A stretch of 64,000 nt of DNA, taken from positions 22,785 through 86,784 of the forward strand of contig CANHRI010000002.1 in NCBI GenBank assembly GCA_947463515.1, in the 5' to 3' direction. A program made the position numbers and the translations under genes. Source of the stretch: Flavobacteriaceae bacterium. GTDB taxonomy: Bacteria > Bacteroidota > Bacteroidia > Flavobacteriales > Flavobacteriaceae. Positions 1 to 64,000 of this stretch are shown piece after piece. Positions within the stretch are counted from its first letter, which is position 1, and every line of letters begins with the position of its first letter. The notes beneath the pieces were generated by a model, which saw nothing but the letters and a program-made list of their open reading frames with translations, did not search any database and had not been told where the DNA came from.

Positions 1-2088
1 ATGAATAATCGTACCCAGCGTATTCACCGCAATATTTTCTTCGACTTCCTCGGCATCTGAAATGCGCAACAACCGTTGGAAATAAAACCGTATAGGGTTC
101 CGCACATAATTAGTTAAGGTAGAAGGGGAGAAGTATTTTTCGGTAGCAATTGTTTTCAATTGTTGCATCACCGCATCATCTTTGGGGATCACCATGGGTT
201 CGTAAGCGATTTGCGGGACTTCAGGATGGTATTGTTCAAATATCAATTGGTGCTGAGGTTGTTTTTCAACGTCCAATTGCGTTATAAAACGGCTGCGTTC
301 TCCGGCATCGAGACCTTCCGAATCGGAGTTATACAGTAAATAAACGTTCTTTGCACGCTGCAACAAATGATAGAAATGATAGGTGTAAATGGCGTCTTTT
401 TCTTTGTAGGTAGGCAAGCCATATTCGCGTTTCACATCATACGGAATAAAAGAATTATTGGACTTCCCCGAAGGGAATTTGCCTTCATTGACCGAAGTGA
501 TAATTACGGTTTCAAAATCGAGCACACGACTTTCCAGCACGCCCATAATTTGAAGTCCTTCAAGCGGCTCTCCCTCAAAGGAAACCTCCGCCAAATCGAC
601 AATTTGCTTGTACAAAGCAAAAGCCGTTTCGGGTTTGTTATCAACAGGATGCTGCTCAAAATACGAAATTAGCTTATTGACAATTTTATAGAGCGAATAC
701 AAAAAGGTATTGGCAATTTTCTCGTCGGTAGCGGTGTAATTCAATTGTGCTTTGATTTCCAGCAGCAACTTTGCCAGGGTTTGGAGGACTTCGGAGGCTT
801 GATGTTCCCATTTTTGAAAAAGGAGATGAAAAAGGGCTGTTGGAGGTTTTTCTAACAAGGTAAACAATCGGTTTTGGGGAATAAACGTGACGTTATTTTG
901 TCTTATGTATTTCACCAAAACGTCGGCTTGAATATAGGGTTCAACCAGCGGATGCGTAATTACATCTAAAACATCTCGAAAATAAAACACATACTGTTGG
1001 GGATTGCGTTGCTGCGCATTGAGGTGCATTTTAAACCATTTGTGCGCCAATACTTGAGCGGGGTTGTTTTTACTGGAATACCCCATGGTAATATTCAATG
1101 CGGGAACTGAAGCGGGGAGATTATACAAAACAGGCACTAATAAACTCTCCTCCCCTAAAACTACGGCGCAATCTTGTAGAGCGGTGTCTGGATGGTCTTC
1201 CAAATGTTTTTCAAGTATACTTCCTACCAATTTAGCCTGACCGATGGATTTGGAGGTCGCGATTACCGTTATTTTTTTAGGCTCTTGAAACTGAGAATAC
1301 ACTTGCTGTAGGGGCTGTGTTTTGTAATGCGGCCATTCTTTTAAGTACCTTCGTAAAAAAAGTCCTGCATCATGCAGCGGGTCTTCCAGAAATGCACGAT
1401 CAGCATCCCAATACACTGAAGCACGATCTGCGGCTAATAATTGCTGTATGATCGTTTCCTCGGCTTTGGTCAAAGCATTAAACCCGACAAAACAATACTT
1501 CCGAACAGGCGAATGTTGAATAAAATTAGAGAGATTAGTAACGGCTTCACGATATATAAGCCCTTGATACCCTCGTTTCTTATCGCGTAAATGTTGGTAA
1601 AACTCGTGGTAATACAACGGTAGTTTTCGCCAAAAAGCCAAATGACGTTCGATCAACTCTGTGTGTTTCTCGACACTAACCGACCAATGTTCAATTTCTT
1701 TGATATTTTCAAGATAGGTCAAAATGGTATTAGGATGCAACAAATAGCGGTCTATTTCATTAAAATCCTGCAATAATGTTTTAGCCCAAGGAGCAAAAGA
1801 TTCAAAAGATTCGGGATGCTCTGGCGTTAACCGACAATACACGGCGTAAAACTCAAACAACAATTCAATGGAATCTAAAGCGGTTATTCCTGAAAGATCT
1901 TGAACAAAAGATTCAATACTGATAATTTCTGGAGCGACTAAAGGAACCTTGGTCTGGGCTTTCAACGCATTAATCAAAAAAATGCGCGCACGTTTATTGG
2001 GAAGAATTACCGTTAGGTTTTCCATCTGATGGCTATGCTCATCTAAAAGTGTGGCGGCGATATCGAAGAGAAATGTGTTCTTTTGCAT
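1..2088 (-). CDS. AddB-like PD-(D/E)XK nuclease family protein (3' end runs off the window)
   Basis: Missing from the ORF track because it has no stop in the window. Hand translation of the minus strand from ATG 2088: MQKNTFLFDIAATLLDEHSHQMENLTVILPNKRARIFL...GLQIMGVLESRVLDF...YFSPSTLTNYVRNPIRFYFQRLLRI...NTLGTIIH, typical of Bacteroidota AddB-like subunits. Confidence 0.85.
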   Translation of the reverse strand, partial: MQKNTFLFDIAATLLDEHSHQMENLTVILPNKRARIFLINALKAQTKVPLVAPEIISIESFVQDLSGITALDSIELLFEFYAVYCRLTPEHPESFESFAPWAKTLLQDFNEIDRYLLHPNTILTYLENIKEIEHWSVSVEKHTELIERHLAFWRKLPLYYHEFYQHLRDKKRGYQGLIYREAVTNLSNFIQHSPVRKYCFVGFNALTKAEETIIQQLLAADRASVYWDADRAFLEDPLHDAGLFLRRYLKEWPHYKTQPLQQVYSQFQEPKKITVIATSKSIGQAKLVGSILEKHLEDHPDTALQDCAVVLGEESLLVPVLYNLPASVPALNITMGYSSKNNPAQVLAHKWFKMHLNAQQRNPQQYVFYFRDVLDVITHPLVEPYIQADVLVKYIRQNNVTFIPQNRLFTLLEKPPTALFHLLFQKWEHQASEVLQTLAKLLLEIKAQLNYTATDEKIANTFLYSLYKIVNKLISYFEQHPVDNKPETAFALYKQIVDLAEVSFEGEPLEGLQIMGVLESRVLDFETVIITSVNEGKFPSGKSNNSFIPYDVKREYGLPTYKEKDAIYTYHFYHLLQRAKNVYLLYNSDSEGLDAGERSRFITQLDVEKQPQHQLIFEQYHPEVPQIAYEPMVIPKDDAVMQQLKTIATEKYFSPSTLTNYVRNPIRFYFQRLLRISDAEEVEENIAVNTLGTIIH

Positions 2089-2100
2089 GCTATAAAAATA

Positions 2101-2131
2101 AAAAACGCCCCGAACAATTCGGAGCGTTTTT
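2101..2131. terminator. Intrinsic terminator after ompA
   Basis: AAAAAACGCCCCG-aacaatt-CGGAGCGTTTTT hairpin with A/T tracts on both sides. Confidence 0.75.
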
Positions 2132-2154
2132 CAATATATTGTTGTGTAGGAAAA

Positions 2155-3570
2155 TTATTTTACCAATTTCACCTCTACACGACGGTTTTGAGATTTACCT
2201 GCTTTTGTTTTGTTAGAAGCAACTGGCATAGACTCACCAAATCCTTTAGAAGATAAACGAGAAGCATCAATTCCGTTAGAAACTAAATAGTTTTTCACGG
2301 CAGCTGCACGCTCTTCTGATAATTTTTGGTTAGAAGCATCTTTACCATCGCTATCTGTGTGACCTTCGATAGAGAATTGCGCAGATGGATACTCTTTCAA
2401 GATTGCTGCCATAGCTTCCAATACAGGGAATGTTTGTTTTTGGAATGACGCTTTACCAGTATCGAAAAGAATCGTTTTACCATAATCATTCAATTTTTTC
2501 ATTACCTCATCAGTAACTTCAGGACAACCTTTGTTAGCAACAGTTCCTTTTACATCAGGACACTGATCATCTTTGTCTAACACGTTGTCACCGTCTCTAT
2601 CTGGCCATGGACATCCGCCATTTTCTTTAGGACCTTTAACATCTTTACATTTGTCATCCTTGTCAGCGATACCATCACCGTCAGCATCTGGACATCCGCC
2701 CAAAGCTTTCACACCCGCTGCATCTGGACAAGCATCTTCTTTATCTTGGATTCCGTCACCATCGGTATCAGGACAACCTCCGAATTGAGCTAAACCAGGA
2801 GTATCAATACAAGCATCTTCTTTGTCAATGATTTTATCACCATCTGAATCTGGACATCCTTTGAATTCAGCCGTACCTGCGTCTGTAGGACAAGCATCTT
2901 CGTTATCATACAAACCATCGTTATCAGAATCTTTAGCGCCAAACTTGAAGATTAACCCAGCAAAATGTTGTACGTGAGGTGCAACGTCAACAGAAGGATC
3001 TCTTGAATCATCTAATGAATGCTTGTAAGTAGCGGTATACGTCAAACCAATTTGTTTTCCAAACCAGTACGTCAAACCTAAACCTCCATTCACAGTTCCT
3101 GCAGAAGCATTACCCAAAAAGGTATAACCCCCACCAATGTGTGCAGATGGTTCAATCGTTTTTGATTTGATTAAACTCATGAAACTGTAACGTACAACCC
3201 CGTCAATGCTGTAATACATCAAATCGCCAGGATTTGCAACAGGATAATCATTGGTATTTGTAGTAGCATCATAAAAGCGCTCCCCTACAATTTTGTTTAT
3301 TCTATTGATAGAACCGGTAACACCAAAAGAAAAGTTATTCCCTACATATTTGGATACATTAATAGACGAAACGGCTGGCATGATACTCCAGTATCTCTTT
3401 GCATCGAAAAATTGAGAAAACTGATCTTCAATTTTTGAGGCCGCACTTACACGTGCACCATCAATTCCGTTTACTCCAAACGAAATGGCCCATTGATTGT
3501 TACTGTCCTGAGCTTGAACGCTTAATCCGGCAAGCATCAAAATAGCACATAATTTTTTAAGATGTCTCAT
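2155..3570 (-). CDS. ompA: OmpA family outer membrane protein with thrombospondin type-3-like Ca-binding repeats
   Basis: Signal peptide [21 protein letters not shown] (start moved to ATG 3570), N-terminal beta-barrel, repeated DxDxDGxxDxxDxCP units, C-terminal OmpA_C motifs ([23 protein letters not shown]). Confidence 0.92.
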
Positions 3571-3656
3571 ACTTAATTTTGTTAGATTTATATATGAATA
3601 TGGGTACAAAATTATAACCAATTAATGAATTATCAAAATGTTAAGGCACATTTCGG

Positions 3657-4847
3657 TTAGATTACGCCCAAGCTTTGTCCAACTTCGGTAAATGCAGCAA
3701 TCGCTTTATCCAAATGCACTTGGGTATGTGCCGCCGAAAGTTGTACCCGAATACGCGCCTTTTCTTTGGGCACCACAGGGTAAAAGAAACCGATTACATA
3801 GATGCCTTTGGCCAACAATTGGTCGGCCATTACTTGGGACAACTTGGCATCATATAACATTACGGGGACAATAGCGGAATCGCCATCGATGATATCAAAT
3901 CCTGCCGCCTTCATGCCGTTTTTAAAATAATTGGTGTTCCACTCCAACTGATCGCGCAGTGTCGTATCTTTCTCCAAAAGTTCAAAAACTTTAATTGAAG
4001 CCCCAACAATAGCCGGTGCCAACGAATTGGAAAACAAATACGGACGAGAGCGTTGACGCAAAATTTCAATAATTTCTTTTTTGGCTGTTGTATATCCTCC
4101 CATGGCACCACCCAAGGCTTTCCCGAGGGTTCCTGTGATAATATCCACACGTCCCATAACGCCTTTTGCTTCAAGCGTTCCCTTGCCCGTAGACCCAATA
4201 AAACCTGCAGCATGGCATTCGTCGACCATCACCATCGCATCGTATTGATCGGACAAATCACATATTTTGTCCAACGGAGCAACCAAGCCATCCATAGAAA
4301 ACACTCCGTCTGTAACAATCAATTTAAATCGATGCCCTGCAGCTGTAGCTTTTTGAAGTTGCACCTCCAAATCAGCCATGTTGTTATTTTCATAGCGATA
4401 ACGAGCTGCTTTACACAAACGAACGCCATCAATAATCGAGGCATGGTTCAAACTATCAGAAATAATACAATCTTCTTCGCCCAACAAAGGTTCAAAAACC
4501 CCTCCATTGGCATCAAAAGCAGCGGCATATAAAATGGTATCCTCTGTACCATAAAAATCGGCAATTTTTTGCTCCAAGGTTTTGTGTATATCTTGTGTAC
4601 CACAGATAAAACGTACCGACGACATTCCGAAACCATGCGTATCGAGCGCTTCTTTGGCTGCTTGAACGACTTCTGGATGCGAAGACAATCCGAGGTAGTT
4701 ATTGGCACAAAAGTTCAAAACGGTCTCCCCGTTGACAATAATTTCAGCCCCTTGAGGCGAGGTGATGATTCGTTCTTTTTTGTACAAGCCTCCTTCTTTA
4801 ATGGCTTGAATTTCCTGTTGCAGATGCTCTTGAATTTTTCCGTACAT
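3657..4847 (-). CDS. kbl: Glycine C-acetyltransferase (2-amino-3-ketobutyrate CoA ligase)
   Basis: [47 protein letters not shown] motifs; start moved to MYGKIQ. Confidence 0.95.
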
Positions 4848-4851
4848 AATC

Positions 4852-7800
4852 TTAATTCGTTTGTTCTTGCAAATGTACAACTTCAACGTGTTCGCCAATA
4901 TAAACCAAACATTTTTTCCGTACTTGCCAACCCATCGCTTCTAAGGCTGTTTGATACCCTTCCAATTGGGCGCGATAGGCTTCTTTGTGGCTACCTGTTT
5001 TGTAATCTAATAAAACAGCGGTTTGATCGTCAAAAACTACCACACGATCGGGCTTTAAAACGGGTCCTTGTGGCAATAAAAAAGTTTGCTCGATGTACAC
5101 ACGCCCTTTTTCTGAAAAAAATTCAACCAACTCCGGATGGGTTACCACGGCAAAAAGGGTTTGTTGAATCAATTCCTTTTGTGAAGCCGCTAACAATCCT
5201 TCCTCTAGCGCATTTACTAAAACCATTTCTATATCGCGGATTGTGGTAACCGATGCCAAAATTTCGTGTACCAAATTTCCATAAGCAATGGCATCGCCCT
5301 GTTTCGTATTCCACATTAAGCTTTCCCTTTGGGCAATTTTGATGTTGCTCGGACTAAATAAAGCTTTCACTTTGGGAATGAGCATGGAACTAACCCCAAC
5401 ATCGTCGGGCGTGGAACGACGCACTGCTTCACCAAAACGTACTTTTCCTTGATCAAGTGAGTAACCTTTGGATTCTAAAAACGCAAGGAAGAAGGACGAC
5501 AAATTGGACGGTAGTTCACCCTTACTCGTACGATTTTCGGCAGAAATAACATACAACTGCTCTTCGGCACGGGTCATAGCAACATATAATACGTTGATAT
5601 TGTCCAGCAACTCTTCTTCATTTCGTTGCCTGTACACCGCAGCAGCTTCGGGACTGAATGTTTCAACCTCTTTGTTTTTTGCAACTAAAGCTTTGGGAAT
5701 GCCTAAGTCGGTATCGGGAAGATTGAGCCACAACTTATCTTGTTTATTTTGGGCAAAATTTTCTTCAGCAAAAGGAAAAATAACAACGGGAAATTCGAGT
5801 CCTTTTGACTTATGAATGGTCATAATTCGTATAGCATCGTTGCCTTCTGGAGAAGCGATGCTTAACTTTTGCGCTTGACGCTCCCAAAAAGCTAAAAAAT
5901 CAGCTATCCCCGCTTGTTTGCGCAAATCGTGTTCCAACACTACATCTTGAAAAAATTGCACATACGCATTGTGTTTTGAGGGTGGAATAAATAAATGGCT
6001 TACGTATTCTACCACTTCATACAGCGACTTTTTGCGTAGGTTTTGCAGTGAAAAATGGGAAAAAGTAGACCCAAACCGTGTGCTTAACCATCGTTCCCAG
6101 TCGGTTTCTAGCGTTTTTGCCATTCCCTCGGCAATGCATTCATGCACGTGGGTTGGATTAAAATGACACGCCAAATAGTATAAAACATTGGCTTTGGCCT
6201 CTTGATCTTTCGCATTATTCAAAAACCGAAGCGCCGCTACCAAGACGCGAACTTCTGCAGATGCTGCCAATAACAAACTTTCCGAAGAAATAATAGGCAA
6301 TTGCTTTTCGGTGAGATACTGTGCAATGAGCGCTCCATTTTTATTGTTTCGTATCAATATCGCGATATCGCGATAGGCAAATCCTTGCAATCGAATCTGA
6401 GCTATTGTATTTACTAAAGCTTCCAAATAAAGATCGGCTTTTTCTAACCCTTCATCGTCATCAGAATTTTCTACTTTTCCGGGTAAAAATTCAAACTGAA
6501 CGTAGCCTCCTTTTTTGGAGTTGGTTTTTTGAAAACTATAATTTGCATACAATTCTTGGTAGTCCGGATGCTGAAATTTTCCTGATAGAAATTGAAAAAA
6601 GTCATTGTTAAATTCAATGATTTGCGAATAACTTCGGTAATTCGTATCCAAGGTTTTTCGAGCAAAATTTTTGTTTGAAAACGGAATTTCTCCTTTTCCC
6701 AAAGCAATAAACTGCTCGGCTTTTCCTCCGCGCCAACGATAAATTGACTGTTTGGGATCGCCCACCAAAAGTAAGGAACCGGGCACTCCATTTTCTTCTC
6801 CGGCCAGCGCATTATCGATTAAAGGGATCAAATTGTGCCATTGCAACTCAGAAGTATCCTGAAATTCGTCGATAAAAAAGTGACGGTATTTTTCGCCTAA
6901 TTTTTCATAAATAAAAGGAGCAGGTTGCTGTTGAATTTGCTCTTGAATTAGGGTATTGAACTCGGTTATTGAGAGGATATTTTGGGCTTCTTGTATGGCT
7001 TTTAACTTTTTTTGAAGCGTATTGAGCAACGAAAGGGGCGTGACATTTTTTAAAAACGCTTTGTAGAACAGCATTTTTTCTAAGGCGCCATACATTTGGG
7101 TTAAATGCAACACCATTTCGGGCAATAAGGATTCGATGAGCGCTCTGTCGGAAGCGGTTTTATTGATTTGAATCGCCTCCGCTTCGTGATAGGTTTTATT
7201 ATTCGGATTATAGTCCTTTCGCGCAATGCTTTTTAAATGGTTGGGGAAAATTTCCCGAGAAAATGATTTTAAATCCACCCCATTATTTTCCAATATCCCA
7301 AGAATATAAAGAGCCTCTTGCGCGGCGTTTTCTTCCATAGCGCGGCTTAATTCAATCAACTTTTCTTTGAGAACAATGAAATCTTCTATGGACTTGTCTT
7401 GCAATTGTTGAATTTCCTCCCGGTTGTTTTCATTCAACATCAATTTCCCCGTTTCAATAATTTCCCGGGAAATGTCCCAACTCTTATCTTCATCGGTTTT
7501 TTCCATGGTAAAATTCACTAACAATTGCGTCAACGTTTCGTCTTCACCCGCCTGCGCAATAATGGCATCTACTGCTTCTTGTAACAATCCATCGGTATCT
7601 AAAGAAACTTCAAAGGTGATGGGTAACTTCAATTCATGAGCAAACGACCGAATGACTTTGTGGGTAAACTTATCAATGGTTGAAATATCAAAGGCGGCAT
7701 AGTTGTGAATCAAATTTTTGATAATCACGCGGGATTTATCTTGAATGGCAACGGTTGACATCCCCGTTTCTGCAGCAATATCTTCAAGTAAATCTTGGGC

Positions 7801-8022
7801 CTTTGCACTCGGTTGAAGTGCGGCAAATTGCGATAAACTTTCCACTACGCGACTTTTCATCTCATGTACGGCCTTGTTGGTAAATGTGATGGCTAAAATA
7901 GAGCGGTAGGCATCGGGTTGGGGCGCCGTTAAAATAATCTTCAAATACGATTTTACCAAAGTATAGGTTTTCCCCGAACCGGCTGAGGCGTCATACAAAG
8001 AAAAAGCAGGTGTTGTACTCAT
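4852..8022 (-). CDS. addA: AddA/RecB-like UvrD-family helicase-nuclease
   Basis: ASAGSGKT Walker [47 protein letters not shown]; C-terminal nuclease motifs PDRVV and LDYKTG. Confidence 0.88.
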
Positions 8023-8552
8023 GAAATAGGGTTAGGACGGTGGATTTGATACACAAAGTTAGTCTTTTCTGCTTCGCCATAATAAGCTACTTGAATTTCG
8101 TCAATTTTTTCAGCTCCTAACTTGGCCATGGCTTTCTGGGAGGGAATGTTCTCGGAACCCACATGAAAGTATACGGTATCGACATATTGGAATATGTAAT
8201 CTAACATGAGTTGCTTTATATCCGCATTATAGCCTTTGCCCCAATAGGTTCGCCCGATGAAAGTATAGCCGATGAAAATTGATCTTTCCTCGAAATTATA
8301 GGCGTAAAATCGGCTACATCCTACCACTAAATTGGTTTGTTTATCGAGAATCAACAAAGCCCCCTTGGATTGAATTGCTCCTTCAAAGTACGTTTGAAAA
8401 ACGCTGCGTTGGTAGCGATTGGGATTCGGATGTTGTTCCCAAACCAAGGGGTCAGAGGCCACCGCATACAGCATCTTAAAATGCGCAAGAGTCAAGGGAA
8501 TAGTATAAACCTTTTCGCCCTCCAAACGAGCGGGTTGTAGTGAAATGGACAT
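8019..8552 (-). CDS. GNAT (RimJ/RimL-like) N-acetyltransferase
   Basis: IGYTFIGRTYWGKGYN and NIPSQKAMAKLG motifs; ATGA-type overlap with addA. Confidence 0.85.
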   Translation of the reverse strand: MSISLQPARLEGEKVYTIPLTLAHFKMLYAVASDPLVWEQHPNPNRYQRSVFQTYFEGAIQSKGALLILDKQTNLVVGCSRFYAYNFEERSIFIGYTFIGRTYWGKGYNADIKQLMLDYIFQYVDTVYFHVGSENIPSQKAMAKLGAEKIDEIQVAYYGEAEKTNFVYQIHRPNPIS

Positions 8553-8661
8553 AATAAACGATACGTTAAACCTATGGTAAAATTGAAAAATAGTATTTTC
8601 TATTCCGAAGTTAAATGTATAAATTTGAAGTCAATTAAATAATCCTTTAAACAAAATAGTT

Positions 8662-9270
8662 ATGGCATTTGAATTACCACAATTACCCTATGCTTACGAT
8701 GCATTGGAGCCTCATATTGATGCCCGTACTATGGAAATTCACCATAGTAAACATCACAATGCGTATACCACCAACCTAAACGCGGCCATTGCGGGCACCG
8801 ATTTGGAGGGAAAGACCATTGAAAACATATTGATTAATTTGGACATGAAAAACGCCGCCGTTCGCAACAATGGTGGTGGATTTTACAACCACAATCTTTT
8901 TTGGCGTATTATGACTCCAGGAGGGGGCGGAAAACCCATAGGGGAATTGGCAGAAGCCATTGACCGCGACTTTGGATCGTTTGACGAATTCAAAGCCAAA
9001 TTCGCTAAGGCGGGAGCAACCCAATTTGGATCCGGTTGGGCATGGCTTTGTGTACAAAAAGGAGGTAAATTGGAAGTGTGTGCAACCCCGAATCAAGACA
9101 ACCCATTGATGCCTGAAGTAGGTTGCGGTGGAATGCCCATCTTAGGTATGGATGTATGGGAACACGCCTATTACCTTAACTACCAAAACAGACGTCCCGA
9201 TTATATTGAGGCCTTTTTCAATGTAATCAATTGGACCGAAGTAGCGCGCTTGTATGCTACTGAAAAATAA
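8662..9270 (+). CDS. sodA: Fe/Mn superoxide dismutase, Mn-type signature
   Basis: [34 protein letters not shown]. Confidence 0.93.
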
Positions 9271-9291
9271 CACGTAACTCACAACCAAAAG

Positions 9292-9324
9292 AAAACCCGA
9301 TTGATCGCTCAATCGGGTTTTTTT
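9292..9324 (+). terminator. sod terminator
   Basis: AAAACCCGATTGA-tcgc-TCAATCGGGTTTTTTT. Confidence 0.85.
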
Positions 9325-9329
9325 ATACT

Positions 9330-9404
9330 AAAAAAGACGTTCGTGGATACGAACGCCTTTTTGCCCCAAATCTACCATAAACTTAACCTACTAAATTCTA
9401 TGGT
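9330..9404 (-). ncRNA. Putative sRNA, twin copy B (about 75 nt)
   Basis: Own promoter TTTG(9440-9437)-N20-TAACTTTG(9416-9409); 39-nt core identical to copy A; ends in hairpin AAAAAGGCGTTCG-tatcca-CGAACGTCTTTTTT. Confidence 0.7.
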
Positions 9405-9408
9405 ATAA

Positions 9409-9440
9409 CAAAGTTAACAATATCGGCAGGGAAACCCAAA
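9409..9440 (-). promoter_or_regulatory. Bacteroidota sigma70-type promoter (-33 TTTG / -7 TAnnTTTG)
   Basis: Minus strand TTTG-ggtttccctgccgatattgt-TAACTTTG, 20-nt spacer. Confidence 0.75.
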
Positions 9441-9527
9441 CGTTTCTTAAAAAATAAGCTAAAAGGTAATAAAAAAAGGGTAGATGAATGTGATTTGAAA
9501 GGGGATGCACTGAAGTCGACAGAAAAT

Positions 9528-9600
9528 AAAAAAGGTGAAAGTAAACTTTCACCCTTTTTGCCCCAAATCTACCATAAACTTAACCTACTAATGCTATGGT
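9528..9600 (-). ncRNA. Putative sRNA, twin copy A (about 73 nt)
   Basis: Own promoter TTTG(9636-9633)-N20-TATATTTG(9612-9605); same core as copy B; different terminator AAAAAGGGTGAAAG-ttta-CTTTCACCTTTTTT. Confidence 0.7.
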
Positions 9601-9604
9601 GATT

Positions 9605-9636
9605 CAAATATATACCTGCCCTTAAGGTGATTCAAA
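9605..9636 (-). promoter_or_regulatory. Bacteroidota sigma70-type promoter
   Basis: Minus strand TTTG-aatcaccttaagggcaggta-TATATTTG, 20-nt spacer. Confidence 0.75.
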
Positions 9637-9689
9637 ATATTATTGATGAATAACCATAAAAATCGATAAAATGCATGTTTTTCAGAATT

Positions 9690-11588
9690 TTAGTAAGCAC
9701 GTGCATCTTTACCTTCATAAAAATTCATAAACGCTTTATTCACCACTCGGTTGCCCCCTGGCGTGGGATAATCTCCCGTAAAATACCAGTCGCCAACATG
9801 CTCAGGACAGGCTTTATGAAGGTTGTCAACTGATTGAAAAATAATATCCACTTCCGCATGAATACCCTCTGGTTTCAGAAGCTCAACTATCTTTTTTGAA
9901 ATCTCTTTATCGCTAAATAGCGAATAAATTGATTTCACATGATTAATAATCTCAGCATCTGGCTTTCCTTCTTGTGCTTTACATTGTTGGTAAACCGTAT
10001 CAACCAAATCATACTGCCCGCGTTCCTTTAAAAGCGCTATCGCGGCTTGAAAAGCAACCAAGCCTTCCAACTTAGCCATATCGATACCGTAACAATCGGG
10101 ATAGCGAATTTGAGGCGCCGACGATACTACTACAATCTTTTTCGGATTCAAACGATCCATCATGCGGAGAATGCTGTTTTTTAAGGTCGTCCCGCGCACT
10201 ATACTATCGTCAATAATCACCAAATTATCGCTGGGTTGAATAACTCCGTAAGTCACATCATACACGTGGGCTACCAAATCATCGCGGCTGCTATCTTCTG
10301 TTATAAAAGTGCGTAATTTGGCGTCTTTTATGGCAATTTTTTCCGTGCGAATTTTGACCGCTAAAATCTCTTCCAACTTTTCTTTGGTCAACGTTTTCCG
10401 GTGATCCAAGATATATTGGTTCTTGCGCTGATTCAAAAAGTCATTGGCCGCTTCTACCATTCCAAAAAAGGAGGTTTCGGCCGTGTTGGGAATGTATGAA
10501 AAAACCGTATTGTCAGTATCGTTTTGAATGGATTCCAACACATCGGGTAAAACAAGTTTCCCCAAAGCTTTTCGCTCTTGATAAATGGCCGCATCACTCC
10601 CGCGGGAGAAATAAATCCGCTCAAACGAACAGGCTCTTTTTTCGACTGCTGGTATAATTGACTCCGAAGTAACCGTCCCATTTTTCTTGATAATTAAGGC
10701 ATGACCCGGTTGCAATTCCTGAACCGATTCGAAGGCTACATTAAATACGGTTTGAATCACGGGACGCTCTGAGGCCACAACGACCACTTCATCATCTTCA
10801 TAGAAAAAGGCAGGGCGAATTCCCGCAGGATCGCGCAATACAAAAGCATCCCCATGGCCGAACAATCCGGCCATAGCATAACCGCCATCCCAACCTTTGG
10901 AAGCGCGTTTTAAAATGCGTTGTATATTGAGTCGTTCGGCGATGACCGGCGAAGCCTCTCGTTTGGACAAGCCTTCGTTTTTGCATTCCAAATACAAATC
11001 TGTGACCTCATCATCCAGGAAATGGCCAATTTTTTCCATAACCGTTACCGTATCGGCCATCTCTTTGGGATGTTGCCCCAACTCGACCAAACTAGCAAAG
11101 AGCTCGGTAACATTGGTCATATTGAAATTCCCAGCGACGATCAAATTGCGGTGCATCCAGTTGTTTTGACGTAAAAAAGGATGTACACTTTCGATACTGT
11201 TCTTGCCAAACGTTCCATAGCGCACATGACCCAAAAACAATTCGCCAATATAGGGTATGGTGGCTTTTTGCCATGCTACATCGTCGATTTTATCGGGATG
11301 CGCCGCCAAGTCGTTGGAAATTCGTTGATTGATTTGGGCAAAGACATCTTGAATCGGTTGCGCGTCATTGGAACGAATACGACTGATGTAGCGTTCCCCT
11401 GGAGCCACATCAAACTTGATCGAGGCAAAACCAGCGCCATCTTGGCCACGGTTGTGTTGCTTTTCCATGAGTAAGTACATTTTTTGTACCCCATAAAAAG
11501 CCGAACCGTATTTTTGTTTGTAATAGTCCAACGGTTTTTTCAACCGTAAGAGTGCAATTCCACATTCGTGTTTTACGGCATCACTCAT
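9690..11588 (-). CDS. purF: Amidophosphoribosyltransferase, long Bacteroidota form
   Basis: N-terminal KHECGIA (Ntn Cys), QHNRGQDGAG, GHVRYGT, IIDDSIVRGTT PRPP motif, PDCYGIDM. Confidence 0.93.
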   Translation of the reverse strand: MSDAVKHECGIALLRLKKPLDYYKQKYGSAFYGVQKMYLLMEKQHNRGQDGAGFASIKFDVAPGERYISRIRSNDAQPIQDVFAQINQRISNDLAAHPDKIDDVAWQKATIPYIGELFLGHVRYGTFGKNSIESVHPFLRQNNWMHRNLIVAGNFNMTNVTELFASLVELGQHPKEMADTVTVMEKIGHFLDDEVTDLYLECKNEGLSKREASPVIAERLNIQRILKRASKGWDGGYAMAGLFGHGDAFVLRDPAGIRPAFFYEDDEVVVVASERPVIQTVFNVAFESVQELQPGHALIIKKNGTVTSESIIPAVEKRACSFERIYFSRGSDAAIYQERKALGKLVLPDVLESIQNDTDNTVFSYIPNTAETSFFGMVEAANDFLNQRKNQYILDHRKTLTKEKLEEILAVKIRTEKIAIKDAKLRTFITEDSSRDDLVAHVYDVTYGVIQPSDNLVIIDDSIVRGTTLKNSILRMMDRLNPKKIVVVSSAPQIRYPDCYGIDMAKLEGLVAFQAAIALLKERGQYDLVDTVYQQCKAQEGKPDAEIINHVKSIYSLFSDKEISKKIVELLKPEGIHAEVDIIFQSVDNLHKACPEHVGDWYFTGDYPTPGGNRVVNKAFMNFYEGKDARAY

Positions 11589-11717
11589 AAATGGTAGTTG
11601 TGTTGTGTTTGTGTTGTTGTGTTGTTGGGGTTTAGTGTTCTGAAAACCAATGAAATTCTCGGAACTTCTATTTTTAAAGTAAACAAAAATGCCCCGAAAT
11701 TTCGAGGCATAAAGTTA

Positions 11718-12641
11718 CTATAATTCTATTTCAAATTGGGTGAGTGCTTTAAATTGTTTCAAGCGCTCGGCCACTTCTTCTTTCGTCAGGCGCACCATTC
11801 GCTCCGTTCCAAATTGCTCCACACAAAAGGAAGCCAAATTCGATCCTTGAATGATAGCGGTCTTCAAGGTTTCAAAAGAGGTATCACCTTGTTGTGCCAC
11901 ATAGCCCGCAAATCCACCCGCAAAGGTATCGCCTGCTCCTGTGGGATCAAATACGTCGGCCAAAGGTAAAGCAGGCGCAAAGAAAATATGCTCGTTATGA
12001 AACAACAATGCCCCATGTTCGCCTTTTTTAATGACCACATATTTTGGTCCCATCGCATGAATTTTTGCCGCTGCTTTTACTAACGAATATTCTCCCGACA
12101 ATTGACGGGCTTCTTCATCGTTAATCGTAATCACATCAACTCGCTTGATAACGTCCATCAATTCGGGTAAGGCGCAATCCATCCAGAAATTCATGGTATC
12201 CAATACCACTAACTTGGGTTTTGCAGTCAATTGATTTAAAACACTTGTTTGCACAAGGGGATGCAAGTTGCCCAACATCACTACCTCAGCATCTTTGAAG
12301 TTTTCGGGCACAATTGGATTAAAATCAGCCAATACGTTTAGCTCGGTGGCCAACGTATCGCGGGAATTCATATCGTTATGGTAACGACCGCTCCAGAAGA
12401 ACGTTTTCCCGCCTTGAACGATTTCCAAACCGGAAATATCAATGTTGCGTGCCGTTAATAAATCCAAATACTCTTGTGGAAAATCATCGCCCACTATCGA
12501 AACGATAGCCGATTGAAGATTAAAATGGGAAGCCGACAACCCAATAAAGGTACCTGCTCCTCCTAATATTTTATCGGTTTTCCCAAAGGGCGTTTCGATT
12601 GCATCAAAAGCCACGGTTCCCACGATTAAAAGCTTGTTCAT
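11718..12641 (-). CDS. PfkB family carbohydrate/nucleoside kinase
   Basis: GGAG N-terminal motif and DPTGAGDTFAGG PfkB signature; start moved to MNKLLIVG. Confidence 0.9.
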   Translation of the reverse strand: MNKLLIVGTVAFDAIETPFGKTDKILGGAGTFIGLSASHFNLQSAIVSIVGDDFPQEYLDLLTARNIDISGLEIVQGGKTFFWSGRYHNDMNSRDTLATELNVLADFNPIVPENFKDAEVVMLGNLHPLVQTSVLNQLTAKPKLVVLDTMNFWMDCALPELMDVIKRVDVITINDEEARQLSGEYSLVKAAAKIHAMGPKYVVIKKGEHGALLFHNEHIFFAPALPLADVFDPTGAGDTFAGGFAGYVAQQGDTSFETLKTAIIQGSNLASFCVEQFGTERMVRLTKEEVAERLKQFKALTQFEIEL

Positions 12642-12732
12642 GAACTCGTTTTTATAATAAAGGCGCAAAGATACGTATTCAAATGATAAGAATAAAACTT
12701 CTCTTGTAAATGAAGCTGTATAATTTTTTCAT

Positions 12733-12760
12733 TAAAAAAACCCGGCCTAAACCGGGTTGC
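12733..12760 (-). terminator. Terminator downstream of the 6S-like RNA
   Basis: Minus strand AACCCGG-ttta-GGCCGGGTTTTTTTT. Confidence 0.75.
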
Positions 12761-12780
12761 GTCACTTTCGAATTATAGTC

Positions 12781-12883
12781 CTCAAGTCGTTAGTCTTGAA
12801 AACTACCGTGTAAAAACACGACCTATTGCACCTCCGAAAAGGCCCATGCGGTAACTATTTTTGAAATAATCCATTTTCTTGAG
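12781..12883 (-). ncRNA. ssrS: 6S RNA (6S-Flavo-like)
   Basis: About 103-nt rod: closing stem CTCAAG/CTTGAG, central asymmetric bubble, inner stems TAGTTACCG/CGGTAGTT and CATGGGCCT/AGGTCGTG, apical loop, followed by a terminator. Size and shape fit the 6S-Flavo motif as I remember it; no covariance search was run. Confidence 0.65.
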
Positions 12884-12961
12884 CTAACTTACAAAAAAAT
12901 ACACACATCTGAGAAATTTTTGAGAAATATTTTTCCCACATAAGTGTAAAACTTTGTAGGG

Positions 12962-13288
12962 ATGGAAAATAGAGGAGAAATAATCAAAAATGCGATTTAC
13001 CAAAGCGGCATGCCTATCAGCGCTATAGCGAAACAAATGGGGAAAAGCCGACGTTGGTTTTATCAAATGTTTGAGCAAAAAAATGTCTCCATCGATACTA
13101 TACTCACCATAGGAAAAATCATACACTACGATTTTACCGAAGAAATCAAAGAAATGTATCCCAAAATCCTTCACGAACCTCCTGAAGAATACCCCGAAGA
13201 GGAAACTGTTGATTATTGGAAAAATAAGTACATCAAATTATTAGAAGCCTATAATTCAATACTTTTAAAGAATAAAGACGATTTATAA
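12962..13288 (+). CDS. Small XRE/Cro-like helix-turn-helix protein with C-terminal coiled segment
   Basis: MPISAIAKQMGKSRRWFYQMF HTH pattern; C-terminal YWKNKYIKLLEAYN helix. Confidence 0.75.
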   Translation: MENRGEIIKNAIYQSGMPISAIAKQMGKSRRWFYQMFEQKNVSIDTILTIGKIIHYDFTEEIKEMYPKILHEPPEEYPEEETVDYWKNKYIKLLEAYNSILLKNKDDL

Positions 13289-13759
13289 CAGCGTATCTTG
13301 ATGCTGTTCATAGTACATATCTACCGACAAATTTGATTGCATGGATGCCATGACCGCCAATTGATCGCACCGCTCGTTTTGCGGATGGTTATTGTGGCCT
13401 TTTACCCATTGAAAATCCACTTTATGCTGGCGGTATACTTTTAAAAAACGCCTCCATAAGTCGGGGTTTTTCTTGCCTTGAAATCCTTTTTTTTCCCAAC
13501 CCATTACCCAACCTTTTTCAACGGCATCGACCACATACTTACTGTCCGACACCACCAATACCGACATGCCCGGTTGTTTTAATTTTTCCAAACCCACAAT
13601 CACAGCCAGCAATTCCATACGGTTGTTGGTCGTTAGGCGAAATCCTTCATAAAACTCTTTGCGATACCCCGTACCTACTTGTTCCAAAACCACACCGTAC
13701 CCACCGTTTCCGGGATTTCCTTTGGCCGCACCGTCAGTGTACAAGTGAATTTGATACAT
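13283..13759 (-). CDS. rnhA: Ribonuclease HI
   Basis: YTDGAAKGNPG, TTNNRMELLA, SDSKYV, WVKGHNNHPQNERCDQLA. Confidence 0.96.
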   Translation of the reverse strand: MYQIHLYTDGAAKGNPGNGGYGVVLEQVGTGYRKEFYEGFRLTTNNRMELLAVIVGLEKLKQPGMSVLVVSDSKYVVDAVEKGWVMGWEKKGFQGKKNPDLWRRFLKVYRQHKVDFQWVKGHNNHPQNERCDQLAVMASMQSNLSVDMYYEQHQDTLL

Positions 13760-13768
13760 TTAAAAAAA

Positions 13769-13791
13769 TTATGAGTTATGAATTATGAGTT
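13769..13791. repeat. 3x heptamer TTATGAR at the purN/rnhA junction
   Basis: TTATGAG TTATGAA TTATGAG TT; one unit contains the purN stop codon. Confidence 0.6.
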
Positions 13792-14355
13792 TTGTTGGGC
13801 AAAAAGAAGTTGTTCAATAACTTTGGGGAAATGTTCTTGTTCGAGAGCATGAACCTTGGCGGCAATACACGCTGCAGTGGTACACTCGGCAATCGAGGTT
13901 TCAAATTGAGCGATAACAGCACCCTCGTCATAATGCGCGTTGACATAGTGAATCGTAATGCCGGTCACCGTCTCGCCCTGAGCCAATACCGCTTCATGAA
14001 CATGCTTACCATACATACCTTTCCCTCCAAATTTAGGCAATAAAGCGGGATGAATATTGATAACTTTGGGAAAAACGTCTAAAATCGCTTCGGGAAACTT
14101 CCACAGAAATCCCGCCAGTACAATCCAATCGGGGGCAAACGTTTGCAACTGTTGTAGCACTTTGCCCTCTTCAAGATCTTGCCGCCCAAACAACACTATG
14201 GGAACCCCTAAATCGGACGCACGTTGCAACACGCCCGCTTGGGTATTATTGCAAAAAACGGCCACCACCGAAGCGGTAGATTTTTCTTGAAAATGCTTGA
14301 TAATAGCCGCAGCATTGGTGCCTTCTCCTGAGGCAAATAAAACAATTTTGGACAT
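13783..14355 (-). CDS. purN: Phosphoribosylglycinamide formyltransferase
   Basis: VLFASGEGTNA, VLAGFL, INIHPALLPKFGGKGMYG, HYVNAHYDEG. Confidence 0.95.
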   Translation of the reverse strand: MSKIVLFASGEGTNAAAIIKHFQEKSTASVVAVFCNNTQAGVLQRASDLGVPIVLFGRQDLEEGKVLQQLQTFAPDWIVLAGFLWKFPEAILDVFPKVINIHPALLPKFGGKGMYGKHVHEAVLAQGETVTGITIHYVNAHYDEGAVIAQFETSIAECTTAACIAAKVHALEQEHFPKVIEQLLFAQQNS

Positions 14356-14545
14356 AAAACGGGTCGTGTTTTTCGACAAAAATACCGCCTACAAAAAAAC
14401 GAATAATTGACGAGATAATTCAACTACCGTAAAAGGTTTGTTAAAATAATTTATTACCTTCGTGGTAACATTTGTAAATCAAAATGCTGAAATAAAATAA
14501 AGTTTTTTATTTTTGCCAACAATTAAAAATTAAAAATTAGAAACT

Positions 14546-14782
14546 ATGTCAGACATTGCATCAAGAGTTAAAGCGATTATCGTGGACAAACTAGGAGTTG
14601 ACGAGAATGAAGTTGTATCTGAAGCAAGCTTCACCAATGACTTGGGAGCCGATTCATTAGATACTGTTGAGCTTATCATGGAGTTCGAGAAAGAATTTGA
14701 CATTCAAATTCCAGACGATCAAGCTGAGAACATCTCAACAGTTGGTCAAGCTATCTCTTACATCGAAGAAGCTAAAAAATAA
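14546..14782 (+). CDS. acpP: Acyl carrier protein
   Basis: [14 protein letters not shown] phosphopantetheine site. Confidence 0.98.
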
Positions 14783-14953
14783 TAAAATATACCAAACCCG
14801 CGTACCTTTTTGGCATGCGGGTTTTTATTATTTTCAAAATCACTACATTGCGATTGTAAATCAATCCTAAAGATAAATACCCCTGTCTCTTTGCGATTTG
14901 CCAAAAAGGAACAAGGGTATTCTTTATATACAGAACAAACTAAATCCATTTTT

Positions 14954-16207
14954 ATGCAATTAAAGCGTGTTGTTGTCACCGGTCTTGGCGCCTTAACTCC
15001 CATCGGAAATTCTATCGAAGCCTATTGGGAAGGTTTGGTCAATGGGAAAAGTGGGGCTGCCCCCATTACCTACTATGATACCGAAAAACACAAAACCAAG
15101 TTTGCTTGTGAGGTCAAAAATTTTGACATCGAACAATTCATGGACCGTAAAGAATCCCGTCGTTTGGACAAATTCTCACAATATGCTATTGCTGCAAGTG
15201 ATGAAGCCATCAAAGACGCTGGAATCACCGACACCAATATCAACAAAGCGCGTGTGGGTGTAATTTGGGGCGCTGGAATCGGTGGTTTAGAGACGTTCCA
15301 AGATGAGGTTTTAAACTACGCAAAAGGCGATGGAACTCCAAAATTCAATCCATTTTTTATCCCAAAAATGATTGCCGATATAGCTCCTGCACACATCTCA
15401 ATGCGCAACGGCTTTATGGGCCCTAACTACACCACTGTTTCTGCCTGTGCTTCCTCAGCCAATGCCTTGATCGATGCGTTCAACTACATACGATTGGGCA
15501 TGTGTGATGTTATCATTTCTGGGGGTTCTGAAGCGGCGGTAACCATTGCCGGTATGGGCGGATTCAATTCGATGCACGCTTTATCAACCCGCAACGACAG
15601 CCCTGAAACTGCTTCGCGCCCGTTTGATGCGACCCGCGACGGTTTTGTACTTGGTGAAGGAGCAGGTGCTTTGGTTTTGGAAGAATACGAACACGCCAAA
15701 GCTCGTGGCGCTAAAATTTATTGTGAAATCGGAGGCGGCGGTCTTTCCTCAGACGCTTACCATCTCACTGCACCACATCCTGAAGGCGTAGGTGTTATCG
15801 CCGTTATGCAAAATACCCTTCGCGATGCGGGTATGCAACCCACCGATGTCGATCATATCAACACCCATGGAACCTCCACGCCTCTAGGCGATGTGGCTGA
15901 ATTAAAAGCGATTAGCGCAGTCTTTGGAGACCATGCCAAAACCCTTAACATCAATTCTACCAAATCAATGACCGGCCACTTGTTGGGTGCAGCAGGTGCG
16001 ATTGAGGCGATTGCGGTAATTTTGGCTATGCAATACGGTATCGTTCCGCCAACCATCAACCATGAAGTTGTCGATGAAAACATTGATCCTTCGTTGAATC
16101 TTACCTTGAATAAAGCGCAAAAACGCGATATCAAAGTAGCAATGAGCAACACCTTTGGGTTTGGAGGCCACAACGCTTGTGTACTTTTTAAAAAAATTGA
16201 AGCGTAA
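14954..16207 (+). CDS. fabF: Beta-ketoacyl-ACP synthase II
   Basis: RVVVTGLG start (ATG 14954), SACASS, HGTSTPLGD, SMTGHLLGAAG, SNTFGFGGHN. Confidence 0.96.
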   Translation: MQLKRVVVTGLGALTPIGNSIEAYWEGLVNGKSGAAPITYYDTEKHKTKFACEVKNFDIEQFMDRKESRRLDKFSQYAIAASDEAIKDAGITDTNINKARVGVIWGAGIGGLETFQDEVLNYAKGDGTPKFNPFFIPKMIADIAPAHISMRNGFMGPNYTTVSACASSANALIDAFNYIRLGMCDVIISGGSEAAVTIAGMGGFNSMHALSTRNDSPETASRPFDATRDGFVLGEGAGALVLEEYEHAKARGAKIYCEIGGGGLSSDAYHLTAPHPEGVGVIAVMQNTLRDAGMQPTDVDHINTHGTSTPLGDVAELKAISAVFGDHAKTLNINSTKSMTGHLLGAAGAIEAIAVILAMQYGIVPPTINHEVVDENIDPSLNLTLNKAQKRDIKVAMSNTFGFGGHNACVLFKKIEA

Positions 16208-16215
16208 TCTCTTCT

Positions 16216-16962
16216 ATGATAATTATTAAAAAAATATTTGCTAAAAACTCCCGTCCTCAGACAGAAGGCGGGATTTTTTTTGAGACCCTACAAACCATCT
16301 TGGGATTCGCTCCTGGGCAATTAAAATATTATAAAAAAGCCTTTACGCACCGTTCCTCCAACTTAATGGACGAAAACGGGCGCCCCATGAATTACGAACG
16401 TTTGGAATTTTTGGGCGATGCCATGTTGGGCTCCGTAATTGCCGCCCATTTATACCGTCAAGTGCCTACAGGTGACGAAGGGTATCTTACCAAAATGCGC
16501 TCCAAAATTGTGAGTCGGGAACACTTAAACGAACTCGGGCGCGACCTCAATCTCATTCAATTTGTGGAGAGTAAAGTCCCCGCCCAACATTTTGGCGAAA
16601 ACATCCACGGAAATATCTTTGAAGCCTTAATTGGAGCCATATTTTTGGACAAAGGCTATGATTTTTGCGAAAAATTTATCCACGAAAAAGTCATCATTCC
16701 CTACGTGGATATCGAAAAATTAGAAGGAAAAGTCATTAGCTACAAAAGCCTTGTAATCGAATGGTGCCAAAAAGAAAAACACAACTTTCATTTTGATGTT
16801 TTTGATGACAACGGCAACGACGGTCAAAAATATTTTGGCGTGCGCTTAAGCATTGACCAAAAAGTAGTAGCCAAATCACGAGCAACCTCCAAGAAAAAAG
16901 CGGAAGAAATCGCAGCCAAACGAGCCTATTTTGCATTTCAAGAAAAAATTAACAAAATATAG
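16216..16962 (+). CDS. rnc: Ribonuclease III
   Basis: NYERLEFLGDAMLG signature, dsRBD with SKKKAEEIAA. Confidence 0.95.
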   Translation: MIIIKKIFAKNSRPQTEGGIFFETLQTILGFAPGQLKYYKKAFTHRSSNLMDENGRPMNYERLEFLGDAMLGSVIAAHLYRQVPTGDEGYLTKMRSKIVSREHLNELGRDLNLIQFVESKVPAQHFGENIHGNIFEALIGAIFLDKGYDFCEKFIHEKVIIPYVDIEKLEGKVISYKSLVIEWCQKEKHNFHFDVFDDNGNDGQKYFGVRLSIDQKVVAKSRATSKKKAEEIAAKRAYFAFQEKINKI

Positions 16963-17075
16963 GGCAATATCTTAAAATCCTACAACGATTTCGTTCATAA
17001 AATAACGTTAATCTAACTTCTTCTCGGTAAAACGCATTCCGATATGAAGTATATTTACAACTTATTTGGGCGGAA

Positions 17076-17561
17076 ATGGCGACGCAAAAAATCTACATCC
17101 ATGAATTTGAAGCGCAAGATTACGAGGTAATCGCCTTGCATACTTCGTTGGAAGATTCCCGTTTGGCCTTTCACCTAAACCGACAACTCGACGTTTTGTT
17201 GGCGAGAACCCTAGAAGACCTTCACATACAAATCAAAGAGGGAAGCACCGGACTTTCACGCTTTGAATTTTATGACGAATCCCGCTTCATTACCTGGCAT
17301 TTGGTGCAAAATAAAAGTGAAGTCATCACCGAAACGCAAGGTCCTGGGGTGCTGTTTGCCGCGCTAAAAAATGATGTCGCCACTTCGGTGTATTTATTGC
17401 CCGAATACAAAAAAGTGGATTATATTCTCAAAATTGACAATCTAGAAAACGATGTCGATTTGGATGAAGTGATTCGAAAAATCAGCGAAATTGAATGGGT
17501 AAGTATGGCTTACCGTATTGATAAAAAACAACTAAAGTCCAAACACAATCTAATTTTTTAA
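17076..17561 (+). CDS. IPExxxVDY family protein
   Basis: LLPEYKKVDY motif; usual position between rnc and pyk in Bacteroidota. Confidence 0.8.
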   Translation: MATQKIYIHEFEAQDYEVIALHTSLEDSRLAFHLNRQLDVLLARTLEDLHIQIKEGSTGLSRFEFYDESRFITWHLVQNKSEVITETQGPGVLFAALKNDVATSVYLLPEYKKVDYILKIDNLENDVDLDEVIRKISEIEWVSMAYRIDKKQLKSKHNLIF

Positions 17562-17565
17562 AAGA

Positions 17566-18996
17566 ATGCCGACTAGAAAAAAAACCAAAATCGTGGCCAC
17601 CTTGGGGCCGGCGTGTAGTACCCGCGAGGTAATCAAAGACATGATCGACGCCGGAGTCAATGTGTTCCGTATTAACTTTTCGCATGCCGATTATGCCGAT
17701 GTAAAGGAGCGAATTGACATTATCCGTGGATTAAACCAAGAATTTGGATACACCACCGCTATTTTAGGCGACTTACAAGGACCCAAATTACGGGTGGGCG
17801 TCATGAAAGAAGACGTTGTGGTCAATCCGGGCGATGTGATCACTTTTCAAACTGCCGAAGACGTTCCCGGCAATGCCGAACGCGTATACATGAACTACAA
17901 AGCGTTTCCTAGTGATGTAAATCCGGGCGAACGCATCCTACTCGACGACGGAAAACTCATTTTTGAAGTCATCGAAACCGACGGGAAAAACGAGGTAAAA
18001 ACCAAAGTCATTCAAGGAGGACCCCTAAAATCCAAAAAAGGAGTCAACCTGCCCAACACCAAGGTTTCCCTTCCTGCTTTGACCCCAAAAGACATCAAAG
18101 ACGCGATTTTTGCTATTGAAAACGACGTGGATTGGATTGCACTTTCTTTTGTGCGCACCCCCAAAGACTTGATGGAATTGCAAGAATTGATTTCTGAACA
18201 TACCGATCATAAAATTCCGATTGTCGCCAAAATTGAAAAACCCGAAGCTGTAGAAAATATCGATAAAATTGTAGCCTACTGCGACGGATTGATGGTAGCG
18301 CGAGGTGACCTCGGGGTGGAAATTCCAGCACACGAAGTGCCTTTAATTCAGAAAAAATTAATCCACCGCGCCAAAACAGCCCGTATCCCTGTAATCGTAG
18401 CGACCCAAATGATGGAAACCATGATTACCAGCTTGACTCCCACCCGTGCTGAAGTCAACGACGTGGCCAACTCGGTTATGGATGGCGCCGATGCGGTAAT
18501 GCTTTCGGGCGAAACCTCGGTAGGAAACTATCCTGTGCAAGTAATTGAAAAAATGACCCAAATCATTGAGGCTGTCGAAGATTCTCCTTTGATTCAAGTT
18601 CCCCAAAACCCACCGCACGTGCGTACCAAACGATTCATCACCAAATCCATTTGCTACCACGCCGCTACGATGGCCAACGACATCAAAGCCAAAGCGATTT
18701 CAACGCTTACCAACAGCGGATATACGGCTTTTCAAATTTCGGCATGGCGCCCCTCAGCACACATTCTCGTGTACACGTCCAATAAGTATATTCTAACGCA
18801 ATTGAACTTGTTATGGGGTGTTAATGCGTTTTATTACGACAAGTTTGTCACCACCGACGATACCGTTGACGACATTAACCAAATGGCCAAAGACCGTGGG
18901 TTTGTTAAAAAAGGTGACATCTTGATTAACCTTGCTGCGATGCCCGTAGTAGAACGCGGAATGGTCAACACCTTGCGTATCTCTGAAATCGAATAA
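17566..18996 (+). CDS. pyk: Pyruvate kinase
   Basis: TKIVATLGPA, RINFSH, DLQGPKLR, MVARGDLGVE, ATQMMETM, AVMLSGET. Confidence 0.97.
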   Translation: MPTRKKTKIVATLGPACSTREVIKDMIDAGVNVFRINFSHADYADVKERIDIIRGLNQEFGYTTAILGDLQGPKLRVGVMKEDVVVNPGDVITFQTAEDVPGNAERVYMNYKAFPSDVNPGERILLDDGKLIFEVIETDGKNEVKTKVIQGGPLKSKKGVNLPNTKVSLPALTPKDIKDAIFAIENDVDWIALSFVRTPKDLMELQELISEHTDHKIPIVAKIEKPEAVENIDKIVAYCDGLMVARGDLGVEIPAHEVPLIQKKLIHRAKTARIPVIVATQMMETMITSLTPTRAEVNDVANSVMDGADAVMLSGETSVGNYPVQVIEKMTQIIEAVEDSPLIQVPQNPPHVRTKRFITKSICYHAATMANDIKAKAISTLTNSGYTAFQISAWRPSAHILVYTSNKYILTQLNLLWGVNAFYYDKFVTTDDTVDDINQMAKDRGFVKKGDILINLAAMPVVERGMVNTLRISEIE

Positions 18997-19105
18997 ACGC
19001 AACGAAGTATACATCGTAAAAAGGATTATCAACCTGTTAGAATTTTGATAATCCTTTTTTCGTTCCAAAAAATCAAATTATCTTTGAGACATAAACTACA
19101 GTACT

Positions 19106-19858
19106 ATGGAATCTAGAAATCCTTTTTTCAACACCAAATCCTACAAGGAAAGTGAAACCGTACACGATGCGGTACTTATTGATTACAACCAAACGATGAC
19201 CCTAAACGGAACCATCAACAAATCGTTCCTTTTGTTGGTATTGCTCGTGGGCGGTGCCGTCATCACATGGATGATGATTAATGCGGGGTACAACCCGTTA
19301 ATTCTCGTGTTTGGCGGGGCAATTGTGGGCTTAATTGCTGTATTGGTCGCGTCGTTTAAACCTGCTTGGTCGCCCTTTTTAGCGCCAGGATATGCGGTTT
19401 TTGAAGGATTGTTCATCGGGGGCGTATCGGCTTATTTTGAAGCTGCCTACCCAGGAATTGTTATTCAAGCCGTGGGTGCCACATTTATAACGTTTTTCAT
19501 TTGTTTGGCCTTATATAAATACCAAGTGGTGAAAGTCACCGAGAAGTTTCGTTCGGTGGTCGTGGCCGCTACGTTGGCTATTGCTGCCTATTATTTGATC
19601 TCTTGGTTGATTTCGCTATTTACCAACTTCCAACCCGTTCATCATGGCCACAGCTTAATGAGTATTGGCATTAGCGTTTTTGTGATTGTCATTGCGGCGT
19701 TAAACTTGTTTTTGGACTTTGATCAAATTGAAAAAGGCATCTCCAACCGCATGCCCAAGTATATGGAATGGTTTGGCGCGATGGGCTTGATGGTAACCCT
19801 AGTTTGGTTGTATATCGAGTTCTTGCGATTGCTATCCAAAATAAGCAGCCGAGACTAA
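19106..19858 (+). CDS. Bax inhibitor-1/YccA family membrane protein
   Basis: Seven hydrophobic segments; LDFDQIE and TLVWLYIEFLRLL C-terminal motifs. Confidence 0.88.
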   Translation: MESRNPFFNTKSYKESETVHDAVLIDYNQTMTLNGTINKSFLLLVLLVGGAVITWMMINAGYNPLILVFGGAIVGLIAVLVASFKPAWSPFLAPGYAVFEGLFIGGVSAYFEAAYPGIVIQAVGATFITFFICLALYKYQVVKVTEKFRSVVVAATLAIAAYYLISWLISLFTNFQPVHHGHSLMSIGISVFVIVIAALNLFLDFDQIEKGISNRMPKYMEWFGAMGLMVTLVWLYIEFLRLLSKISSRD

Positions 19859-19880
19859 GCCAGCATTATACCATAATAAG

Positions 19881-19908
19881 AAAACCATCCTTCGGGGTGG
19901 TTTTTTGG
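19881..19908 (+). terminator. Terminator (UUCG loop)
   Basis: AAAACCATCC-TTCG-GGGTGGTTTTTT. Confidence 0.8.
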
Positions 19909-19951
19909 TTTATAAAAGTGCCGTGAACCGCAAACCTGAATATATTGTTTT

Positions 19952-20095
19952 GGAGCTATTTCCTGTTGTTCGTTGCATGTCCTCAGCGGCCTGCGTGTTT
20001 TTACTACGCCGCGCGCAAGCTTCTTGGGTCGCTCTCGCTTGGCGGTAAAAACCAACGCATTCCCCTTCCGGGCTTTCCACTGCCACCAGGGCTAG
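19952..20095. repeat. Structured GC-rich intergenic element (Flavo-1-like or REP-like)
   Basis: Ends GGAGCTATTTCCTG...CAGGGCTA pair; long inner hairpin TGCGT-GTTTTTAC-CGCC ... GGCG-GTAAAAAC-ACGCA. The ends resemble a dispersed Flavobacterium repeat from memory. Confidence 0.45.
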
Positions 20096-20150
20096 GGTTT
20101 CAGCTATTTATCAACTAAAGTGTAATTAGAAATATAGAATTTTATAACAC

Positions 20151-20177
20151 AAAACCACCCGAAGGTGGTTATGTTTT
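20151..20177 (-). terminator. Terminator for the dinB transcript (UUCG loop)
   Basis: Minus strand AACCACC-TTCG-GGTGGTTTT. Confidence 0.75.
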
Positions 20178-20183
20178 TATTTA

Positions 20184-20243
20184 TTCCGCAAAGTCGGGAG
20201 ACTGTTGCGGAGCATCGTGCATCAAATGAACACTTTGCGGAGC
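20184..20243. repeat. REP-like palindromic element
   Basis: TTCCGCAAAGT...TGCGGAG and a second CTTTGCGGAG that is inverted relative to the first arm. Confidence 0.55.
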
Positions 20244-20452
20244 GGGGTATTACCAGTTGAAGTTGGATTACTTCCATATATTAAATATGAATTACCTGTA
20301 GCCTCATTGGTTATAAAAAATTCATAAGCAGGAAACCCATCTCGTAATCCGATAATACTAAAATCAAAATTCCCATCTTCTTTTTGAATTATAGTAATAT
20401 TTACATCGTAGTTTATTGCAGGTGCCCCGATAGCGCGGATTTGTACCCCCTC
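20222..20452 (-). pseudogene. Start-less 76-codon relic resembling a polymorphic-toxin / DUF3238-like C-terminal fragment
   Basis: Hand translation EGVQIRAIGAPAINYDVNITIIQKEDGNFDFSIIGLRDGFPAYEFFITNEATGNSYLIYGSNPTSTGNTPLRKVFI*; no ATG; AT-rich core; DGFPAYE motif. Confidence 0.5.
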
Positions 20453-21535
20453 TCAAAACGCAAACTTCAACTGCACCACCACCGTTTTTTTGACTTCGGT
20501 ATTCAAATTACTCAACGAAATGCCCAACAACCGCACCGATTCTTTCAGGCGTTCTTGGTACAACAATTCTTTGGCTGTTTCCAATAACAAGCCCTTGTCA
20601 CTGATGTTATACGGCAAGGTCTTACTGCGGGTTTGGGTCGTGAAATCGCTGTACTTGATTTTTAACGTCACCGTTTTGCCCGAAATATTGTACTTTTTCA
20701 AGCGCCGTTCCAAGGTTTCAGCAATATGCGCGAGCCTTTCTTCCATAAACAACTCCGAAGTCAAGTTCTCTTCAAACGTATGCTCGGCCGCTACCGACTT
20801 CGACACCCGATTGGGTTTGACCTCACTGTAATGAATGCCCCGCACAATGTTGTAATAAAAGCCTCCGCTCTTGCCAAAATGCTCCTCTAAGTACTCCCGC
20901 GAGCGCGCTTTTAAATCGGCCCCGGTAAAAATCCCATGATGGTACATTTTTTCGGCGGTTACTTTGCCAATGCCATAAAACTTTTTGATATCCAAAACCT
21001 CCAAAAAGGCTTCCACTTCATCCGGCGGCACCGTTTTTTGACCGTTGGGTTTGTTGTAATCGCTGGCAACTTTGGCAACAAATTTCGTGTTGGAAATCCC
21101 TGCCGAAGCGGTCAAACCGATTTCATCAAAAATGCGCTGCCGAATCTCCTGCGCGATTAAGGTGGCACTCGGATTCCCTTTTTTATTTACCGTCACATCC
21201 AAATAGGCTTCGTCTAGCGATAAGGGTTCCACCAAATCCGTATACGCTTTAAAAATCGCCCGTATCCGTTTGGAAATCTCCGAATAGCGATCAAACCGCG
21301 GAGGAACAAAAATTAAATCGGGACACAAGCGTTTGGCCTGAACGCCACTCATGGCACTGCGTACGCCAAACTTACGGGCTTCATAACTGGCCGCCGAAAC
21401 TACCCCGCGCACTTCACTTCCGCCCACGGCAATGGGTTTACCCTTTAACTCTGGGAAATCCAATTGCTCCACCGACGCATAAAACGCATCCATGTCGATG
21501 TGAATAATCTTCCGTAATTTAAGGGAATCCGACAT
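20453..21535 (-). CDS. dinB: DNA polymerase IV
   Basis: IIHIDMDAFYASVEQ, SAASYEARKFGVRSAM, SLDEAYLD, KVASDYNKPNG. Confidence 0.97.
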   Translation of the reverse strand: MSDSLKLRKIIHIDMDAFYASVEQLDFPELKGKPIAVGGSEVRGVVSAASYEARKFGVRSAMSGVQAKRLCPDLIFVPPRFDRYSEISKRIRAIFKAYTDLVEPLSLDEAYLDVTVNKKGNPSATLIAQEIRQRIFDEIGLTASAGISNTKFVAKVASDYNKPNGQKTVPPDEVEAFLEVLDIKKFYGIGKVTAEKMYHHGIFTGADLKARSREYLEEHFGKSGGFYYNIVRGIHYSEVKPNRVSKSVAAEHTFEENLTSELFMEERLAHIAETLERRLKKYNISGKTVTLKIKYSDFTTQTRSKTLPYNISDKGLLLETAKELLYQERLKESVRLLGISLSNLNTEVKKTVVVQLKFAF

Positions 21536-21618
21536 GTCTCAAATTTACTAGAATTTCTCAAAATCAATTCACTCAACAACAAGGTTTAATTCCTATTTTT
21601 GAGGAAAAACTTCAGTCG

Positions 21619-22086
21619 ATGATCGAAATTGAACGTAAATTCTTAGTGCGAAACGAACAATTCAAAGCGGAAAGTCGCGCGGCTATACCCATAGCCCAAG
21701 GCTACCTATCCTCGGTTCCCGAACGTACCGTGCGCATTCGAATCAAAGGGAATCAAGGGTTTTTAACCATCAAAGGGAAAAGCAATGCCTCGGGAGCAAG
21801 TCGGTTGGAATGGGAAAAGGAGATTACGGTAGCCGAAGCACAAATGCTCTTGCCCCTTTGTGAAAAAGGAACGATACAAAAAACCCGATACGAAGTGGTA
21901 TCGGGGCAACATATCATTGAGGTGGATGTTTTTGAAGGTGAAAATGCCGGACTGATTCTTGCTGAAATTGAACTGCAATCGGAAGACGAAACGTACCCAA
22001 AACCCGATTGGCTCGGTGAAGAAGTGACGCACGATACACGCTATTACAACGCCTATTTATCGCAGCATCCCTTTGGTTTATGGTGA
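21619..22086 (+). CDS. CYTH domain protein
   Basis: [29 protein letters not shown] motifs. Confidence 0.92.
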
Positions 22087-22584
22087 TTTTTTCTCCACTT
22101 CTATCACTTCGAGTGTAACGGTAGCTGAACCTGAATTGCGGGATCCCGAAATCAAGAAGAACGCGCGTTTAGACAAATCGATTTCACGACCACGAGCAAA
22201 CGGACCACGATCGGTAATTTCAACGATAACCGTTTTACCATTGGCTTCATTGGTAACACGAACCAAGGTTCCTAAAGGCAATTTTTTGTGCGCCGCCGTA
22301 AGTTTGTTTCGATCATAACGCTTGCCACTAGCCGTTCTTCGACCATGAAATCGATCGGAATAATAGGAAGCATGAGCTTTCTTTTTGAAAAGCTTAAACT
22401 TTCCATTAACTACTGGTAAAGTATCGGCTACAAGTACATCCGTTGGTGCCTTTTCTTTCTTGACCGTATCATTTTTTTGCTTTTTTAATTCGGGATTCAC
22501 CGTATTTTGAGCGAAAAAAGTGCTACTAAAGAAAAGACCGATGCCGAGGGTGATACCGTAAATAAGTATTGATTTTGTTCGCAT
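22078..22584 (-). CDS. rlpA: Septal ring lytic transglycosylase RlpA family protein
   Basis: [32 protein letters not shown] double-psi barrel motifs. Confidence 0.88.
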
Positions 22585-22658
22585 TGGACTTGTTTTTGGG
22601 CGATTCAAGACGTCTATAGCTTAAGATCTTGACATCAATTACATACTAAACGGTTGAC

Positions 22659-23084
22659 TTACAACCAAAGTTTCCAAGGAATACGCGATAAAATCAACAC
22701 CAATCCCAAGGTATAGAAAATGGCGAATTTTTTAAACTTAACGCCCGATTCCGTGGCTTTTTTATGGGTTGACCAGCCTACAGTAATCAACACAATCGCA
22801 ATAATATTGGTCAACGGATGCTCTAAAGACGTTAAACGCGCTTCTGCATTGGACATATCGCCCAACAACGCTTTACCAAAGGGTGATATAAAATACAACA
22901 CCAACCCAACCAACAATTGCACGTGTGAAGCAATCAAGGTAAATAACCCGATTTTACGGTCGCGCGCTGAAAAATCTCTTCCAGAACTAAGGCCCATTAC
23001 GGCATTAATCGCAGTGAAAACCAACAAGGCCAAGACAATATAAGCCCACCCAGAGTGGAACTTTTGTATAAATTCGTACAACAT
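22659..23084 (-). CDS. Conserved 4-TM membrane protein of unknown function
   Basis: HSGWAY, HVQLLVGL, EHP, SRIPW; four hydrophobic segments; TATTTTTG promoter at 23115-23108 supports the start at 23084. Confidence 0.75.
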   Translation of the reverse strand: MLYEFIQKFHSGWAYIVLALLVFTAINAVMGLSSGRDFSARDRKIGLFTLIASHVQLLVGLVLYFISPFGKALLGDMSNAEARLTSLEHPLTNIIAIVLITVGWSTHKKATESGVKFKKFAIFYTLGLVLILSRIPWKLWL

Positions 23085-23183
23085 ATATTTTAATTTTAGT
23101 GGATAACAAAAATAGGTAAAAACCATAAAAAAACCGCACCCTCCCACGAGAATACGGTTATTTATCATGAAATTATACTTCTT

Positions 23184-24827
23184 TTAGCGGTTCTTTAAGA
23201 AATGTTCCAGCAAGAAGGTCGTTGAACTGTCATGGGTTTTTACCTGTTGCGATTCGATTTCTTCCAAGATAGAATTGGCTAACTGTTTCCCGAGTTCTAC
23301 CCCCCATTGATCATAACTGAAAATATTCCAAATTACTCCTTGAACAAAAATTTTATGCTCATACAATGCGATCAATTTTCCTAAAGAGGCAGGGGTTAGT
23401 TGCTGAATAAGAAGGGTATTGGTTGGGCGGTCCCCTGAAAACACTTTAAACGGTTTCAAAAAGGCGGCTTTATCACCCGAAATTCCTTGTTGCTCAAATT
23501 CAGCCAAAACTTGTTCCTCGGTTTTTCCATTGAGCAACGCTTCGGTTTGGGCAAAAAAGTTGGACATTAATTTATCGTGATGGTTTTGATCCCCGTACAA
23601 CGCTTTGACAAAACCTATAAAATCCGTGGGAATCAACTTGGTGCCTTGGTGAATCAATTGAAAAAAGGCGTGTTGCGAATTCGTTCCGGGTTCCCCCCAA
23701 ATAATCGTTCCAGTTTGGTAGTTAACGGGATTGCCATCGCGGCCAATACTTTTTCCGTTACTTTCCATAATCCCTTGTTGCAAATAGGGCGCTAACTTCT
23801 GTAAATACTGGGTATACGGAATCAAGGCTTCACTTTCGGCACCGTAAAAATTATTGTACCAAATGCTTAACAAAGCGAGCATAACCGGAATATTTTGATC
23901 GAATGGAGTCGTTCTAAAATGCTCATCCATGGCATGCGCCCCCGATAAGAGTTGATCAAAATGCTCATATCCCACGGCCAAGGCAATAGAAAGTCCGACC
24001 GCACTCCACAACGAAAAACGACCTCCAACCCAATCCCACATCGGGAAAATATTCTCCGGATGGATGCCAAAAGCAGTTACCCTTTGAATATTGGTCGACA
24101 CCGCCACAAAATGGCGCGCTACGTCGGCAGGCTGAGCCGATTGTAAAAACCAATGGCGAATAGTTTCCGAATTGGTAAGGGTTTCTTGTGTGGTAAACGT
24201 TTTGGAAACAATGACAAACAAGGTCGTTTCGGGATTGACTTTCTTCAAAACTTCCTGCACATGATCACCATCTACATTGGATACGAAATGAACGTTCAAG
24301 TGGTTTTTGTAAAACTGTAAGGCTTCTACTACCATGGCTGGACCCAAATCAGAGCCTCCAATACCAATATTGACCACATCGGTAATGGCTTTTCCCGTAT
24401 AGCCTTTGTGCGTTCCTGAAATAATCGCGTCGACAAATGTTCTGATCCGCTGTTTGACAGCATAAATTTCGGGCATTACATTTTGTCCATCGACCCGAAC
24501 CGAAGCCGATGCTGGATTGCGCAATGCCGTGTGCAATACCGCTCGTTGCTCGGTTTGATTGATTAAATCCCCTTCAAAATAAGCAGCAATGGCTTCTTTA
24601 AGGTGCACCTCATCAGCGAGCTCCAACAAATACTGAAGAGTTTCACGGGTAATTGCATTTTTGGAATAATCGACTAAAAAGTCTTCCCATTGAATATGAA
24701 ACGTGTGCGCACGATCGGGTTGTTCTGCAAACAACGTTTTGATCGATTGCTGTTGCATGAAGTCGTAATGCGCTTGTAACTTTGCCCAGGCAGCGGTACG
24801 AGTTGGATTAATTGCTTGTAATGCCAT
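23184..24827 (-). CDS. pgi: Glucose-6-phosphate isomerase
   Basis: [44 protein letters not shown]. Confidence 0.97.
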
Positions 24828-24936
24828 AAGAGATTTTTTGCCCGACAAAATTAACTAAAATAATAGGGGAAAAATCGTTAAAGTCTTTCAAAAAAGGGAA
24901 CGACACTGTTAAGAAATCGTTTTCGTTGGAAAAAAA

Positions 24937-26175
24937 TTAACGCCCTTTGAAAACCACTTGGGCCACACTATCCAATTCGCGCTTCAACGGACGCATTTGT
25001 TCCTTAAATCGAGGCAAATTTCTTCCTTCCATAGGTTGCGCATTGGGCAGTTGTATGCGAAGTGGATCGACCTGTACCCCATTTTTCCAAAAACGATAAC
25101 ATACGTGCGGCCCCGTAGCTAAGCCCGTACTTCCCACTTTTCCAATCACATCCCCTTGCTTCACCCGTTGACCCCGTCGTACCAAGATGCGCGACATGTG
25201 AAGGTATTGCGTAGCAAAGGTTCGGTCGTGTTTGACTTTGACAAAATTCCCATTTCCAGCGGTGTACCCCGCTTGCTCCACAACTCCCGAAGCGGTCGTC
25301 ATAATCGGTGTGCCTGTGGGAGCTGCGTAATCGGTACCGTTGTGCGCTTTCCAACGCAATTGAACGGGGTGGAACCTACTTTTGGAAAAACGCGAAGTGA
25401 TATGGATGTACTTCAGGGGCGCTTTGAGGAAGAAATTTTTGAGTGCTTTTCCGTTTTCATCGTAATAATCGGTACGTCCCTTGCGCTCTTGTTGAAAAGG
25501 GAAAGCATAGATTTTGTCGCCTTTGTATTCAAAAAAAGCACAGCGCAAACTATCGACTCCATCGTAAATGGTATCGTTAATATAACGCTCAGTAAAACTA
25601 ACGGCAAATCGGTCGCCTTTTTTCAATTTAAAAAAGTCAATCGACCACGCATACACTTTTAGCAATTTGTTGGATAACGAAGGGTCGACCTTCATTCCGC
25701 GCAACGTGGTAGAAAGCGAGCCGTCTAATTTTCCAGCAATCGTTCGAACTTTGAACGTAAGCGGACGCGATTTTTTATAGCCAACGATGGAATCGGTTAA
25801 ATCGACCAAATAGTAATCGATTTTGTTGGGCTGGTAAATCAAGTACTGTAGTTTGTGGTATTTGTCTTTGGAGCGCAAACAAATGTAGGGCTTCATAAAC
25901 CGCACAGAGGTGGGAAAAGAATCCTTGACCTTGGCGATAATTTCAGCCGGTTTGCGTCCGTTGAGATTTTGTTTTTTTAAAATTCGCTCAAAAGTATCTT
26001 GACTGCGAATGGTATCGAAATGCACGTTAAAATCGTCAAAATTGAATCCGAAATCGACCATAGGTTTCCGAGGCTCCATAGGTTCAATAACGTATTCTTC
26101 TGCTTTTTGTGAACAGGAAAACAAAAGCCAAAAGAGTCCAAAAAGGCCTAGTATTTTTAGCGATGCCCTTCTCAT
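24937..26175 (-). CDS. M23 family peptidoglycan DD-metalloendopeptidase
   Basis: HNGTDYA (HxxxD), YLHMS, GPHVCY (HxH variant); start overlaps the kynA stop (ATGA). Confidence 0.9.
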   Translation of the reverse strand: MRRASLKILGLFGLFWLLFSCSQKAEEYVIEPMEPRKPMVDFGFNFDDFNVHFDTIRSQDTFERILKKQNLNGRKPAEIIAKVKDSFPTSVRFMKPYICLRSKDKYHKLQYLIYQPNKIDYYLVDLTDSIVGYKKSRPLTFKVRTIAGKLDGSLSTTLRGMKVDPSLSNKLLKVYAWSIDFFKLKKGDRFAVSFTERYINDTIYDGVDSLRCAFFEYKGDKIYAFPFQQERKGRTDYYDENGKALKNFFLKAPLKYIHITSRFSKSRFHPVQLRWKAHNGTDYAAPTGTPIMTTASGVVEQAGYTAGNGNFVKVKHDRTFATQYLHMSRILVRRGQRVKQGDVIGKVGSTGLATGPHVCYRFWKNGVQVDPLRIQLPNAQPMEGRNLPRFKEQMRPLKRELDSVAQVVFKGR

Positions 26176-27104
26176 TCGCAATCCTCTCCCCAATGTTTTA
26201 ATTCGGTTTCACTCCACAATTCAGGGAAGAAAATACGACGTTGGTATTTAGGATGCATGTATTTTTTCCAATCGCTACCCCCTGTCGCTTCGCCATTACC
26301 TTGTCCGCTTTCAATGTATTTGCGGGCTGCATTGTAATGCCCCATCACCCAAGTGATGTTGACGGTACGGTCATAATGACGCATAGCGGCAATGAGTTCG
26401 GGATTTTGACGATCAGATTCAGGAAGTTGTGAAAACTTTTGCCACAAGTTGATGGTGTTATATTCCTCCATAAACCGAAGAAACTCGGCATCATATTTTT
26501 GTTCAAACGCTTGAATCAAATAGTTTTTTGTTCCCGTTCGATGATCTTTTCCTGCAGCTTGCCAATACAAATGTTCTAAAGCGTGACGGTAAGGCGTATT
26601 TCGGTCGATGGTAGCTCGAAAACGGTAGTCGATTAAATTGATCAAATCGGTGGAGGCGAACTCAATTTTGCGGTACTGCGCACTTTGAAAACCACTGGCA
26701 GGTGTCAAGGTATTGCGAAACTTCATGTATTGCGCCACTTCCATGCCTTCGCCCATGATGTCAAAAGAGGTCGTTAACATATCAAAATAACGACTGATGC
26801 GGCGTAATTTTTCGGTAAAAAAATCGGTGGTCAACGTTTGCGCATGGCATACTTGATCGATTTCCCATAACACCATTTTAAACAGTAACTCGTTGACTTG
26901 ATGGTACATGATAAATACCATTTCGTCGGGGAGTGTGGTGCGTTGAATCTGCAAATTCAAAAGCGCATCGGTTTGAATATAATCCCAATACGTGATGGGT
27001 TTGGCCCACAAAAGGCCCTCCAGATGGGTATCGGTGTTTTGATTAATCTTTTGGAATTTTTCATCCAAGGCTTCAATCAAGGTAGAGGTTTGTTCGCTAC
27101 TCAT
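26172..27104 (-). CDS. kynA: Tryptophan 2,3-dioxygenase
   Basis: YWDYIQTDALL, FIMYHQVNELLFK, FRNTLTPASGFQS, GTGG-like ATGGS. Confidence 0.9.
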   Translation of the reverse strand: MSSEQTSTLIEALDEKFQKINQNTDTHLEGLLWAKPITYWDYIQTDALLNLQIQRTTLPDEMVFIMYHQVNELLFKMVLWEIDQVCHAQTLTTDFFTEKLRRISRYFDMLTTSFDIMGEGMEVAQYMKFRNTLTPASGFQSAQYRKIEFASTDLINLIDYRFRATIDRNTPYRHALEHLYWQAAGKDHRTGTKNYLIQAFEQKYDAEFLRFMEEYNTINLWQKFSQLPESDRQNPELIAAMRHYDRTVNITWVMGHYNAARKYIESGQGNGEATGGSDWKKYMHPKYQRRIFFPELWSETELKHWGEDCE

Positions 27105-27877
27105 TTTTTTACTTTAATTTCAAAAGGGTTGGCCAATCCCTTAAACGCATCCAAATCTGCTTTTAAGGAGCCAACCATCAAACTGGCTTTGATTCGAATT
27201 GGCAATTTGTTATCATCCGCCGAAATCCAAACCGTTAAACTTTCTTGTTCCTTAAAAACGCGACCTGTTTGCACCAAAGGTCGGAAAATCATACAAGGAA
27301 CGGTGCCAAATTTAGTGTCTAAATCCTCACGACCTATAAATTTTAACCGAAACTTTGTGGTTTCGTTGTCAAAAAACATATCCACATTGATGGATTCCCC
27401 CACCTTTAGTTTGTCAACATTCGGATGGTTGCGAAGGTAATAAAAGGTAGAGACAATATCTTGCACTTGCTCGGGAGTTTCAAAAACTGCATTGGTGTTG
27501 TTCTTATAATCTTTGACCAACACTGTATTTTTGTCTTGATTGAAAAACCCTTCCTGATTTTTGGTATACCCACCTTCGTCAATTTTACGTACAAATTGAT
27601 AGGGTTTCCCTGTGTTTTTATCAAAATACGATTCGTAATTGTCGTCGACTTTAAAAAACCACCGGGACATACCCGTAGTATATCCTTTGCCGACAGCATG
27701 AAAAACTTTTTTATTGTTACGCGTGGATTCTTTAACTTCCAATGTAGCGTAACCTGCTGTAACTAAACCGTAGTGGATACGAAATTTGAACCATTCGCCC
27801 ACATCAAAAGCCGAAGGGCGCTCCATATCAAAGGATACGGTAAAAAATAAAAGACTGAGCAAAACAAGATTTTTCAT
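27101..27877 (-). CDS. DUF3108 family exported protein
   Basis: Signal peptide, GEWFKFRIHYG, WISADDNKLPIRIKA; promoter TACATTTG at 27924-27917. Confidence 0.8.
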   Translation of the reverse strand: MKNLVLLSLLFFTVSFDMERPSAFDVGEWFKFRIHYGLVTAGYATLEVKESTRNNKKVFHAVGKGYTTGMSRWFFKVDDNYESYFDKNTGKPYQFVRKIDEGGYTKNQEGFFNQDKNTVLVKDYKNNTNAVFETPEQVQDIVSTFYYLRNHPNVDKLKVGESINVDMFFDNETTKFRLKFIGREDLDTKFGTVPCMIFRPLVQTGRVFKEQESLTVWISADDNKLPIRIKASLMVGSLKADLDAFKGLANPFEIKVKK

Positions 27878-27931
27878 AATGGTCTGTATTTTATTTACCG
27901 CATACAATTACTGTTCCAAATGTAAAAAAAC

Positions 27932-28046
27932 AAAAAAACCCAGCCAAAAGTGACCGGGTTTTTATGCTATTAACCAACCAAAAAACTATAAATTATGAAA
28001 AACGTAATTACTTTCAAAAGGAGTATTACACCTTTCTTGTTTTCTG
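27932..28046 (-). ncRNA. Putative sRNA (about 115 nt)
   Basis: -7 box TACTTTTG at 28058-28051; no ORF on this strand; U/G-rich stretch followed by terminator AAAAACCCGGTCAC-tttt-GGCTGGGTTTTTTT; the downstream gene has its own promoter. Confidence 0.55.
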
Positions 28047-28168
28047 AGGTCAAAAGTACTGCCTATTTTTGAATTATCAACAACAGAATGTCTACTTTAA
28101 CAAATAATTATTAGAAACAACCATACTACAACGTTGTATTTTAACAATTATTCAGTATTTTGAGGTTT

Positions 28169-29329
28169 TTACAATGTGCCTCGCAATGCTTGTTCCCGTT
28201 CAATGGATTCAAAGAGCGCTTTAAAATTACCCGCACCAAATCCTTTCGCCCCCATACGTTGAATGATTTCAAAGAACAAGGTAGGACGATCTTCTACAGG
28301 TTTGGTGAAAATTTGCAACAAATACCCTTCTTCATCAGCATCGACCAAAATGGATAAGGCTTGTAAGGCTTTGATGTCTTCTTTCATCACCTCCATATGT
28401 TTGCCCAAACGCGCCGGAATCTCATCGTAGTACGCTTGTGGTGGTGGCGGTAAAAATTCGACCCCGCGCGCGCGCAAGCCGGCCACGGTTTGAATGATAT
28501 CATCGGTAGCGACAGCAATGTGTTGCACACCAGGACCTTCGTAAAAATCTAAGTATTCTTCAATTTGGGATTTCTTTTTCCCTTCGGCGGGCTCGTTGAT
28601 TGGGAACTTAATGCGTCCGTTGCCATTGGACATCACTTTACTCATCAAGGCGGAGTATTCGGTATGAATTTGCGAATCATCAAAGGACAAGAAGTTTTCA
28701 AATCCCATCACGTCTTCATACCATTTTACCCATTGGTTCATTTCGCCCCAGCCTACATTTCCTACCATGTGGTCGATGTATTTTAACCCAAGCGGGGCTG
28801 GATTATAATCGGATTTCCAATCCATAAACCCGGGCAGGAAGGTTCCAGAATAGTTTTTACGCTCCACAAAAACGTGCACGGTTTCGCCATAGGTATAAAT
28901 TCCTGAACGAATAACCTCACCATGAGCGTCCTTTTCAACGGTAGGTTCCATAAACGAACGTGCCCCACGTTTGGTGGTTTCCTCCCATGCAGAGCGGGCA
29001 TCTTCGACCCATAAAGCGACAACTTTAACACCGTCACCGTGTTTGCGCAAGTGGTCGTTAATGGGAGAATCACTATTCAACGGGGTTGTCAAGACCAATC
29101 GGATTTTGCCTTGCTGCAATACATAACTCACAGCATCGCGAGAGCCTGTTTCTAACCCTTTATAGGCCAACGACTGAAACCCAAAGGCTGTTTTATAAAA
29201 ATGGGCGGATTGTTTTGCATTTCCCACGTAAAATTCAACGTAATCTGTTCCTAACAAGGGTAAAAAGTCTTGGGCGCCTTGAAAGATTTTTTCCAGTCCG
29301 TATTCCACGGATTTTATTTCTTTTGCCAT
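28169..29329 (-). CDS. hppD: 4-hydroxyphenylpyruvate dioxygenase
   Basis: IDHMVGN, FPINEP, GVQHIA, LLQIFT, FFEIIQR, GFGAGNFKALFESIE. Confidence 0.97.
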   Translation of the reverse strand: MAKEIKSVEYGLEKIFQGAQDFLPLLGTDYVEFYVGNAKQSAHFYKTAFGFQSLAYKGLETGSRDAVSYVLQQGKIRLVLTTPLNSDSPINDHLRKHGDGVKVVALWVEDARSAWEETTKRGARSFMEPTVEKDAHGEVIRSGIYTYGETVHVFVERKNYSGTFLPGFMDWKSDYNPAPLGLKYIDHMVGNVGWGEMNQWVKWYEDVMGFENFLSFDDSQIHTEYSALMSKVMSNGNGRIKFPINEPAEGKKKSQIEEYLDFYEGPGVQHIAVATDDIIQTVAGLRARGVEFLPPPPQAYYDEIPARLGKHMEVMKEDIKALQALSILVDADEEGYLLQIFTKPVEDRPTLFFEIIQRMGAKGFGAGNFKALFESIEREQALRGTL

Positions 29330-29341
29330 AAAAATTAAAAG

Positions 29342-29803
29342 TTAAGGACGCGTTTTTGGAGCGGGTGTTGCTACAGTATCGGTCGAGGAGCGTTTAAATA
29401 ATGCATCGTCATACACCGAATCGTGAACTACTGAATCCTTCGCGCGTGTTGTGATTTGTTTTGTTTGTTGTAATAGGTTTTGGTTTGAAAATTTTTCAAT
29501 GATGTCATAATCCAAAAAGAGAAAAAAGACAGTAATCAAAAGCGCAAGTATCCCGTTGATAATGGCGCTAATCATGCACAAAATTTTTCCCATAGAAACG
29601 ATAGATCGACTGCCTTCAGAATACTGCTGGGGATCCGCGTCATACAGGCGTAAACTTTTTCCGGCAAGCACCCATCCAAGAATGGCTAATCCCAAAGAAA
29701 ATGGAATTAAAAATCCGCAGCAGCACACAAAAAAAAGAATAAACAAACTGATTACTCCCAGGATGAGGACTAACGGATCGGCTGGCAGTCTATAATTTTG
29801 CAT
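29342..29803 (-). CDS. CCC-motif membrane protein (DUF4190-like)
   Basis: LILGVISL, FVCCCG, GKILCMI; three hydrophobic segments. Confidence 0.75.
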   Translation of the reverse strand: MQNYRLPADPLVLILGVISLFILFFVCCCGFLIPFSLGLAILGWVLAGKSLRLYDADPQQYSEGSRSIVSMGKILCMISAIINGILALLITVFFLFLDYDIIEKFSNQNLLQQTKQITTRAKDSVVHDSVYDDALFKRSSTDTVATPAPKTRP

Positions 29804-29807
29804 GGTA

Positions 29808-30965
29808 TTACTCAAGCCAAGATTGATAGTACTTATCGTCGGCAATACGCATAGCTTCTTCGGTAACCATCAACGGTTTGAACGTATCGACCATAACCGC
29901 CAATTCAAGCGTTTCCTTTTTCCCGATACTGCGCTCGACAGCCCCTGGATGGGGTCCGTGAGGGATCCCAGCAGGATGCAACGAAATATGTCCCGCTTCG
30001 ACATCATTGCGACTCATAAAATCGCCATCGACATAATACAACACCTCATCGGCATCGATATTGCTGTGATTGTAAGGCGCAGGAATGGACTCGGGATGGT
30101 AATCATACAAACGCGGCACAAACGAACAGATAACAAAAGCATCGGTTTCAAACGTTTGGTGCACCGGTGGAGGCATGTGAATCCGTCCCGTTATGGGTTC
30201 AAAATCATGAATCGAAAACGCATACGGATAATTAAACCCGTCATAGCCCACTACATCAAAGGGATGAGTAGCGTAAATCAATTCAAAAATCTCATCTTTT
30301 TTCTTGATTTTCATCAAAAAATCACCTTTTTCATCATGGGTTTCTAGCGCATACGGTCGTCGAATATCGCGCTCACAAAACGGCGCGTGTTCGAGCAACT
30401 GACCAAACCAATTTCGGTATTGCTTTGGGGTATACACGGGACGGTGGGACTCGACAATAAACAATCGATTGTCGTTTGTGTCAAAATCCATTTGATAAAT
30501 CATCCCTCTGGGGATGACCAAATAATCTCCGTATTTGAAGTCCAAAATCCCCATCATCGTGCGAAGTTTTCCCGAACCTTTATGGATAAAGATTACTTCG
30601 TCAGAATCGGTGTTTTTGTAAAAATAGGTCGTCATCGATTGACGGGGTGCGGCCAACACGATATGACAATCGCTGTTGGTCAAGACAATTTTGCGGCTTT
30701 CCAAGAAATCATCCTCTGGCGTTACTTCAAATCCGCGCAATCGATAGGATTGAATGTTATTGGCTTTCGCGATTTTGGGGGCAACACTGTATTGCCTGCG
30801 AATTTCTTTGACTTGTGTCGGACGATGTATATGGTACAAATTGGAATACATGCCATCAAAACCGATGGTGCCAAAAAGTTGCTCATAATACAAGTCGCCG
30901 TTGGGTTTGCGAAACTGAATGTGTCGCTTGTGGGGAGTATCTCCTAATTTGTGATAAATAGGCAT
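29808..30965 (-). CDS. hmgA: Homogentisate 1,2-dioxygenase
   Basis: PPPVHQ, PYNHSNIDADEV, SLHPAGIPHGP, LAVMVDT. Confidence 0.93.
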   Translation of the reverse strand: MPIYHKLGDTPHKRHIQFRKPNGDLYYEQLFGTIGFDGMYSNLYHIHRPTQVKEIRRQYSVAPKIAKANNIQSYRLRGFEVTPEDDFLESRKIVLTNSDCHIVLAAPRQSMTTYFYKNTDSDEVIFIHKGSGKLRTMMGILDFKYGDYLVIPRGMIYQMDFDTNDNRLFIVESHRPVYTPKQYRNWFGQLLEHAPFCERDIRRPYALETHDEKGDFLMKIKKKDEIFELIYATHPFDVVGYDGFNYPYAFSIHDFEPITGRIHMPPPVHQTFETDAFVICSFVPRLYDYHPESIPAPYNHSNIDADEVLYYVDGDFMSRNDVEAGHISLHPAGIPHGPHPGAVERSIGKKETLELAVMVDTFKPLMVTEEAMRIADDKYYQSWLE

Positions 30966-31144
30966 AATTGAAATGTTTTTGGTTAACAATAACCCCGAAA
31001 GGGTTGAAAACAAAGCATATTAGCAACCTACTCACTCAGGATTTCTCTTGATGAGGAATTTGAGATAGGACCGTAAACCATTCCAACCATTCATATGAAC
31101 AAATATCGTAAAAAATAAAAAGCCACAATACTGTGGCTTTCAAT

Positions 31145-32785
31145 TTATTCTTTTTCTAGGTTGGAATGTCGTTTGCTGTACAATAGATAAACCAAAATCC
31201 CTAGGGTGCCCCAAATAATAAAGGTATACCAAGTTTCGGTGCGGACTTGGGTCATCAAGAACAAGTTAAACCCTACTCCAAGAGTTCCTACCACGTATAC
31301 GGCTGGTGTTTTGTATGGACGCTCTAGTTCTGGTTTTTTCACGCGCAACACCATCACAGCCATACATACCATAGCAAAAGCCAAAAGGGTACCCATGGAA
31401 CACATTTCAGACACTTTTTCAATGGGGGTTAACGCGGCCACAATAGAAATAATTAATCCTACCAACAACGTACTCTTGTGCGGTGTAAGGTATTTGGGAT
31501 GTAAATCTTTGAAGAAACCGGGGAGTAATCCGTCTTTGGACATACCTAAGAAAATTCGAGTTTGTCCTAACATCATCACCAACATCACCGACATTAATCC
31601 CGCGGTGGCGGCAATGGTGATTAAAAACGTAGCCCATGTCAAACCAACACCACTGAAGGCAGAGGCTACGGGAGCAGCTTTATCCAATTGATCAAAACGA
31701 ACCATTCCGGTGAGCACCAAGGAAACCAAAATATATAAAATGGTACATATCACCAACGAAGCGACAATGGCAAAAGGCACATCCTTTTTCGGATTAATGG
31801 CTTCTCCTGCTTGGGTTGATACGGCATCAAATCCGATATACGCAAAAAAGACAATGGTCGCGGCTGTTAAAACGCCCCCAAATCCAAAATTAATTTTTTC
31901 TACCCCATCTACTATTGTTTTGGTTTCGGCAGGAATGAAAGGTACCCAATTGTCGGTATCAATGAAAAAGGCACCGGCAATAATTACGAAAAGCACCACC
32001 GCAATTTTAATAATCACAATGATATTATTCGTTTTTGCGGCTTCTTTGATTCCTTTTATCAAAATAGCGGTGATGACCCAGGTGATTAAAAACGCAGGTA
32101 AATTGAATACAATCCCCGATAAATCTATTGAAGAGTAATGCTCGGCAAATTGCGTAACTCCTTCTCCGGTAGCAAAATTTTGAAAATCTTTGAGGGTGGT
32201 CAAACTTTTAAAAGAACTAGCAAAATCAGCATTTGCAAAGTGTTCTTTGATCTGATCAAAGGTTGCTGTTGCATGCGTCGCTAAATAGTCCTTTACCGCA
32301 TCAACAGCTTTGGCATGGTTGAGTTTTTCCATAGCTGTAGCTTTGTCGGAAAGTAATGAAAGTGGGAGTTTGAGGTGAAATAAACCCAATAATTTAGTGA
32401 AATATCCACTCCAGGCTACCGCTACTGTAGTCGCACCCATCATGTATTCCAGGATTAGATTCCACCCAATAAACCAAGCGAAAACCTCTCCAATGGTACC
32501 GTAGGCATAAGCATAGGCCGAACCTTCAACGGGCAATACAGAGGCAAACTCTGCATAACACAAAGAGGCAAATAAACAGCCAATTCCAGCGATTACAAAT
32601 GATAAAGCTAAAGCGGGACCTGCATAATCATGAGCTGCAATTCCGGTTAGCGTAAAAATACCTCCCCCGATAATTGCCCCAATTCCCAGCGAGGTAAGTC
32701 CCCAACGGGTTAATACGCGGTTGAGTCCGCCTTTTTTCATATCTGCTTCAAAGGCTGAAACAGGTTTTACTCTCCAAATTGACAT
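31145..32785 (-). CDS. APC-family amino acid permease (CAT-like)
   Basis: GIGAIIGGGIF, AGPA, CYAEFAS, GSAYAYAY, FFAYIGFDAVST, EAINPKKDVP. Confidence 0.92.
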   Translation of the reverse strand: MSIWRVKPVSAFEADMKKGGLNRVLTRWGLTSLGIGAIIGGGIFTLTGIAAHDYAGPALALSFVIAGIGCLFASLCYAEFASVLPVEGSAYAYAYGTIGEVFAWFIGWNLILEYMMGATTVAVAWSGYFTKLLGLFHLKLPLSLLSDKATAMEKLNHAKAVDAVKDYLATHATATFDQIKEHFANADFASSFKSLTTLKDFQNFATGEGVTQFAEHYSSIDLSGIVFNLPAFLITWVITAILIKGIKEAAKTNNIIVIIKIAVVLFVIIAGAFFIDTDNWVPFIPAETKTIVDGVEKINFGFGGVLTAATIVFFAYIGFDAVSTQAGEAINPKKDVPFAIVASLVICTILYILVSLVLTGMVRFDQLDKAAPVASAFSGVGLTWATFLITIAATAGLMSVMLVMMLGQTRIFLGMSKDGLLPGFFKDLHPKYLTPHKSTLLVGLIISIVAALTPIEKVSEMCSMGTLLAFAMVCMAVMVLRVKKPELERPYKTPAVYVVGTLGVGFNLFLMTQVRTETWYTFIIWGTLGILVYLLYSKRHSNLEKE

Positions 32786-32863
32786 ATAATTTTGTTTTTG
32801 GTTATGTTATAGCTTCCAAATATAACGTATTTGTCGAAAAAACAAACAAAGGAAACGGTTGGC

Positions 32864-35107
32864 TTAAAACCAAAATCCGGCACTAAACCATAAAAAGCCT
32901 TTCGGGAGTTCAGGCGACCAAGAGTATTTGGCCTCAATAGGCCCGATAACTGTCTCCAAACCATATCCCACAGCATACCCTGACATCATGGGCGTTTGCA
33001 ACCAATTGCCCGTTTTAAACAGCTTATTTTCTAGGTTGGCATAATTGGCCGAAAAATTAATGTGATTCTTTTTGTAGAATTCAACATCTACAGTGGCTAA
33101 CACTCTAATGTAACTATCGGCAGCAGAACCCACAAAGTCGTACCCGTAAAAATGCCTAAAGTTGTTGATGGTTTGATAGCCATACCCGCCTAAAACAAAG
33201 TCCAAATAATGCGAGCCGTTATCACCGATATTGATGCCCGCTTCGGACTGTAAGCGCAGGTTGAAAATTTTATAAAACGTTCGCGTGATACCTGCTTCCC
33301 CTTTGATGATGGTAAACCGCTCAAAATTGTTGGCATAGTCGGAGGAATAGAGGTACGAATTGAGCTCTCCGTTAAAAAACCACCCTTTCTTGGGAAAGTA
33401 TTTGTTGTCCAGCGAATCGTATTTTAAATAGCCGAAAACACTGAAATAGTTGCTGTCTTCAAAGATTTGATTTTGATTTTCAAGCGTTTTGGATTTAATT
33501 TCTAAATGCTTTAATTCGATTCCACCTCCGATTAAGAACTTCTGCGCAAAAACCGTTTGAAGATAGGCTTGGTGTGAAAAATCGGAATAATCCACATTGA
33601 TTGCATTGATGCCTGCTTGATCAAAAAAGGCTCCGTTGTTGAAGTCGGTCGATACATTTCGATTGAATTGATTGAAACGAGATTTCAACCCAAAACTGAA
33701 ATAAAATCCATTGTCGATATAGTAATCTAAATTATACCGGAAATTATCGCCCAGCCCAACATCCAACGACAAGACATCATTACGGAAGAGGATTTTCTTT
33801 TGCGTCAAATTAACCAAAGCCGCACTTTTATACAAACCGTCGTAATGGAGGCCAAACCGAACAAAAGTTTTGTTTTTGCTTTCTGTCAAACGAAGTTCCA
33901 ATTCTTCACCCTGATTAAACGGATTAATTTGATACAAAATAGCACTAAAGTTCCCAGTTGATGTCAGTTTATTAATCCCATTTTTTAAATCGTCATAACT
34001 GATTTTCGAACCTTGTTTGAATCCCAATTTCCCGATTACAAAAGCTCGGGTATAATTATTTAATGTATTGATGGCAATGCGGTCAATTTGCAAACTATCT
34101 TTTTGTAACGGTTTTTCAATCAACTGATAGTTTCGGTTCGTTAATTTTTTAAATTTTTCCCACGATTCTCGAGCTGCTTCTTCTCCTTTGGCTATAATTT
34201 CTCGACCCTTGTCAAAAGAAATCACCGAATAATTTTTAATATCGGGTTTGATGTAAATGTCGGTCAGCAACTGTTTTCTTTTCATGCTTTGAATCATTTC
34301 CAAATTGGAAATTTGTACCAAAATTCGAGTCGCTTCCGAGAGCTTTTCGCGGGTTTGTAAGTCATCTTGCACATCTACACCAATGATGATATCGGCGCCC
34401 ATTCGACGAATTTCTTCCACCGGGTAATTATTGGTGACTCCGCCATCAATCAACAATTTGCCATTGATTTCAACGGGAGAAAATAAACTAGGAAATGCCG
34501 AACTCGCTAGGATAGCCTCGGGAAGATAACCTTCGCGCAACATGACTTCCTCGCCTGTTTCAATATTGGTGGCCACGCACACAAAAGGAATAGGAAGCTG
34601 ATCAAATTTTCGCACATAACGCACATTATGCAGTAACTTATTCAACAAATTATAATTATATAGTCCACGCGATAACGCAATCGGAATACCAATGGTCAAT
34701 TTATCAAAAGGTAGCGTCAAAGCATACAATTCGTCGTTATGCTTTTCATAAAAACTTTTGGATTCTCGGGGAATATAATCGCTTAATAACTCATCAAAAT
34801 TGGTGTTATAAAAAATGGAATCAATTTGGCGCGCACTGTATCCCGAAGCGTATAATCCCCCTACTACAGCGCCCATACTGGTACCGCCGATGTAGTCTAT
34901 TTTCACACCTGCATCTTCCAATACCTTCAAAACTCCAATATGCGCAAACCCTTTGGCACCTCCACCGCTCAAAACTACCCCCACTTTGGGACGCGGGGTT
35001 TCCTCTTGGCTGTACCCCCAAGTTACACCGAAGCACAACATCCCGAATACCCACAGGGTGGAATAAAAAGGAAAAACTTCGAGTAGGCGTTTACGTATTG
35101 GTTTCAA
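32864..35107 (-). CDS. Patatin-like phospholipase with POTRA and Omp85-type beta-barrel (PlpD-like)
   Basis: LSGGGAKG, GTSMG nucleophile, DGG; C-terminal amphipathic strands ending in WF. Confidence 0.88.
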   Translation of the reverse strand: MKPIRKRLLEVFPFYSTLWVFGMLCFGVTWGYSQEETPRPKVGVVLSGGGAKGFAHIGVLKVLEDAGVKIDYIGGTSMGAVVGGLYASGYSARQIDSIFYNTNFDELLSDYIPRESKSFYEKHNDELYALTLPFDKLTIGIPIALSRGLYNYNLLNKLLHNVRYVRKFDQLPIPFVCVATNIETGEEVMLREGYLPEAILASSAFPSLFSPVEINGKLLIDGGVTNNYPVEEIRRMGADIIIGVDVQDDLQTREKLSEATRILVQISNLEMIQSMKRKQLLTDIYIKPDIKNYSVISFDKGREIIAKGEEAARESWEKFKKLTNRNYQLIEKPLQKDSLQIDRIAINTLNNYTRAFVIGKLGFKQGSKISYDDLKNGINKLTSTGNFSAILYQINPFNQGEELELRLTESKNKTFVRFGLHYDGLYKSAALVNLTQKKILFRNDVLSLDVGLGDNFRYNLDYYIDNGFYFSFGLKSRFNQFNRNVSTDFNNGAFFDQAGINAINVDYSDFSHQAYLQTVFAQKFLIGGGIELKHLEIKSKTLENQNQIFEDSNYFSVFGYLKYDSLDNKYFPKKGWFFNGELNSYLYSSDYANNFERFTIIKGEAGITRTFYKIFNLRLQSEAGINIGDNGSHYLDFVLGGYGYQTINNFRHFYGYDFVGSAADSYIRVLATVDVEFYKKNHINFSANYANLENKLFKTGNWLQTPMMSGYAVGYGLETVIGPIEAKYSWSPELPKGFLWFSAGFWF

Positions 35108-36917
35108 GATGGTCTTTATTGGTATTGGTTTGGTAAAATTCGTAAATTTTTTTTGCTTTCGATGGCCCTACAACCTCCGAAATTTCACTTTCAGACGCCA
35201 ATTTCAATCTTTTAACACTTTTAAAATATTTTAGTAACGTTTGCATCGTCTTTTCTCCGATGCCTGGAATGGTTTCCATGCTCGATTGTAATGCCGACTT
35301 ACTTCGTTTATCGCGGTGAAAAGTAATTCCAAAACGGTGGGCTTCGTTGCGCAGCTGCTGAATGACTTTTAGGGTTTCCGATTTTTTATCCAAATACAAG
35401 GGCATAGAATCGCCGGGATAAAACAATTCCTCCAAGCGTTTTGCAATGCCAATGATGGCAATTTTTCCGCGTAAATTCAAGGCTTCCAAACTTTTCAATG
35501 CCGACGATAATTGCCCTTTGCCTCCGTCAATAATGATCAATTGCGGCAAGGGTTCGTTTTCGTCCAACAAGCGTTTATACCGACGGTACACCACTTCTTC
35601 CATGGTGGCAAAATCGTTGGGGCCTTCCACAGTTTTCACATTAAAATGGCGGTAATCTTTTTTACTCGGTTTACCGTCTTTAAAGACTACACAAGCCGAA
35701 ACGGGATTGGTCCCTTGAATATTGGAGTTGTCAAAACACTCGATATGACGCGGCTCAACCGACAAGCGCAGGTCTTTTTGCATCTGCGCCATAATTCGTT
35801 GTGTATGCCGCTCGGGATCGACGATTTGCAATTGCTTCAACTGTTCCAATCGATGGTATTTGGCATTGCGTTGCGACAATTCTAAAATTTGTTTTTTATC
35901 GCCCAATTGCGGGACGGTCACTTTTATATTTTCACCAAAATCTAAAGGAAAGGGAACGACAATTTCTTTGGAAGTCAACCCAAAACGCTCGCGCAACTCA
36001 ACAACGGCAAGGGCCAAGAGTTCTTCATCAGTTTCGTCCAATTTCTTTTTAAGTTCAAGGGTATGCGAACGAATGATGGCACCATGGGCTATTTGTAAAA
36101 AATTGACAAAAGCCATGCTTTCATCGGATACAATAGAGAAAACGTCGATGTTGGAAATCTTGGGATTGAGGATGGTCGATCGGGCTTGGTAATTCTCCAA
36201 GACTTCGATTTTCTCCTTCATCTTTTGGGCTTCTTCAAACTGCATTTCGGCGGCATATTCTTGCATTTTCTTTCTAAAATCCCGTAAACTATCTTTAAAA
36301 TTTCCTTTCAAGATTTGCCGAATGGCCGCCACTTGGTCGAGATAATGTTGCTCTGATTCCAATCCTTCGCAAGGGCCTTTGCAGTTGCCAATATGGTACT
36401 CTAAACACACTTTAAACTTGCCACTTTTGATGTTGGCCGGCTTTAAATCCAATTGACACGTGCGCAACGGATACAATTCTTTGATCATATCCAAAATCGT
36501 ATGCACCACTTTAAAATTGGTATAAGGACCGAAGTATTCCGACCCGTCTTTGATCATTTTTCGGGTGGAAAAAACCCGCGGGAAAGGTTCGCGCTTAATG
36601 CAAATCCACGGATAACTCTTATCATCTTTAAGCAGTACGTTGTAGCGCGGCTGGAGTTTTTTAATCAAATTATTTTCCAGCAACAAGGCATCCGCTTCGG
36701 TGGCTACAACTATATGGCGAATCTCGTGAATCTTTCGCACCATGACATTGGTCTTGGCATTGTCGTGGACTTTATTGAAATACGAGGAAACCCGCTTTTT
36801 CAAATTCTTGGCCTTTCCCACGTACAAGAGTTTTCCTTCGGCGTCAAAATACTGATACACGCCGGGATTATCGGGTAACGTTTGTACTTGAAGTTCCAAA
36901 GAAGGAGAGAGCGCCAT
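35091..36917 (-). CDS. uvrC: Excinuclease ABC subunit C
   Basis: PGVYQY, YVGKAKNLKKRV, ECFDNSN, IDGGKGQ, HhH IPGIGEK. Confidence 0.97.
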   Translation of the reverse strand: MALSPSLELQVQTLPDNPGVYQYFDAEGKLLYVGKAKNLKKRVSSYFNKVHDNAKTNVMVRKIHEIRHIVVATEADALLLENNLIKKLQPRYNVLLKDDKSYPWICIKREPFPRVFSTRKMIKDGSEYFGPYTNFKVVHTILDMIKELYPLRTCQLDLKPANIKSGKFKVCLEYHIGNCKGPCEGLESEQHYLDQVAAIRQILKGNFKDSLRDFRKKMQEYAAEMQFEEAQKMKEKIEVLENYQARSTILNPKISNIDVFSIVSDESMAFVNFLQIAHGAIIRSHTLELKKKLDETDEELLALAVVELRERFGLTSKEIVVPFPLDFGENIKVTVPQLGDKKQILELSQRNAKYHRLEQLKQLQIVDPERHTQRIMAQMQKDLRLSVEPRHIECFDNSNIQGTNPVSACVVFKDGKPSKKDYRHFNVKTVEGPNDFATMEEVVYRRYKRLLDENEPLPQLIIIDGGKGQLSSALKSLEALNLRGKIAIIGIAKRLEELFYPGDSMPLYLDKKSETLKVIQQLRNEAHRFGITFHRDKRSKSALQSSMETIPGIGEKTMQTLLKYFKSVKRLKLASESEISEVVGPSKAKKIYEFYQTNTNKDHLETNT

Positions 36918-37095
36918 CGAATTCTTTTTTACAAAAATACACAGAACAAGCGCGGAAAATTATCCTGAAATTAATTTTTAACGCCTTACCTCACTTGGGA
37001 TCGGCCTGCTTTATTTTTGCTAACACCCATCCCGAAGGATTTGGGGGACATCGGTGCAATTCCGTACCTTTACCCTAGAACTGAAAATGTACCCC

Positions 37096-37677
37096 ATGCT
37101 CAAAAAAGAATTACGGTCCTTGTATAAAGCGAAACGCGCGGAATTGGTTGAAGAAGAAATCGAATTCAATAGCGTGGAAATTGCCAACCAACTGTTGCGT
37201 ATGCCTATTTGGGACTACGTATACTATCATCTTTTTATGACAATTGAAACCCAAAAAGAAATTCAAACCGAGTATATTTTGCAAATTCTTTTTGGAAAAG
37301 ACAAAGAAGTGGTGCTGTCGAAAAGCGATTTTGAATTGGGGACGCTCACCCATTTTTTACTCACCGAAAATACCCAACTTCGCAAAAATGCGTATGACAT
37401 TCCTGAGCCGGTGGATGGCATTGAAGTGCCCGAAAGCAAATTGGATGTCGTTTTTATACCGTTATTAGCTTTTGATACCAAAGGTAATCGCTTAGGGTAT
37501 GGCAAAGGTTTTTACGACCGATTTTTGGCAAAATGTCGTCCAGACACTTTAAAAATAGGGTTATCGCTGTTTGATGCCGTTTCTGAAATTACCGATGTAT
37601 CGGCGGAAGATATTCGTTTGGATTATTGTGTAACGCCCGAAAAGGTTTATTCGTTTGGCGTTGAGACTTCCTCTTGA
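37096..37677 (+). CDS. ygfA: 5-formyltetrahydrofolate cyclo-ligase
   Basis: DVVFIPLLAFD, RLGYGKGFYDRFL, DIRLD. Confidence 0.92.
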   Translation: MLKKELRSLYKAKRAELVEEEIEFNSVEIANQLLRMPIWDYVYYHLFMTIETQKEIQTEYILQILFGKDKEVVLSKSDFELGTLTHFLLTENTQLRKNAYDIPEPVDGIEVPESKLDVVFIPLLAFDTKGNRLGYGKGFYDRFLAKCRPDTLKIGLSLFDAVSEITDVSAEDIRLDYCVTPEKVYSFGVETSS

Positions 37678-38318
37678 GTTTCGCCTTCCCAAGGAGCGAT
37701 TGTTACATTTGATGGCTCGGAAGTATGGGCAAATGCGCGTTTGTTGAACACAATCAAGATTCCGACGCCTGTGGAAATGGCCACATCGGCTACATTAAAA
37801 ATCGCATTGAAGAAGGTGATTTCCTTACCGCCCCAGATTGGAATCCAAGTGGGCAACATATAGTCTTCAATTATGGGAAAATAGAACATATCCACAACTT
37901 TTCCGTGAAAAAGCGTTCCGTAAGGTTGATCGGTAAAAAGGGTGGCCAAACGGTGGGTGCTATCGTCAAAAATAACCCCATAGAATACCGAGTCAATAAT
38001 ATTTCCGAGGGCTCCTGCGAATATCAAACTGATGGCAACAATCAAGAAATTGTTTTTGCGTTTTTTCACTGAATCCCATAACCAATAGGCGATAACTCCC
38101 ACGGCAATGATGCGGAAAAGCGTTAGAAACAATTTGCCGTACTCCCCGGGAATCACGGTACCCCAAGCCATTCCTTCATTTTCTATAAAATACAATTTAA
38201 ACCAACTAAATACCTTCACCTGTTCCCCCAAAATAAAATTGGTTTTCACGTAAATCTTGGAGTATTGGTCGATCACCAATAAGAGAAAAATTAGTAAGGC
38301 GGCATTTCTAAGTTTCAT
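37647..38318 (-). CDS. lspA: Lipoprotein signal peptidase II
   Basis: DQYSK, ENEGMAWG, GALGNIIDS, VVDMF, FNVADVAIS; promoter TACTTTTG at 38364-38357. Confidence 0.93.
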   Translation of the reverse strand: MKLRNAALLIFLLLVIDQYSKIYVKTNFILGEQVKVFSWFKLYFIENEGMAWGTVIPGEYGKLFLTLFRIIAVGVIAYWLWDSVKKRKNNFLIVAISLIFAGALGNIIDSVFYGVIFDDSTHRLATLFTDQPYGTLFHGKVVDMFYFPIIEDYMLPTWIPIWGGKEITFFNAIFNVADVAISTGVGILIVFNKRAFAHTSEPSNVTIAPWEGETQEEVSTPNE

Positions 38319-38422
38319 GACAAACAGGAATGTGACGGGTTTGTTATTGTGTGCGGCAAAAGTACTCAATTTTTAAGAAAAACGCCCCGTATCGGAGCGT
38401 TTCACTGTATCATTGGAATTTC

Positions 38423-38803
38423 TTAGCGTTGCATGTTCTTGGCCTCGATACTCATCGTGGCGTGCGGAACAATTTTTAAGCGTTCTTTGGAAATTAATTT
38501 ACCGGTCACTTTGCAGATACCGTAGGTTTTGTTTTCCACACGGAATAACGCATTTTTCAGGTCGCGAATAAACTTTTCTTGACGAATGGCCAATTGCGAA
38601 TTCGCTTCTTTACTCATGGTTTCACTTCCTTCTTCAAACGCTTTAAACGTAGGCGAAGTATCGTCAGTTCCGTTGTTTAAATCGTTCATATATGCACTTT
38701 TAATCAGCTCTAAATCGGCTTGTGCTTTTTCAATCTTTTTTAAGATTAATTCCTTGAATTCTGCTAAATCAGCGTCTGAATATCTCAATTTTTCTTCTAC
38801 CAT
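38423..38803 (-). CDS. dksA: TraR/DksA family transcription factor
   Basis: Coiled coil then YGICKVTGKLISKERL..VPHA; usual ileS-dksA-lspA order. Confidence 0.85.
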   Translation of the reverse strand: MVEEKLRYSDADLAEFKELILKKIEKAQADLELIKSAYMNDLNNGTDDTSPTFKAFEEGSETMSKEANSQLAIRQEKFIRDLKNALFRVENKTYGICKVTGKLISKERLKIVPHATMSIEAKNMQR

Positions 38804-38810
38804 AATTTTC

Positions 38811-41800
38811 CTATTTTGAGATTAGTATTTTGGTTTTTATATCATCAAATTCGAGTTCGGTTCCTTCTTCCAATACATCGGTAAAAGTTAGTGAACGGGT
38901 CAGCGTTTCGGAACAGACATAACCTTTATTGTTTTTAATGGCTTGTTCTAGTTCTCCGTCGCGTTGCAAAACAACTTCGATTTTATCGGTAACCTCAAAT
39001 CCTGAATCCTTGCGGAGGTTTTGGATTCGGTTAACCAACTCACGGGCCATTCCTTCTTCTTTCAAGGCGGGGGTCAAGGTAATGTCTAGAGCAACTGTAA
39101 TCCCGTTGGCATTAGCCACCAACCACCCTGGAATGTCTTGCGAGGTAATCTCGACGTCTTCGGTTGTTAAAGTTAAATTTTTTTCTGAAATTTCAATAAC
39201 CAACGACCCTTCAGCATCAAGCATGTTGATTTGGTCTTGGGTGAACGACTGTATTGCTTTGGAAATCAACCCCATATCCTTACCGAAACGGGGGCCGAGC
39301 GCTTTAAAATTGGGTTTAATTTGCTTCACCAAAACCCCAGAAGCATCGTCCAAAAGTTGCACTTCTTTGACATTTACCTCTGATTTAATCAAGTCAGAAA
39401 CCGCTTCAATCTCTGCTTTAAAAGTGGCGTCAAGTACTGGAATCATTACTCTTTGCAGGGGTTGACGAACTTTAATCATCTCTTTCTTACGCAGGGATAA
39501 AACCAACGAAGAAACGGTTTGAGCCTTTAACATTTTACGCTCCAGCGATTTATCAACAAATTTTTCAACAAATTGAGGGAAATTTGCCAAGTGAATGCTA
39601 GTAAATTCGGGGCTTCCCGTTGCATTGACCAAGTCGCGGTACAACTGATCCATAAAGAAAGGAGCTACAGGAGCCGACAATTGAGCAACGGTTTTCAAAC
39701 AAGTGTACAAGGTTTGATACGCAGCGATCTTATCGGTACCGTATTCGCCTTTCCAAAAACGACGACGGCACAAACGTACATACCAGTTACTTAGGTTTTC
39801 TTGAACGAAATCGGAAATCGCACGCGTCGCTTTCGTCGGTTCGTAATCGGCATAGGCTTCATCGACCGTTTGAATTAGTGTATGCAATTCCGAAAGAATC
39901 CAACGATCGATTTCGGGACGCTCGTGTAACGGTACTTCGGCTTCTTGGTTGGTAAATCCATCGATATTGGCATACAACGCAAAGAACGAATAGGTGTTAT
40001 ACAAGGTACCAAAGAACTTACGACGTACTTCAGCCACGCCTTCGATGTCAAATTTCAAGTTGTCCCAAGGATTCGCATTGGAAATCATGTACCAACGCGT
40101 AGCATCGGGACCGTATTCTTTCAACGTTTCAAACGGATCTACGGCATTGCCCAATCGCTTGGACATTTTTTGCCCGTTTTTGTCCAATACCAAGCCGTTG
40201 GATACGACATTTTTGTACGCTATTTTATCAAAAACCAAGGTTCCAATGGCATGTAGGGTATAAAACCAGCCACGGGTTTGGTCGACACCTTCTGCAATGA
40301 AATCGGCAGGGAAAGCTTCGTTATTATCTATGAACGCTTTGTTTTCAAACGGATAGTGCCATTGGGCATAGGGCATCGCACCCGAATCAAACCATACGTC
40401 GATCAAATCGGATTCACGTTTCATCGCTTTCCCAGAGGGCGCCACTAATACGATGTTATCCACGATGTTTTTGTGCAAGTCCACCAAATCATAATTGGCT
40501 TCGTCCATATTACCGATTTCAAAACCGCGGTACGGATTCTCGGACATTACGCCAGCAGCCACCGCTTTTTCAATTTCGTTGTACAACTGTTCCACCGAAC
40601 CGATACAAATTTCTTCGGTTTTGTCTTCGGTACGCCAAATCGGCAACGGAATACCCCAGTAACGCGAACGCGACAAGTTCCAGTCGTTGGCGTTTTTCAA
40701 CCAATTCCCAAAACGTCCTTCTCCAGTCGCTTTGGGCTTCCAGTTGATGGTGTCGTTCAGGTCAAACATGCGGTCTTTGACTTCTGTAATTTTAATAAAC
40801 CACGAATCTAACGGATAATAGAGAATCGGTTTATCGGTGCGCCAACAGTGGGGATAACTGTGTACGTATTTCTCCACTTTAAAGGCTTTATTTTCTTCTT
40901 TTAAACGAATGGCGATTTCCACATCTACCGATTTCTCGGGCGCTTCCCCATCGTTATAATATTCATTCTTCACATATTTGCCCGACAAGTCACCCAAACC
41001 TTGAATAAAACGCCCTTGCAAATCAACTAGTGGCACCGGATTCCCTGCCTCGTCCAACACCAACATTGGTGGAACTTCAGGCGTGGCTTCTTTGGCTACT
41101 TTGGCATCATCAGCACCAAAGGTAGGCGCCGTATGTACGATACCCGTTCCATCTTCTGTGGTCACGAAATCACCCGAAATCACGCGGAACGCATTTTCTG
41201 GCGATTGATACGGTAACACATACGGTAACAATTGTTCATAGCGAATCCCTACCAAATCCGCCCCTTTGGCTTCGGCAATCACGGCATACGGAATCTTCTT
41301 ATCTTCCGTTTTGTAGTTAGCAAAATCGGCTTCGTTTTCGGCTGCCGTATATTTTCCACCAAATACTTTTCCGAGCAAGGGTTTGGCCAAAATCACTTGG
41401 ATGGGTTCGAATGTATATTGGTTAAATGATTTTACCAACACGTAATCGATCTTGGATCCGACTGTCAATGCGGTATTCGAAGGCAACGTCCAAGGTGTGG
41501 TCGTCCATGCCAAGAAATGAATAGCTCCGAAACCTTGTAAGAAGGTTGGTAAGCTATCGGGAACCGCTTTAAATTGGGCCACAATCGTGGTATCGGTCAC
41601 ATCGCGGTAGGTACCAGGTTGGTTCACTTCGTGCGAAGATAAACCTGTTCCTGCCTTGGGAGAATAGGGTTGAATGGTGTACCCTTTGTACAACAAGTCT
41701 TTGTTATAGATTTGTTGCAACAACCACCAAACGGTTTCCATGTATTTGGATTTGTAGGTTACATACGGATCGTTCATATCGACCCAGTAGCCCATTTTTT

Positions 41801-42212
41801 CAGTCAAATCATTCCACACATCGGTGTAGCGCATGACGGTACGTTTACACGCTTCGTTGTATTCGGTTACCGAAATGGTTTTCCCAATATCTTCTTTGGT
41901 GATGCCTAACTCTTTCTCGGTGCCCAATTCAACGGGTAAGCCGTGGGTATCCCAGCCCGCTTTTCGTTTTACTTGGAATCCTTTTTGGGTTTTATACCGG
42001 CAAAAAATATCTTTGATTGCGCGTGCCATCACGTGGTGAATACCCGGCAATCCGTTGGCTGATGGCGGTCCTTCAAAAAACACATAAGGCGTAGCTCCGT
42101 CGCGCGAAGTAACACTTTGTTCAAAAACGTTATTTTCTTTCCAAAACTCCAGCACTTCCTCGGCTACTAGCGGCAAGTCAAGTCCTTTGTATTCAGTAAA
42201 CTTAGTACGCAT
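38811..42212 (-). CDS. ileS: Isoleucine--tRNA ligase, type 2
   Basis: EGPPSANGLPGIHH, GWDTHGLPVE, WTTTPWTLP, DWNLSRSRYWG, KMSKR; long C-terminus without a Zn finger. Confidence 0.97.
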   Translation of the reverse strand: MRTKFTEYKGLDLPLVAEEVLEFWKENNVFEQSVTSRDGATPYVFFEGPPSANGLPGIHHVMARAIKDIFCRYKTQKGFQVKRKAGWDTHGLPVELGTEKELGITKEDIGKTISVTEYNEACKRTVMRYTDVWNDLTEKMGYWVDMNDPYVTYKSKYMETVWWLLQQIYNKDLLYKGYTIQPYSPKAGTGLSSHEVNQPGTYRDVTDTTIVAQFKAVPDSLPTFLQGFGAIHFLAWTTTPWTLPSNTALTVGSKIDYVLVKSFNQYTFEPIQVILAKPLLGKVFGGKYTAAENEADFANYKTEDKKIPYAVIAEAKGADLVGIRYEQLLPYVLPYQSPENAFRVISGDFVTTEDGTGIVHTAPTFGADDAKVAKEATPEVPPMLVLDEAGNPVPLVDLQGRFIQGLGDLSGKYVKNEYYNDGEAPEKSVDVEIAIRLKEENKAFKVEKYVHSYPHCWRTDKPILYYPLDSWFIKITEVKDRMFDLNDTINWKPKATGEGRFGNWLKNANDWNLSRSRYWGIPLPIWRTEDKTEEICIGSVEQLYNEIEKAVAAGVMSENPYRGFEIGNMDEANYDLVDLHKNIVDNIVLVAPSGKAMKRESDLIDVWFDSGAMPYAQWHYPFENKAFIDNNEAFPADFIAEGVDQTRGWFYTLHAIGTLVFDKIAYKNVVSNGLVLDKNGQKMSKRLGNAVDPFETLKEYGPDATRWYMISNANPWDNLKFDIEGVAEVRRKFFGTLYNTYSFFALYANIDGFTNQEAEVPLHERPEIDRWILSELHTLIQTVDEAYADYEPTKATRAISDFVQENLSNWYVRLCRRRFWKGEYGTDKIAAYQTLYTCLKTVAQLSAPVAPFFMDQLYRDLVNATGSPEFTSIHLANFPQFVEKFVDKSLERKMLKAQTVSSLVLSLRKKEMIKVRQPLQRVMIPVLDATFKAEIEAVSDLIKSEVNVKEVQLLDDASGVLVKQIKPNFKALGPRFGKDMGLISKAIQSFTQDQINMLDAEGSLVIEISEKNLTLTTEDVEITSQDIPGWLVANANGITVALDITLTPALKEEGMARELVNRIQNLRKDSGFEVTDKIEVVLQRDGELEQAIKNNKGYVCSETLTRSLTFTDVLEEGTELEFDDIKTKILISK

Positions 42213-42387
42213 TTTGTGGTTTTCTTAAATCAGTTTGCGAAAGTAATGAAATTTGGCATATAAGTAGATAAAATTGATGCAAGGGTACTGATTTTTAGGA
42301 ATAATTTAGATAGCGTTTGCTGGAAATGCAAAGTTGCTAAGGCTGCTTACGGATAGAGTAACAAAATCAGGTTGATTAATAGTTAGT

Positions 42388-42464
42388 TAGTGACTAGTGA
42401 CTAGTGATTAGTGATTAGTGACTAGTGACTAGTGATTAGTAACTAGTGAGTAGTGAGTAGTGAC
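42388..42464. repeat. 11x heptamer TAGTGAY array (solo arm)
   Basis: TAGTGAC x2, TAGTGAT x2, TAGTGAC x2, TAGTGAT, TAGTAAC, TAGTGAG x2, TAGTGAC. Confidence 0.95.
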
Positions 42465-42469
42465 TCCCC

Positions 42470-43183
42470 CTAAGCAAACACCTCCCTAAGTACCTCCAAC
42501 GACTTTGGTTTTTTGAAAGCATCGAGGTGGATGGCATAAAAATCCAAAAGAATTTTGAGTAAAATTGCACGTTCGGTGCTGGTGAACACTTTTCCAGGAT
42601 TTTCGATTTTTTGTTCCATGAGTTTACGCCAAAGTACCGTCTCGTGTGCATTCAAGCAGCTGACTCCTTGAAAAGGCACAAATATGCCTTCAATCATTTC
42701 AAAAAACGGATCGGTAGTATTGTCTTGTTCTGGATAAAATCCGAGGTATTTGGTGACTTCGAGTAATAAAATCAAATGAAAATTGGCAATATCATCGTGG
42801 GCATCCAACCATAATAAAGCGGATTCTAGTAGGGCAAACAGTTGGCTATTTTTCTCTTCCTCCCGAATGCTGTGGTGCAATATTTCGGAGAGAAAAATTA
42901 CGATGGTGCTTTTCACAATATGACTCGGGATGGACTGGTACGGCACCGCCAAGCGAATTTCCTTAAAATGCTCCAACGTCCCTTTGTTCTTGTGATTGGC
43001 TTCAATTTCGAGCAGCGTCAACGGCTGAAAATAAGCCATTTTTGAGGCGCTCTTTTTTCCAGAAAACGCATTCGGCACAAAATACGATTTGAGGCCGTCG
43101 CTTTGGGTATAGCACTTTACAATCAAGCTTTTCTCTTGATATTTTAAGGTCGACAAAACGATAGCTTTGGTTTTTACGAGCAT
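42470..43183 (-). CDS. recO: DNA repair protein RecO
   Basis: TKAIVL..LKYQEKSLIVKCYT, FQPLTLLE, YLGFYP. Confidence 0.92.
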   Translation of the reverse strand: MLVKTKAIVLSTLKYQEKSLIVKCYTQSDGLKSYFVPNAFSGKKSASKMAYFQPLTLLEIEANHKNKGTLEHFKEIRLAVPYQSIPSHIVKSTIVIFLSEILHHSIREEEKNSQLFALLESALLWLDAHDDIANFHLILLLEVTKYLGFYPEQDNTTDPFFEMIEGIFVPFQGVSCLNAHETVLWRKLMEQKIENPGKVFTSTERAILLKILLDFYAIHLDAFKKPKSLEVLREVFA

Positions 43184-43261
43184 GGTTTAATTTTTCCCTT
43201 TTTTATGACAACAAGGTTGAAAAAAATTACACAATATGAAAACACAACTTTCATGGTAAGA

Positions 43262-45589
43262 CTATCGAATAATCATGACCTTACGAACGGTAGTTTCAAT
43301 TCCGTCTTGGGCAGAAATGAAAATCATATAGACTCCTGAGGCCACTCGGTATTTTCCAAAAGCGGTCGTATCCCATTCAATGGTGCCCCCCGCTGCGGTT
43401 GTTTCAAAAACCAAATTTCCTTCGATATCGGTAATTTTGATCACAGCTTTATCGGTCAAACCCGCAATTTTTACCGTGCCCGCATATTCAGGACGAACGG
43501 GATTCGGATACACAAATACGCTAGCCAAATCATCGCTGGGTGCGGTAGCATTGGCTTTGAAAGAAACCAATCCTTTTTCGGTGGCAAAAAAGACCTCACC
43601 GGTTGTACCGTCAATTTCAATATCATTAACCGTATTGCTGGGTAAAGGGGAATTTTCTTTGGTAAACTGATAAATCGTTTCTTGTCCGTTGGGAGACACC
43701 AAAAACACCCCAGAATCGGCGAGGGAAACCCATTTGCGATTAGCACCATCGACACAAATATCCAACACCACTTGCTCAAAAAAGAGTTCTTGCGCTAGGG
43801 TTTGACCGTTGATGACTTCATTAATAATAATGGGACGCGATTGCAAGGACTCGGCAGTGATAAATGCATCGGCTGAGGATAACGTTCGCAGTCCCCGTGC
43901 CGTACCAATCCACACTTGATTTCGGTTGTCAATGGCGACACAACGCACATCCAAACTGGGTAGGTTGCCTTCGGTTCCGGTTTTGACAAATAAAAATTTA
44001 TTGCTGTAATTTTCGTTAAATGCAACCAACCCATTGGCCCGGTACGTGGGAATCCATTTGGTGTTGTTTTTATCAATGGCCATTTGTCCGTAACGCTCAA
44101 AAAAGGGTTCGGTGAAAATATTGGTCAAATCATACGATTGCCACTGTCCTGTTTTTCGAAACACTTTCAATCCCTTATCGACATAGGCATTGGTTAACCA
44201 TAAATCACCACGGGAATCGTAGGCCAATCCATTGATACGAATGTCAACATAGGAAGGATCGGGCGGGGTTAATTGTAGCGATTCCAACCCGTTCGCACCC
44301 GTGTTGGTTTGGTTAAATAACGTGGTCGGAACCAGATCTTCCAATTTTAAAATCCCCGAGAAATAAGAACTTACAAAAATTTCATTAGCGTTGGAAGGGT
44401 TAACCACTAGGCTCGTCAAACTTCGGGCATTTAGCACATCGGTGGTTGGTATTTTGCTCCATCCTTGTTCTTTGTCAAAATAATTGATGGGAAAAAGGTA
44501 GGGTTGAAACGGCGGATTGGGGTTATACGGATCGTAGGTAAAACTGAATCGGCCGTAGGTAACGAACAACTTATCTTCGGTCTTTTTCAATCGAAAAGGT
44601 TGGTTTAAGTCGGGACCATCGGGTTTCAGTGTTGTGACATTACTAGGAGCGCTTATGGGAAACTGTAGCAAGCCTACTTCATTAGTTGCGATATAAACCG
44701 TTTCATTGGCCACGGTAGCTCCATTGAAAGTGACGGATTGAGACGTATAATTGGACGTGTTGTAATTAACCAAAACCACGCCAGCCGCATTGACTACCAT
44801 CACTTTTTGAGCGGTAGTCACTACGATATAATCGGCGGTGGTTCGAAAATCAATGGGCGGTTGTCCCACAGAAAACAACAAGGTATACGACGTCCCATTC
44901 CAGCGGTAGACGTTTCCATCGGCATTGAAGAAAACGGATTGATTTTGAAACGCTTGTGCACCATACCAAAAGCCACTGTCGTGCAAGACCCATTGGGAAA
45001 AGTCGATCAAAAACGGATTGGTTACTGCTGCTTTTTTGATACGGAAGTTCCCCATTACAGCATAGATCGAATTGTTATATACCGTAGTTTGAATAACCCG
45101 TGTTTGGGCCCCACCATCCCCAATGTAATAGGTGTCACTGAATTCTTGTTGGTTCAAATTGAAGACCGAAATCCCATAATCGGTAGAAAGATAGACCTTG
45201 CCATCGAACTCCGAAAAATGATTGATACGCTTTTGGCCGGCGGGCACGGGTACTTCGGTAAGGATGCCGTTTTTGAAAGCTACGGTTCCATCGGCTTGTA
45301 TAACCAATAATAAGCCATTGCTGTTACCCACTAAAAGTACTTGAAAAGCCTCGCTGTAATGAATGGCCGTTATGTTTTCTGCTTTTAAGCCATTGACACT
45401 CGTAATGGTTTCTAAGAATCCGTCGGGTTTTTGAAAAAAAAGTGCGTTCTCGGAGGCGGCATACACGGTAGACCCGCGCTGGGTTAAAGCCCCCAATTGG
45501 TTAAACGAAAAATACCCCTGCCACAAGCGGTTGGTTTGCGCTCCAACACATTGAACGAGGAACAGGAATATCAGTACGTATTTTTTCAT
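43262..45589 (-). CDS. porZ: Type IX secretion system anionic LPS delivery protein PorZ
   Basis: Two beta-propeller regions and a T9SS CTD (VYPNPVR, IKITDIEGNLV, GVYMIFI, KVMIIR); linked to recO as usual. Confidence 0.85.
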   Translation of the reverse strand: MKKYVLIFLFLVQCVGAQTNRLWQGYFSFNQLGALTQRGSTVYAASENALFFQKPDGFLETITSVNGLKAENITAIHYSEAFQVLLVGNSNGLLLVIQADGTVAFKNGILTEVPVPAGQKRINHFSEFDGKVYLSTDYGISVFNLNQQEFSDTYYIGDGGAQTRVIQTTVYNNSIYAVMGNFRIKKAAVTNPFLIDFSQWVLHDSGFWYGAQAFQNQSVFFNADGNVYRWNGTSYTLLFSVGQPPIDFRTTADYIVVTTAQKVMVVNAAGVVLVNYNTSNYTSQSVTFNGATVANETVYIATNEVGLLQFPISAPSNVTTLKPDGPDLNQPFRLKKTEDKLFVTYGRFSFTYDPYNPNPPFQPYLFPINYFDKEQGWSKIPTTDVLNARSLTSLVVNPSNANEIFVSSYFSGILKLEDLVPTTLFNQTNTGANGLESLQLTPPDPSYVDIRINGLAYDSRGDLWLTNAYVDKGLKVFRKTGQWQSYDLTNIFTEPFFERYGQMAIDKNNTKWIPTYRANGLVAFNENYSNKFLFVKTGTEGNLPSLDVRCVAIDNRNQVWIGTARGLRTLSSADAFITAESLQSRPIIINEVINGQTLAQELFFEQVVLDICVDGANRKWVSLADSGVFLVSPNGQETIYQFTKENSPLPSNTVNDIEIDGTTGEVFFATEKGLVSFKANATAPSDDLASVFVYPNPVRPEYAGTVKIAGLTDKAVIKITDIEGNLVFETTAAGGTIEWDTTAFGKYRVASGVYMIFISAQDGIETTVRKVMIIR

Positions 45590-45702
45590 AGCGAAAGGAT
45601 AGTAGTATCGTAACGCAATATTACGTAAAATCATATCGAAAGCATAAAAAAACCTCCTCTCAAAACGAGAGAAGGTTTGATATAAGGTATTGTTCTCAAA
45701 GA

Positions 45703-47079
<1,377 letters not shown>

Positions 47080-47301
47080 TTATAATTTCGACAAATATAC
47101 ATTTTATAAAAATATGGGGTTCATTTTTTTTAAATCCGCATAATTTTTATTTAAACGTTAAGATATCTTGAAGAAGATTGTGGTTTTGAAGCCATTTTAA
47201 AACATTTTATGCTTTTTTTCGTAGATAAAGAAGTATTTTTTTAATTTGTTTTCCAAGTGAATGATGTTTTTATATATTTGTCGGGAATTGAAAAAACTCG
47301 T

Positions 47302-48096
47302 ATGCGGACGTCTAAGTATTTTATTTTGACCTTATTGCTTTTGCTGGGATTAACCCACCGTACGGCAGCGCAATTTGGGTTTTCCCACGAAATCGGGGGT
47401 ATTTTTGGTCCGGTGGCCTTTCAATCCGATTATGGGGAGCGTAATGATTTTTCAACCAATGCTGGAAATACAGGATTTGGAATAGGATTGATTCATTACC
47501 TTAACTTTTCGTATCGTGCGGAGTGTAACTGTTACACCCCTGAGACGTATTTCAATGACCACTTCAAATTACGAACGGAACTTTCCTATAATAAAACCAA
47601 CTTACAGCATTTTGGCCAATGGGTAGACGCTAAGAAAAACTCTTTAATTGCGCAACAATTACGTGCCATGCGAGGAAGTACTGCGGTCACCAACATTGGG
47701 ATGCAGTTAGAATTTTATCCGTTTAGTATTCGTGATTTTACAGCGACAACTGGAGCTTGGGCTCCGTTCTTAGGATTTGGAGCGCAATTCTCGTTTTTCA
47801 AACCCACCGCCTATTCTGAATTGGGACCTGGTCTTGGAGAATTACCAACCGTAACACCTATCAAGTATTTGGAAGCATTTGACACCCGTGGAGGCACAAC
47901 ATGGTCTTTGGTATCCAGTATCGGAACCCGATATAAGTTAACGGAACTATCCGATTTAATGCTAGAATTACGTTGGCAATATTACTTCTCCAACTGGGTA
48001 GATGGTTTAAGTCCAGATCCACGCGTTTTCACAGAAAACCGTGCAAACGACTGGAACTTGATATTAAACTTTGGTTATATTTATTACTTACAATAG
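47302..48096 (+). CDS. THC0290_0291-like outer membrane beta-barrel protein
   Basis: Signal peptide, FQSDYGER, NWVDGL, ENRANDW, terminal YIYYL; promoter TATATTTG at 47273-47280 supports ATG 47302. Confidence 0.7.
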   Translation: MRTSKYFILTLLLLLGLTHRTAAQFGFSHEIGGIFGPVAFQSDYGERNDFSTNAGNTGFGIGLIHYLNFSYRAECNCYTPETYFNDHFKLRTELSYNKTNLQHFGQWVDAKKNSLIAQQLRAMRGSTAVTNIGMQLEFYPFSIRDFTATTGAWAPFLGFGAQFSFFKPTAYSELGPGLGELPTVTPIKYLEAFDTRGGTTWSLVSSIGTRYKLTELSDLMLELRWQYYFSNWVDGLSPDPRVFTENRANDWNLILNFGYIYYLQ

Positions 48097-48113
48097 GATT
48101 TATTAATTTCCAA

Positions 48114-48150
48114 AAAATAAAGCTCCAAGTACATTTGGAGCTTTATTTTT
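48114..48150. terminator. Bidirectional terminator between convergent genes
   Basis: AAAATAAAGCTCCAA-gtacat-TTGGAGCTTTATTTTTT. Confidence 0.85.
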
Positions 48151-48171
48151 TATACCTTTTATAAAAATAGC

Positions 48172-49314
48172 CTATCGAAACGCTTGTTCTAAATCGGCTA
48201 GCAAATCATCAATATCTTCGACGCCCACGCTTAAACGAACTAAGTCGTCAGAGATTCCTCCTGCTTTTCGTACATCTTCGGGAATCGAGGCATGAGTCAT
48301 CAACGCTGGGTGATTGGCTAACGATTCTACACCGCCTAATGATTCTGCCAACGTAAACACTTTTACTTTCTCCAAGAATGCAATAGCATCTTCTCCTTTT
48401 CCAGATTTAAACGTAAAGGATACCATTCCTCCGAAATCGCGCATTTGTTTTTTGGCAATCGCATGAAAAGGATGATCGGGCAATCCCGGGTAAAACACTT
48501 TATCTACAGCAGGATGATTGCTTAAGAACTCTGCTACTTTATGGCCATTTTCGCAATGCCGTTGTACACGTAAATGCAAGGTTTTGATGCCGCGCAACAC
48601 GAGATAACTATCCATGGGCCCTAGGGTTCCTCCCGTAGCAAATTGCTTAAAGTGCAATTCATCCCCGAGCGCTTTGTCTTTAATGACCAAAGCCCCTGCA
48701 ATTACATCGCTGTGACCCCCTAAGTATTTGGTCGCGGAATGCATTACGATATCGGCTCCAAGGTCTAGAGGTTTTTGCAAATACGGGGTGGCGAATGTAT
48801 TGTCGACAGCAAATAAGATGTTGTGCTTCTTGGTGATTTCGGCAATAGCAGCAATGTCGGCCAATTTCATCAAGGGATTGGTGGGTGTTTCTACCCAAAC
48901 CAATTTGGTGTTTTCATTGATCAATGCCTGAAAAGCCTCCAGATTGTTCATATCGACAAAATGAAACTTGAGGCCGCTGTCTTTATACAAACGGGTAAAC
49001 AAACGGTATGTACCGCCATACAAATCGTCCATGGCGATGATTTCATCTCCGGCTTTAAACAAACGCAACAAGCAATCGGTTGCTGCCAAACCTGAGGCAA
49101 AGGCTAACCCACGTGCGCCATTCTCGATCGACGCTAAGGCATCCTCCAAGGCTTGACGGGTAGGATTGGCCGCACGACTATATTCGTAGTCGCCTACAGG
49201 TTTTCCGGGACTCGCTTGCGCATACGTTGAAGTTTGAAACACCGGAGGCATTACAGCTCCAGTAACGGGTTCGTGGTGTTGTCCACCGTGAATTACTTTG
49301 GTATTAAATTTCAT
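48172..49314 (-). CDS. Cystathionine gamma-synthase/gamma-lyase family PLP enzyme
   Basis: YSRAANPT, FASGLAA, ETPTNP, DNTFATP, HSATKYLGGHSD, AESLGGVESL. Confidence 0.93.
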   Translation of the reverse strand: MKFNTKVIHGGQHHEPVTGAVMPPVFQTSTYAQASPGKPVGDYEYSRAANPTRQALEDALASIENGARGLAFASGLAATDCLLRLFKAGDEIIAMDDLYGGTYRLFTRLYKDSGLKFHFVDMNNLEAFQALINENTKLVWVETPTNPLMKLADIAAIAEITKKHNILFAVDNTFATPYLQKPLDLGADIVMHSATKYLGGHSDVIAGALVIKDKALGDELHFKQFATGGTLGPMDSYLVLRGIKTLHLRVQRHCENGHKVAEFLSNHPAVDKVFYPGLPDHPFHAIAKKQMRDFGGMVSFTFKSGKGEDAIAFLEKVKVFTLAESLGGVESLANHPALMTHASIPEDVRKAGGISDDLVRLSVGVEDIDDLLADLEQAFR

Positions 49315-49353
49315 AAGGTAAAATCTAAATGTGTGGGCAAAGGTAGGGAATTT

Positions 49354-49437
49354 GGTTGATGGTTGATGGTTGATGGTTGATGGTTGATTGTTGATGGTTG
49401 ATGGTTGATTGTTGATGGTTGATGGTTGTCGGTTGAT
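49354..49437. repeat. 12x heptamer GGTTGAT array (left arm)
   Basis: Counted directly; variants TGTTGAT x2 and GGTTGTC. Confidence 0.95.
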
Positions 49438-49439
49438 AA

Positions 49440-49551
49440 AGCTGATGACTGATCACTGCCCACTGCCCACTGATCACTGATGACTGATCACTGATGACTG
49501 ATGACCGATTACTGATTACTGATTACTGCCCACTGATCACTGCTTACTGAA
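49440..49551. repeat. About 16x heptamer nACTGAT/CACTGCC array (right arm)
   Basis: GACTGAT, CACTGCC, CACTGAT and TACTGAT units in 7-bp register. Confidence 0.93.
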
Positions 49552-49590
49552 TTCTCCCCCAGAATCCCTACTTTTGCCAAAACCTTTCTC

Positions 49591-49941
49591 ATGCGAAAAA
49601 TATACTACCTCAAGACGTGTGATACCTGCAAACGGATCTTGAAATCACTCCCGAATACGGAAGGATTTGTGTTTCAGGACATCAAAGAGGCACCGCTAAC
49701 GGTTGCACAACTCGATGAAATTCACGCACTGACGGGATCCTATGAACTGTTGTTTAGCAAGCGCGCGAAGTTGTATAAAGAACGCAATATGAAAGACGAT
49801 GTTTTAACCGAAGTCGATTACAAGCGCTTTATTTTGGAACATTATACCTTTTTGAACCGTCCGGTGATTGTGGTAGAGAATCAAGTTTTTGTAGGCAACA
49901 GTCCGAAAGTTGTGGCACAAGCCATAGCCGCCTTATCATGA
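49591..49941 (+). CDS. ArsC/Spx-like arsenate reductase family protein
   Basis: CDTC motif, FLNRPVI; promoter TACTTTTG at 49569-49576. Confidence 0.87.
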   Translation: MRKIYYLKTCDTCKRILKSLPNTEGFVFQDIKEAPLTVAQLDEIHALTGSYELLFSKRAKLYKERNMKDDVLTEVDYKRFILEHYTFLNRPVIVVENQVFVGNSPKVVAQAIAALS

Positions 49942-50816
49942 GTAACCGTGCTTGGGCGCTGGTCGCTGCGACTTTAGTTTCGATAATTTACGGGGTAACG
50001 TTTACGATTGCCAAAGACGTTATGCCGCGCTATGTTGAACCGTTTGGGTTTATCGTGTTGCGCGTTGGGGGTTCGGTCATCCTGTTTTGGCTGTTATCGT
50101 TTTTTGGACCCAAAGAAAAAATTGCCCGCACTGATTTTCCCCGAATTGCCGCCGCAGCCTTGTTTGGAGTGGCGTTCAATATGCTTACGTTTTTCAAAGG
50201 ATTGAGTTATACCTCGCCAATTATGGGTGCTGTATTGATGGTCACTACGCCTATGATTGTGTTGGTGCTTTCGGCCCTTTTGATGAAAGAACGCATGAAA
50301 ACCTCAAAGATTTTGGGAATCGTGTTGGGACTGATTGGAACGGTTACCTTGATTTTGTATGGGAAATCGGTGGTGAATGCTTCCAATGCAACGTTGGGAA
50401 ACCTGCTCGTGTTTGTAAATGCGGTATCGTATGGGTTTTACCTCATCATTGTCAAAAAACTCATGGACAAATACAATGCTTTTACCTTTGTGAAATGGAT
50501 TTACACCTTTGGTTTCCTCATGGTATTGCCGTTTGGGTGGAGCGAATTTCAAGCCATTGCTTGGCCGACCCTGGGGATTGATATTCTCTGGAAAATTGGC
50601 TTTGTAGTGGTCTTTTCTACGTTTTTGACCTATTTATTGAACTTGGTATCGATGCGGGAGTTAAAACCCACTACAGTAGCGGTATTTATCTACTTACAAC
50701 CCTTGTTTGCAACGATTTTTGCAGTGAGTTTAGGCAAAGACGACGTAAATCTGATCAAATTACTTTCGGCGGGATTGATCTTTGCGGGAGTGTATCTGGT
50801 GACGCGTAAGAAGTAG
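49938..50816 (+). CDS. EamA/DMT family transporter
   Basis: Ten TM segments in two repeats; YLQPLFA motif. Confidence 0.9.
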   Translation: MSNRAWALVAATLVSIIYGVTFTIAKDVMPRYVEPFGFIVLRVGGSVILFWLLSFFGPKEKIARTDFPRIAAAALFGVAFNMLTFFKGLSYTSPIMGAVLMVTTPMIVLVLSALLMKERMKTSKILGIVLGLIGTVTLILYGKSVVNASNATLGNLLVFVNAVSYGFYLIIVKKLMDKYNAFTFVKWIYTFGFLMVLPFGWSEFQAIAWPTLGIDILWKIGFVVVFSTFLTYLLNLVSMRELKPTTVAVFIYLQPLFATIFAVSLGKDDVNLIKLLSAGLIFAGVYLVTRKK

Positions 50817-51110
50817 CCCCCCAACCCCCAAAGGGGGAGTTGTTTGTTTCAAGTTTAAGGTTTCAGGTTGCGTTCTAAGAACGTGAATATTCTAGTTAAT
50901 AGTCGTAAGTCACAAAGTCGTAAGTCAACAAGCATTTCTTAGAAAGAACATTTCCAAATCTTCAAATCGACACATTTTCAAATTAAAAGTCGTAAGTCAG
51001 CCAGTCGTAAGTCGTAAGTCAACAAGTATTTCTTAGATAGAACATTTTCAAATCTTCAAATTGACACATTTTCAAATTGCCCCATTGACAAATTGTCCCA
51101 TTACCACATT
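50817..51110. repeat. Composite repeat region: C5/G5 hairpin, GTTTCAR heptamers, AGTCGTA heptamers and a 69-bp direct repeat
   Basis: 50916-50984 vs 51010-51078 match at 65/69 positions; GTTTCAA GTTTAAG GTTTCAG at 50846-50866; CCCCC..GGGGG hairpin directly after the EamA stop. Confidence 0.85.
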
Positions 51111-51148
51111 CCCTCCAAAAAAACTATCTTTGCTCCTTTACGAAATGT

Positions 51149-52009
51149 ATGATACAATCCATGACAGGTTTTGGGAAGGCTTCGTTGCCTTTGCCGACCA
51201 AAAAAATCACCGTTGAAATCAAATCGTTGAACAGCAAGGGGCTCGATGTAAATACCCGTATGCCTTCGATGTACCGCGAGATGGAACTCGGTGTGCGGAA
51301 CTTACTATCGCAACGCTTGGAACGCGGTAAAATCGATTTCTCCTTGTTTATTGAAATTACGGGCGAAGAAACGGCGTCCAAAATCAATGCGCCTATCGTG
51401 AAGGGGTATATTGCACAAATGCGAGAAATTCTCCCGGAGGCCGATGCCACCGAACTCATGAAAATGGCCGTCCGTATGCCTGATGCTTTAAAAACCGAAC
51501 GCGACGATATCGACGAGGCGGAATGGGCACATATCCAATCGGTAATTGATGAGGCGCTAACGGCAATGATCAACTTTCGCCGTGATGAAGGATTGGCGTT
51601 GGAAAAAGAGTTTACCCAGCGCATTGCCAACATTCGCGCGCTCATGCAAGAGGCTGTGAGTTATGACGCGGAGCGTATCGATACAGTGAAAACACGCTTA
51701 CGAACGGCTTTGGAAGAACTTAGCGCCAACGTAGACGAGAATCGCTTTGAGCAAGAACTCATTTACTACCTTGAGAAATACGACATTACCGAAGAACGTG
51801 TGCGCCTCGATAATCACCTCAATTATTTCTTGGAAACCCTAGCAGGAAATGAAGCCAACGGTCGTAAACTTGGCTTTATTACGCAAGAAATGGGCCGTGA
51901 AATCAATACGATGGGGTCAAAATCGAACCATGCAGAAATGCAAAAATGTGTCGTTTTGATGAAGGATGAATTGGAAAAAATTAAAGAACAGGTTTTAAAC
52001 GTTTTGTAG
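51149..52009 (+). CDS. yicC: YicC/YloC family endoribonuclease
   Basis: MIQSMTGFG, EIKSLNSK, DITEERVRL, GRKLGFITQEMGREINTMGSKS; promoter TATCTTTG at 51125-51132. Confidence 0.95.
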   Translation: MIQSMTGFGKASLPLPTKKITVEIKSLNSKGLDVNTRMPSMYREMELGVRNLLSQRLERGKIDFSLFIEITGEETASKINAPIVKGYIAQMREILPEADATELMKMAVRMPDALKTERDDIDEAEWAHIQSVIDEALTAMINFRRDEGLALEKEFTQRIANIRALMQEAVSYDAERIDTVKTRLRTALEELSANVDENRFEQELIYYLEKYDITEERVRLDNHLNYFLETLAGNEANGRKLGFITQEMGREINTMGSKSNHAEMQKCVVLMKDELEKIKEQVLNVL

Positions 52010-52699
52010 ATGAAAATCAAAACCGTTTTTTTATTAGGCATCCTTTTACTATCGTTGGGATCTTGTGGCCCAGTAATGAAAACTTTGGTTGGATTAAAGA
52101 ATCCTCGGGTACAAACCAAAAGCGAAGTCGAAACCTATTTCAAAGACGTTTTACCCGCGGAGAAAACCTATTTTTTCACCGTACATAAAGTCGGCGATAG
52201 TGCTACAATTTACCGTAACTTGATGTTAGGATTCAATTCAGAAATGAAACTATTTGATCGCAAGGGAGTGAGTTACTGCTATCAAGGCACAGAAGAATGT
52301 AGTGGTACCCAAATGACAAAAGCCTTTGCTGAATTTGAAAACAACTACAAACCCTGCCAATACGATACGGTGGAAGAAGCTGAAACTTTGGTAGACTTCT
52401 TGAACATCATGGTTGATGTAAACGGTAAACGTCTCACTATGACTGATCTTCCCGAAGCGGAGTACTATGTTATTCAAAATTGGAATACGTATTCGGGGCC
52501 AAAGAAGCATTTTCGCGAAGACGTGCAATGGATGCAAACACTACGGTCAAACGCATCGAATCGAATTGCTATCATATTCATTAATGGGGATTTATTGGTA
52601 GATTGGGGATTGATCGCAGGTGAAGAACTCCCATTAAAATTTAAAAAAAATAAAGAAGGGTATACTCTCAACTTTGGAAAGTTACCCTTAGCCAAATAA
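52010..52699 (+). CDS. Hypothetical lipoprotein
   Basis: Signal peptide with lipobox LGSC; starts immediately after the yicC stop (TAG-ATG). Confidence 0.75.
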   Translation: MKIKTVFLLGILLLSLGSCGPVMKTLVGLKNPRVQTKSEVETYFKDVLPAEKTYFFTVHKVGDSATIYRNLMLGFNSEMKLFDRKGVSYCYQGTEECSGTQMTKAFAEFENNYKPCQYDTVEEAETLVDFLNIMVDVNGKRLTMTDLPEAEYYVIQNWNTYSGPKKHFREDVQWMQTLRSNASNRIAIIFINGDLLVDWGLIAGEELPLKFKKNKEGYTLNFGKLPLAK

Positions 52700-52708
52700 A
52701 CAACACAC

Positions 52709-53284
52709 ATGTCAACAGGAAAATTAATCGTCTTTTCAGCCCCTTCAGGTTCAGGGAAAACCACTATTGTACGGCATTTGCTGGGAATTCCCGACTTGAA
52801 TTTGGAGTTCTCGGTCTCCTGCACCACCCGTGCCCCGCGCGGCACCGAAGTCCACGGTAAAGACTACTACTATATCAGCATCACCGATTTTAAACAGCAC
52901 ATCAAAGCCGAAGATTTTGTGGAATGGGAGGAAGTGTACCGCGATAATTTTTATGGCACGTTAAAAAGTGAAGTCGAACGCATTTGGGCCTTGGGTAAAA
53001 ATGTAATTTTTGACATCGACGTGGCAGGTGGGTTGCGCATCAAAAAGAAATTTCCCGAGCAAACCTTGGCCGTCTTTGTGAAACCCCCAAGCGTAGACGA
53101 ATTGAAACGCCGCTTGAAAGAACGCTCCACAGAAACCGACGAAAAAATAAACATGCGTATAGCCAAAGCCCATGTCGAATTGGCCACCGCCCCTCAGTTT
53201 GACAAAATCATCAAGAATTATGACTTGGATACGGCGAAGCAAGAGGCGGTTGAATTGGTGAGGGGGTTTGTTGAAAGTGACTAG
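52709..53284 (+). CDS. gmk: Guanylate kinase
   Basis: APSGSGKTT, SCTTRAPR, EWEEVY, FYGT, FDIDVAGG. Confidence 0.97.
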   Translation: MSTGKLIVFSAPSGSGKTTIVRHLLGIPDLNLEFSVSCTTRAPRGTEVHGKDYYYISITDFKQHIKAEDFVEWEEVYRDNFYGTLKSEVERIWALGKNVIFDIDVAGGLRIKKKFPEQTLAVFVKPPSVDELKRRLKERSTETDEKINMRIAKAHVELATAPQFDKIIKNYDLDTAKQEAVELVRGFVESD

Positions 53285-53344
53285 TGACTAGTGATTAGTG
53301 ACTGGTGACTAGTGACTAGTGACTAGTGATTGGTGGTTGATGAT
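53275..53344 (+). repeat. Upstream heptamer arm, TAGTGAY (8 good plus 2 degenerate units)
   Basis: Begins in the last gmk codons (AGT GAC TAG) and supplies its stop codon. Confidence 0.93.
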
Positions 53345-53381
53345 TAAAATTTATATATTTGACTTTTAAATTTAAGCCATT

Positions 53382-53744
53382 ATGAGTTCAATTAAAAGCC
53401 ACAAAGATCTCCATATTTGGAGAAAAGGAATGGATATCACGGAAGCAGTTTTTCGACTTGTAAAATCATTCCCAAAAGAAGAAAAAGACATTTTAACTAA
53501 CCAAATGAAACGGTGTGCTCTGTCAATTCCTTCAAACATTGCAGAAGGATTTGGAAGAAATTCAAATCGATCTTTTGTATATTTTCTCGCAATAGCAAGA
53601 GGTTCACTTTACGAATTAGAAACTCAGTTACTTCTAGCCGAACGTTTTCACTATATCACTGATGATCAATTAATGCATGCTATTCTTCATCAAATCCAAG
53701 AAGAGGGTAAAATGATAAATGCATTTTCGAAAACATTACATTAA
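53382..53744 (+). CDS. Four helix bundle protein (23S rRNA IVP / bAvd-like, TIGR02436-type)
   Basis: HKDLHIWRKG, FPKEEK..LTNQMKRCALSIPSNIAEG.GR, ARGSLYELETQL; visibly AT-richer than its neighbours; promoter TATATTTG at 53354-53361. Confidence 0.92.
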   Translation: MSSIKSHKDLHIWRKGMDITEAVFRLVKSFPKEEKDILTNQMKRCALSIPSNIAEGFGRNSNRSFVYFLAIARGSLYELETQLLLAERFHYITDDQLMHAILHQIQEEGKMINAFSKTLH

Positions 53745-53773
53745 AAAAAGTTCTTACTTTACAACATAAAAAT

Positions 53774-53832
53774 ACTCGTAACTAGACACTCTCGAAATAT
53801 CGGAACTAGTCACTAGTCACTAATTACTAGTC
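53774..53832 (+). repeat. Downstream heptamer arm, inverted (ACTAGTC)
   Basis: ACTAGTC ACTAGTC ACTAATT ACTAGTC at 53805-53832 is the reverse complement of the upstream arm; degenerate units at 53774-53794. Confidence 0.88.
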
Positions 53833-53837
53833 AATCT

Positions 53838-54425
53838 ATGAAAATAGGTCTCTACTTCGGCACCTTCAACCCTATTCATGTGGGGCATATGATTATTGCA
53901 AATCATTTGGCGGAGTATGCCGATTTGGATCAAATTTGGATGGTGGTGACCCCGCATAATCCGCATAAGGAGAAGCAGACGTTATTGGACGATTACCAGC
54001 GTTTGCATTTGGTGCATTTGGCTACGGAGGACTATCCAAAAATCAAGCCTTCGGATATTGAATTTAAATTACCACAACCCAACTATACCGTGAATACCTT
54101 GGCGCATTTGTTGGAGAAGTTTCCACAGCATGAATTTGCCTTGATCATGGGGGAAGACAATCTGAATTCGCTGCACAAATGGAAGAATTACGAGTACATT
54201 TTACAACACCACGCGATTTATGTCTATCCGCGTATAGCCGCGGGTGAAGCCTTACCCGAACTGCTGCAACATCCGCACGTGCATAAGATTAACGCACCCG
54301 TAGTAGAAATTTCCTCCACAGCGATACGCGAGGGCATTGCGCAACAGAAAAATGTTCGTCCGCTCCTACCCGATGCGGTTTGGGACTATGTAGATGCGAA
54401 TTTGTTGTATCGTGAAAAAAAATAG
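53838..54425 (+). CDS. nadD: Nicotinate-nucleotide adenylyltransferase
   Basis: GTFNPIHVGH, YTVNTL, LIMGEDN, EISSTAIR. Confidence 0.96.
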   Translation: MKIGLYFGTFNPIHVGHMIIANHLAEYADLDQIWMVVTPHNPHKEKQTLLDDYQRLHLVHLATEDYPKIKPSDIEFKLPQPNYTVNTLAHLLEKFPQHEFALIMGEDNLNSLHKWKNYEYILQHHAIYVYPRIAAGEALPELLQHPHVHKINAPVVEISSTAIREGIAQQKNVRPLLPDAVWDYVDANLLYREKK

Positions 54426-54433
54426 CGTTAGAC

Positions 54434-54658
54434 ATGAAATCATCTCATGACAATCCCAACGTAAATCCTGAAATGAAATCCCTCTTTACCTTTCTTCGCT
54501 CTCAATTACGCTTTGTGGGTTTAATTATCCTTTTTGTGGGGGCCTTAATTCAATTGGGGGCCAAATTTATGGAAAAAAACACCCCTGAATATGTTACTCT
54601 ATTTTATGTCGTTGGATTGGGTTTATTTTTACTCCATCGATGGGTTGTAAAAAAATAA
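54434..54658 (+). CDS. Small 2-TM hypothetical membrane protein
   Basis: 74 aa ORF on the operon strand with two hydrophobic segments. Confidence 0.6.
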   Translation: MKSSHDNPNVNPEMKSLFTFLRSQLRFVGLIILFVGALIQLGAKFMEKNTPEYVTLFYVVGLGLFLLHRWVVKK

Positions 54659-54791
54659 CAATCAACCAAATTTTCTTTACGTAAATTGGCTTTAAAAGGA
54701 AAAATAAGTTCACAAGAATGGTTTGAACCTTAACATTCCCTTACCACCCGTTATAAAGGGAATGAATTACCTTTGAGGTTTAATTTTTTGA

Positions 54792-55958
54792 ATGATGAAT
54801 AATTTTGAACTATACAATCCGGTCAATTATATTTTTGGCCGTGGACAAATCGCAAAATTGGCCGAAGTAACGCCCAAAAACACCAAAGTCTTGTTGGCGT
54901 ATGGCGGAGGAAGTATCTTTAAAAATGGCGTCTATGACCAAGTAAAAACCGCTTTGGAAGGGTATGATTGTATCGAATTTGGGGGTATCGAACCCAATCC
55001 GCGGTATGAAACCTTGATGAAGGCGGTGGAATTGATTCGTGCTGAAAACATTGGCTTTGTTTTGGCCATCGGTGGTGGAAGTGTGATTGATGGCGTGAAA
55101 TTTATTTCGGCCGCAGTCAACTATCCCGGCGATGCAATTGAAATTTTAAAGCAACGCATTTTGTTTAAAGACGCTTCAGTTTGTGTGCCCTTCGGAACGG
55201 TATTGACGTTACCTGCAACGGGTTCGGAAATGAATTCGGGGGCCGTAGTCACCATCGATGCAACCCAAGAAAAATTGACCTTAGGCGGCAGTGCTTTGTT
55301 TCCGAAATTCTCGATTGTAGACCCTACGGTTATTGCCTCGTTACCCAAACGTCAATTGCAAAACGGAGTGGTCGACGCGTTTACCCATGTAATGGAACAG
55401 TATTTAACTTACACTCATGACGCAAAGTTGCAAGACCGTATTGCAGAAAGTATTTTGCAAACCTTGATTGAAATTGGCCCCTCGGTAGTCGAAAACCCTA
55501 CCGATTATAAATTGGCGTCCAATTTTGTGTGGTCGGCGACGATGGCTTTGAACGGTTTGATTCAAAAAGGAGTTCCTTCCGATTGGGCGACACACATGAT
55601 TGGGCACGAATTGACCGCTTTGTATGAGATTGATCATGCACGTACCTTAGCCATTATTGGTCCCAACCTCTACCGAGTGATGTTTGAAACGAAAAAAGAA
55701 AAATTGACCCAATACGGGCAACGCGTTTGGAACTTAACAGGAACTCCTGACGAAATTGCCAAAGCTGCGATTGACAAAACCGTAAACTTTTTTCATACAA
55801 TGGGCATGAAAACCCGTATTTCGGAAAATGCTGAAAACATTGAAGGCACAGCAGATTTCATCGTGCAACGCTTTGAAGAACGGGGTTGGTTGGGCCTTGG
55901 AGAACGACAAAATGTAACCCTTGAAAAAGTGCGCGAGATTGTAACACTCAGTTATTAA
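54792..55958 (+). CDS. Iron-containing (YqhD/BdhA-like) alcohol dehydrogenase
   Basis: YGGGSI, GGGSVIDG, TLPATGSE, DAFTHVMEQY, HMIGHELTA, HARTLA; promoter TACCTTTG at 54769-54776. Confidence 0.92.
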   Translation: MMNNFELYNPVNYIFGRGQIAKLAEVTPKNTKVLLAYGGGSIFKNGVYDQVKTALEGYDCIEFGGIEPNPRYETLMKAVELIRAENIGFVLAIGGGSVIDGVKFISAAVNYPGDAIEILKQRILFKDASVCVPFGTVLTLPATGSEMNSGAVVTIDATQEKLTLGGSALFPKFSIVDPTVIASLPKRQLQNGVVDAFTHVMEQYLTYTHDAKLQDRIAESILQTLIEIGPSVVENPTDYKLASNFVWSATMALNGLIQKGVPSDWATHMIGHELTALYEIDHARTLAIIGPNLYRVMFETKKEKLTQYGQRVWNLTGTPDEIAKAAIDKTVNFFHTMGMKTRISENAENIEGTADFIVQRFEERGWLGLGERQNVTLEKVREIVTLSY

Positions 55959-56185
55959 TCCAATGGCTTACAACACAAAAGGCGTTCCGTATTATACCGA
56001 ACGCCTTTTTTTCAACCCAAAACAAAAATTCACTAAACTAACCTTTGAAAGGATAACGAGGGTAAAAACTCGAAATTGTAGTTAGCTGTGTTAAAATAAA
56101 CGTTAAAGTTTTTAATATCCCGTTTCGGTGGAATCTTGGGTAGCCAAAATAAAAAACCTATTTTTGAAAAATCAAACCCACACAC

Positions 56186-57181
56186 ATGCAAAAACAACCT
56201 AAAGTAGCGGTGATCGGTGGCGGCAGTTGGGCCACAGCTATCGCCAAAATGCTATGCGTTAACTTGGACGAAATTGCCTGGTACATGCGCAACGGTTCGG
56301 CCATTGATCATTTGAAAGCGTATAAACACAATCCGAACTATTTGAGCTCGGTGGAATTTGATATTACCAAATTACGGCTTACACAAGACATCAATGAAGC
56401 AGTTGCTTATGCCGATTATGTGATTTTTGCCATTCCTTCGGCCTTTTTAAGCCGTGAATTGGAAAAGTTGACCGTGAGCCTTGACGATAAGATTATCTTT
56501 TCTGCTATCAAAGGTATTGTGCCCGAAACATTTTTGATTGTCGGTGAACATTTTCATACTACCTATGCGATTCCTTACCACAATATTGGAGTAATCACGG
56601 GGCCTTGTCATGCCGAAGAAGTGGCGCTAGAGCGTTTATCGTATTTGACCATTGCCTGTGGAGATACTAAAAAGGCACGCGTTATGGCCAAACTATTGGC
56701 GGGAAATTATATCAAGACCAAAACCTCCGACGACATCATTGGTACGGAATACGCGGCCATGTTGAAAAACATTTACGCCATTGCGGCCGGGATTGCCCAT
56801 GGTTTGGGCTATGGCGATAATTTCCAATCGGTAATTATGAGTAATGCCATTCGTGAAATGAAAAAGTTCATCAAAAAAGTGCACCGTATGAAACGCAATA
56901 TCAACAATTCGGCTTATTTGGGCGATTTGTTGGTAACGGGGTATTCGGTTTTTTCTCGCAACCGCATGTTTGGAAACATGATTGGAAAAGGGTATACGGT
57001 CAAATCGGCCATGATGGAAATGAGTATGGTCGCTGAAGGATATTATGCTGTTAAAAGTGCCTACAAACTCAACCAAGATTATAAAGCAAAAACGCCAATT
57101 ATTGATGCGGTTTATGCCGTATTGTATGAAGGGAAAGATGCCAAAAGCACTTTTAAGAAATTAACCGAACAATTGGATTAA
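56186..57181 (+). CDS. gpsA: NAD(P)H-dependent glycerol-3-phosphate dehydrogenase
   Basis: IGGGSWATA, AIKG, GPCHAEEV, LKNIYAIAAG, LGDLLVTGYS.FSRN. Confidence 0.95.
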   Translation: MQKQPKVAVIGGGSWATAIAKMLCVNLDEIAWYMRNGSAIDHLKAYKHNPNYLSSVEFDITKLRLTQDINEAVAYADYVIFAIPSAFLSRELEKLTVSLDDKIIFSAIKGIVPETFLIVGEHFHTTYAIPYHNIGVITGPCHAEEVALERLSYLTIACGDTKKARVMAKLLAGNYIKTKTSDDIIGTEYAAMLKNIYAIAAGIAHGLGYGDNFQSVIMSNAIREMKKFIKKVHRMKRNINNSAYLGDLLVTGYSVFSRNRMFGNMIGKGYTVKSAMMEMSMVAEGYYAVKSAYKLNQDYKAKTPIIDAVYAVLYEGKDAKSTFKKLTEQLD

Positions 57182-57214
57182 AAAAAAGAGCCTCAATAAT
57201 GAGGCTCTTTTTTT
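57181..57214. terminator. Bidirectional terminator
   Basis: AAAAAAAGAGCCTCA-ataa-TGAGGCTCTTTTTTT. Confidence 0.88.
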
Positions 57215-57235
57215 GCACTATCGGTATCGAATAGA

Positions 57236-57685
57236 CTATACTTTGGTCATTTTTAAGTACACCAATTGACTGGAGTTACTGGTGGTATAGGCCACCACAA
57301 TTTCTGTATAGGTTAACGACACAATGGTTAGCGATTGCGTAATTACTTGAGTCGAGCCTCCAGCATTGGTAGTATAACGCAACGTTAGATTGGTAGACAA
57401 GCGGTTGTACGTTCCCGAAATCGATTGGTTGGTACACGTTCCTGAATTCACAAAATCGTTTTGTTGATAGGTAAGATCAGCATTAAAGATGTAATTGTCT
57501 TTATCACAATTGGCATCATTTACGTAATTGGTATAGTTGATGGCGCCTTGTGCATTCATCGTCCCCGTTTGGGTAATTTCCCATTTGCCCACGAGGTAAT
57601 TTTGTTGCACAAACGTCTCTTCGTCTTCTCCACAAGCAGTAAAAAGCAAGGGGAGTGCCATTAAAAGGAATACGAACTTCTTCAT
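57236..57685 (-). CDS. Lipocalin-like domain lipoprotein
   Basis: MKKFVFLLMALPLLFTAC lipobox, LVGKW motif, beta-rich; starts 1 nt after the upstream stop. Confidence 0.8.
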   Translation of the reverse strand: MKKFVFLLMALPLLFTACGEDEETFVQQNYLVGKWEITQTGTMNAQGAINYTNYVNDANCDKDNYIFNADLTYQQNDFVNSGTCTNQSISGTYNRLSTNLTLRYTTNAGGSTQVITQSLTIVSLTYTEIVVAYTTSNSSQLVYLKMTKV

Positions 57686-57686
57686 C

Positions 57687-59057
57687 TTATTGTGCAATAA
57701 CTTCAATGTTGTCAATTTGGTACGTAGACGTAATGTTGTTTGTACCCCCTACATAACGGAACGAAATGTAAACTGTTCCTGTGTAAGCTGATAAATCAAC
57801 ATTTCCTGAACTGGTAAAGTTGGTCGGGAAACTAGTCGTTTGCGCTGCAAAAGTAGCGGGTAATTGCGTCCATGTCGCTGCGTTTACATCAGCGGCCAAT
57901 CCTGAACCATTATAATTGGTTGAAACCCATACCGTAACGGCTTCTCCATTGGCAAAACCAATTTTTGAACCAAAACGCAAGAAAGCTCCGGTTGTCCCTG
58001 TTAAGTTGATTCCGGGTGTAATTAAACGTGTATCTACGTTATTTTCAGCGGGCGTTAATCCAAATGGAGAGAACTGAGCGTATTTGTTTCCACTGAAGAT
58101 ACGAGCTTCCCATTTTTCATTTCCACCATTCATTGATACGTTACTCCATCCGGGTAAAGCAATGAATTGGTTGTTTCCTGTGTTGGCAATTCCTTCGAAG
58201 TTTTCAGAGAACAACGGCACCAAACGAGGTCCTGTTAATTGAATATCTTCTTCCGTACGCGCTACAAACTGGTAGTCAGAACCAAATTTTGTCAAAATAC
58301 CACGCACTTTTCCACGGCCAGAAGCTACAGGACGTGAAGCGAAGTTGGCAAAACTACTGGTACGGAAAATTACTGTATTTCCATCGGCGTCTACCAACAA
58401 GTGATTGGTCGCTCCACCTAAGTCATTATTAGCATCATAATACGTAGTGGTAATCGCTTGGTTAGAAAACTGAACATTATCCAATTCTACCAAAGTATTG
58501 ATATTAGCATCATTCAACAATTGAGGAATCGTCAAGGTACGCTTTAATTGGTCTTCAGGAACAATGGTACAAGCTTTGTTCAAAACGGAACGGTAAAGTG
58601 CTGGCGCCAAACGACCAACAGAAGCTGTTCCCGTAGAGTTTACAAACAATCCCCCAAAACGACGACCTCCATTACTCACGTCGGTGTATAAATCTTTCAT
58701 TTTGATCAATACTTTACGTCCGGGTTCAAACGTAATAAACGTTGACTCTACATCTACAGGCACGCTGAACGCAGAAGGAACAGGATTGGTTGTCGTTGGA
58801 ATCGTTTGAAAAGAAATCGATTTGAAAAAGTTACCCCCTTTATCAGAAGAAACTACATAGGCTTCAATCACATCGTCTTGGGTGTACTGCGCAACGGTAG
58901 ATCCAGCGGTAATATCCGCAACTTCTTTGGTTTTTACCAAGGTCGTTTCGATACAATTAACTTGAGGCGTATCGTAATCATCGTCGTTCACACAACCGAC
59001 AAAAGTACTTGCTAAAAGCGTTAGCGCAAGAACGGGTTTAAAAAAAGTTGTTTTCAT
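57687..59057 (-). CDS. DUF5689 surface lipoprotein (OB-fold region plus C-terminal jelly-roll / choice-of-anchor J-like domain)
   Basis: Lipobox FVGC; VVSSDKGGNFFK, FEPGRKV, NTLVELDNVQF, RTSSFANF, G.VRGILTKF; C-terminal FSENFE...LITP.INL...ISFRY...QIDNI. Confidence 0.8.
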   Translation of the reverse strand: MKTTFFKPVLALTLLASTFVGCVNDDDYDTPQVNCIETTLVKTKEVADITAGSTVAQYTQDDVIEAYVVSSDKGGNFFKSISFQTIPTTTNPVPSAFSVPVDVESTFITFEPGRKVLIKMKDLYTDVSNGGRRFGGLFVNSTGTASVGRLAPALYRSVLNKACTIVPEDQLKRTLTIPQLLNDANINTLVELDNVQFSNQAITTTYYDANNDLGGATNHLLVDADGNTVIFRTSSFANFASRPVASGRGKVRGILTKFGSDYQFVARTEEDIQLTGPRLVPLFSENFEGIANTGNNQFIALPGWSNVSMNGGNEKWEARIFSGNKYAQFSPFGLTPAENNVDTRLITPGINLTGTTGAFLRFGSKIGFANGEAVTVWVSTNYNGSGLAADVNAATWTQLPATFAAQTTSFPTNFTSSGNVDLSAYTGTVYISFRYVGGTNNITSTYQIDNIEVIAQ

Positions 59058-59075
59058 ATTGTGCTTTTATTTTTT

Positions 59076-61946
59076 TTAGAAATTAATGTAAAAGTTGAAG
59101 AAGTAGGTACGTCCAAAACCATAGAAATAACGTGGTGCAAAAGCAGGAGTTCCACTGGATACATCTTGGTTTAACTCACGGAAATTGGCATTACGTGCTT
59201 GTTCAAATCCGCCCGTTTTGTACCGTACATCAAAGATATTATTTAACGTGGCAAATAATCCCAAGGTGATTGGATTTTTACCAGAAATTCTCCACGATTT
59301 TCCTCCGGTTAAGTTAACAAGTGTGTACGGATCGAATTTTTCTTGTTTCAACAATTGATCTACACGCTCTTGAGTGGCTTCGGGGAATTGGAATCCATTG
59401 GCATCTAATGGATTACGCAGGAAACTATTGGTGCGTAATACTGAAGAAACATCCAAATACGTATCGGCCAAGTAGTTTACATTAGCTCCCACCCACCAGA
59501 ACTTAGGATCGCGGTATTCTAACCCGACAGCATACGCTTGATTAGGGATACCCGGTTGACGGTAGTTTTTCAATTTAGATTCTCCTAAATTCACTAAAGT
59601 AGACAATCCACGAGCTGCTCGGCTGTCATCGTTCAACACTACATTTGGATTGCTGTTGTAGGTAAACTGTCCATAGGAAGCGGCCGCAGTAGCTTTAAGG
59701 GTAGACGTGATTTGGTATTCCAAACCTAACTCGGCTCCAAAATTCAATTTGTCCAATCCCGTAACAATCTCAGCGACGAAAGCATCACCTCCATCACCAT
59801 CGTTATCTTCAAAAGCTCCCTCAGCAAAAAAGAAAGAAGTTTCGGTAGCATTTTGAATGTTAGCGTAATAAGCTGTGATACGCGCTTTGAAGCTTGGCGT
59901 TTTGATTGCATAACTCAAATCCAAGTTAGACACGCGCTCGCTTTCTAAATTGCGAATCGGAGTATTGCTCAAACGGGCATTGAAAAACACATTACGCATC
60001 GAAGGCGCTTTGGTCATGAAAAGGCTGTTCATGGTGAGGAAGTGTTTACCTGTAACTTTATAGGTTAATCCTCCTTTGAATCCAAAATTGTCAAAATCAA
60101 CTTTTTCACTTTTCCCAAAAGAAGAGTTGGCGTAAATTCCATTTCGGTATAACCCTTCGCGTTGGTATGTTTTGCGGCTAAAGGACTGTCCCAAATAAAA
60201 ATCTACTTTTCTGTAGGTAAATTTAAACTGTGTAAAAGCGTCGATATGATCGGCAAACAGATTGTAATTATAGCCATATTTATCCCCTTCACCTACACGA
60301 CGATTCGGATTATTTAAGTCGGGTTGTTGTGCTGTTCCAGACTGAAATGGATCAACATCTACAAAATGAGAACCTCCCAATAAGTCGGTCAACATTTGGA
60401 AGTTGGCTGATTTCAAACGACTGTAGCTCGCTCCCCCATTCAACACAATGTTATCGGCAAGCTGTGAACTTAAGATAGTATTGGCAACAAACAAGTTGTC
60501 ATCTGTACGATCTTCATACAAAACGTATTTACTTTCAGCGGCTTGACGACCAATTTCATTACCATTGGCATCCAAAATAGGCGTTGTATTGGCGCGGTAC
60601 ATGGCATTCCAATCGATTTGACGTTGGGTTAAAAACGGCGCATCCATTGCTCCCACCAAGTTAGGCGTAAATACACCTCCTAAACCTCCAGGTTGGTAAG
60701 CAGATGCGGGTACCACAGTAGGATCATTTTCATACAAAGAGGTAAAATAACTGGGTAAGTTTCTGTAATAGGAAGGATCAGGATTCGATGCATTCACGAA
60801 GTCCAAACGCGAGTTTCCAATTTTACCGAACTGGTACATTACATTGGAAGTCAAACGTGTTTTGTCGCTTAGTTTCCAATAGTGGGTAAGCATCAAAATA
60901 GGTTCGTCCACCTCACGGTCACGAGAATTGCGTTTTTCTCCATCTTGCCAACCCCAGAAAGAGTTGTAGTTCACTCCAGCAATACTGTTGATTTCGTCGG
61001 TATTGGAAGAGTTACGACCACGACGGTTTTGTGCATAAATGGTGGTTAAATTCAAACTATGGTCGTCGTTGATTCGTTTTTCAATACTGGCAAAAAGGGA
61101 ATTTGCAGAATAATCAGTTCCTTCAAAATACGCTTCTTGTGCCCAACGACGCGAAGCCGAAATGACAAACGCCCATCCATCAGCATTCATTCCGGAAGCA
61201 TGGGTAGCCATGGCACGCCAATTGTAGTTGGTATTGGTACCTGCATACGATAAACGGGTACCTTTACGGTAGATTGAAGCGCGGGTATTGATTTCTTGCG
61301 TTCCTAAAATTCCACCGAAGGTATAATCAGAAGGTGCTGAACCCATGGTAAATTCTTGGTTACGCGTAGCATCGTTAAGTCCCCCCCAGTTCCCCCATTG
61401 TGGACGGTTGTCCAACAATTTATTCATCACCACACCATTAATCATAGTGGTAGCATATTCATTGTCTAAACCACGGATACGGAAACGAGCTTGTCCCCAG
61501 TTGAACGCGGCGGCTTGTTGATACGTATCCCGAGAAGCTTGCAACAAACCCGCTGTATTTTCAGAACCACTGTTGTCATCATTCAAGTCGTTTTCTAGAA
61601 TTGTAATCAAGTTGATTTGCTGCTCCAAGGTCACATCTTCCTCCAAGATAATCAATCCTAAATCAGAGATTTGACCCTTTGCGACTTCTACACTTAGAAG
61701 TTGGTCTTTAAATCCAGTGCTACTCACTTTCAAAAGGACAGCCCCAGGATTTAAATCGTTGAATACAAACTCCCCCTCGCGGTTGGTCACTTGGGTAAAG
61801 TTGGTGTTCTGAATAGAAACGATGACGTTTTGCAAGGCCTTGTTCGTCTTCGCTTCCACTACTTTACCTTTCACTCCGCTTCCAGATTGCGCTATGGCAG
61901 CCCAGCACTGAAGGAGCAGTAAAGTAACATAAACAAGTTTTTTCAT
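59076..61946 (-). CDS. TonB-dependent receptor with N-terminal carboxypeptidase-regulatory-like domain
   Basis: Signal peptide, VKGKVV..TN..GEF CarboxypepD_reg pattern, plug RIRGLD, 956 aa barrel ending GRTYFFNFYINF. Confidence 0.88.
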   Translation of the reverse strand: MKKLVYVTLLLLQCWAAIAQSGSGVKGKVVEAKTNKALQNVIVSIQNTNFTQVTNREGEFVFNDLNPGAVLLKVSSTGFKDQLLSVEVAKGQISDLGLIILEEDVTLEQQINLITILENDLNDDNSGSENTAGLLQASRDTYQQAAAFNWGQARFRIRGLDNEYATTMINGVVMNKLLDNRPQWGNWGGLNDATRNQEFTMGSAPSDYTFGGILGTQEINTRASIYRKGTRLSYAGTNTNYNWRAMATHASGMNADGWAFVISASRRWAQEAYFEGTDYSANSLFASIEKRINDDHSLNLTTIYAQNRRGRNSSNTDEINSIAGVNYNSFWGWQDGEKRNSRDREVDEPILMLTHYWKLSDKTRLTSNVMYQFGKIGNSRLDFVNASNPDPSYYRNLPSYFTSLYENDPTVVPASAYQPGGLGGVFTPNLVGAMDAPFLTQRQIDWNAMYRANTTPILDANGNEIGRQAAESKYVLYEDRTDDNLFVANTILSSQLADNIVLNGGASYSRLKSANFQMLTDLLGGSHFVDVDPFQSGTAQQPDLNNPNRRVGEGDKYGYNYNLFADHIDAFTQFKFTYRKVDFYLGQSFSRKTYQREGLYRNGIYANSSFGKSEKVDFDNFGFKGGLTYKVTGKHFLTMNSLFMTKAPSMRNVFFNARLSNTPIRNLESERVSNLDLSYAIKTPSFKARITAYYANIQNATETSFFFAEGAFEDNDGDGGDAFVAEIVTGLDKLNFGAELGLEYQITSTLKATAAASYGQFTYNSNPNVVLNDDSRAARGLSTLVNLGESKLKNYRQPGIPNQAYAVGLEYRDPKFWWVGANVNYLADTYLDVSSVLRTNSFLRNPLDANGFQFPEATQERVDQLLKQEKFDPYTLVNLTGGKSWRISGKNPITLGLFATLNNIFDVRYKTGGFEQARNANFRELNQDVSSGTPAFAPRYFYGFGRTYFFNFYINF

Positions 61947-62002
61947 AAATAAAGCAATGTTAATTTTGATATAAAAAAAGTTAAGATAAACTTAACAGCC
62001 AG

Positions 62003-62038
62003 CAAAGGTACATTTTTTCATTATAATATTTACTTTTG
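62003..62038. promoter_or_regulatory. Back-to-back overlapping -7 boxes for the receptor operon and the nuclease gene
   Basis: CAAAGGTA at 62003-62010 (TACCTTTG on minus) and TACTTTTG at 62031-62038 (plus), 20 bp apart. Confidence 0.7.
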
Positions 62039-62082
62039 GCGTGAAGTTTGCGCAAGCTTAACTTTAATTTAAATTGACTAAA

Positions 62083-63189
62083 ATGAAGAAAGTTAAAAAT
62101 ATCGTGTTTGTTTTTGCTATATTAGCAACAAACGCTCTATTTTCTCAAGGAAAATTCGAACTCCACACCGTAGCCTTTTACAATTTCGAAAACTTGTTTG
62201 ACACCATTAACCAAGAGAATAATGACGAAGAATGGTTGCCAAATGGAGCTCAAAATTGGACCCATAAAAAATACCGTCAGAAATTACACAATCTTTCGAA
62301 GGTACTTTCTGAAATTGGAACTGGGGAACAACAAACCAACAGCCCCGTGCTTATTGGAGGTTGTGAAATTGAAAACCGTGGGGTTTTGGAAGATTTAGTG
62401 AAACAACCCTTGTTGGTCAATAAAGATTACGGCATCATCCATTTTGATTCGCCCGACAAACGCGGAATTGATGTGGCTTTGTTGTATCAGAAAAAACATT
62501 TCAAGCCAACCAGTTACTCGAGTATTCCACTCTATATTTACCGCACTATGGAAGGAAAAGGCGATAAAGATAAAGACAAGGAAAAAGAAGAATCCGACGA
62601 TAAAGTTGAAACCGATAAATCCTCCGATCGTGTCTATACCCGTGATCAATTGTTGGTAACTGGGTTGTTGGATGGTGAAGAAGTGAGTATCATTATCAAC
62701 CACTGGCCTTCACGTTCGGGTGGTGAAAAAAAGAGTGCGCCGTTTCGTGAAGCCGCTGGTTTGTTGAACCGTAAGATTATGGATTCGTTGTTTGCCATTA
62801 ACCCCAAAGCAAAAATCATTACCATGGGGGACTTAAATGACGGTACCTACAATAAAAGTGTAAAAGAAGGTATTGGCGCCAAACGCAAAAAAGAGGATGT
62901 AAAGGAAAAAGGAATTTACAATCCTTTTGAAGAAATGTTTTACAAAGGTCACGCAACCTTATTCCACCGAGATGCAGGCGATATTTTTGATCAAATCATG
63001 GTTTCGGAAGCCTTTATTGATAAAAATTACAAGAAGTTCCAATATTGGAAAGCTGGGATTTACAACAAACCCTATATGATTCAAAATTTTGGCCAATACA
63101 AAGGCTATCCCCTACGGCATACGCTCACTGAAATTGGCTATAGCGACCACTTTCCGGTATATGTCTACCTCGTTCGGGAAGTAAAATAA
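62083..63189 (+). CDS. Exported endonuclease/exonuclease/phosphatase (EEP) family nuclease
   Basis: Signal peptide; AFYNFENLFD, GCEIEN, DKRGIDVALLY, NHWPSR, MGDLND, FDQIMVS, YSDHFPV. Confidence 0.9.
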   Translation: MKKVKNIVFVFAILATNALFSQGKFELHTVAFYNFENLFDTINQENNDEEWLPNGAQNWTHKKYRQKLHNLSKVLSEIGTGEQQTNSPVLIGGCEIENRGVLEDLVKQPLLVNKDYGIIHFDSPDKRGIDVALLYQKKHFKPTSYSSIPLYIYRTMEGKGDKDKDKEKEESDDKVETDKSSDRVYTRDQLLVTGLLDGEEVSIIINHWPSRSGGEKKSAPFREAAGLLNRKIMDSLFAINPKAKIITMGDLNDGTYNKSVKEGIGAKRKKEDVKEKGIYNPFEEMFYKGHATLFHRDAGDIFDQIMVSEAFIDKNYKKFQYWKAGIYNKPYMIQNFGQYKGYPLRHTLTEIGYSDHFPVYVYLVREVK

Positions 63190-63265
63190 TACAGAAAGTC
63201 AGCGGCGGCTGACTTTTTTATTTTGTACCTTTCGTGACCTAATTCGTATCTTAAATTGTATCCCT

Positions 63266-63799
63266 ATGGCAGCGGCAAAACCCTTTAATCTTCCGCAATG
63301 GATCGCAAACAACAAACACCTTTTGCAACCTCCAGTGGCCAATAAAAACCTGTATATCGATTCTGGTGATTACATCGTTATGATTGTCGGTGGCCCCAAT
63401 GCACGGAATGATTTTCATTACAACGAAACGGAAGAACTTTTTTACCAATTGGAAGGACATATTACAGTTTACATTCAAGAAGATGGCGTAAAAAAGGGCA
63501 TCGCTTTGGGCCCTGGCGACATGTTTTTACTTCCTGCGCGCACACCACATTCTCCTGTACGTACCGAAGGTTCGGTCGGGTTGGTGATCGAACGAAAGCG
63601 TGAAAATCAAGGATATAAAGATGGATTGCTTTGGTTTTGTGGCAAATGCAATCATAAACTCCACGAGGTTTATTTTGAATTGACTGATATTGAAAAGGAT
63701 TTTTTACCGCATTTTAAAGCCTTCTACACCTCGGATACCTTGCGGAAATGTACCCAATGTGGAACAGAAATGCCCGTGCATCCGAATTTTATAAAATAG
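63266..63799 (+). CDS. nbaC: 3-hydroxyanthranilate 3,4-dioxygenase
   Basis: VGGPNARNDFH, EELFYQLEG, PHSP, C-terminal rubredoxin-like CGKC...CTQC. Confidence 0.95.
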   Translation: MAAAKPFNLPQWIANNKHLLQPPVANKNLYIDSGDYIVMIVGGPNARNDFHYNETEELFYQLEGHITVYIQEDGVKKGIALGPGDMFLLPARTPHSPVRTEGSVGLVIERKRENQGYKDGLLWFCGKCNHKLHEVYFELTDIEKDFLPHFKAFYTSDTLRKCTQCGTEMPVHPNFIK

Positions 63800-63853
63800 C
63801 TTTTTTTTACGCGAGAATCCGTTATTTTTGACCCAACAAACAAACTAGAATAT

Positions 63854-64000
63854 ATGGCAACTATTGCACAACAATTCGGCATGACCGAAGCATTGGAACT
63901 CTTAGGAATTAAAGCGGTTAACGAAGGAACTTCAACCGGAATCGAATGGTTCTCGGGAGGTGAGATAATCGAAAGTTACTCCCCTGTGGATGGCCAATTA
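63854..64000 (+). CDS. Aldehyde dehydrogenase family protein (ALDH7-like), 5' part only
   Basis: Hand translation MATIAQQFGMTEALELLGIKAVNEGTSTGIEWFSGGEIIESYSPVDGQL, typical of the N-terminus of this family. Confidence 0.75.
   Translation, partial: MATIAQQFGMTEALELLGIKAVNEGTSTGIEWFSGGEIIESYSPVDGQL

Follow-up and report, generated by a model that had tools for sequence, protein, structure and literature searches.

The window analysed here, a stretch of 64,000 nucleotides of Flavobacteriaceae DNA, carries two short RNA genes in tandem on its minus strand, in the spacer between a superoxide dismutase gene (sod) and purF, and by sequence these genes are homologues of Rfp13 and Rfp15, two small RNAs (sRNAs) of the fish-pathogenic Flavobacterium psychrophilum. 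Each has its own promoter and its own terminator. We consider it very probable that the two are independently transcribed members of the Rfp13 family, induced by an activator, acting by base pairing in trans and supplied in a dose set by gene copy number.

The spacer is bounded by an Fe/Mn superoxide dismutase gene (8662-9270, plus strand) and a divergent purF-like gene for an amidophosphoribosyltransferase of 632 aa (9690-11588, minus strand). The purF-proximal sRNA gene (copy A) starts 90 nt beyond the purF stop, and the sod-proximal gene (copy B) is convergent with sod. An earlier note on this DNA had described an exact 39-bp duplication in the spacer. The duplication is present as a direct repeat that can be read from the sequence (9356-9394 = 9553-9591), and no third copy exists in the window at up to three mismatches, where 100 shuffles gave an expectation of 0. 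Beyond these 39 nt the copies remain alike as far as the initial ACCATAG, interrupted by a single 1-nt indel. The genes and the repeat are placed as follows.

9528-9600, minus strand: sRNA gene copy A, start at A9600 (ACCAUAG), U-run end at about 9533-9528; covariance model 91.4 bits, E 8e-19.
9331-9404, minus strand: sRNA gene copy B, start at A9404; covariance model 76.3 bits, E 2e-15.
9553-9591, minus strand: exact 39-nt repeat in copy A, holding the hairpin loop, the 3' arm of hairpin P1, the unpaired AGAUUUGGGGC and the A-run.
9356-9394, minus strand: exact 39-nt repeat in copy B, from the direct repeat search.

Both genes are preceded by promoters of the Bacteroidota housekeeping type, an assignment that SigA-type sequence signals strongly support.

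9605-9636, minus strand: core promoter of copy A; TTTG at 9636-9633 (-36..-33), 20 nt, TATATTTG at 9612-9605 (-12..-5), 4 nt, then ACCATAG from 9600.
9409-9440, minus strand: core promoter of copy B; TTTG at 9440-9437, 20 nt, TAACTTTG at 9416-9409, 4 nt, then ACCATAG from 9404.

Matches to TTTG-N19-21-TAnnTTTG number seven in the window against 2.1 expected, and two of the seven precede the copies at identical distance. When 249 upstream regions of the family were aligned on their start sites, T, A, T, T and G were found at -12, -11, -8, -7 and -5 (88-97%, with G at 69%), and the -33 region was merely T-rich (G 18%); such a weak -33 element suggests that the family promoters depend on an activator. 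In the same 249 promoters nothing is conserved at -32..-13, and the core promoter holds no conserved palindrome of the Fur type. A perfect TTTG at -33, uncommon in the Rfp13 family, stands before both window copies.

The copy A RNA folds into a 5' hairpin and a terminator with a z score of -4.0, and the copy B RNA does likewise with a z score of -4.9. The layout is the same in both RNAs, folded at 74-76 nt: a 5' hairpin (P1), about 11 unpaired nucleotides and a Rho-independent terminator.

9571-9600, minus strand: P1 hairpin of copy A, arms 9600-9594 and 9577-9571, with the invariant UAGGUUAAGU in its loop.
9560-9570, minus strand: unpaired linker AGAUUUGGGGC of copy A, nearly invariant; candidate seed or protein site.
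9528-9559, minus strand: intrinsic terminator of copy A (A-run, hairpin, T-run), from the terminator scan and covariation.
9331-9362, minus strand: intrinsic terminator of copy B, from the terminator scan and fold.

We analysed covariation in a model-fitted alignment of 127 distinct sequences. The terminator helix is under structural selection: compensatory changes occur in 9 of its 12 pairs, 99.9% of cells are paired, and all five summary measures lie above all 500 shuffles and all slid controls. P1, consisting of ACCAU/AUGGU and two weaker pairs, is almost invariant and shows isolated compensatory cases only (C-G to U-A and A-U to G-C), so that its support comes mainly from conservation and thermodynamics, with thin covariation. 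About 75 cells of the alignment are G-U pairs, which the opposite strand would turn into A-C mismatches, and this fixes the transcribed strand as minus. A plus-strand reading of the locus was tried and rejected: its folds are weaker (-16.5 and -15.7 kcal/mol vs -21.7 and -24.3 kcal/mol), the G-U pairs become A-C, and there is no downstream plus-strand gene. Two plus-strand reading frames of 35 aa (9301-9408 and 9495-9602) were likewise rejected as coding sequences, as both begin within the terminators.

The reading of the spacer as a pair of paralogous sRNA genes on the minus strand, each with a promoter and a terminator of its own, had also been put forward in the earlier note and is borne out, with the promoter boxes where they had been placed and both terminators detected; the fixed distance of the box in 249 copies and the covarying terminator stems lend it further weight. 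The copy B terminator stands back-to-back with that of sod (9289-9324, plus strand). The copy A terminator is probably shared with purF, since the scan shows no other terminator between 9690 and 9559. In an isolate, an RNA contig extends from purF across one copy and stops shortly after the terminator of that copy, which fits the use of the first-copy terminator by purF.

We identified the family by searching the supplements of a transcriptome study of F. psychrophilum OSU THCO2-90 for the core sequence (Guerin et al. 2021, ISME Commun 1:33; PMC9723704, Tables S2, S3, S8 and S9). What had at first gone unrecognised was therefore already in print in 2021 as Rfp13 and Rfp15. Rfp13 is a 73-nt RNA consisting of CCATTACATAAGTAGGTTAAGTTATGGTAGATTTGGGGCAAAAAAGG followed by a hairpin and a T-run, is annotated as 'induced under iron depletion' and has its start site at 208135, with 7237 reads and a promoter of the SigA class; Rfp15 is a 66-nt RNA with a SigA-type start site at 251488 (PMC9723704). 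In that genome Rfp13 and sodA are convergent neighbours, and Rfp15 follows purF at a distance of 90 nt (PMC9723704). The array signal of Rfp13 rises from a log2 value of 9.4 in early growth to 17.1 in stationary phase and on agar, and its expression profile is unlike those of purF and sodA (PMC9723704). Rfp13 and Rfp15 fall into the same co-expression cluster, which also contains a tRNA, and part of the Rfp13 array profile could for that reason reflect small-RNA recovery (PMC9723704). Homologues of Rfp13 are given in Table S9 for F. johnsoniae, F. columnare, F. branchiophilum, F. indicum, Cellulophaga and Zobellia, and the top 31 CopraRNA predictions are mainly gliding, adhesin and housekeeping genes, with no iron-sparing set (PMC9723704).

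Both window copies align with the whole body of Rfp13, from GTAGGTTAAG through ATGGTAGATTTGGGGCAAAAA, with a sole 1-nt gap, and both have the terminator directly after the A-run and the length of about 70-75 nt that mark the family. The predicted 5' end (A/CCAU...), the hairpin-linker-terminator layout, the similar length and the SigA-type promoter signals are common to the window RNAs and to Rfp13 and Rfp15, as are the neighbours, sod and purF, which in this window adjoin the two adjacent genes. Judged by position, copy B is the counterpart of Rfp13 and copy A that of Rfp15, yet copy A, like copy B, has the Rfp13-type core intact; in F. psychrophilum, by contrast, 43 kb separate the two genes, and the AUGGUAGAUUUGGGGC block has been lost from Rfp15. 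Start site, size and induction were demonstrated in the homologue only and would hold for the window RNAs by analogy. The earlier note had proposed RNAs of about 73-75 nt that begin with ACCAUAG and whose 5' end pairs with UUAUGGU, and this agrees with F. psychrophilum, where Rfp13 (73 nt) and Rfp15 have mapped starts at the equivalent A. TAnnTTTG at -12..-5 and TTTG at -36..-33 precede both window copies, and starts have been mapped by experiment in F. psychrophilum only.

In the portions of PMC9723704 available to us, we saw no account of Rfp13 and Rfp15 as paralogues, of purF-sod synteny, of tandem arrays or of upstream repeats. We found no functional study of Rfp13 or Rfp15 in the literature, and no further paper that names Rfp13 as an sRNA or prints the core sequence in its text; the core sequence is not in the supplements of the F. 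columnare transcriptome, and the RNA is not discussed in the 2022 paper on iron in F. psychrophilum. Neither Rfp13 nor Rfp15 is in Rfam. A scan of 8500-10500 against Rfam 15 in E-value mode returned no family at or above its gathering threshold: the best scores, all terminator-driven, were 18-34 bits where 45-100 are required, and Flavo-1 gave no match. A covariance model was built with 50 distinct family members as its seed.

This model finds exactly two full matches in the 64-kb window and 217 strong matches in 100 loci. We also scanned genomes, one per species, with a pattern derived from the core. At least 120 loci matched, all of them in Flavobacteriaceae or in unclassified Flavobacteriales or Bacteroidota metagenome-assembled genomes, with 37 named genera that include Flavobacterium, Maribacter, Zobellia, Winogradskyella, Aquimarina, Kordia, Gillisia and Leeuwenhoekiella. 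A profile search gave at least 253 copies in 121 sources, in arrays of 1-6 tandem copies per locus, counts that are lower bounds since the loci are 8-kb slices. Among the matches listed, every one of the 101 loci that include the 3' end of purF has the array downstream of this gene and on its strand, the first sRNA start lying at a median distance of 102 nt from the purF stop. Likewise, the array is convergent with sod in every one of the 89 loci that include the 3' end of sod; 77 loci include both. Given this strict synteny, we infer that purF-[sRNA]n-sod is the ancestral arrangement and that the split in F. psychrophilum is derived.

About 40 nt of the RNA are nearly invariant, among genera that share no more than about 60-70% identity in PurF. 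The most constant blocks are GUAGGUUA and AUGGUA(A)GAUUUGGG, which are nearly invariant also in 78 copies that lie outside the selection by the search pattern. Conservation is partly built into these figures because the loci were gathered with a core-anchored pattern, an effect that the 78 pattern-free copies offset in part. What the comparison adds to the published record is that Rfp13 and Rfp15 appear as paralogues of one Flavobacteriaceae-wide family, and that this family is marked, in the sequences compared, by strict purF-sod synteny, tandem arrays and a dual upstream repeat.

The upstream repeat is a 14-nt motif, TGCatTTcATCgAA, that occurs twice before most copies, with sites starting at -74 and -54 (or -75 and -55). 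Its core of about 10 bp reads GCatTTcATC and recurs at 20 nt start to start; of the 165 promoters scored, each with two motif sites above 6 bits, 147 have exactly this spacing. The pair is present ahead of first, internal and last array copies alike, and since it precedes every position in the array, most copies are probably co-regulated. A dual repeat with such exact spacing suggests a shared activator. The window copies differ in this region.

9642-9675, minus strand: dual upstream repeat of copy A, site 1 at 9675-9662 (TGCATTTTATCGAT, 14.1 bits) and site 2 at 9655-9642 (TGGTTATTCATCAA, 7.7 bits); putative activator site.
9455-9493, minus strand: degenerate, mis-spaced repeat remnants of copy B, 7.1 bits at -64 and 4.5 bits at -89, with no canonical pair.

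The two sites of copy A keep the 20-nt spacing and lie at -75 and -55. Elsewhere in the window, pairs of this kind occur only within coding sequence and at the rate of chance (2 vs 0.76 expected). LytTR-type response regulators recognize, upstream of the promoter, two imperfect direct repeats of 8-13 bp whose separation of about 12 bp is critical (review PMC4064291). Repeats of this arrangement are found in the family and before copy A, and not before copy B. The motif only loosely resembles the AlgR core CCGTTCGTC, of which there is one exact instance; 26 of 498 sites match CGTTYRTC. A LytTR-type activator is a lead, and an AraC-type activator would fit the repeats equally well; no regulator gene was found in conserved synteny with the sRNA loci.

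The idea that the two genes are siblings responding to different signals, as the earlier note had it, does not describe the family, in which the dual repeat is common to most copies and Rfp13 and Rfp15 belong to one co-expression cluster. Within this genome, divergent control of copies A and B is possible, because copy B is without the canonical dual repeat; in this lineage copy B may be independent of the putative activator. The co-expression of Rfp13 and Rfp15 counts against divergence between copies, and the tRNA in their cluster calls for caution in using it.

The public RNA data found for this organism are assembled contigs, which break at the repeat; near-identical metatranscriptome contigs cover the core and both copies. 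Contig ends at 9600 were considered as evidence of the start site and set aside, being better explained by branching of the assembly graph where the copies diverge. Targets were sought by duplex folding. The 53 gene start regions of the window yielded no interpretable duplex, sod and purF both lying no more than 1 sd from the mean, and across 84-89 genomes the start regions of sod (mean z = -0.73) and purF (mean z = -0.25) were not significant, the sod duplex being weak and recurrent. The neighbouring genes thus tested gave no sign of the complementarity between the core and A/C-rich leaders that the earlier note had put forward.

From the behaviour of Rfp13 we propose that the window RNAs would be rare in early growth and would accumulate strongly in stationary phase, on agar and when iron is depleted. 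Comparative sequence evidence suggests that induction would proceed through an activator bound to the direct repeats at -74 and -54, which are present at copy A and degenerate at copy B. The RNA would then pair in trans, through its invariant unpaired loop (UAGGUUAAGU) and its linker (AGAUUUGGGGC), with several mRNAs, at a dose set by tandem copy number, which ranges from 1 to 6 in the family and is 2 here.

The main rival to this model is that the RNAs chiefly bind a protein and titrate it, as CsrB/RsmY or 6S RNA do, so that the loop and linker would be recognition sites and additional copies would raise capacity. The roughly 40 invariant nucleotides exceed what a base-pairing seed needs and leave room for a protein partner, and their near-invariance, which extends to the pattern-free copies and to genera whose PurF has diverged so much further, speaks for titration, as do the presence of as many as 6 gene copies, a stationary-phase Rfp13 signal near the top of the array scale and the failure to predict any convincing mRNA target. 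We nevertheless regard titration as unlikely, for the RNA is short, with a single hairpin, and repeats no short motif within one molecule as sponge RNAs do, no candidate gene for a partner protein lies nearby in conserved synteny, and a 5' hairpin followed by an unpaired stretch and a terminator is the usual architecture of a base-pairing sRNA.

The position of the array directly after purF in all 101 of the listed loci, the isolate RNA contig that links purF to the first copy and the want of a purF terminator ahead of copy A could be taken to mean that the element works in cis at the 3' ends of purF and sod, as a 3'-UTR stabiliser, a processing site or a bidirectional terminator module, and is no independent gene; the symmetric terminators (A-run, hairpin, T-run) indeed score on both strands. 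Such a role would not explain why each copy, even in the interior of an array, is preceded at a fixed distance by a promoter box of its own, nor why G-U pairs fix the strand. In F. psychrophilum, moreover, Rfp13 has a strong mapped start 43 kb from purF and an expression profile unlike those of purF and sodA (PMC9723704), and we consider a cis element very improbable.

It is less probable still that the repeat encodes a tiny peptide. In both copies an ATG opens a short frame within the core, which in copy A reads ATG GTA GAT TTG GGG CAA AAA GGG TGA (MVDLGQKG), but this ATG is inside the P1 stem and the frame enters the variable terminator, so that the C-termini differ (8 aa in copy A vs 16 aa in copy B). 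The sole short reading frame is destroyed in the family by a 1-nt insertion (ATGGTAAGATTT; AUGGUAAGAUUU in the RNA), which shifts the frame in at least 33 copies, and by variation in the length of the A-run (4-7 nt).

Finally, a mobile or REP-like intergenic repeat, or an artefact of assembly, may be dismissed: short-read assemblies do break at the repeat and one contig joins 9355 to 9553, but the 64-kb window holds just two copies, the location is fixed by synteny in at least 120 genomes, and two independent long contigs, assembled for the same species from metagenomes, agree with the window at every position of the spacer, so that the duplication is not an assembly artefact.

Beyond the model of activator-induced, base-pairing sRNAs, a wider role is conceivable, although we hold it to be doubtful. 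The family may be a core riboregulator across the Flavobacteriaceae, induced by starvation, iron limitation or stationary phase through one conserved activator, amplified by arrays and acting through its two unpaired segments on a conserved regulon or protein, with copies A and B diverging in this genome as B keeps a perfect core promoter without the activator sites. If this is true, the family would be a functional counterpart of the PrrF/RyhB- or Csr-type global regulators in a lineage without Hfq and CsrA. Hfq is, to our knowledge, generally absent from Bacteroidota. The near-invariance over dozens of genera and the constant location make the family a strong candidate for a first family-wide global sRNA regulator in the Flavobacteriaceae, which play a major part in breaking down organic matter in water and soil, count fish pathogens among their members and are almost unstudied in their RNA-based regulation; in the sole species studied, an RNA of this family is among the most strongly induced transcripts.

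Within this window, the RNAs are by homology ordinary orthologues of published sRNAs, and we compared the family with other tandem and multi-copy systems. PrrF1 and PrrF2 of Pseudomonas aeruginosa are tandem iron-starvation sRNAs and functional analogues of RyhB. Like the window genes, they form a tandem pair of near-identical sRNA genes that each have a promoter and a terminator to themselves; the homologue Rfp13 is induced by iron scarcity, and a superoxide dismutase gene, which has a part in the RyhB/PrrF story, is the adjoining gene here. They differ in that there is no sequence similarity, that no Fur-type operator overlies the family promoter, where the upstream direct repeats suggest activation instead, and that the published predictions are without iron-sparing targets, such as the mRNAs of the non-essential iron proteins sodB, sdh and acn. 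With neither a Fur-type operator nor known iron-sparing targets, 'RyhB-like' is a mere analogy.

LhrC1-5 of Listeria and OmrA/OmrB of E. coli are tandem sibling sRNAs with one response regulator in common. They too are short sRNA genes arranged head to tail, with a conserved core and individual promoters and terminators; however, their sequences are unrelated to those described here, and their seeds are C-rich or 5'-terminal, whereas the unpaired parts of the present family are G/U-rich. The paralogous sRNA families of Bacteroides thetaiotaomicron, FopS among them, and the BTnc families of Rfam come from the same phylum, have the same promoter grammar and are multi-copy, but have no homology to the family and a different genomic context; BTnc231 and BTnc049, the best of the Rfam matches among these, score 19-23 bits, terminator-driven, vs thresholds of about 80. 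A covariance-model seed for an Rfam family is now provided, and the comparison yields two candidate functional segments, a strictly spaced candidate activator site and a natural range of 1-6 copies.

Across the sod start region (window positions 8662-8690, together with 84 loci), the best predicted duplex between the sRNA and the sod mRNA is weak (mean z = -0.73) and covers the start codon in 44 of the 84 genomes, a recurrence that is indistinguishable from the effect of a conserved sod coding sequence. The leader of the purF-like gene (11589-11640, minus strand) consists of CA repeats and lacks a Shine-Dalgarno sequence (…AAACCCCAACAACACAACAACACAAACACAACACAAC…ATG). Leaders of the ACAACAACAC type also precede purF in other Flavobacterium genomes, at about 30 loci (for example L034, L072 and L122).

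Within the promoter of copy A, the purF-proximal sRNA gene, the 11-mer TTTGAATCACC occurs twice on the minus strand, once at the -33 element (9636-9626) and once across the -7 box and the start site (9608-9598); the pair may represent an internal duplication or a coincidence. At the other end of the locus, the terminators of sod (9289-9324) and of copy B, the sod-proximal sRNA gene (9331-9362), stand back-to-back with a gap of only about 6 nt, and read-through of copy B would yield an RNA antisense to the 3' end of sod. Elsewhere in the window, the terminator half of our covariance model gives hits on either strand to a perfectly symmetric terminator composed of an A-run, a hairpin and a T-run (57183-57212), which is probably bidirectional.

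Logan contigs that carry sod and were assembled from short reads with k=31 (L003-L007) terminate at the 39-nt repeat shared by the two copies, 107-115 nt past sod; the repeat therefore breaks assemblies of the sRNA locus, and such breaks may mask sRNA copy number in draft genomes. Metatranscriptomes (runs X2/X4 and X24) revealed close relatives in which 57 nt are deleted from the spacer separating the copies (window 9467-9525). In one contig from these runs the copy B terminator is fused directly to the copy A core (9355 joined to 9553); either the source genome has a single copy or the assembly has collapsed two into one.

Copy number seems to depend on lineage. Arrays of four to six copies were found in the marine genera Zobellia (Z. 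uliginosa, L026, 801-2040), Maribacter, Pricia and Ulvibacterium (L016, L008, L036 and L047), and these same genera carry a variant class of the sRNA in which AUGGUAAGAUUUGGGG is followed by A or ACG. In F. psychrophilum, the sequence of the purF-proximal copy, Rfp15 (PMC9723704, Table S8), retains the 5' half (…GTAGGTTAAGTTTAT) but no longer contains the ATGGTAGATTTGGGGC block. Rfp15 may thus be a paralogue that is decaying or has acquired a new function.

Follow-up and report, generated by a model that had tools for sequence, protein, structure and literature searches.

A heptamer-armed four-helix-bundle cassette in the gmk-nadD spacer of a Flavobacteriaceae genome, and the association of its protein family with tandem heptamer repeats

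The window analyzed here is a 64,000-nucleotide stretch of a Flavobacteriaceae genome (GenBank assembly GCA_947463515.1, contig CANHRI010000002.1), and the segment under study lies in the spacer between two of its genes, gmk and nadD, where two inverted arrays of a 7-nt unit flank a small gene for a four-helix-bundle (4HB) protein. The features referred to below are as follows, in window coordinates:

42388-42465, + strand: gene-less array (TAGTGAC)x11, beginning 5 nt past the recO stop codon
52709-53284, + strand: gmk, guanylate kinase (TIGR03263, 4e-61)
53276-53346, + strand: 5′ arm, ~9 tandem heptamers, G-rich and C-poor (tandem-repeat call plus a degenerate end)
53354-53361, + strand: putative -7 promoter box, TATATTTG (motif match to the Bacteroidetes consensus TAnnTTTG)
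53382-53744, + strand: 4HB gene, 120 aa (PF05635, 1.1e-35; TIGR02436, 1.3e-35)
53776-53814, + strand: short direct repeat TCGTAACTAGACACT / TCGGAACTAGTCACT and weak hairpin CTCGAAATATCGG, running into the 3′ arm
53805-53833, + strand: 3′ arm of four ACTAGTC/ACTAATT units that reverse-complement the 5′ arm
53838-54425, + strand: nadD, nicotinate-nucleotide adenylyltransferase, the downstream host gene (TIGR00482, 2e-50)

The 5′ arm has a core (53276-53329) of 7.7 copies of period 7 with 91% matches, as called by TRF, followed by two to three degenerate units that reach ~53346; its units run from TAGTGAC, TAGTGAT, and TGGTGAC to the decayed forms TGGTTGA/TGATTA. The first heptamer accounts for the last two gmk codons (AGT GAC) and the TAG stop, and the guanylate kinase C terminus reads ...VESD* in the window, ...VGGD* in the related loci L001 and L002, and ...DFIDGKL* in L003, where the spacer is empty. 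The 3′ array has 4.1 copies, with its last base 4 nt from the nadD ATG. Over 29 nt (53285-53313 and 53805-53833) the arms are 93% complementary, both mismatches being G.T, and the GC content of the cassette is 0.31-0.35, versus 0.45-0.485 in gmk. The candidate -7 box starts 28 nt from the 4HB ATG, lies inside the arms, and is kept at equal distance only in the orthologous cassettes of L001 and L002; where the window has the CTCGAAATATCGG hairpin, L001 has a stronger one, TTCCGATTATATCGGAA. No terminator-like sites were found between the 4HB gene and nadD, and of the tandem periods 4 to 12, period 7 alone gives arrays within the window.

Rfam searches found no rRNA or other RNA family in the window, with only sub-threshold noise at the cassette, and Pfam scans of the called window genes recovered no reverse transcriptase (RT), transposase, or integrase; in these scans ileS was identified by eye, and rnhA, purN, acpP, and a 74-aa ORF (54434-54658) were unscanned or without hits. 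The window does encode RNase III (rnc). Compared with insertion sequences and MITEs, the cassette has no transposase and terminates in inverted tandem arrays; by eye, neither a direct repeat nor a target-site duplication was seen outside the arms, where array slippage blurs the junctions. An earlier sequence-only reading of this DNA had described an AT-rich gene between gmk and nadD with its own -7 box, 8 to 10 TAGTGAY units that give gmk its stop, inverted arms able to enclose the gene, and a window free of recombinase, RT, and rRNA. Each of these descriptions holds here, the box as a motif match and the arms in a predicted fold as well as in sequence, and the one correction concerns the gap between the 3′ array and the nadD ATG, which that reading had put at 5 nt.

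The 4HB protein scores far above the cutoffs of PF05635 (122.5 versus 33.8 bits) and TIGR02436 (121.9 versus 24 bits). Its sole Pfam matches are PF05635 and bAvd (PF22296), the latter at 30.5 bits, under the cutoff of 40, and the Avd equivalog NF033474 also falls under its cutoff (30.2 versus 80 bits). An AF2 monomer model (pLDDT, 93.8) has four helices; Foldseek with this model recovered 2GSC (Xcc0516; TM 0.93, rmsd 0.9-1.9) and 2RLD, as well as the Avd structures 4DWL/8UB7 (TM 0.77, with 13-17% sequence identity over the Foldseek alignments), so that the IVP/Avd-like family first proposed from the sequence is confirmed by profile and by fold. The 2GSC and 2RLD entries each contain five chains of one sequence, Xcc0516 is a homopentamer according to Lin et al., and Avd is a homopentamer that binds RNA in the DGR particle and serves as an obligate RT cofactor; by analogy with these homologs, the window protein is probably pentameric. 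The 4HB gene is under purifying selection, as its dN/dS of 0.05-0.28 indicates. PADLOC defense-system models gave 0 families at E ≤ 0.01 for the protein, and the Pfam scan found no HUH/Y1 (IS200/IS605-like) transposase in the gene. We know of no catalytic motif in this family, which comprises ~31,000 clusters at 50% identity. These "IVS proteins" were first noted in 23S rRNA in 1993, and their function has stayed without explanation through two solved structures.

Among related Flavobacterium genomes, 14 of 76 gmk-nadD spacers contain a 4HB gene. The filled spacers hold at least five 4HB clades, each at most 63% identical to the window protein, versus 82-88% identity for gmk. The L003 spacer is cleanly empty, although flank dS makes L003 the nearest lineage to the filled L001 (0.24 for gmk, 0.16 for nadD), and a candidate cassette remnant in it was rejected when local alignment proved no better than shuffles. 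Synonymous divergence of the 4HB gene departs from that of its flanks in both directions, with dS of 0.12 versus 0.38-0.46 in L002 and 1.13 versus 0.57-0.75 in L001. Many "empty" spacers contain gene-less arm pairs with tiny loops, cargo other than 4HB genes in this spacer is without heptamer arms, and heptamer copy number varies freely between relatives. The segment is an accessory cassette that is gained or lost as a unit, and vertical inheritance with many losses could have caused part of the patchy distribution. In four DNA metagenomes, we found no excised or empty form of the window strain and no joints or circles, although rare variants are masked in contigs. One contig lacking the cassette was considered as an excision product and rejected; it is ~93% identical to the window and has its own 108-nt spacer, and it is therefore a relative's empty allele. 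The sequence-only interpretation is partly supported, with excision and mobility at the RNA level as its hypothetical part: fixation of the gene at this locus, which it had named as evidence against itself, is not what the relatives have, and the circles and empty sites that it looked toward did not appear for the window strain in the metagenomes.

The armed build is a property of the family. We sampled 95 4HB genes from Flavobacterium, cyanobacterial plasmids, and unassigned metagenome bacteria and scored a locus as bracketed when its arm complementarity score was ≥12; complementary inverted arms were present at 77 of the 95 loci (81%), compared to 10 of 300 control genes (3%). Permuted arm pairs reached that score in 39 of 285 cases, demonstrating that arms match their own partner and not the arms of other loci (p = 2e-30). 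A tandem period of 7 scores best in 37 of the upstream flanks and in 28 of the downstream ones, compared to 3 and 2, respectively, for a period of 8; arms have a median of 4.6 units on the upstream side and 4.3 on the downstream side; and the periodic core is AGT in 40 and AGG in 19 of the 77 armed loci. Polarity is almost invariant, with G exceeding C in the 5′ arm of 72 of 74 loci, such that the G-rich array lies on the 5′ side. The heptamer unit itself is lineage-specific, and the build recurs with different units in at least four phyla, including three spacers in Flavobacterium, cyanobacterial plasmids, metagenomes, and viral contigs (by eye), with cassettes carried on phage contigs and plasmids. 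In Xanthomonas, inspection by eye places an Xcc0516-type gene between accB and accC with GGGAATC/GATTCCC flanks, and Rehm et al. described the GGGAATC repeat there as unexplained. About 19% of the sampled loci have no clear arms, a few (L107, L111, and L123) have direct instead of inverted ones, and one cassette (L081) lies antisense to its host operon with its arms still perfect. Neighboring genes are mostly on the same strand as the cassette (49 versus 9 upstream, 41 versus 14 downstream), some cassettes lie between tRNA genes, and 0 of 80 metagenome cassettes are in rRNA. The mRNA spacer, which the sequence-only reading had set apart from the rRNA site of IVSs, is the normal site for this family. 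A full-text search found no literature tying PF05635, S23p, or four-helix-bundle proteins to heptamer repeats. We also considered three-frame stop codons as the purpose of the 5′ arm; they occur in 40 of 77 arms, near chance by a rough, uncomputed estimate, and we dropped the idea because tandem G/A/T-rich heptamers give about as many.

These counts bear directly on the simplest reading, in which slippage-born heptamer arrays accumulate in AT-rich spacers and the position of a small gene between two such arrays is coincidental. In many bacteria, heptamers outnumber other long simple repeats, which has been ascribed to polymerase slippage (Mrazek 2007, as cited in later reports), and the free variation of copy number between relatives is what slippage would give. 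The complementarity of the flanks relative to control genes, the matching of arms within loci, their polarity, the recurrence of the pattern in at least four phyla with differing units, and the armless state of other cargo in the same spacer already contradict such a chance origin, which we regard as extremely improbable.

The arm unit is also found well away from the gene. The solo array at 42388-42465 consists of the arm unit of the window cassette without a partner, and metagenome word depth over the 5′ array is 18-45x that of the flanks and of the single-copy 4HB gene, a metagenome-derived figure to which other strains may add. Distal arrays carry the arm unit in 16 of 40 cases, compared to 18 of 400 for the arms of other loci. 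Gene-less arrays and hairpins of the arm unit are dispersed and multi-copy, the 4HB gene is single-copy, and the array at 42388-42465 is part of the dispersed family from which the arms are drawn. Tandem heptamers of this general kind were seen in cyanobacteria about 1990 and in Xanthomonas, Beggiatoaceae, Geobacter, and Bacteroidetes after that, without explanation. Arrays often abut start or stop codons, and the four solo arrays in the window are C-rich in the sense strand and lie just upstream of start codons; a rule that solo arrays are always C-rich ahead of start codons was set aside, being only weakly followed in a larger set (40 versus 27).

Such positions raise the alternative that the 4HB pentamer is a chromosomal, TRAP-like RNA- or DNA-binding regulator of an array-marked regulon, with the arms serving autoregulation and nothing selfish about the system. 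The TAACTGA sets described by MacGregor lie mostly 1 nt upstream of start codons, and in Geobacter, paired sites of five tandem heptamers were labeled global regulator sites by annotators; a ring-shaped protein with arms of ~4-5 units and purifying selection on its gene would also suit a regulator. However, the gene is patchy among close relatives, its clade differs even at one spacer, and it travels on phage contigs and plasmids. Arrays before start codons show no strong strand preference (the same 40 C-rich versus 27 G-rich), an operator would need neither inverted pairing nor a universal polarity, and in the window clade the gene's candidate promoter box comes only after the 5′ arm. On balance, we consider a regulator of this kind unlikely.

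An RNA-level reading would give the inverted arms a different role, as a double-stranded stem from which RNase III excises the cassette, the excised RNA being mobile or functional. The predicted fold of 53262-53845 encloses the complete ORF in a 29-bp stem (z = -4.5), and this stem is present in both the MFE and the centroid folds. The likeness to 23S rRNA intervening sequences (IVSs) that the sequence-only reading had drawn is geometrically valid, since ORF-bearing IVSs have the same geometry and are excised by RNase III; rnc lies within the window, and cassettes sit mostly among co-oriented genes and between tRNA genes, although such co-orientation is probably only modestly above what is usual for adjacent bacterial genes. 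The median arm-to-ATG spacer among cassettes is 25 nt, implying that most cassettes are read through and that the 5′ arm is carried in the mRNA. In the window clade, on the other hand, the candidate -7 box is inside the arms, so the gene's own transcript would be without the 5′ arm. Metatranscriptome contigs from related strains represent the 4HB gene region and break at the arrays. Selection for pairing in the sense RNA should leave a wobble signature, and this is absent, as arm mismatches are G.U in 73 cases versus A.C in 104. The order of unit variants is mirrored between the arms in 0 of 16 loci at p < 0.05, in a test of low power. A stem gives no reason for the universal 7-nt period or for the G-rich polarity of the 5′ arm, because a plain inverted repeat would suffice, and solo arrays of the arm unit and the perfect arms of the antisense L081 cassette likewise stand against it. 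In these two sequence tests, of mismatch type and of unit order, nothing favors RNA-level selection on the stem, and we view the RNA-level explanation as rather unlikely.

Several of the same observations would instead fit arrays that are synthesized, not selected. By this account, an RT or polymerase working with an Avd-like protein would add G-rich heptamers from a template at the 3′ ends of DNA breaks or nicks, in the manner of telomerase, leaving inverted arrays with or without cargo. The G-rich strand runs 5′ to 3′ toward the center on both strands in the 72 of 74 polar loci, the unit has a fixed length of 7 nt and is lineage-specific, unit order is independent between arms, gene-less arm pairs with tiny loops exist, no wobble signature is present, and the protein is kin to an obligate RT cofactor. 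Against this, no RT occurs among the scanned window genes or was seen beside cassettes, the template RNA is hypothetical, the argument is one of geometry, and both the solo arrays and the direct-orientation exceptions require extra assumptions. Templated addition therefore strikes us as very unlikely.

We give about an even chance to the reading in which the segment represents a single copy of a compact cassette whose gene encodes the resident protein of a dispersed heptamer family, together with the binding and stem roles proposed for it. The cassette consists, in order, of a G-rich, lineage-specific heptamer array, a candidate -7 box (here), the PF05635 gene, and a reverse-complement array, and it has lodged in the transcribed gmk-nadD spacer, overwriting the last gmk codons and providing the stop codon. 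Its arms are two opposite arrays of one unit that slip independently, and the armed build is the rule for the 4HB family across phyla, with ORF-bearing 23S rRNA IVSs as a rare special case. Because the arm unit is dispersed in gene-less arrays and hairpins while the gene is single-copy, the 4HB gene stands to heptamer arrays as RAYT stands to REP, but without a recombinase. From the period, the arm length, and the shared core, and from these only, we infer that the pentameric protein may bind arrays on single-stranded nucleic acid with one heptamer per protomer, recognizing a core of AGT or AGG in arms of typically 4-5 units; such binding could let the protein maintain or spread the arrays. 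In transcripts that read through from gmk to nadD, the arms may close the 29-bp stem and offer RNase III a substrate as in rRNA IVSs, in which case the host operon would tolerate the insert.

A bolder extension, possible in our view but on the doubtful side, is that PF05635 proteins are the missing partners of the bacterial heptamer repeats (STRR, TAACTGA, and GGGAATC), each lineage specifying, binding, and propagating its own unit. Such a recombinase-free system would have colonized transcribed spacers, rRNA "IVS" sites, many phyla, and phages, with its arrays perhaps laid down by strand-symmetric templated addition.

The main result is family-wide, in that a 4HB protein of unexplained function is tied to long-puzzling bacterial heptamer repeats. 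Should the 4HB protein prove to be the arrays' cognate factor, two loose ends, the function of the IVS proteins and the origin of the heptamers, would be joined, and a repeat-propagating or repeat-reading system could exist without need for a transposase. There are also consequences for annotation, as gene-less heptamer hairpins and 4HB cassettes occupy many operon spacers, provide stop codons, and probably shape operon expression.

Comparison with known systems helps to place the cassette. TRAP offers an analogy of working only, in which each subunit of a ring oligomer reads one (G/U)AG triplet, the triplets being evenly spaced and the sequence between them free; the 4HB counterpart would be a putative AGT/AGG triplet every 7 nt, in arms of ~4-5 units for a pentamer. 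The TRAP fold is unrelated, and the TRAP gene is not itself bracketed by inverted pairs of TRAP sites. Avd of DGRs shares the four-helix-bundle fold and, in Avd itself, a homopentameric state, and it binds RNA and acts on nucleic acid between paired segments. The 4HB protein, however, scores under the NF033474 cutoff, and its gene has no RT, template repeat, or variable repeat beside it, the flanks being tandem heptamers.

The IVSs of 23S rRNA (Leptospira and Coxiella; S23p/IVP) have the protein family in common with the cassette, along with inverted ends, a long stem around the ORF, and insertion at a transcribed, spacer-like position that the host tolerates. The Coxiella IVS even has GACAGAT heptamers ahead of its ORF, and RNase III cuts it. 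The window cassette has the terminal stem of an IVS but is not inserted in a 23S rRNA helix; it occupies an mRNA spacer between protein genes and has its own candidate promoter box. Purifying selection acts on its gene, in contrast to the Coxiella ORF, which is in decay and probably silent. For IVSs, excision by RNase III has been demonstrated; for the gmk-nadD cassette it is putative.

REP/RAYT systems and REPINs resemble the cassette in having a single-copy gene between inverted copies of a short, lineage-specific repeat, which is dispersed intergenically in many copies, often as hairpin doublets. RAYT, however, is an HUH/Y1 nuclease, unlike the 4HB protein, and REP is an imperfect palindrome of ~35 nt, whereas the window repeat consists of tandem 7-nt units of variable copy number; the likeness is one of arrangement, and mobilization is putative here.

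Finally, the published heptamer repeats, namely the STRR of cyanobacteria, TAACTGA of Beggiatoaceae, Cyanobacteria, and Bacteroidetes, GGGAATC of Xanthomonas, GGGGA(C/T)T of Nostoc, and the paired sites of Geobacter, are, like the arms described here, tandem 7-nt units that are intergenic, lineage-specific, and variable in copy number. Reports of these repeats treat them alone, proposing G-quadruplexes, regulator sites, or slippage, and do not mention a 4HB gene. The GGGAATC repeat of Xanthomonas is nevertheless the exact arm unit of the Xanthomonas 4HB gene.

The window derives from a freshwater Flavobacterium closely related to F. fontis; its gmk product shares 97% identity with the products of two comparison loci (L001 and L002), and the window sequence is present in lake and river metagenomes. 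Between gmk and nadD lies a gene for a four-helix-bundle (4HB) protein enclosed by inverted tandem heptamer arrays, the 5′ and 3′ arms.

The gmk-nadD cassette and its neighbors (positions in the window)
52709-53284: gmk
53276-53329: upstream array of TAGTGAC-type heptamers, 7.7 copies, with decay to ~53346
53354-53361: TATATTTG, a fit to the Bacteroidetes -7 box, kept in both orthologous cassettes (L001 and L002)
53382-53744: 4HB ORF, 120 aa (PF05635, 1.1e-35; TIGR02436, 1.3e-35)
53805-53833: downstream array, four ACTAGTC-type units, 4 nt from the nadD ATG
53838-54425: nadD

The upstream array starts inside gmk, so that the final two codons of gmk and its TAG stop are repeat derived. The arms are 29 nt long with 93% complementarity between them, and GC content is 0.31 to 0.35 in the cassette versus 0.45 to 0.485 in gmk. 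The sequence-only reading had described an AT-rich gene between inverted arms, and this stands apart from small corrections such as the 4 nt between the 3′ array and the nadD ATG. It had also held the window to lack rRNA, reverse transcriptase, and recombinase genes; consistent with this, no Rfam family was found anywhere in the 64 kb, and no reverse transcriptase, transposase, or integrase turned up when the called genes of the window were scanned with Pfam. The 4HB protein scores 30 bits on the equivalog profile of Avd (the DGR accessory protein), below the cutoff of 80, and no terminator-like site was found between its gene and nadD. Elsewhere in the window are the RNase III gene rnc (16216-16959), which bears on the idea of stem processing, and the endoribonuclease gene yicC (51149-52006), two genes upstream of gmk, whose linkage, present in the related loci inspected, is probably plain synteny.

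The segment is an accessory cassette, as had been proposed: the spacer is filled or empty among related Flavobacterium, and the gene is not fixed across the genus. Of 80 Flavobacterium gmk loci retrieved, gmk and nadD were both located in 76, with spacers mostly of 5 to 115 nt; a 4HB gene fills 14 of these spacers and is also found in L047 and the window. These genes form at least 5 clades with 51 to 63% identity to the window protein, the only close relatives of which are in L001 and L002 (88 to 92%), and gmk products are 82 to 88% identical. Synonymous divergence in the flanking genes (gmk dS, 0.24; nadD dS, 0.16) makes L001 and L003 sister lineages; the L001 spacer is filled, its 5′ arm expanded to ~400 nt, and that of L003 is empty, with no detectable cassette remnant. 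The dS of the 4HB gene disagrees with that of its flanks, both between the window and L002 (0.12 versus 0.38 to 0.46) and between the window and L001 (1.13 versus 0.57 to 0.75), and the gene is under purifying selection (dN/dS, 0.05 to 0.28). In L054 (4580-4953) the gmk-nadD 4HB gene is split across two frames by an apparent frameshift, with both arms retained; this locus also has an intact 4HB paralogue at yicC-gmk. Where this spacer carries other genes, encoding an acetyltransferase (L028) or a DoxX-like protein (L063), heptamer arms are absent. In the close relative L001 the 5′ arm (4568-4990) consists of six blocks, each a heptamer run plus a small hairpin, CCCGAAACTTCGGG; the hairpin in its 3′ arm is a different one, CCTGCCTGCCGGCATAAGCAGG. 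An unrelated repeat family, tandem units of ~45 nt with the palindrome AGACGCGATTAATCGCGTCT, fills the spacer in other Flavobacterium species (L055, 760-1015, and L077).

The same architecture recurs across the protein family, which comprises 31,076 clusters at 50% identity (E ≤ 0.001). All Flavobacterium 4HB genes found have (NNNNAGT)n on the 5′ side and (ACTNNNN)n on the 3′ side, and they sit in three spacers (eamA-yicC, yicC-gmk, and gmk-nadD). The variable heptamer positions agree between arms (e.g., TAGTCCT with AGGACTA and TAGTGAT with ATCACTA), and a distant Flavobacterium subfamily pairs CAGT with ACTG; L009 and L069 bear this subfamily, with its CAGT/ACTG arms, in the eamA-yicC spacer. 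Cassettes on cyanobacterial plasmids are built alike (GGGAGTA/TACTCCC, GGGAACA/TGTTCCC, and GGGAAAA/TTTTCCC); their genes occupy the cas6-cas4 and nrdB-nrdA spacers (antisense in the latter), a site following a traM-like gene, and the spacer separating a parA-like ATPase gene from parB. Like build was also found on viral contigs and, with many further units, in 80 metagenome loci whose proteins are 40 to 58% identical to that of the window. None of these 80 cassettes lies within rRNA, which makes the rRNA context of the family's discovery the exception. L101 (187-791) and L127 (1231-1850) hold arm-bearing cassettes flanked by two tRNA genes of the same orientation, which adds a third type of transcribed spacer beside operons and rRNA. 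The metagenome loci L107, L111, and L123 are exceptions, with GAGATTT-type heptamers flanking the 4HB gene in direct orientation.

Statistics were pooled from 95 nonredundant loci, with each upstream flank scored against the reverse complement of the downstream flank; because the loci were picked via the protein, bias is guarded against only by controls inside those loci. Median complementarity was 18.2 in own pairs versus 8.4 in permuted pairs, and scores of at least 12 were reached by 77 of 95 own pairs versus 39 of 285 permuted pairs (p = 2e-30). Among control genes of those loci, for which gene calls are rough, 10 of 300 reached 12 and 0 of 300 reached 18. A period of 7 was the best tandem period in 37 upstream and 28 downstream flanks, a period of 8 in 3 and 2, respectively, and no other period occurred. 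Arrays occur in 0.9% of 160-nt windows away from 4HB genes; under a stricter criterion they occur in 18 to 34% of intergenic gaps adjoining a 4HB gene versus 4 to 8% elsewhere. The 5′ arm is the G-rich one in 72 of 74 loci. Reverse-complementary arms give the same polarity on either strand; it belongs to the DNA palindrome, not to gene orientation.

The arm unit is also dispersed in gene-less arrays. In four metagenomes, word depth of the TAGTGAC array was 18 to 45 times that of flanking single-copy DNA, including the 4HB gene; other strains may contribute part of this excess. Loose ends of the array run into many distinct flanks. A solo (TAGTGAC)x11 array in the window (42388-42465), starting 5 nt past the recO stop and ~175 nt upstream of ileS, has the cassette-arm unit but neither partner arm nor gene. 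The arm unit of the locus recurs (at most 1 mismatch) in 16 of 40 arrays situated >400 nt from a 4HB gene, versus 18 of 400 for arm units of other loci (odds ratio, 14). Many "empty" gmk-nadD and yicC-gmk spacers hold short hairpins, a G-rich heptamer run with its complement immediately after it (TTAGTCG... then ...CGACTAA in L019; alike in L011, L014, L043, L051, and L052). In a contig of the wastewater metatranscriptome run X26, only 30 nt separate a TAGTGAC array from an ACTAGTC array (window 53308/53805), a gene-less arm pair of this unit from elsewhere in the community; a second contig is a relative's empty gmk-nadD allele with a 108-nt spacer. Other repeats in the window include back-to-back, mutually noncomplementary arrays at 49353-49550, (TGGTTGA)x12 and then (ACTGATC/ACTGCCC/ACTGATT)x15, between divergent metC-like and arsC-like genes, each C-rich in the sense strand of the gene downstream of it; a ~95-nt tandem duplication with AAGTCGT heptamers and CAAATCT-type repeats in the eamA-yicC spacer (50890-51110); and (TTATGAG)x3-4 at 13767-13794, which fills the purN-rnhA spacer, overlapping the purN stop and ending 8 nt short of the rnhA start.

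If arms come from the genome's own heptamer family, GGGAATC repeats, which are surprisingly enriched in Xanthomonas (Rehm et al., PMC4692102), should flank Xcc0516 (PDB 2GSC). As predicted, an Xcc0516-type gene inside the accB-accC operon of X. campestris, X. citri, and X. sacchari has GGGAATC/GGGATTC units upstream and GATTCCC/GAATCCC units downstream, and X. sacchari has a gene-less pair, (GGGATTC)x12 and then (GAATCCC)n, directly after accC. The crystallized Xcc0516-type gene breaks this otherwise conserved operon (L167 to L171). Published heptamers include the GACAGAT units that precede the ORF of the Coxiella 23S rRNA intervening sequence (IVS) (PMC4990558), MacGregor's TAACTGA repeats, an ACTG-type unit (PMC4679880), and, in the Geobacter metallireducens annotation, sites of five tandem heptamers that are paired and switch strands (PMC2700814). 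None of these papers, nor PMC4692102, mentions the 4HB gene, and a full-text search found no literature link between the family and heptamer repeats. The window cassette is unremarkable within its class. In that class a PF05635 gene sits between inverted arrays of the heptamer repeat native to its genome, is gained and lost together with them as a unit, and has no recombinase; the class occurs in many phyla and in phages and appears to be undescribed in the searchable literature.

The sequence-only reading saw in the arms an excisable mRNA stem. In the predicted RNA fold of 53262-53845 the arms close around the entire ORF (-136.7 kcal/mol, z = -4.5), and IVS stems are RNase III substrates (PMC4990558). 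Most cassettes have only ~25 nt from arm to ATG, so transcription must be read-through, and neighbors are mostly co-oriented with the 4HB gene (upstream, 49 versus 9; downstream, 41 versus 14); together these points make an RNA model reasonable. Two tests for RNA selection were negative: G.U, tolerated in sense RNA, showed no excess over A.C in arm mismatches (73 versus 104), and mirrored unit-variant order between arms was found in 0 of 16 loci at p < 0.05 (combined p = 0.81), indicating that the two arms behave as arrays of a single consensus unit that slip independently of each other. The conserved features are the unit, the 7-nt period, the inverted orientation, and the polarity; a stem by itself would need no more than a plain inverted repeat. 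The window's clade has its promoter box within the arms, so transcripts from the gene's own promoter would be missing the 5′ arm. The stem likely forms in read-through transcripts and may matter for host tolerance of the insert; its formation does not explain the cassette architecture, and the putative RNA-excision mechanism is not favored by the mismatch and unit-order tests.

The AlphaFold model of the 4HB protein is a four-helix bundle (pLDDT, 93.8) whose best structural matches are Xcc0516 (TM, 0.93), BT_0352 (2RLD), and Avd (TM, 0.77). Xcc0516 and Avd are homopentamers (PMC4990558; 10.1101/2023.10.23.563531), and Avd forms a positively charged barrel touching RNA in the DGR particle (10.1101/2023.10.23.563531). 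SxPSNIAEG and RGSLxExETQ are family motifs, invariant in the alignment. Arms typically have 4 to 5 units (medians, 4.6 and 4.3), with a periodic core of AGT in 40 of 77 arms and AGG in 19. This length and periodicity would fit a ring that reads one heptamer unit per protomer, much as the TRAP ring reads triplets.

The finding on the cassette is real. Our working model, which we consider about evenly balanced, is that the 4HB protein would be a resident binder of the genome's dispersed heptamer arrays, with an IVS-like stem playing a secondary part only. While the protein, unlike REP-associated tyrosine transposases (RAYTs), has no recognizable nuclease, the arrangement resembles RAYT-REP systems in that a single-copy gene lies between two inverted copies of a repeat that is dispersed and forms hairpins.
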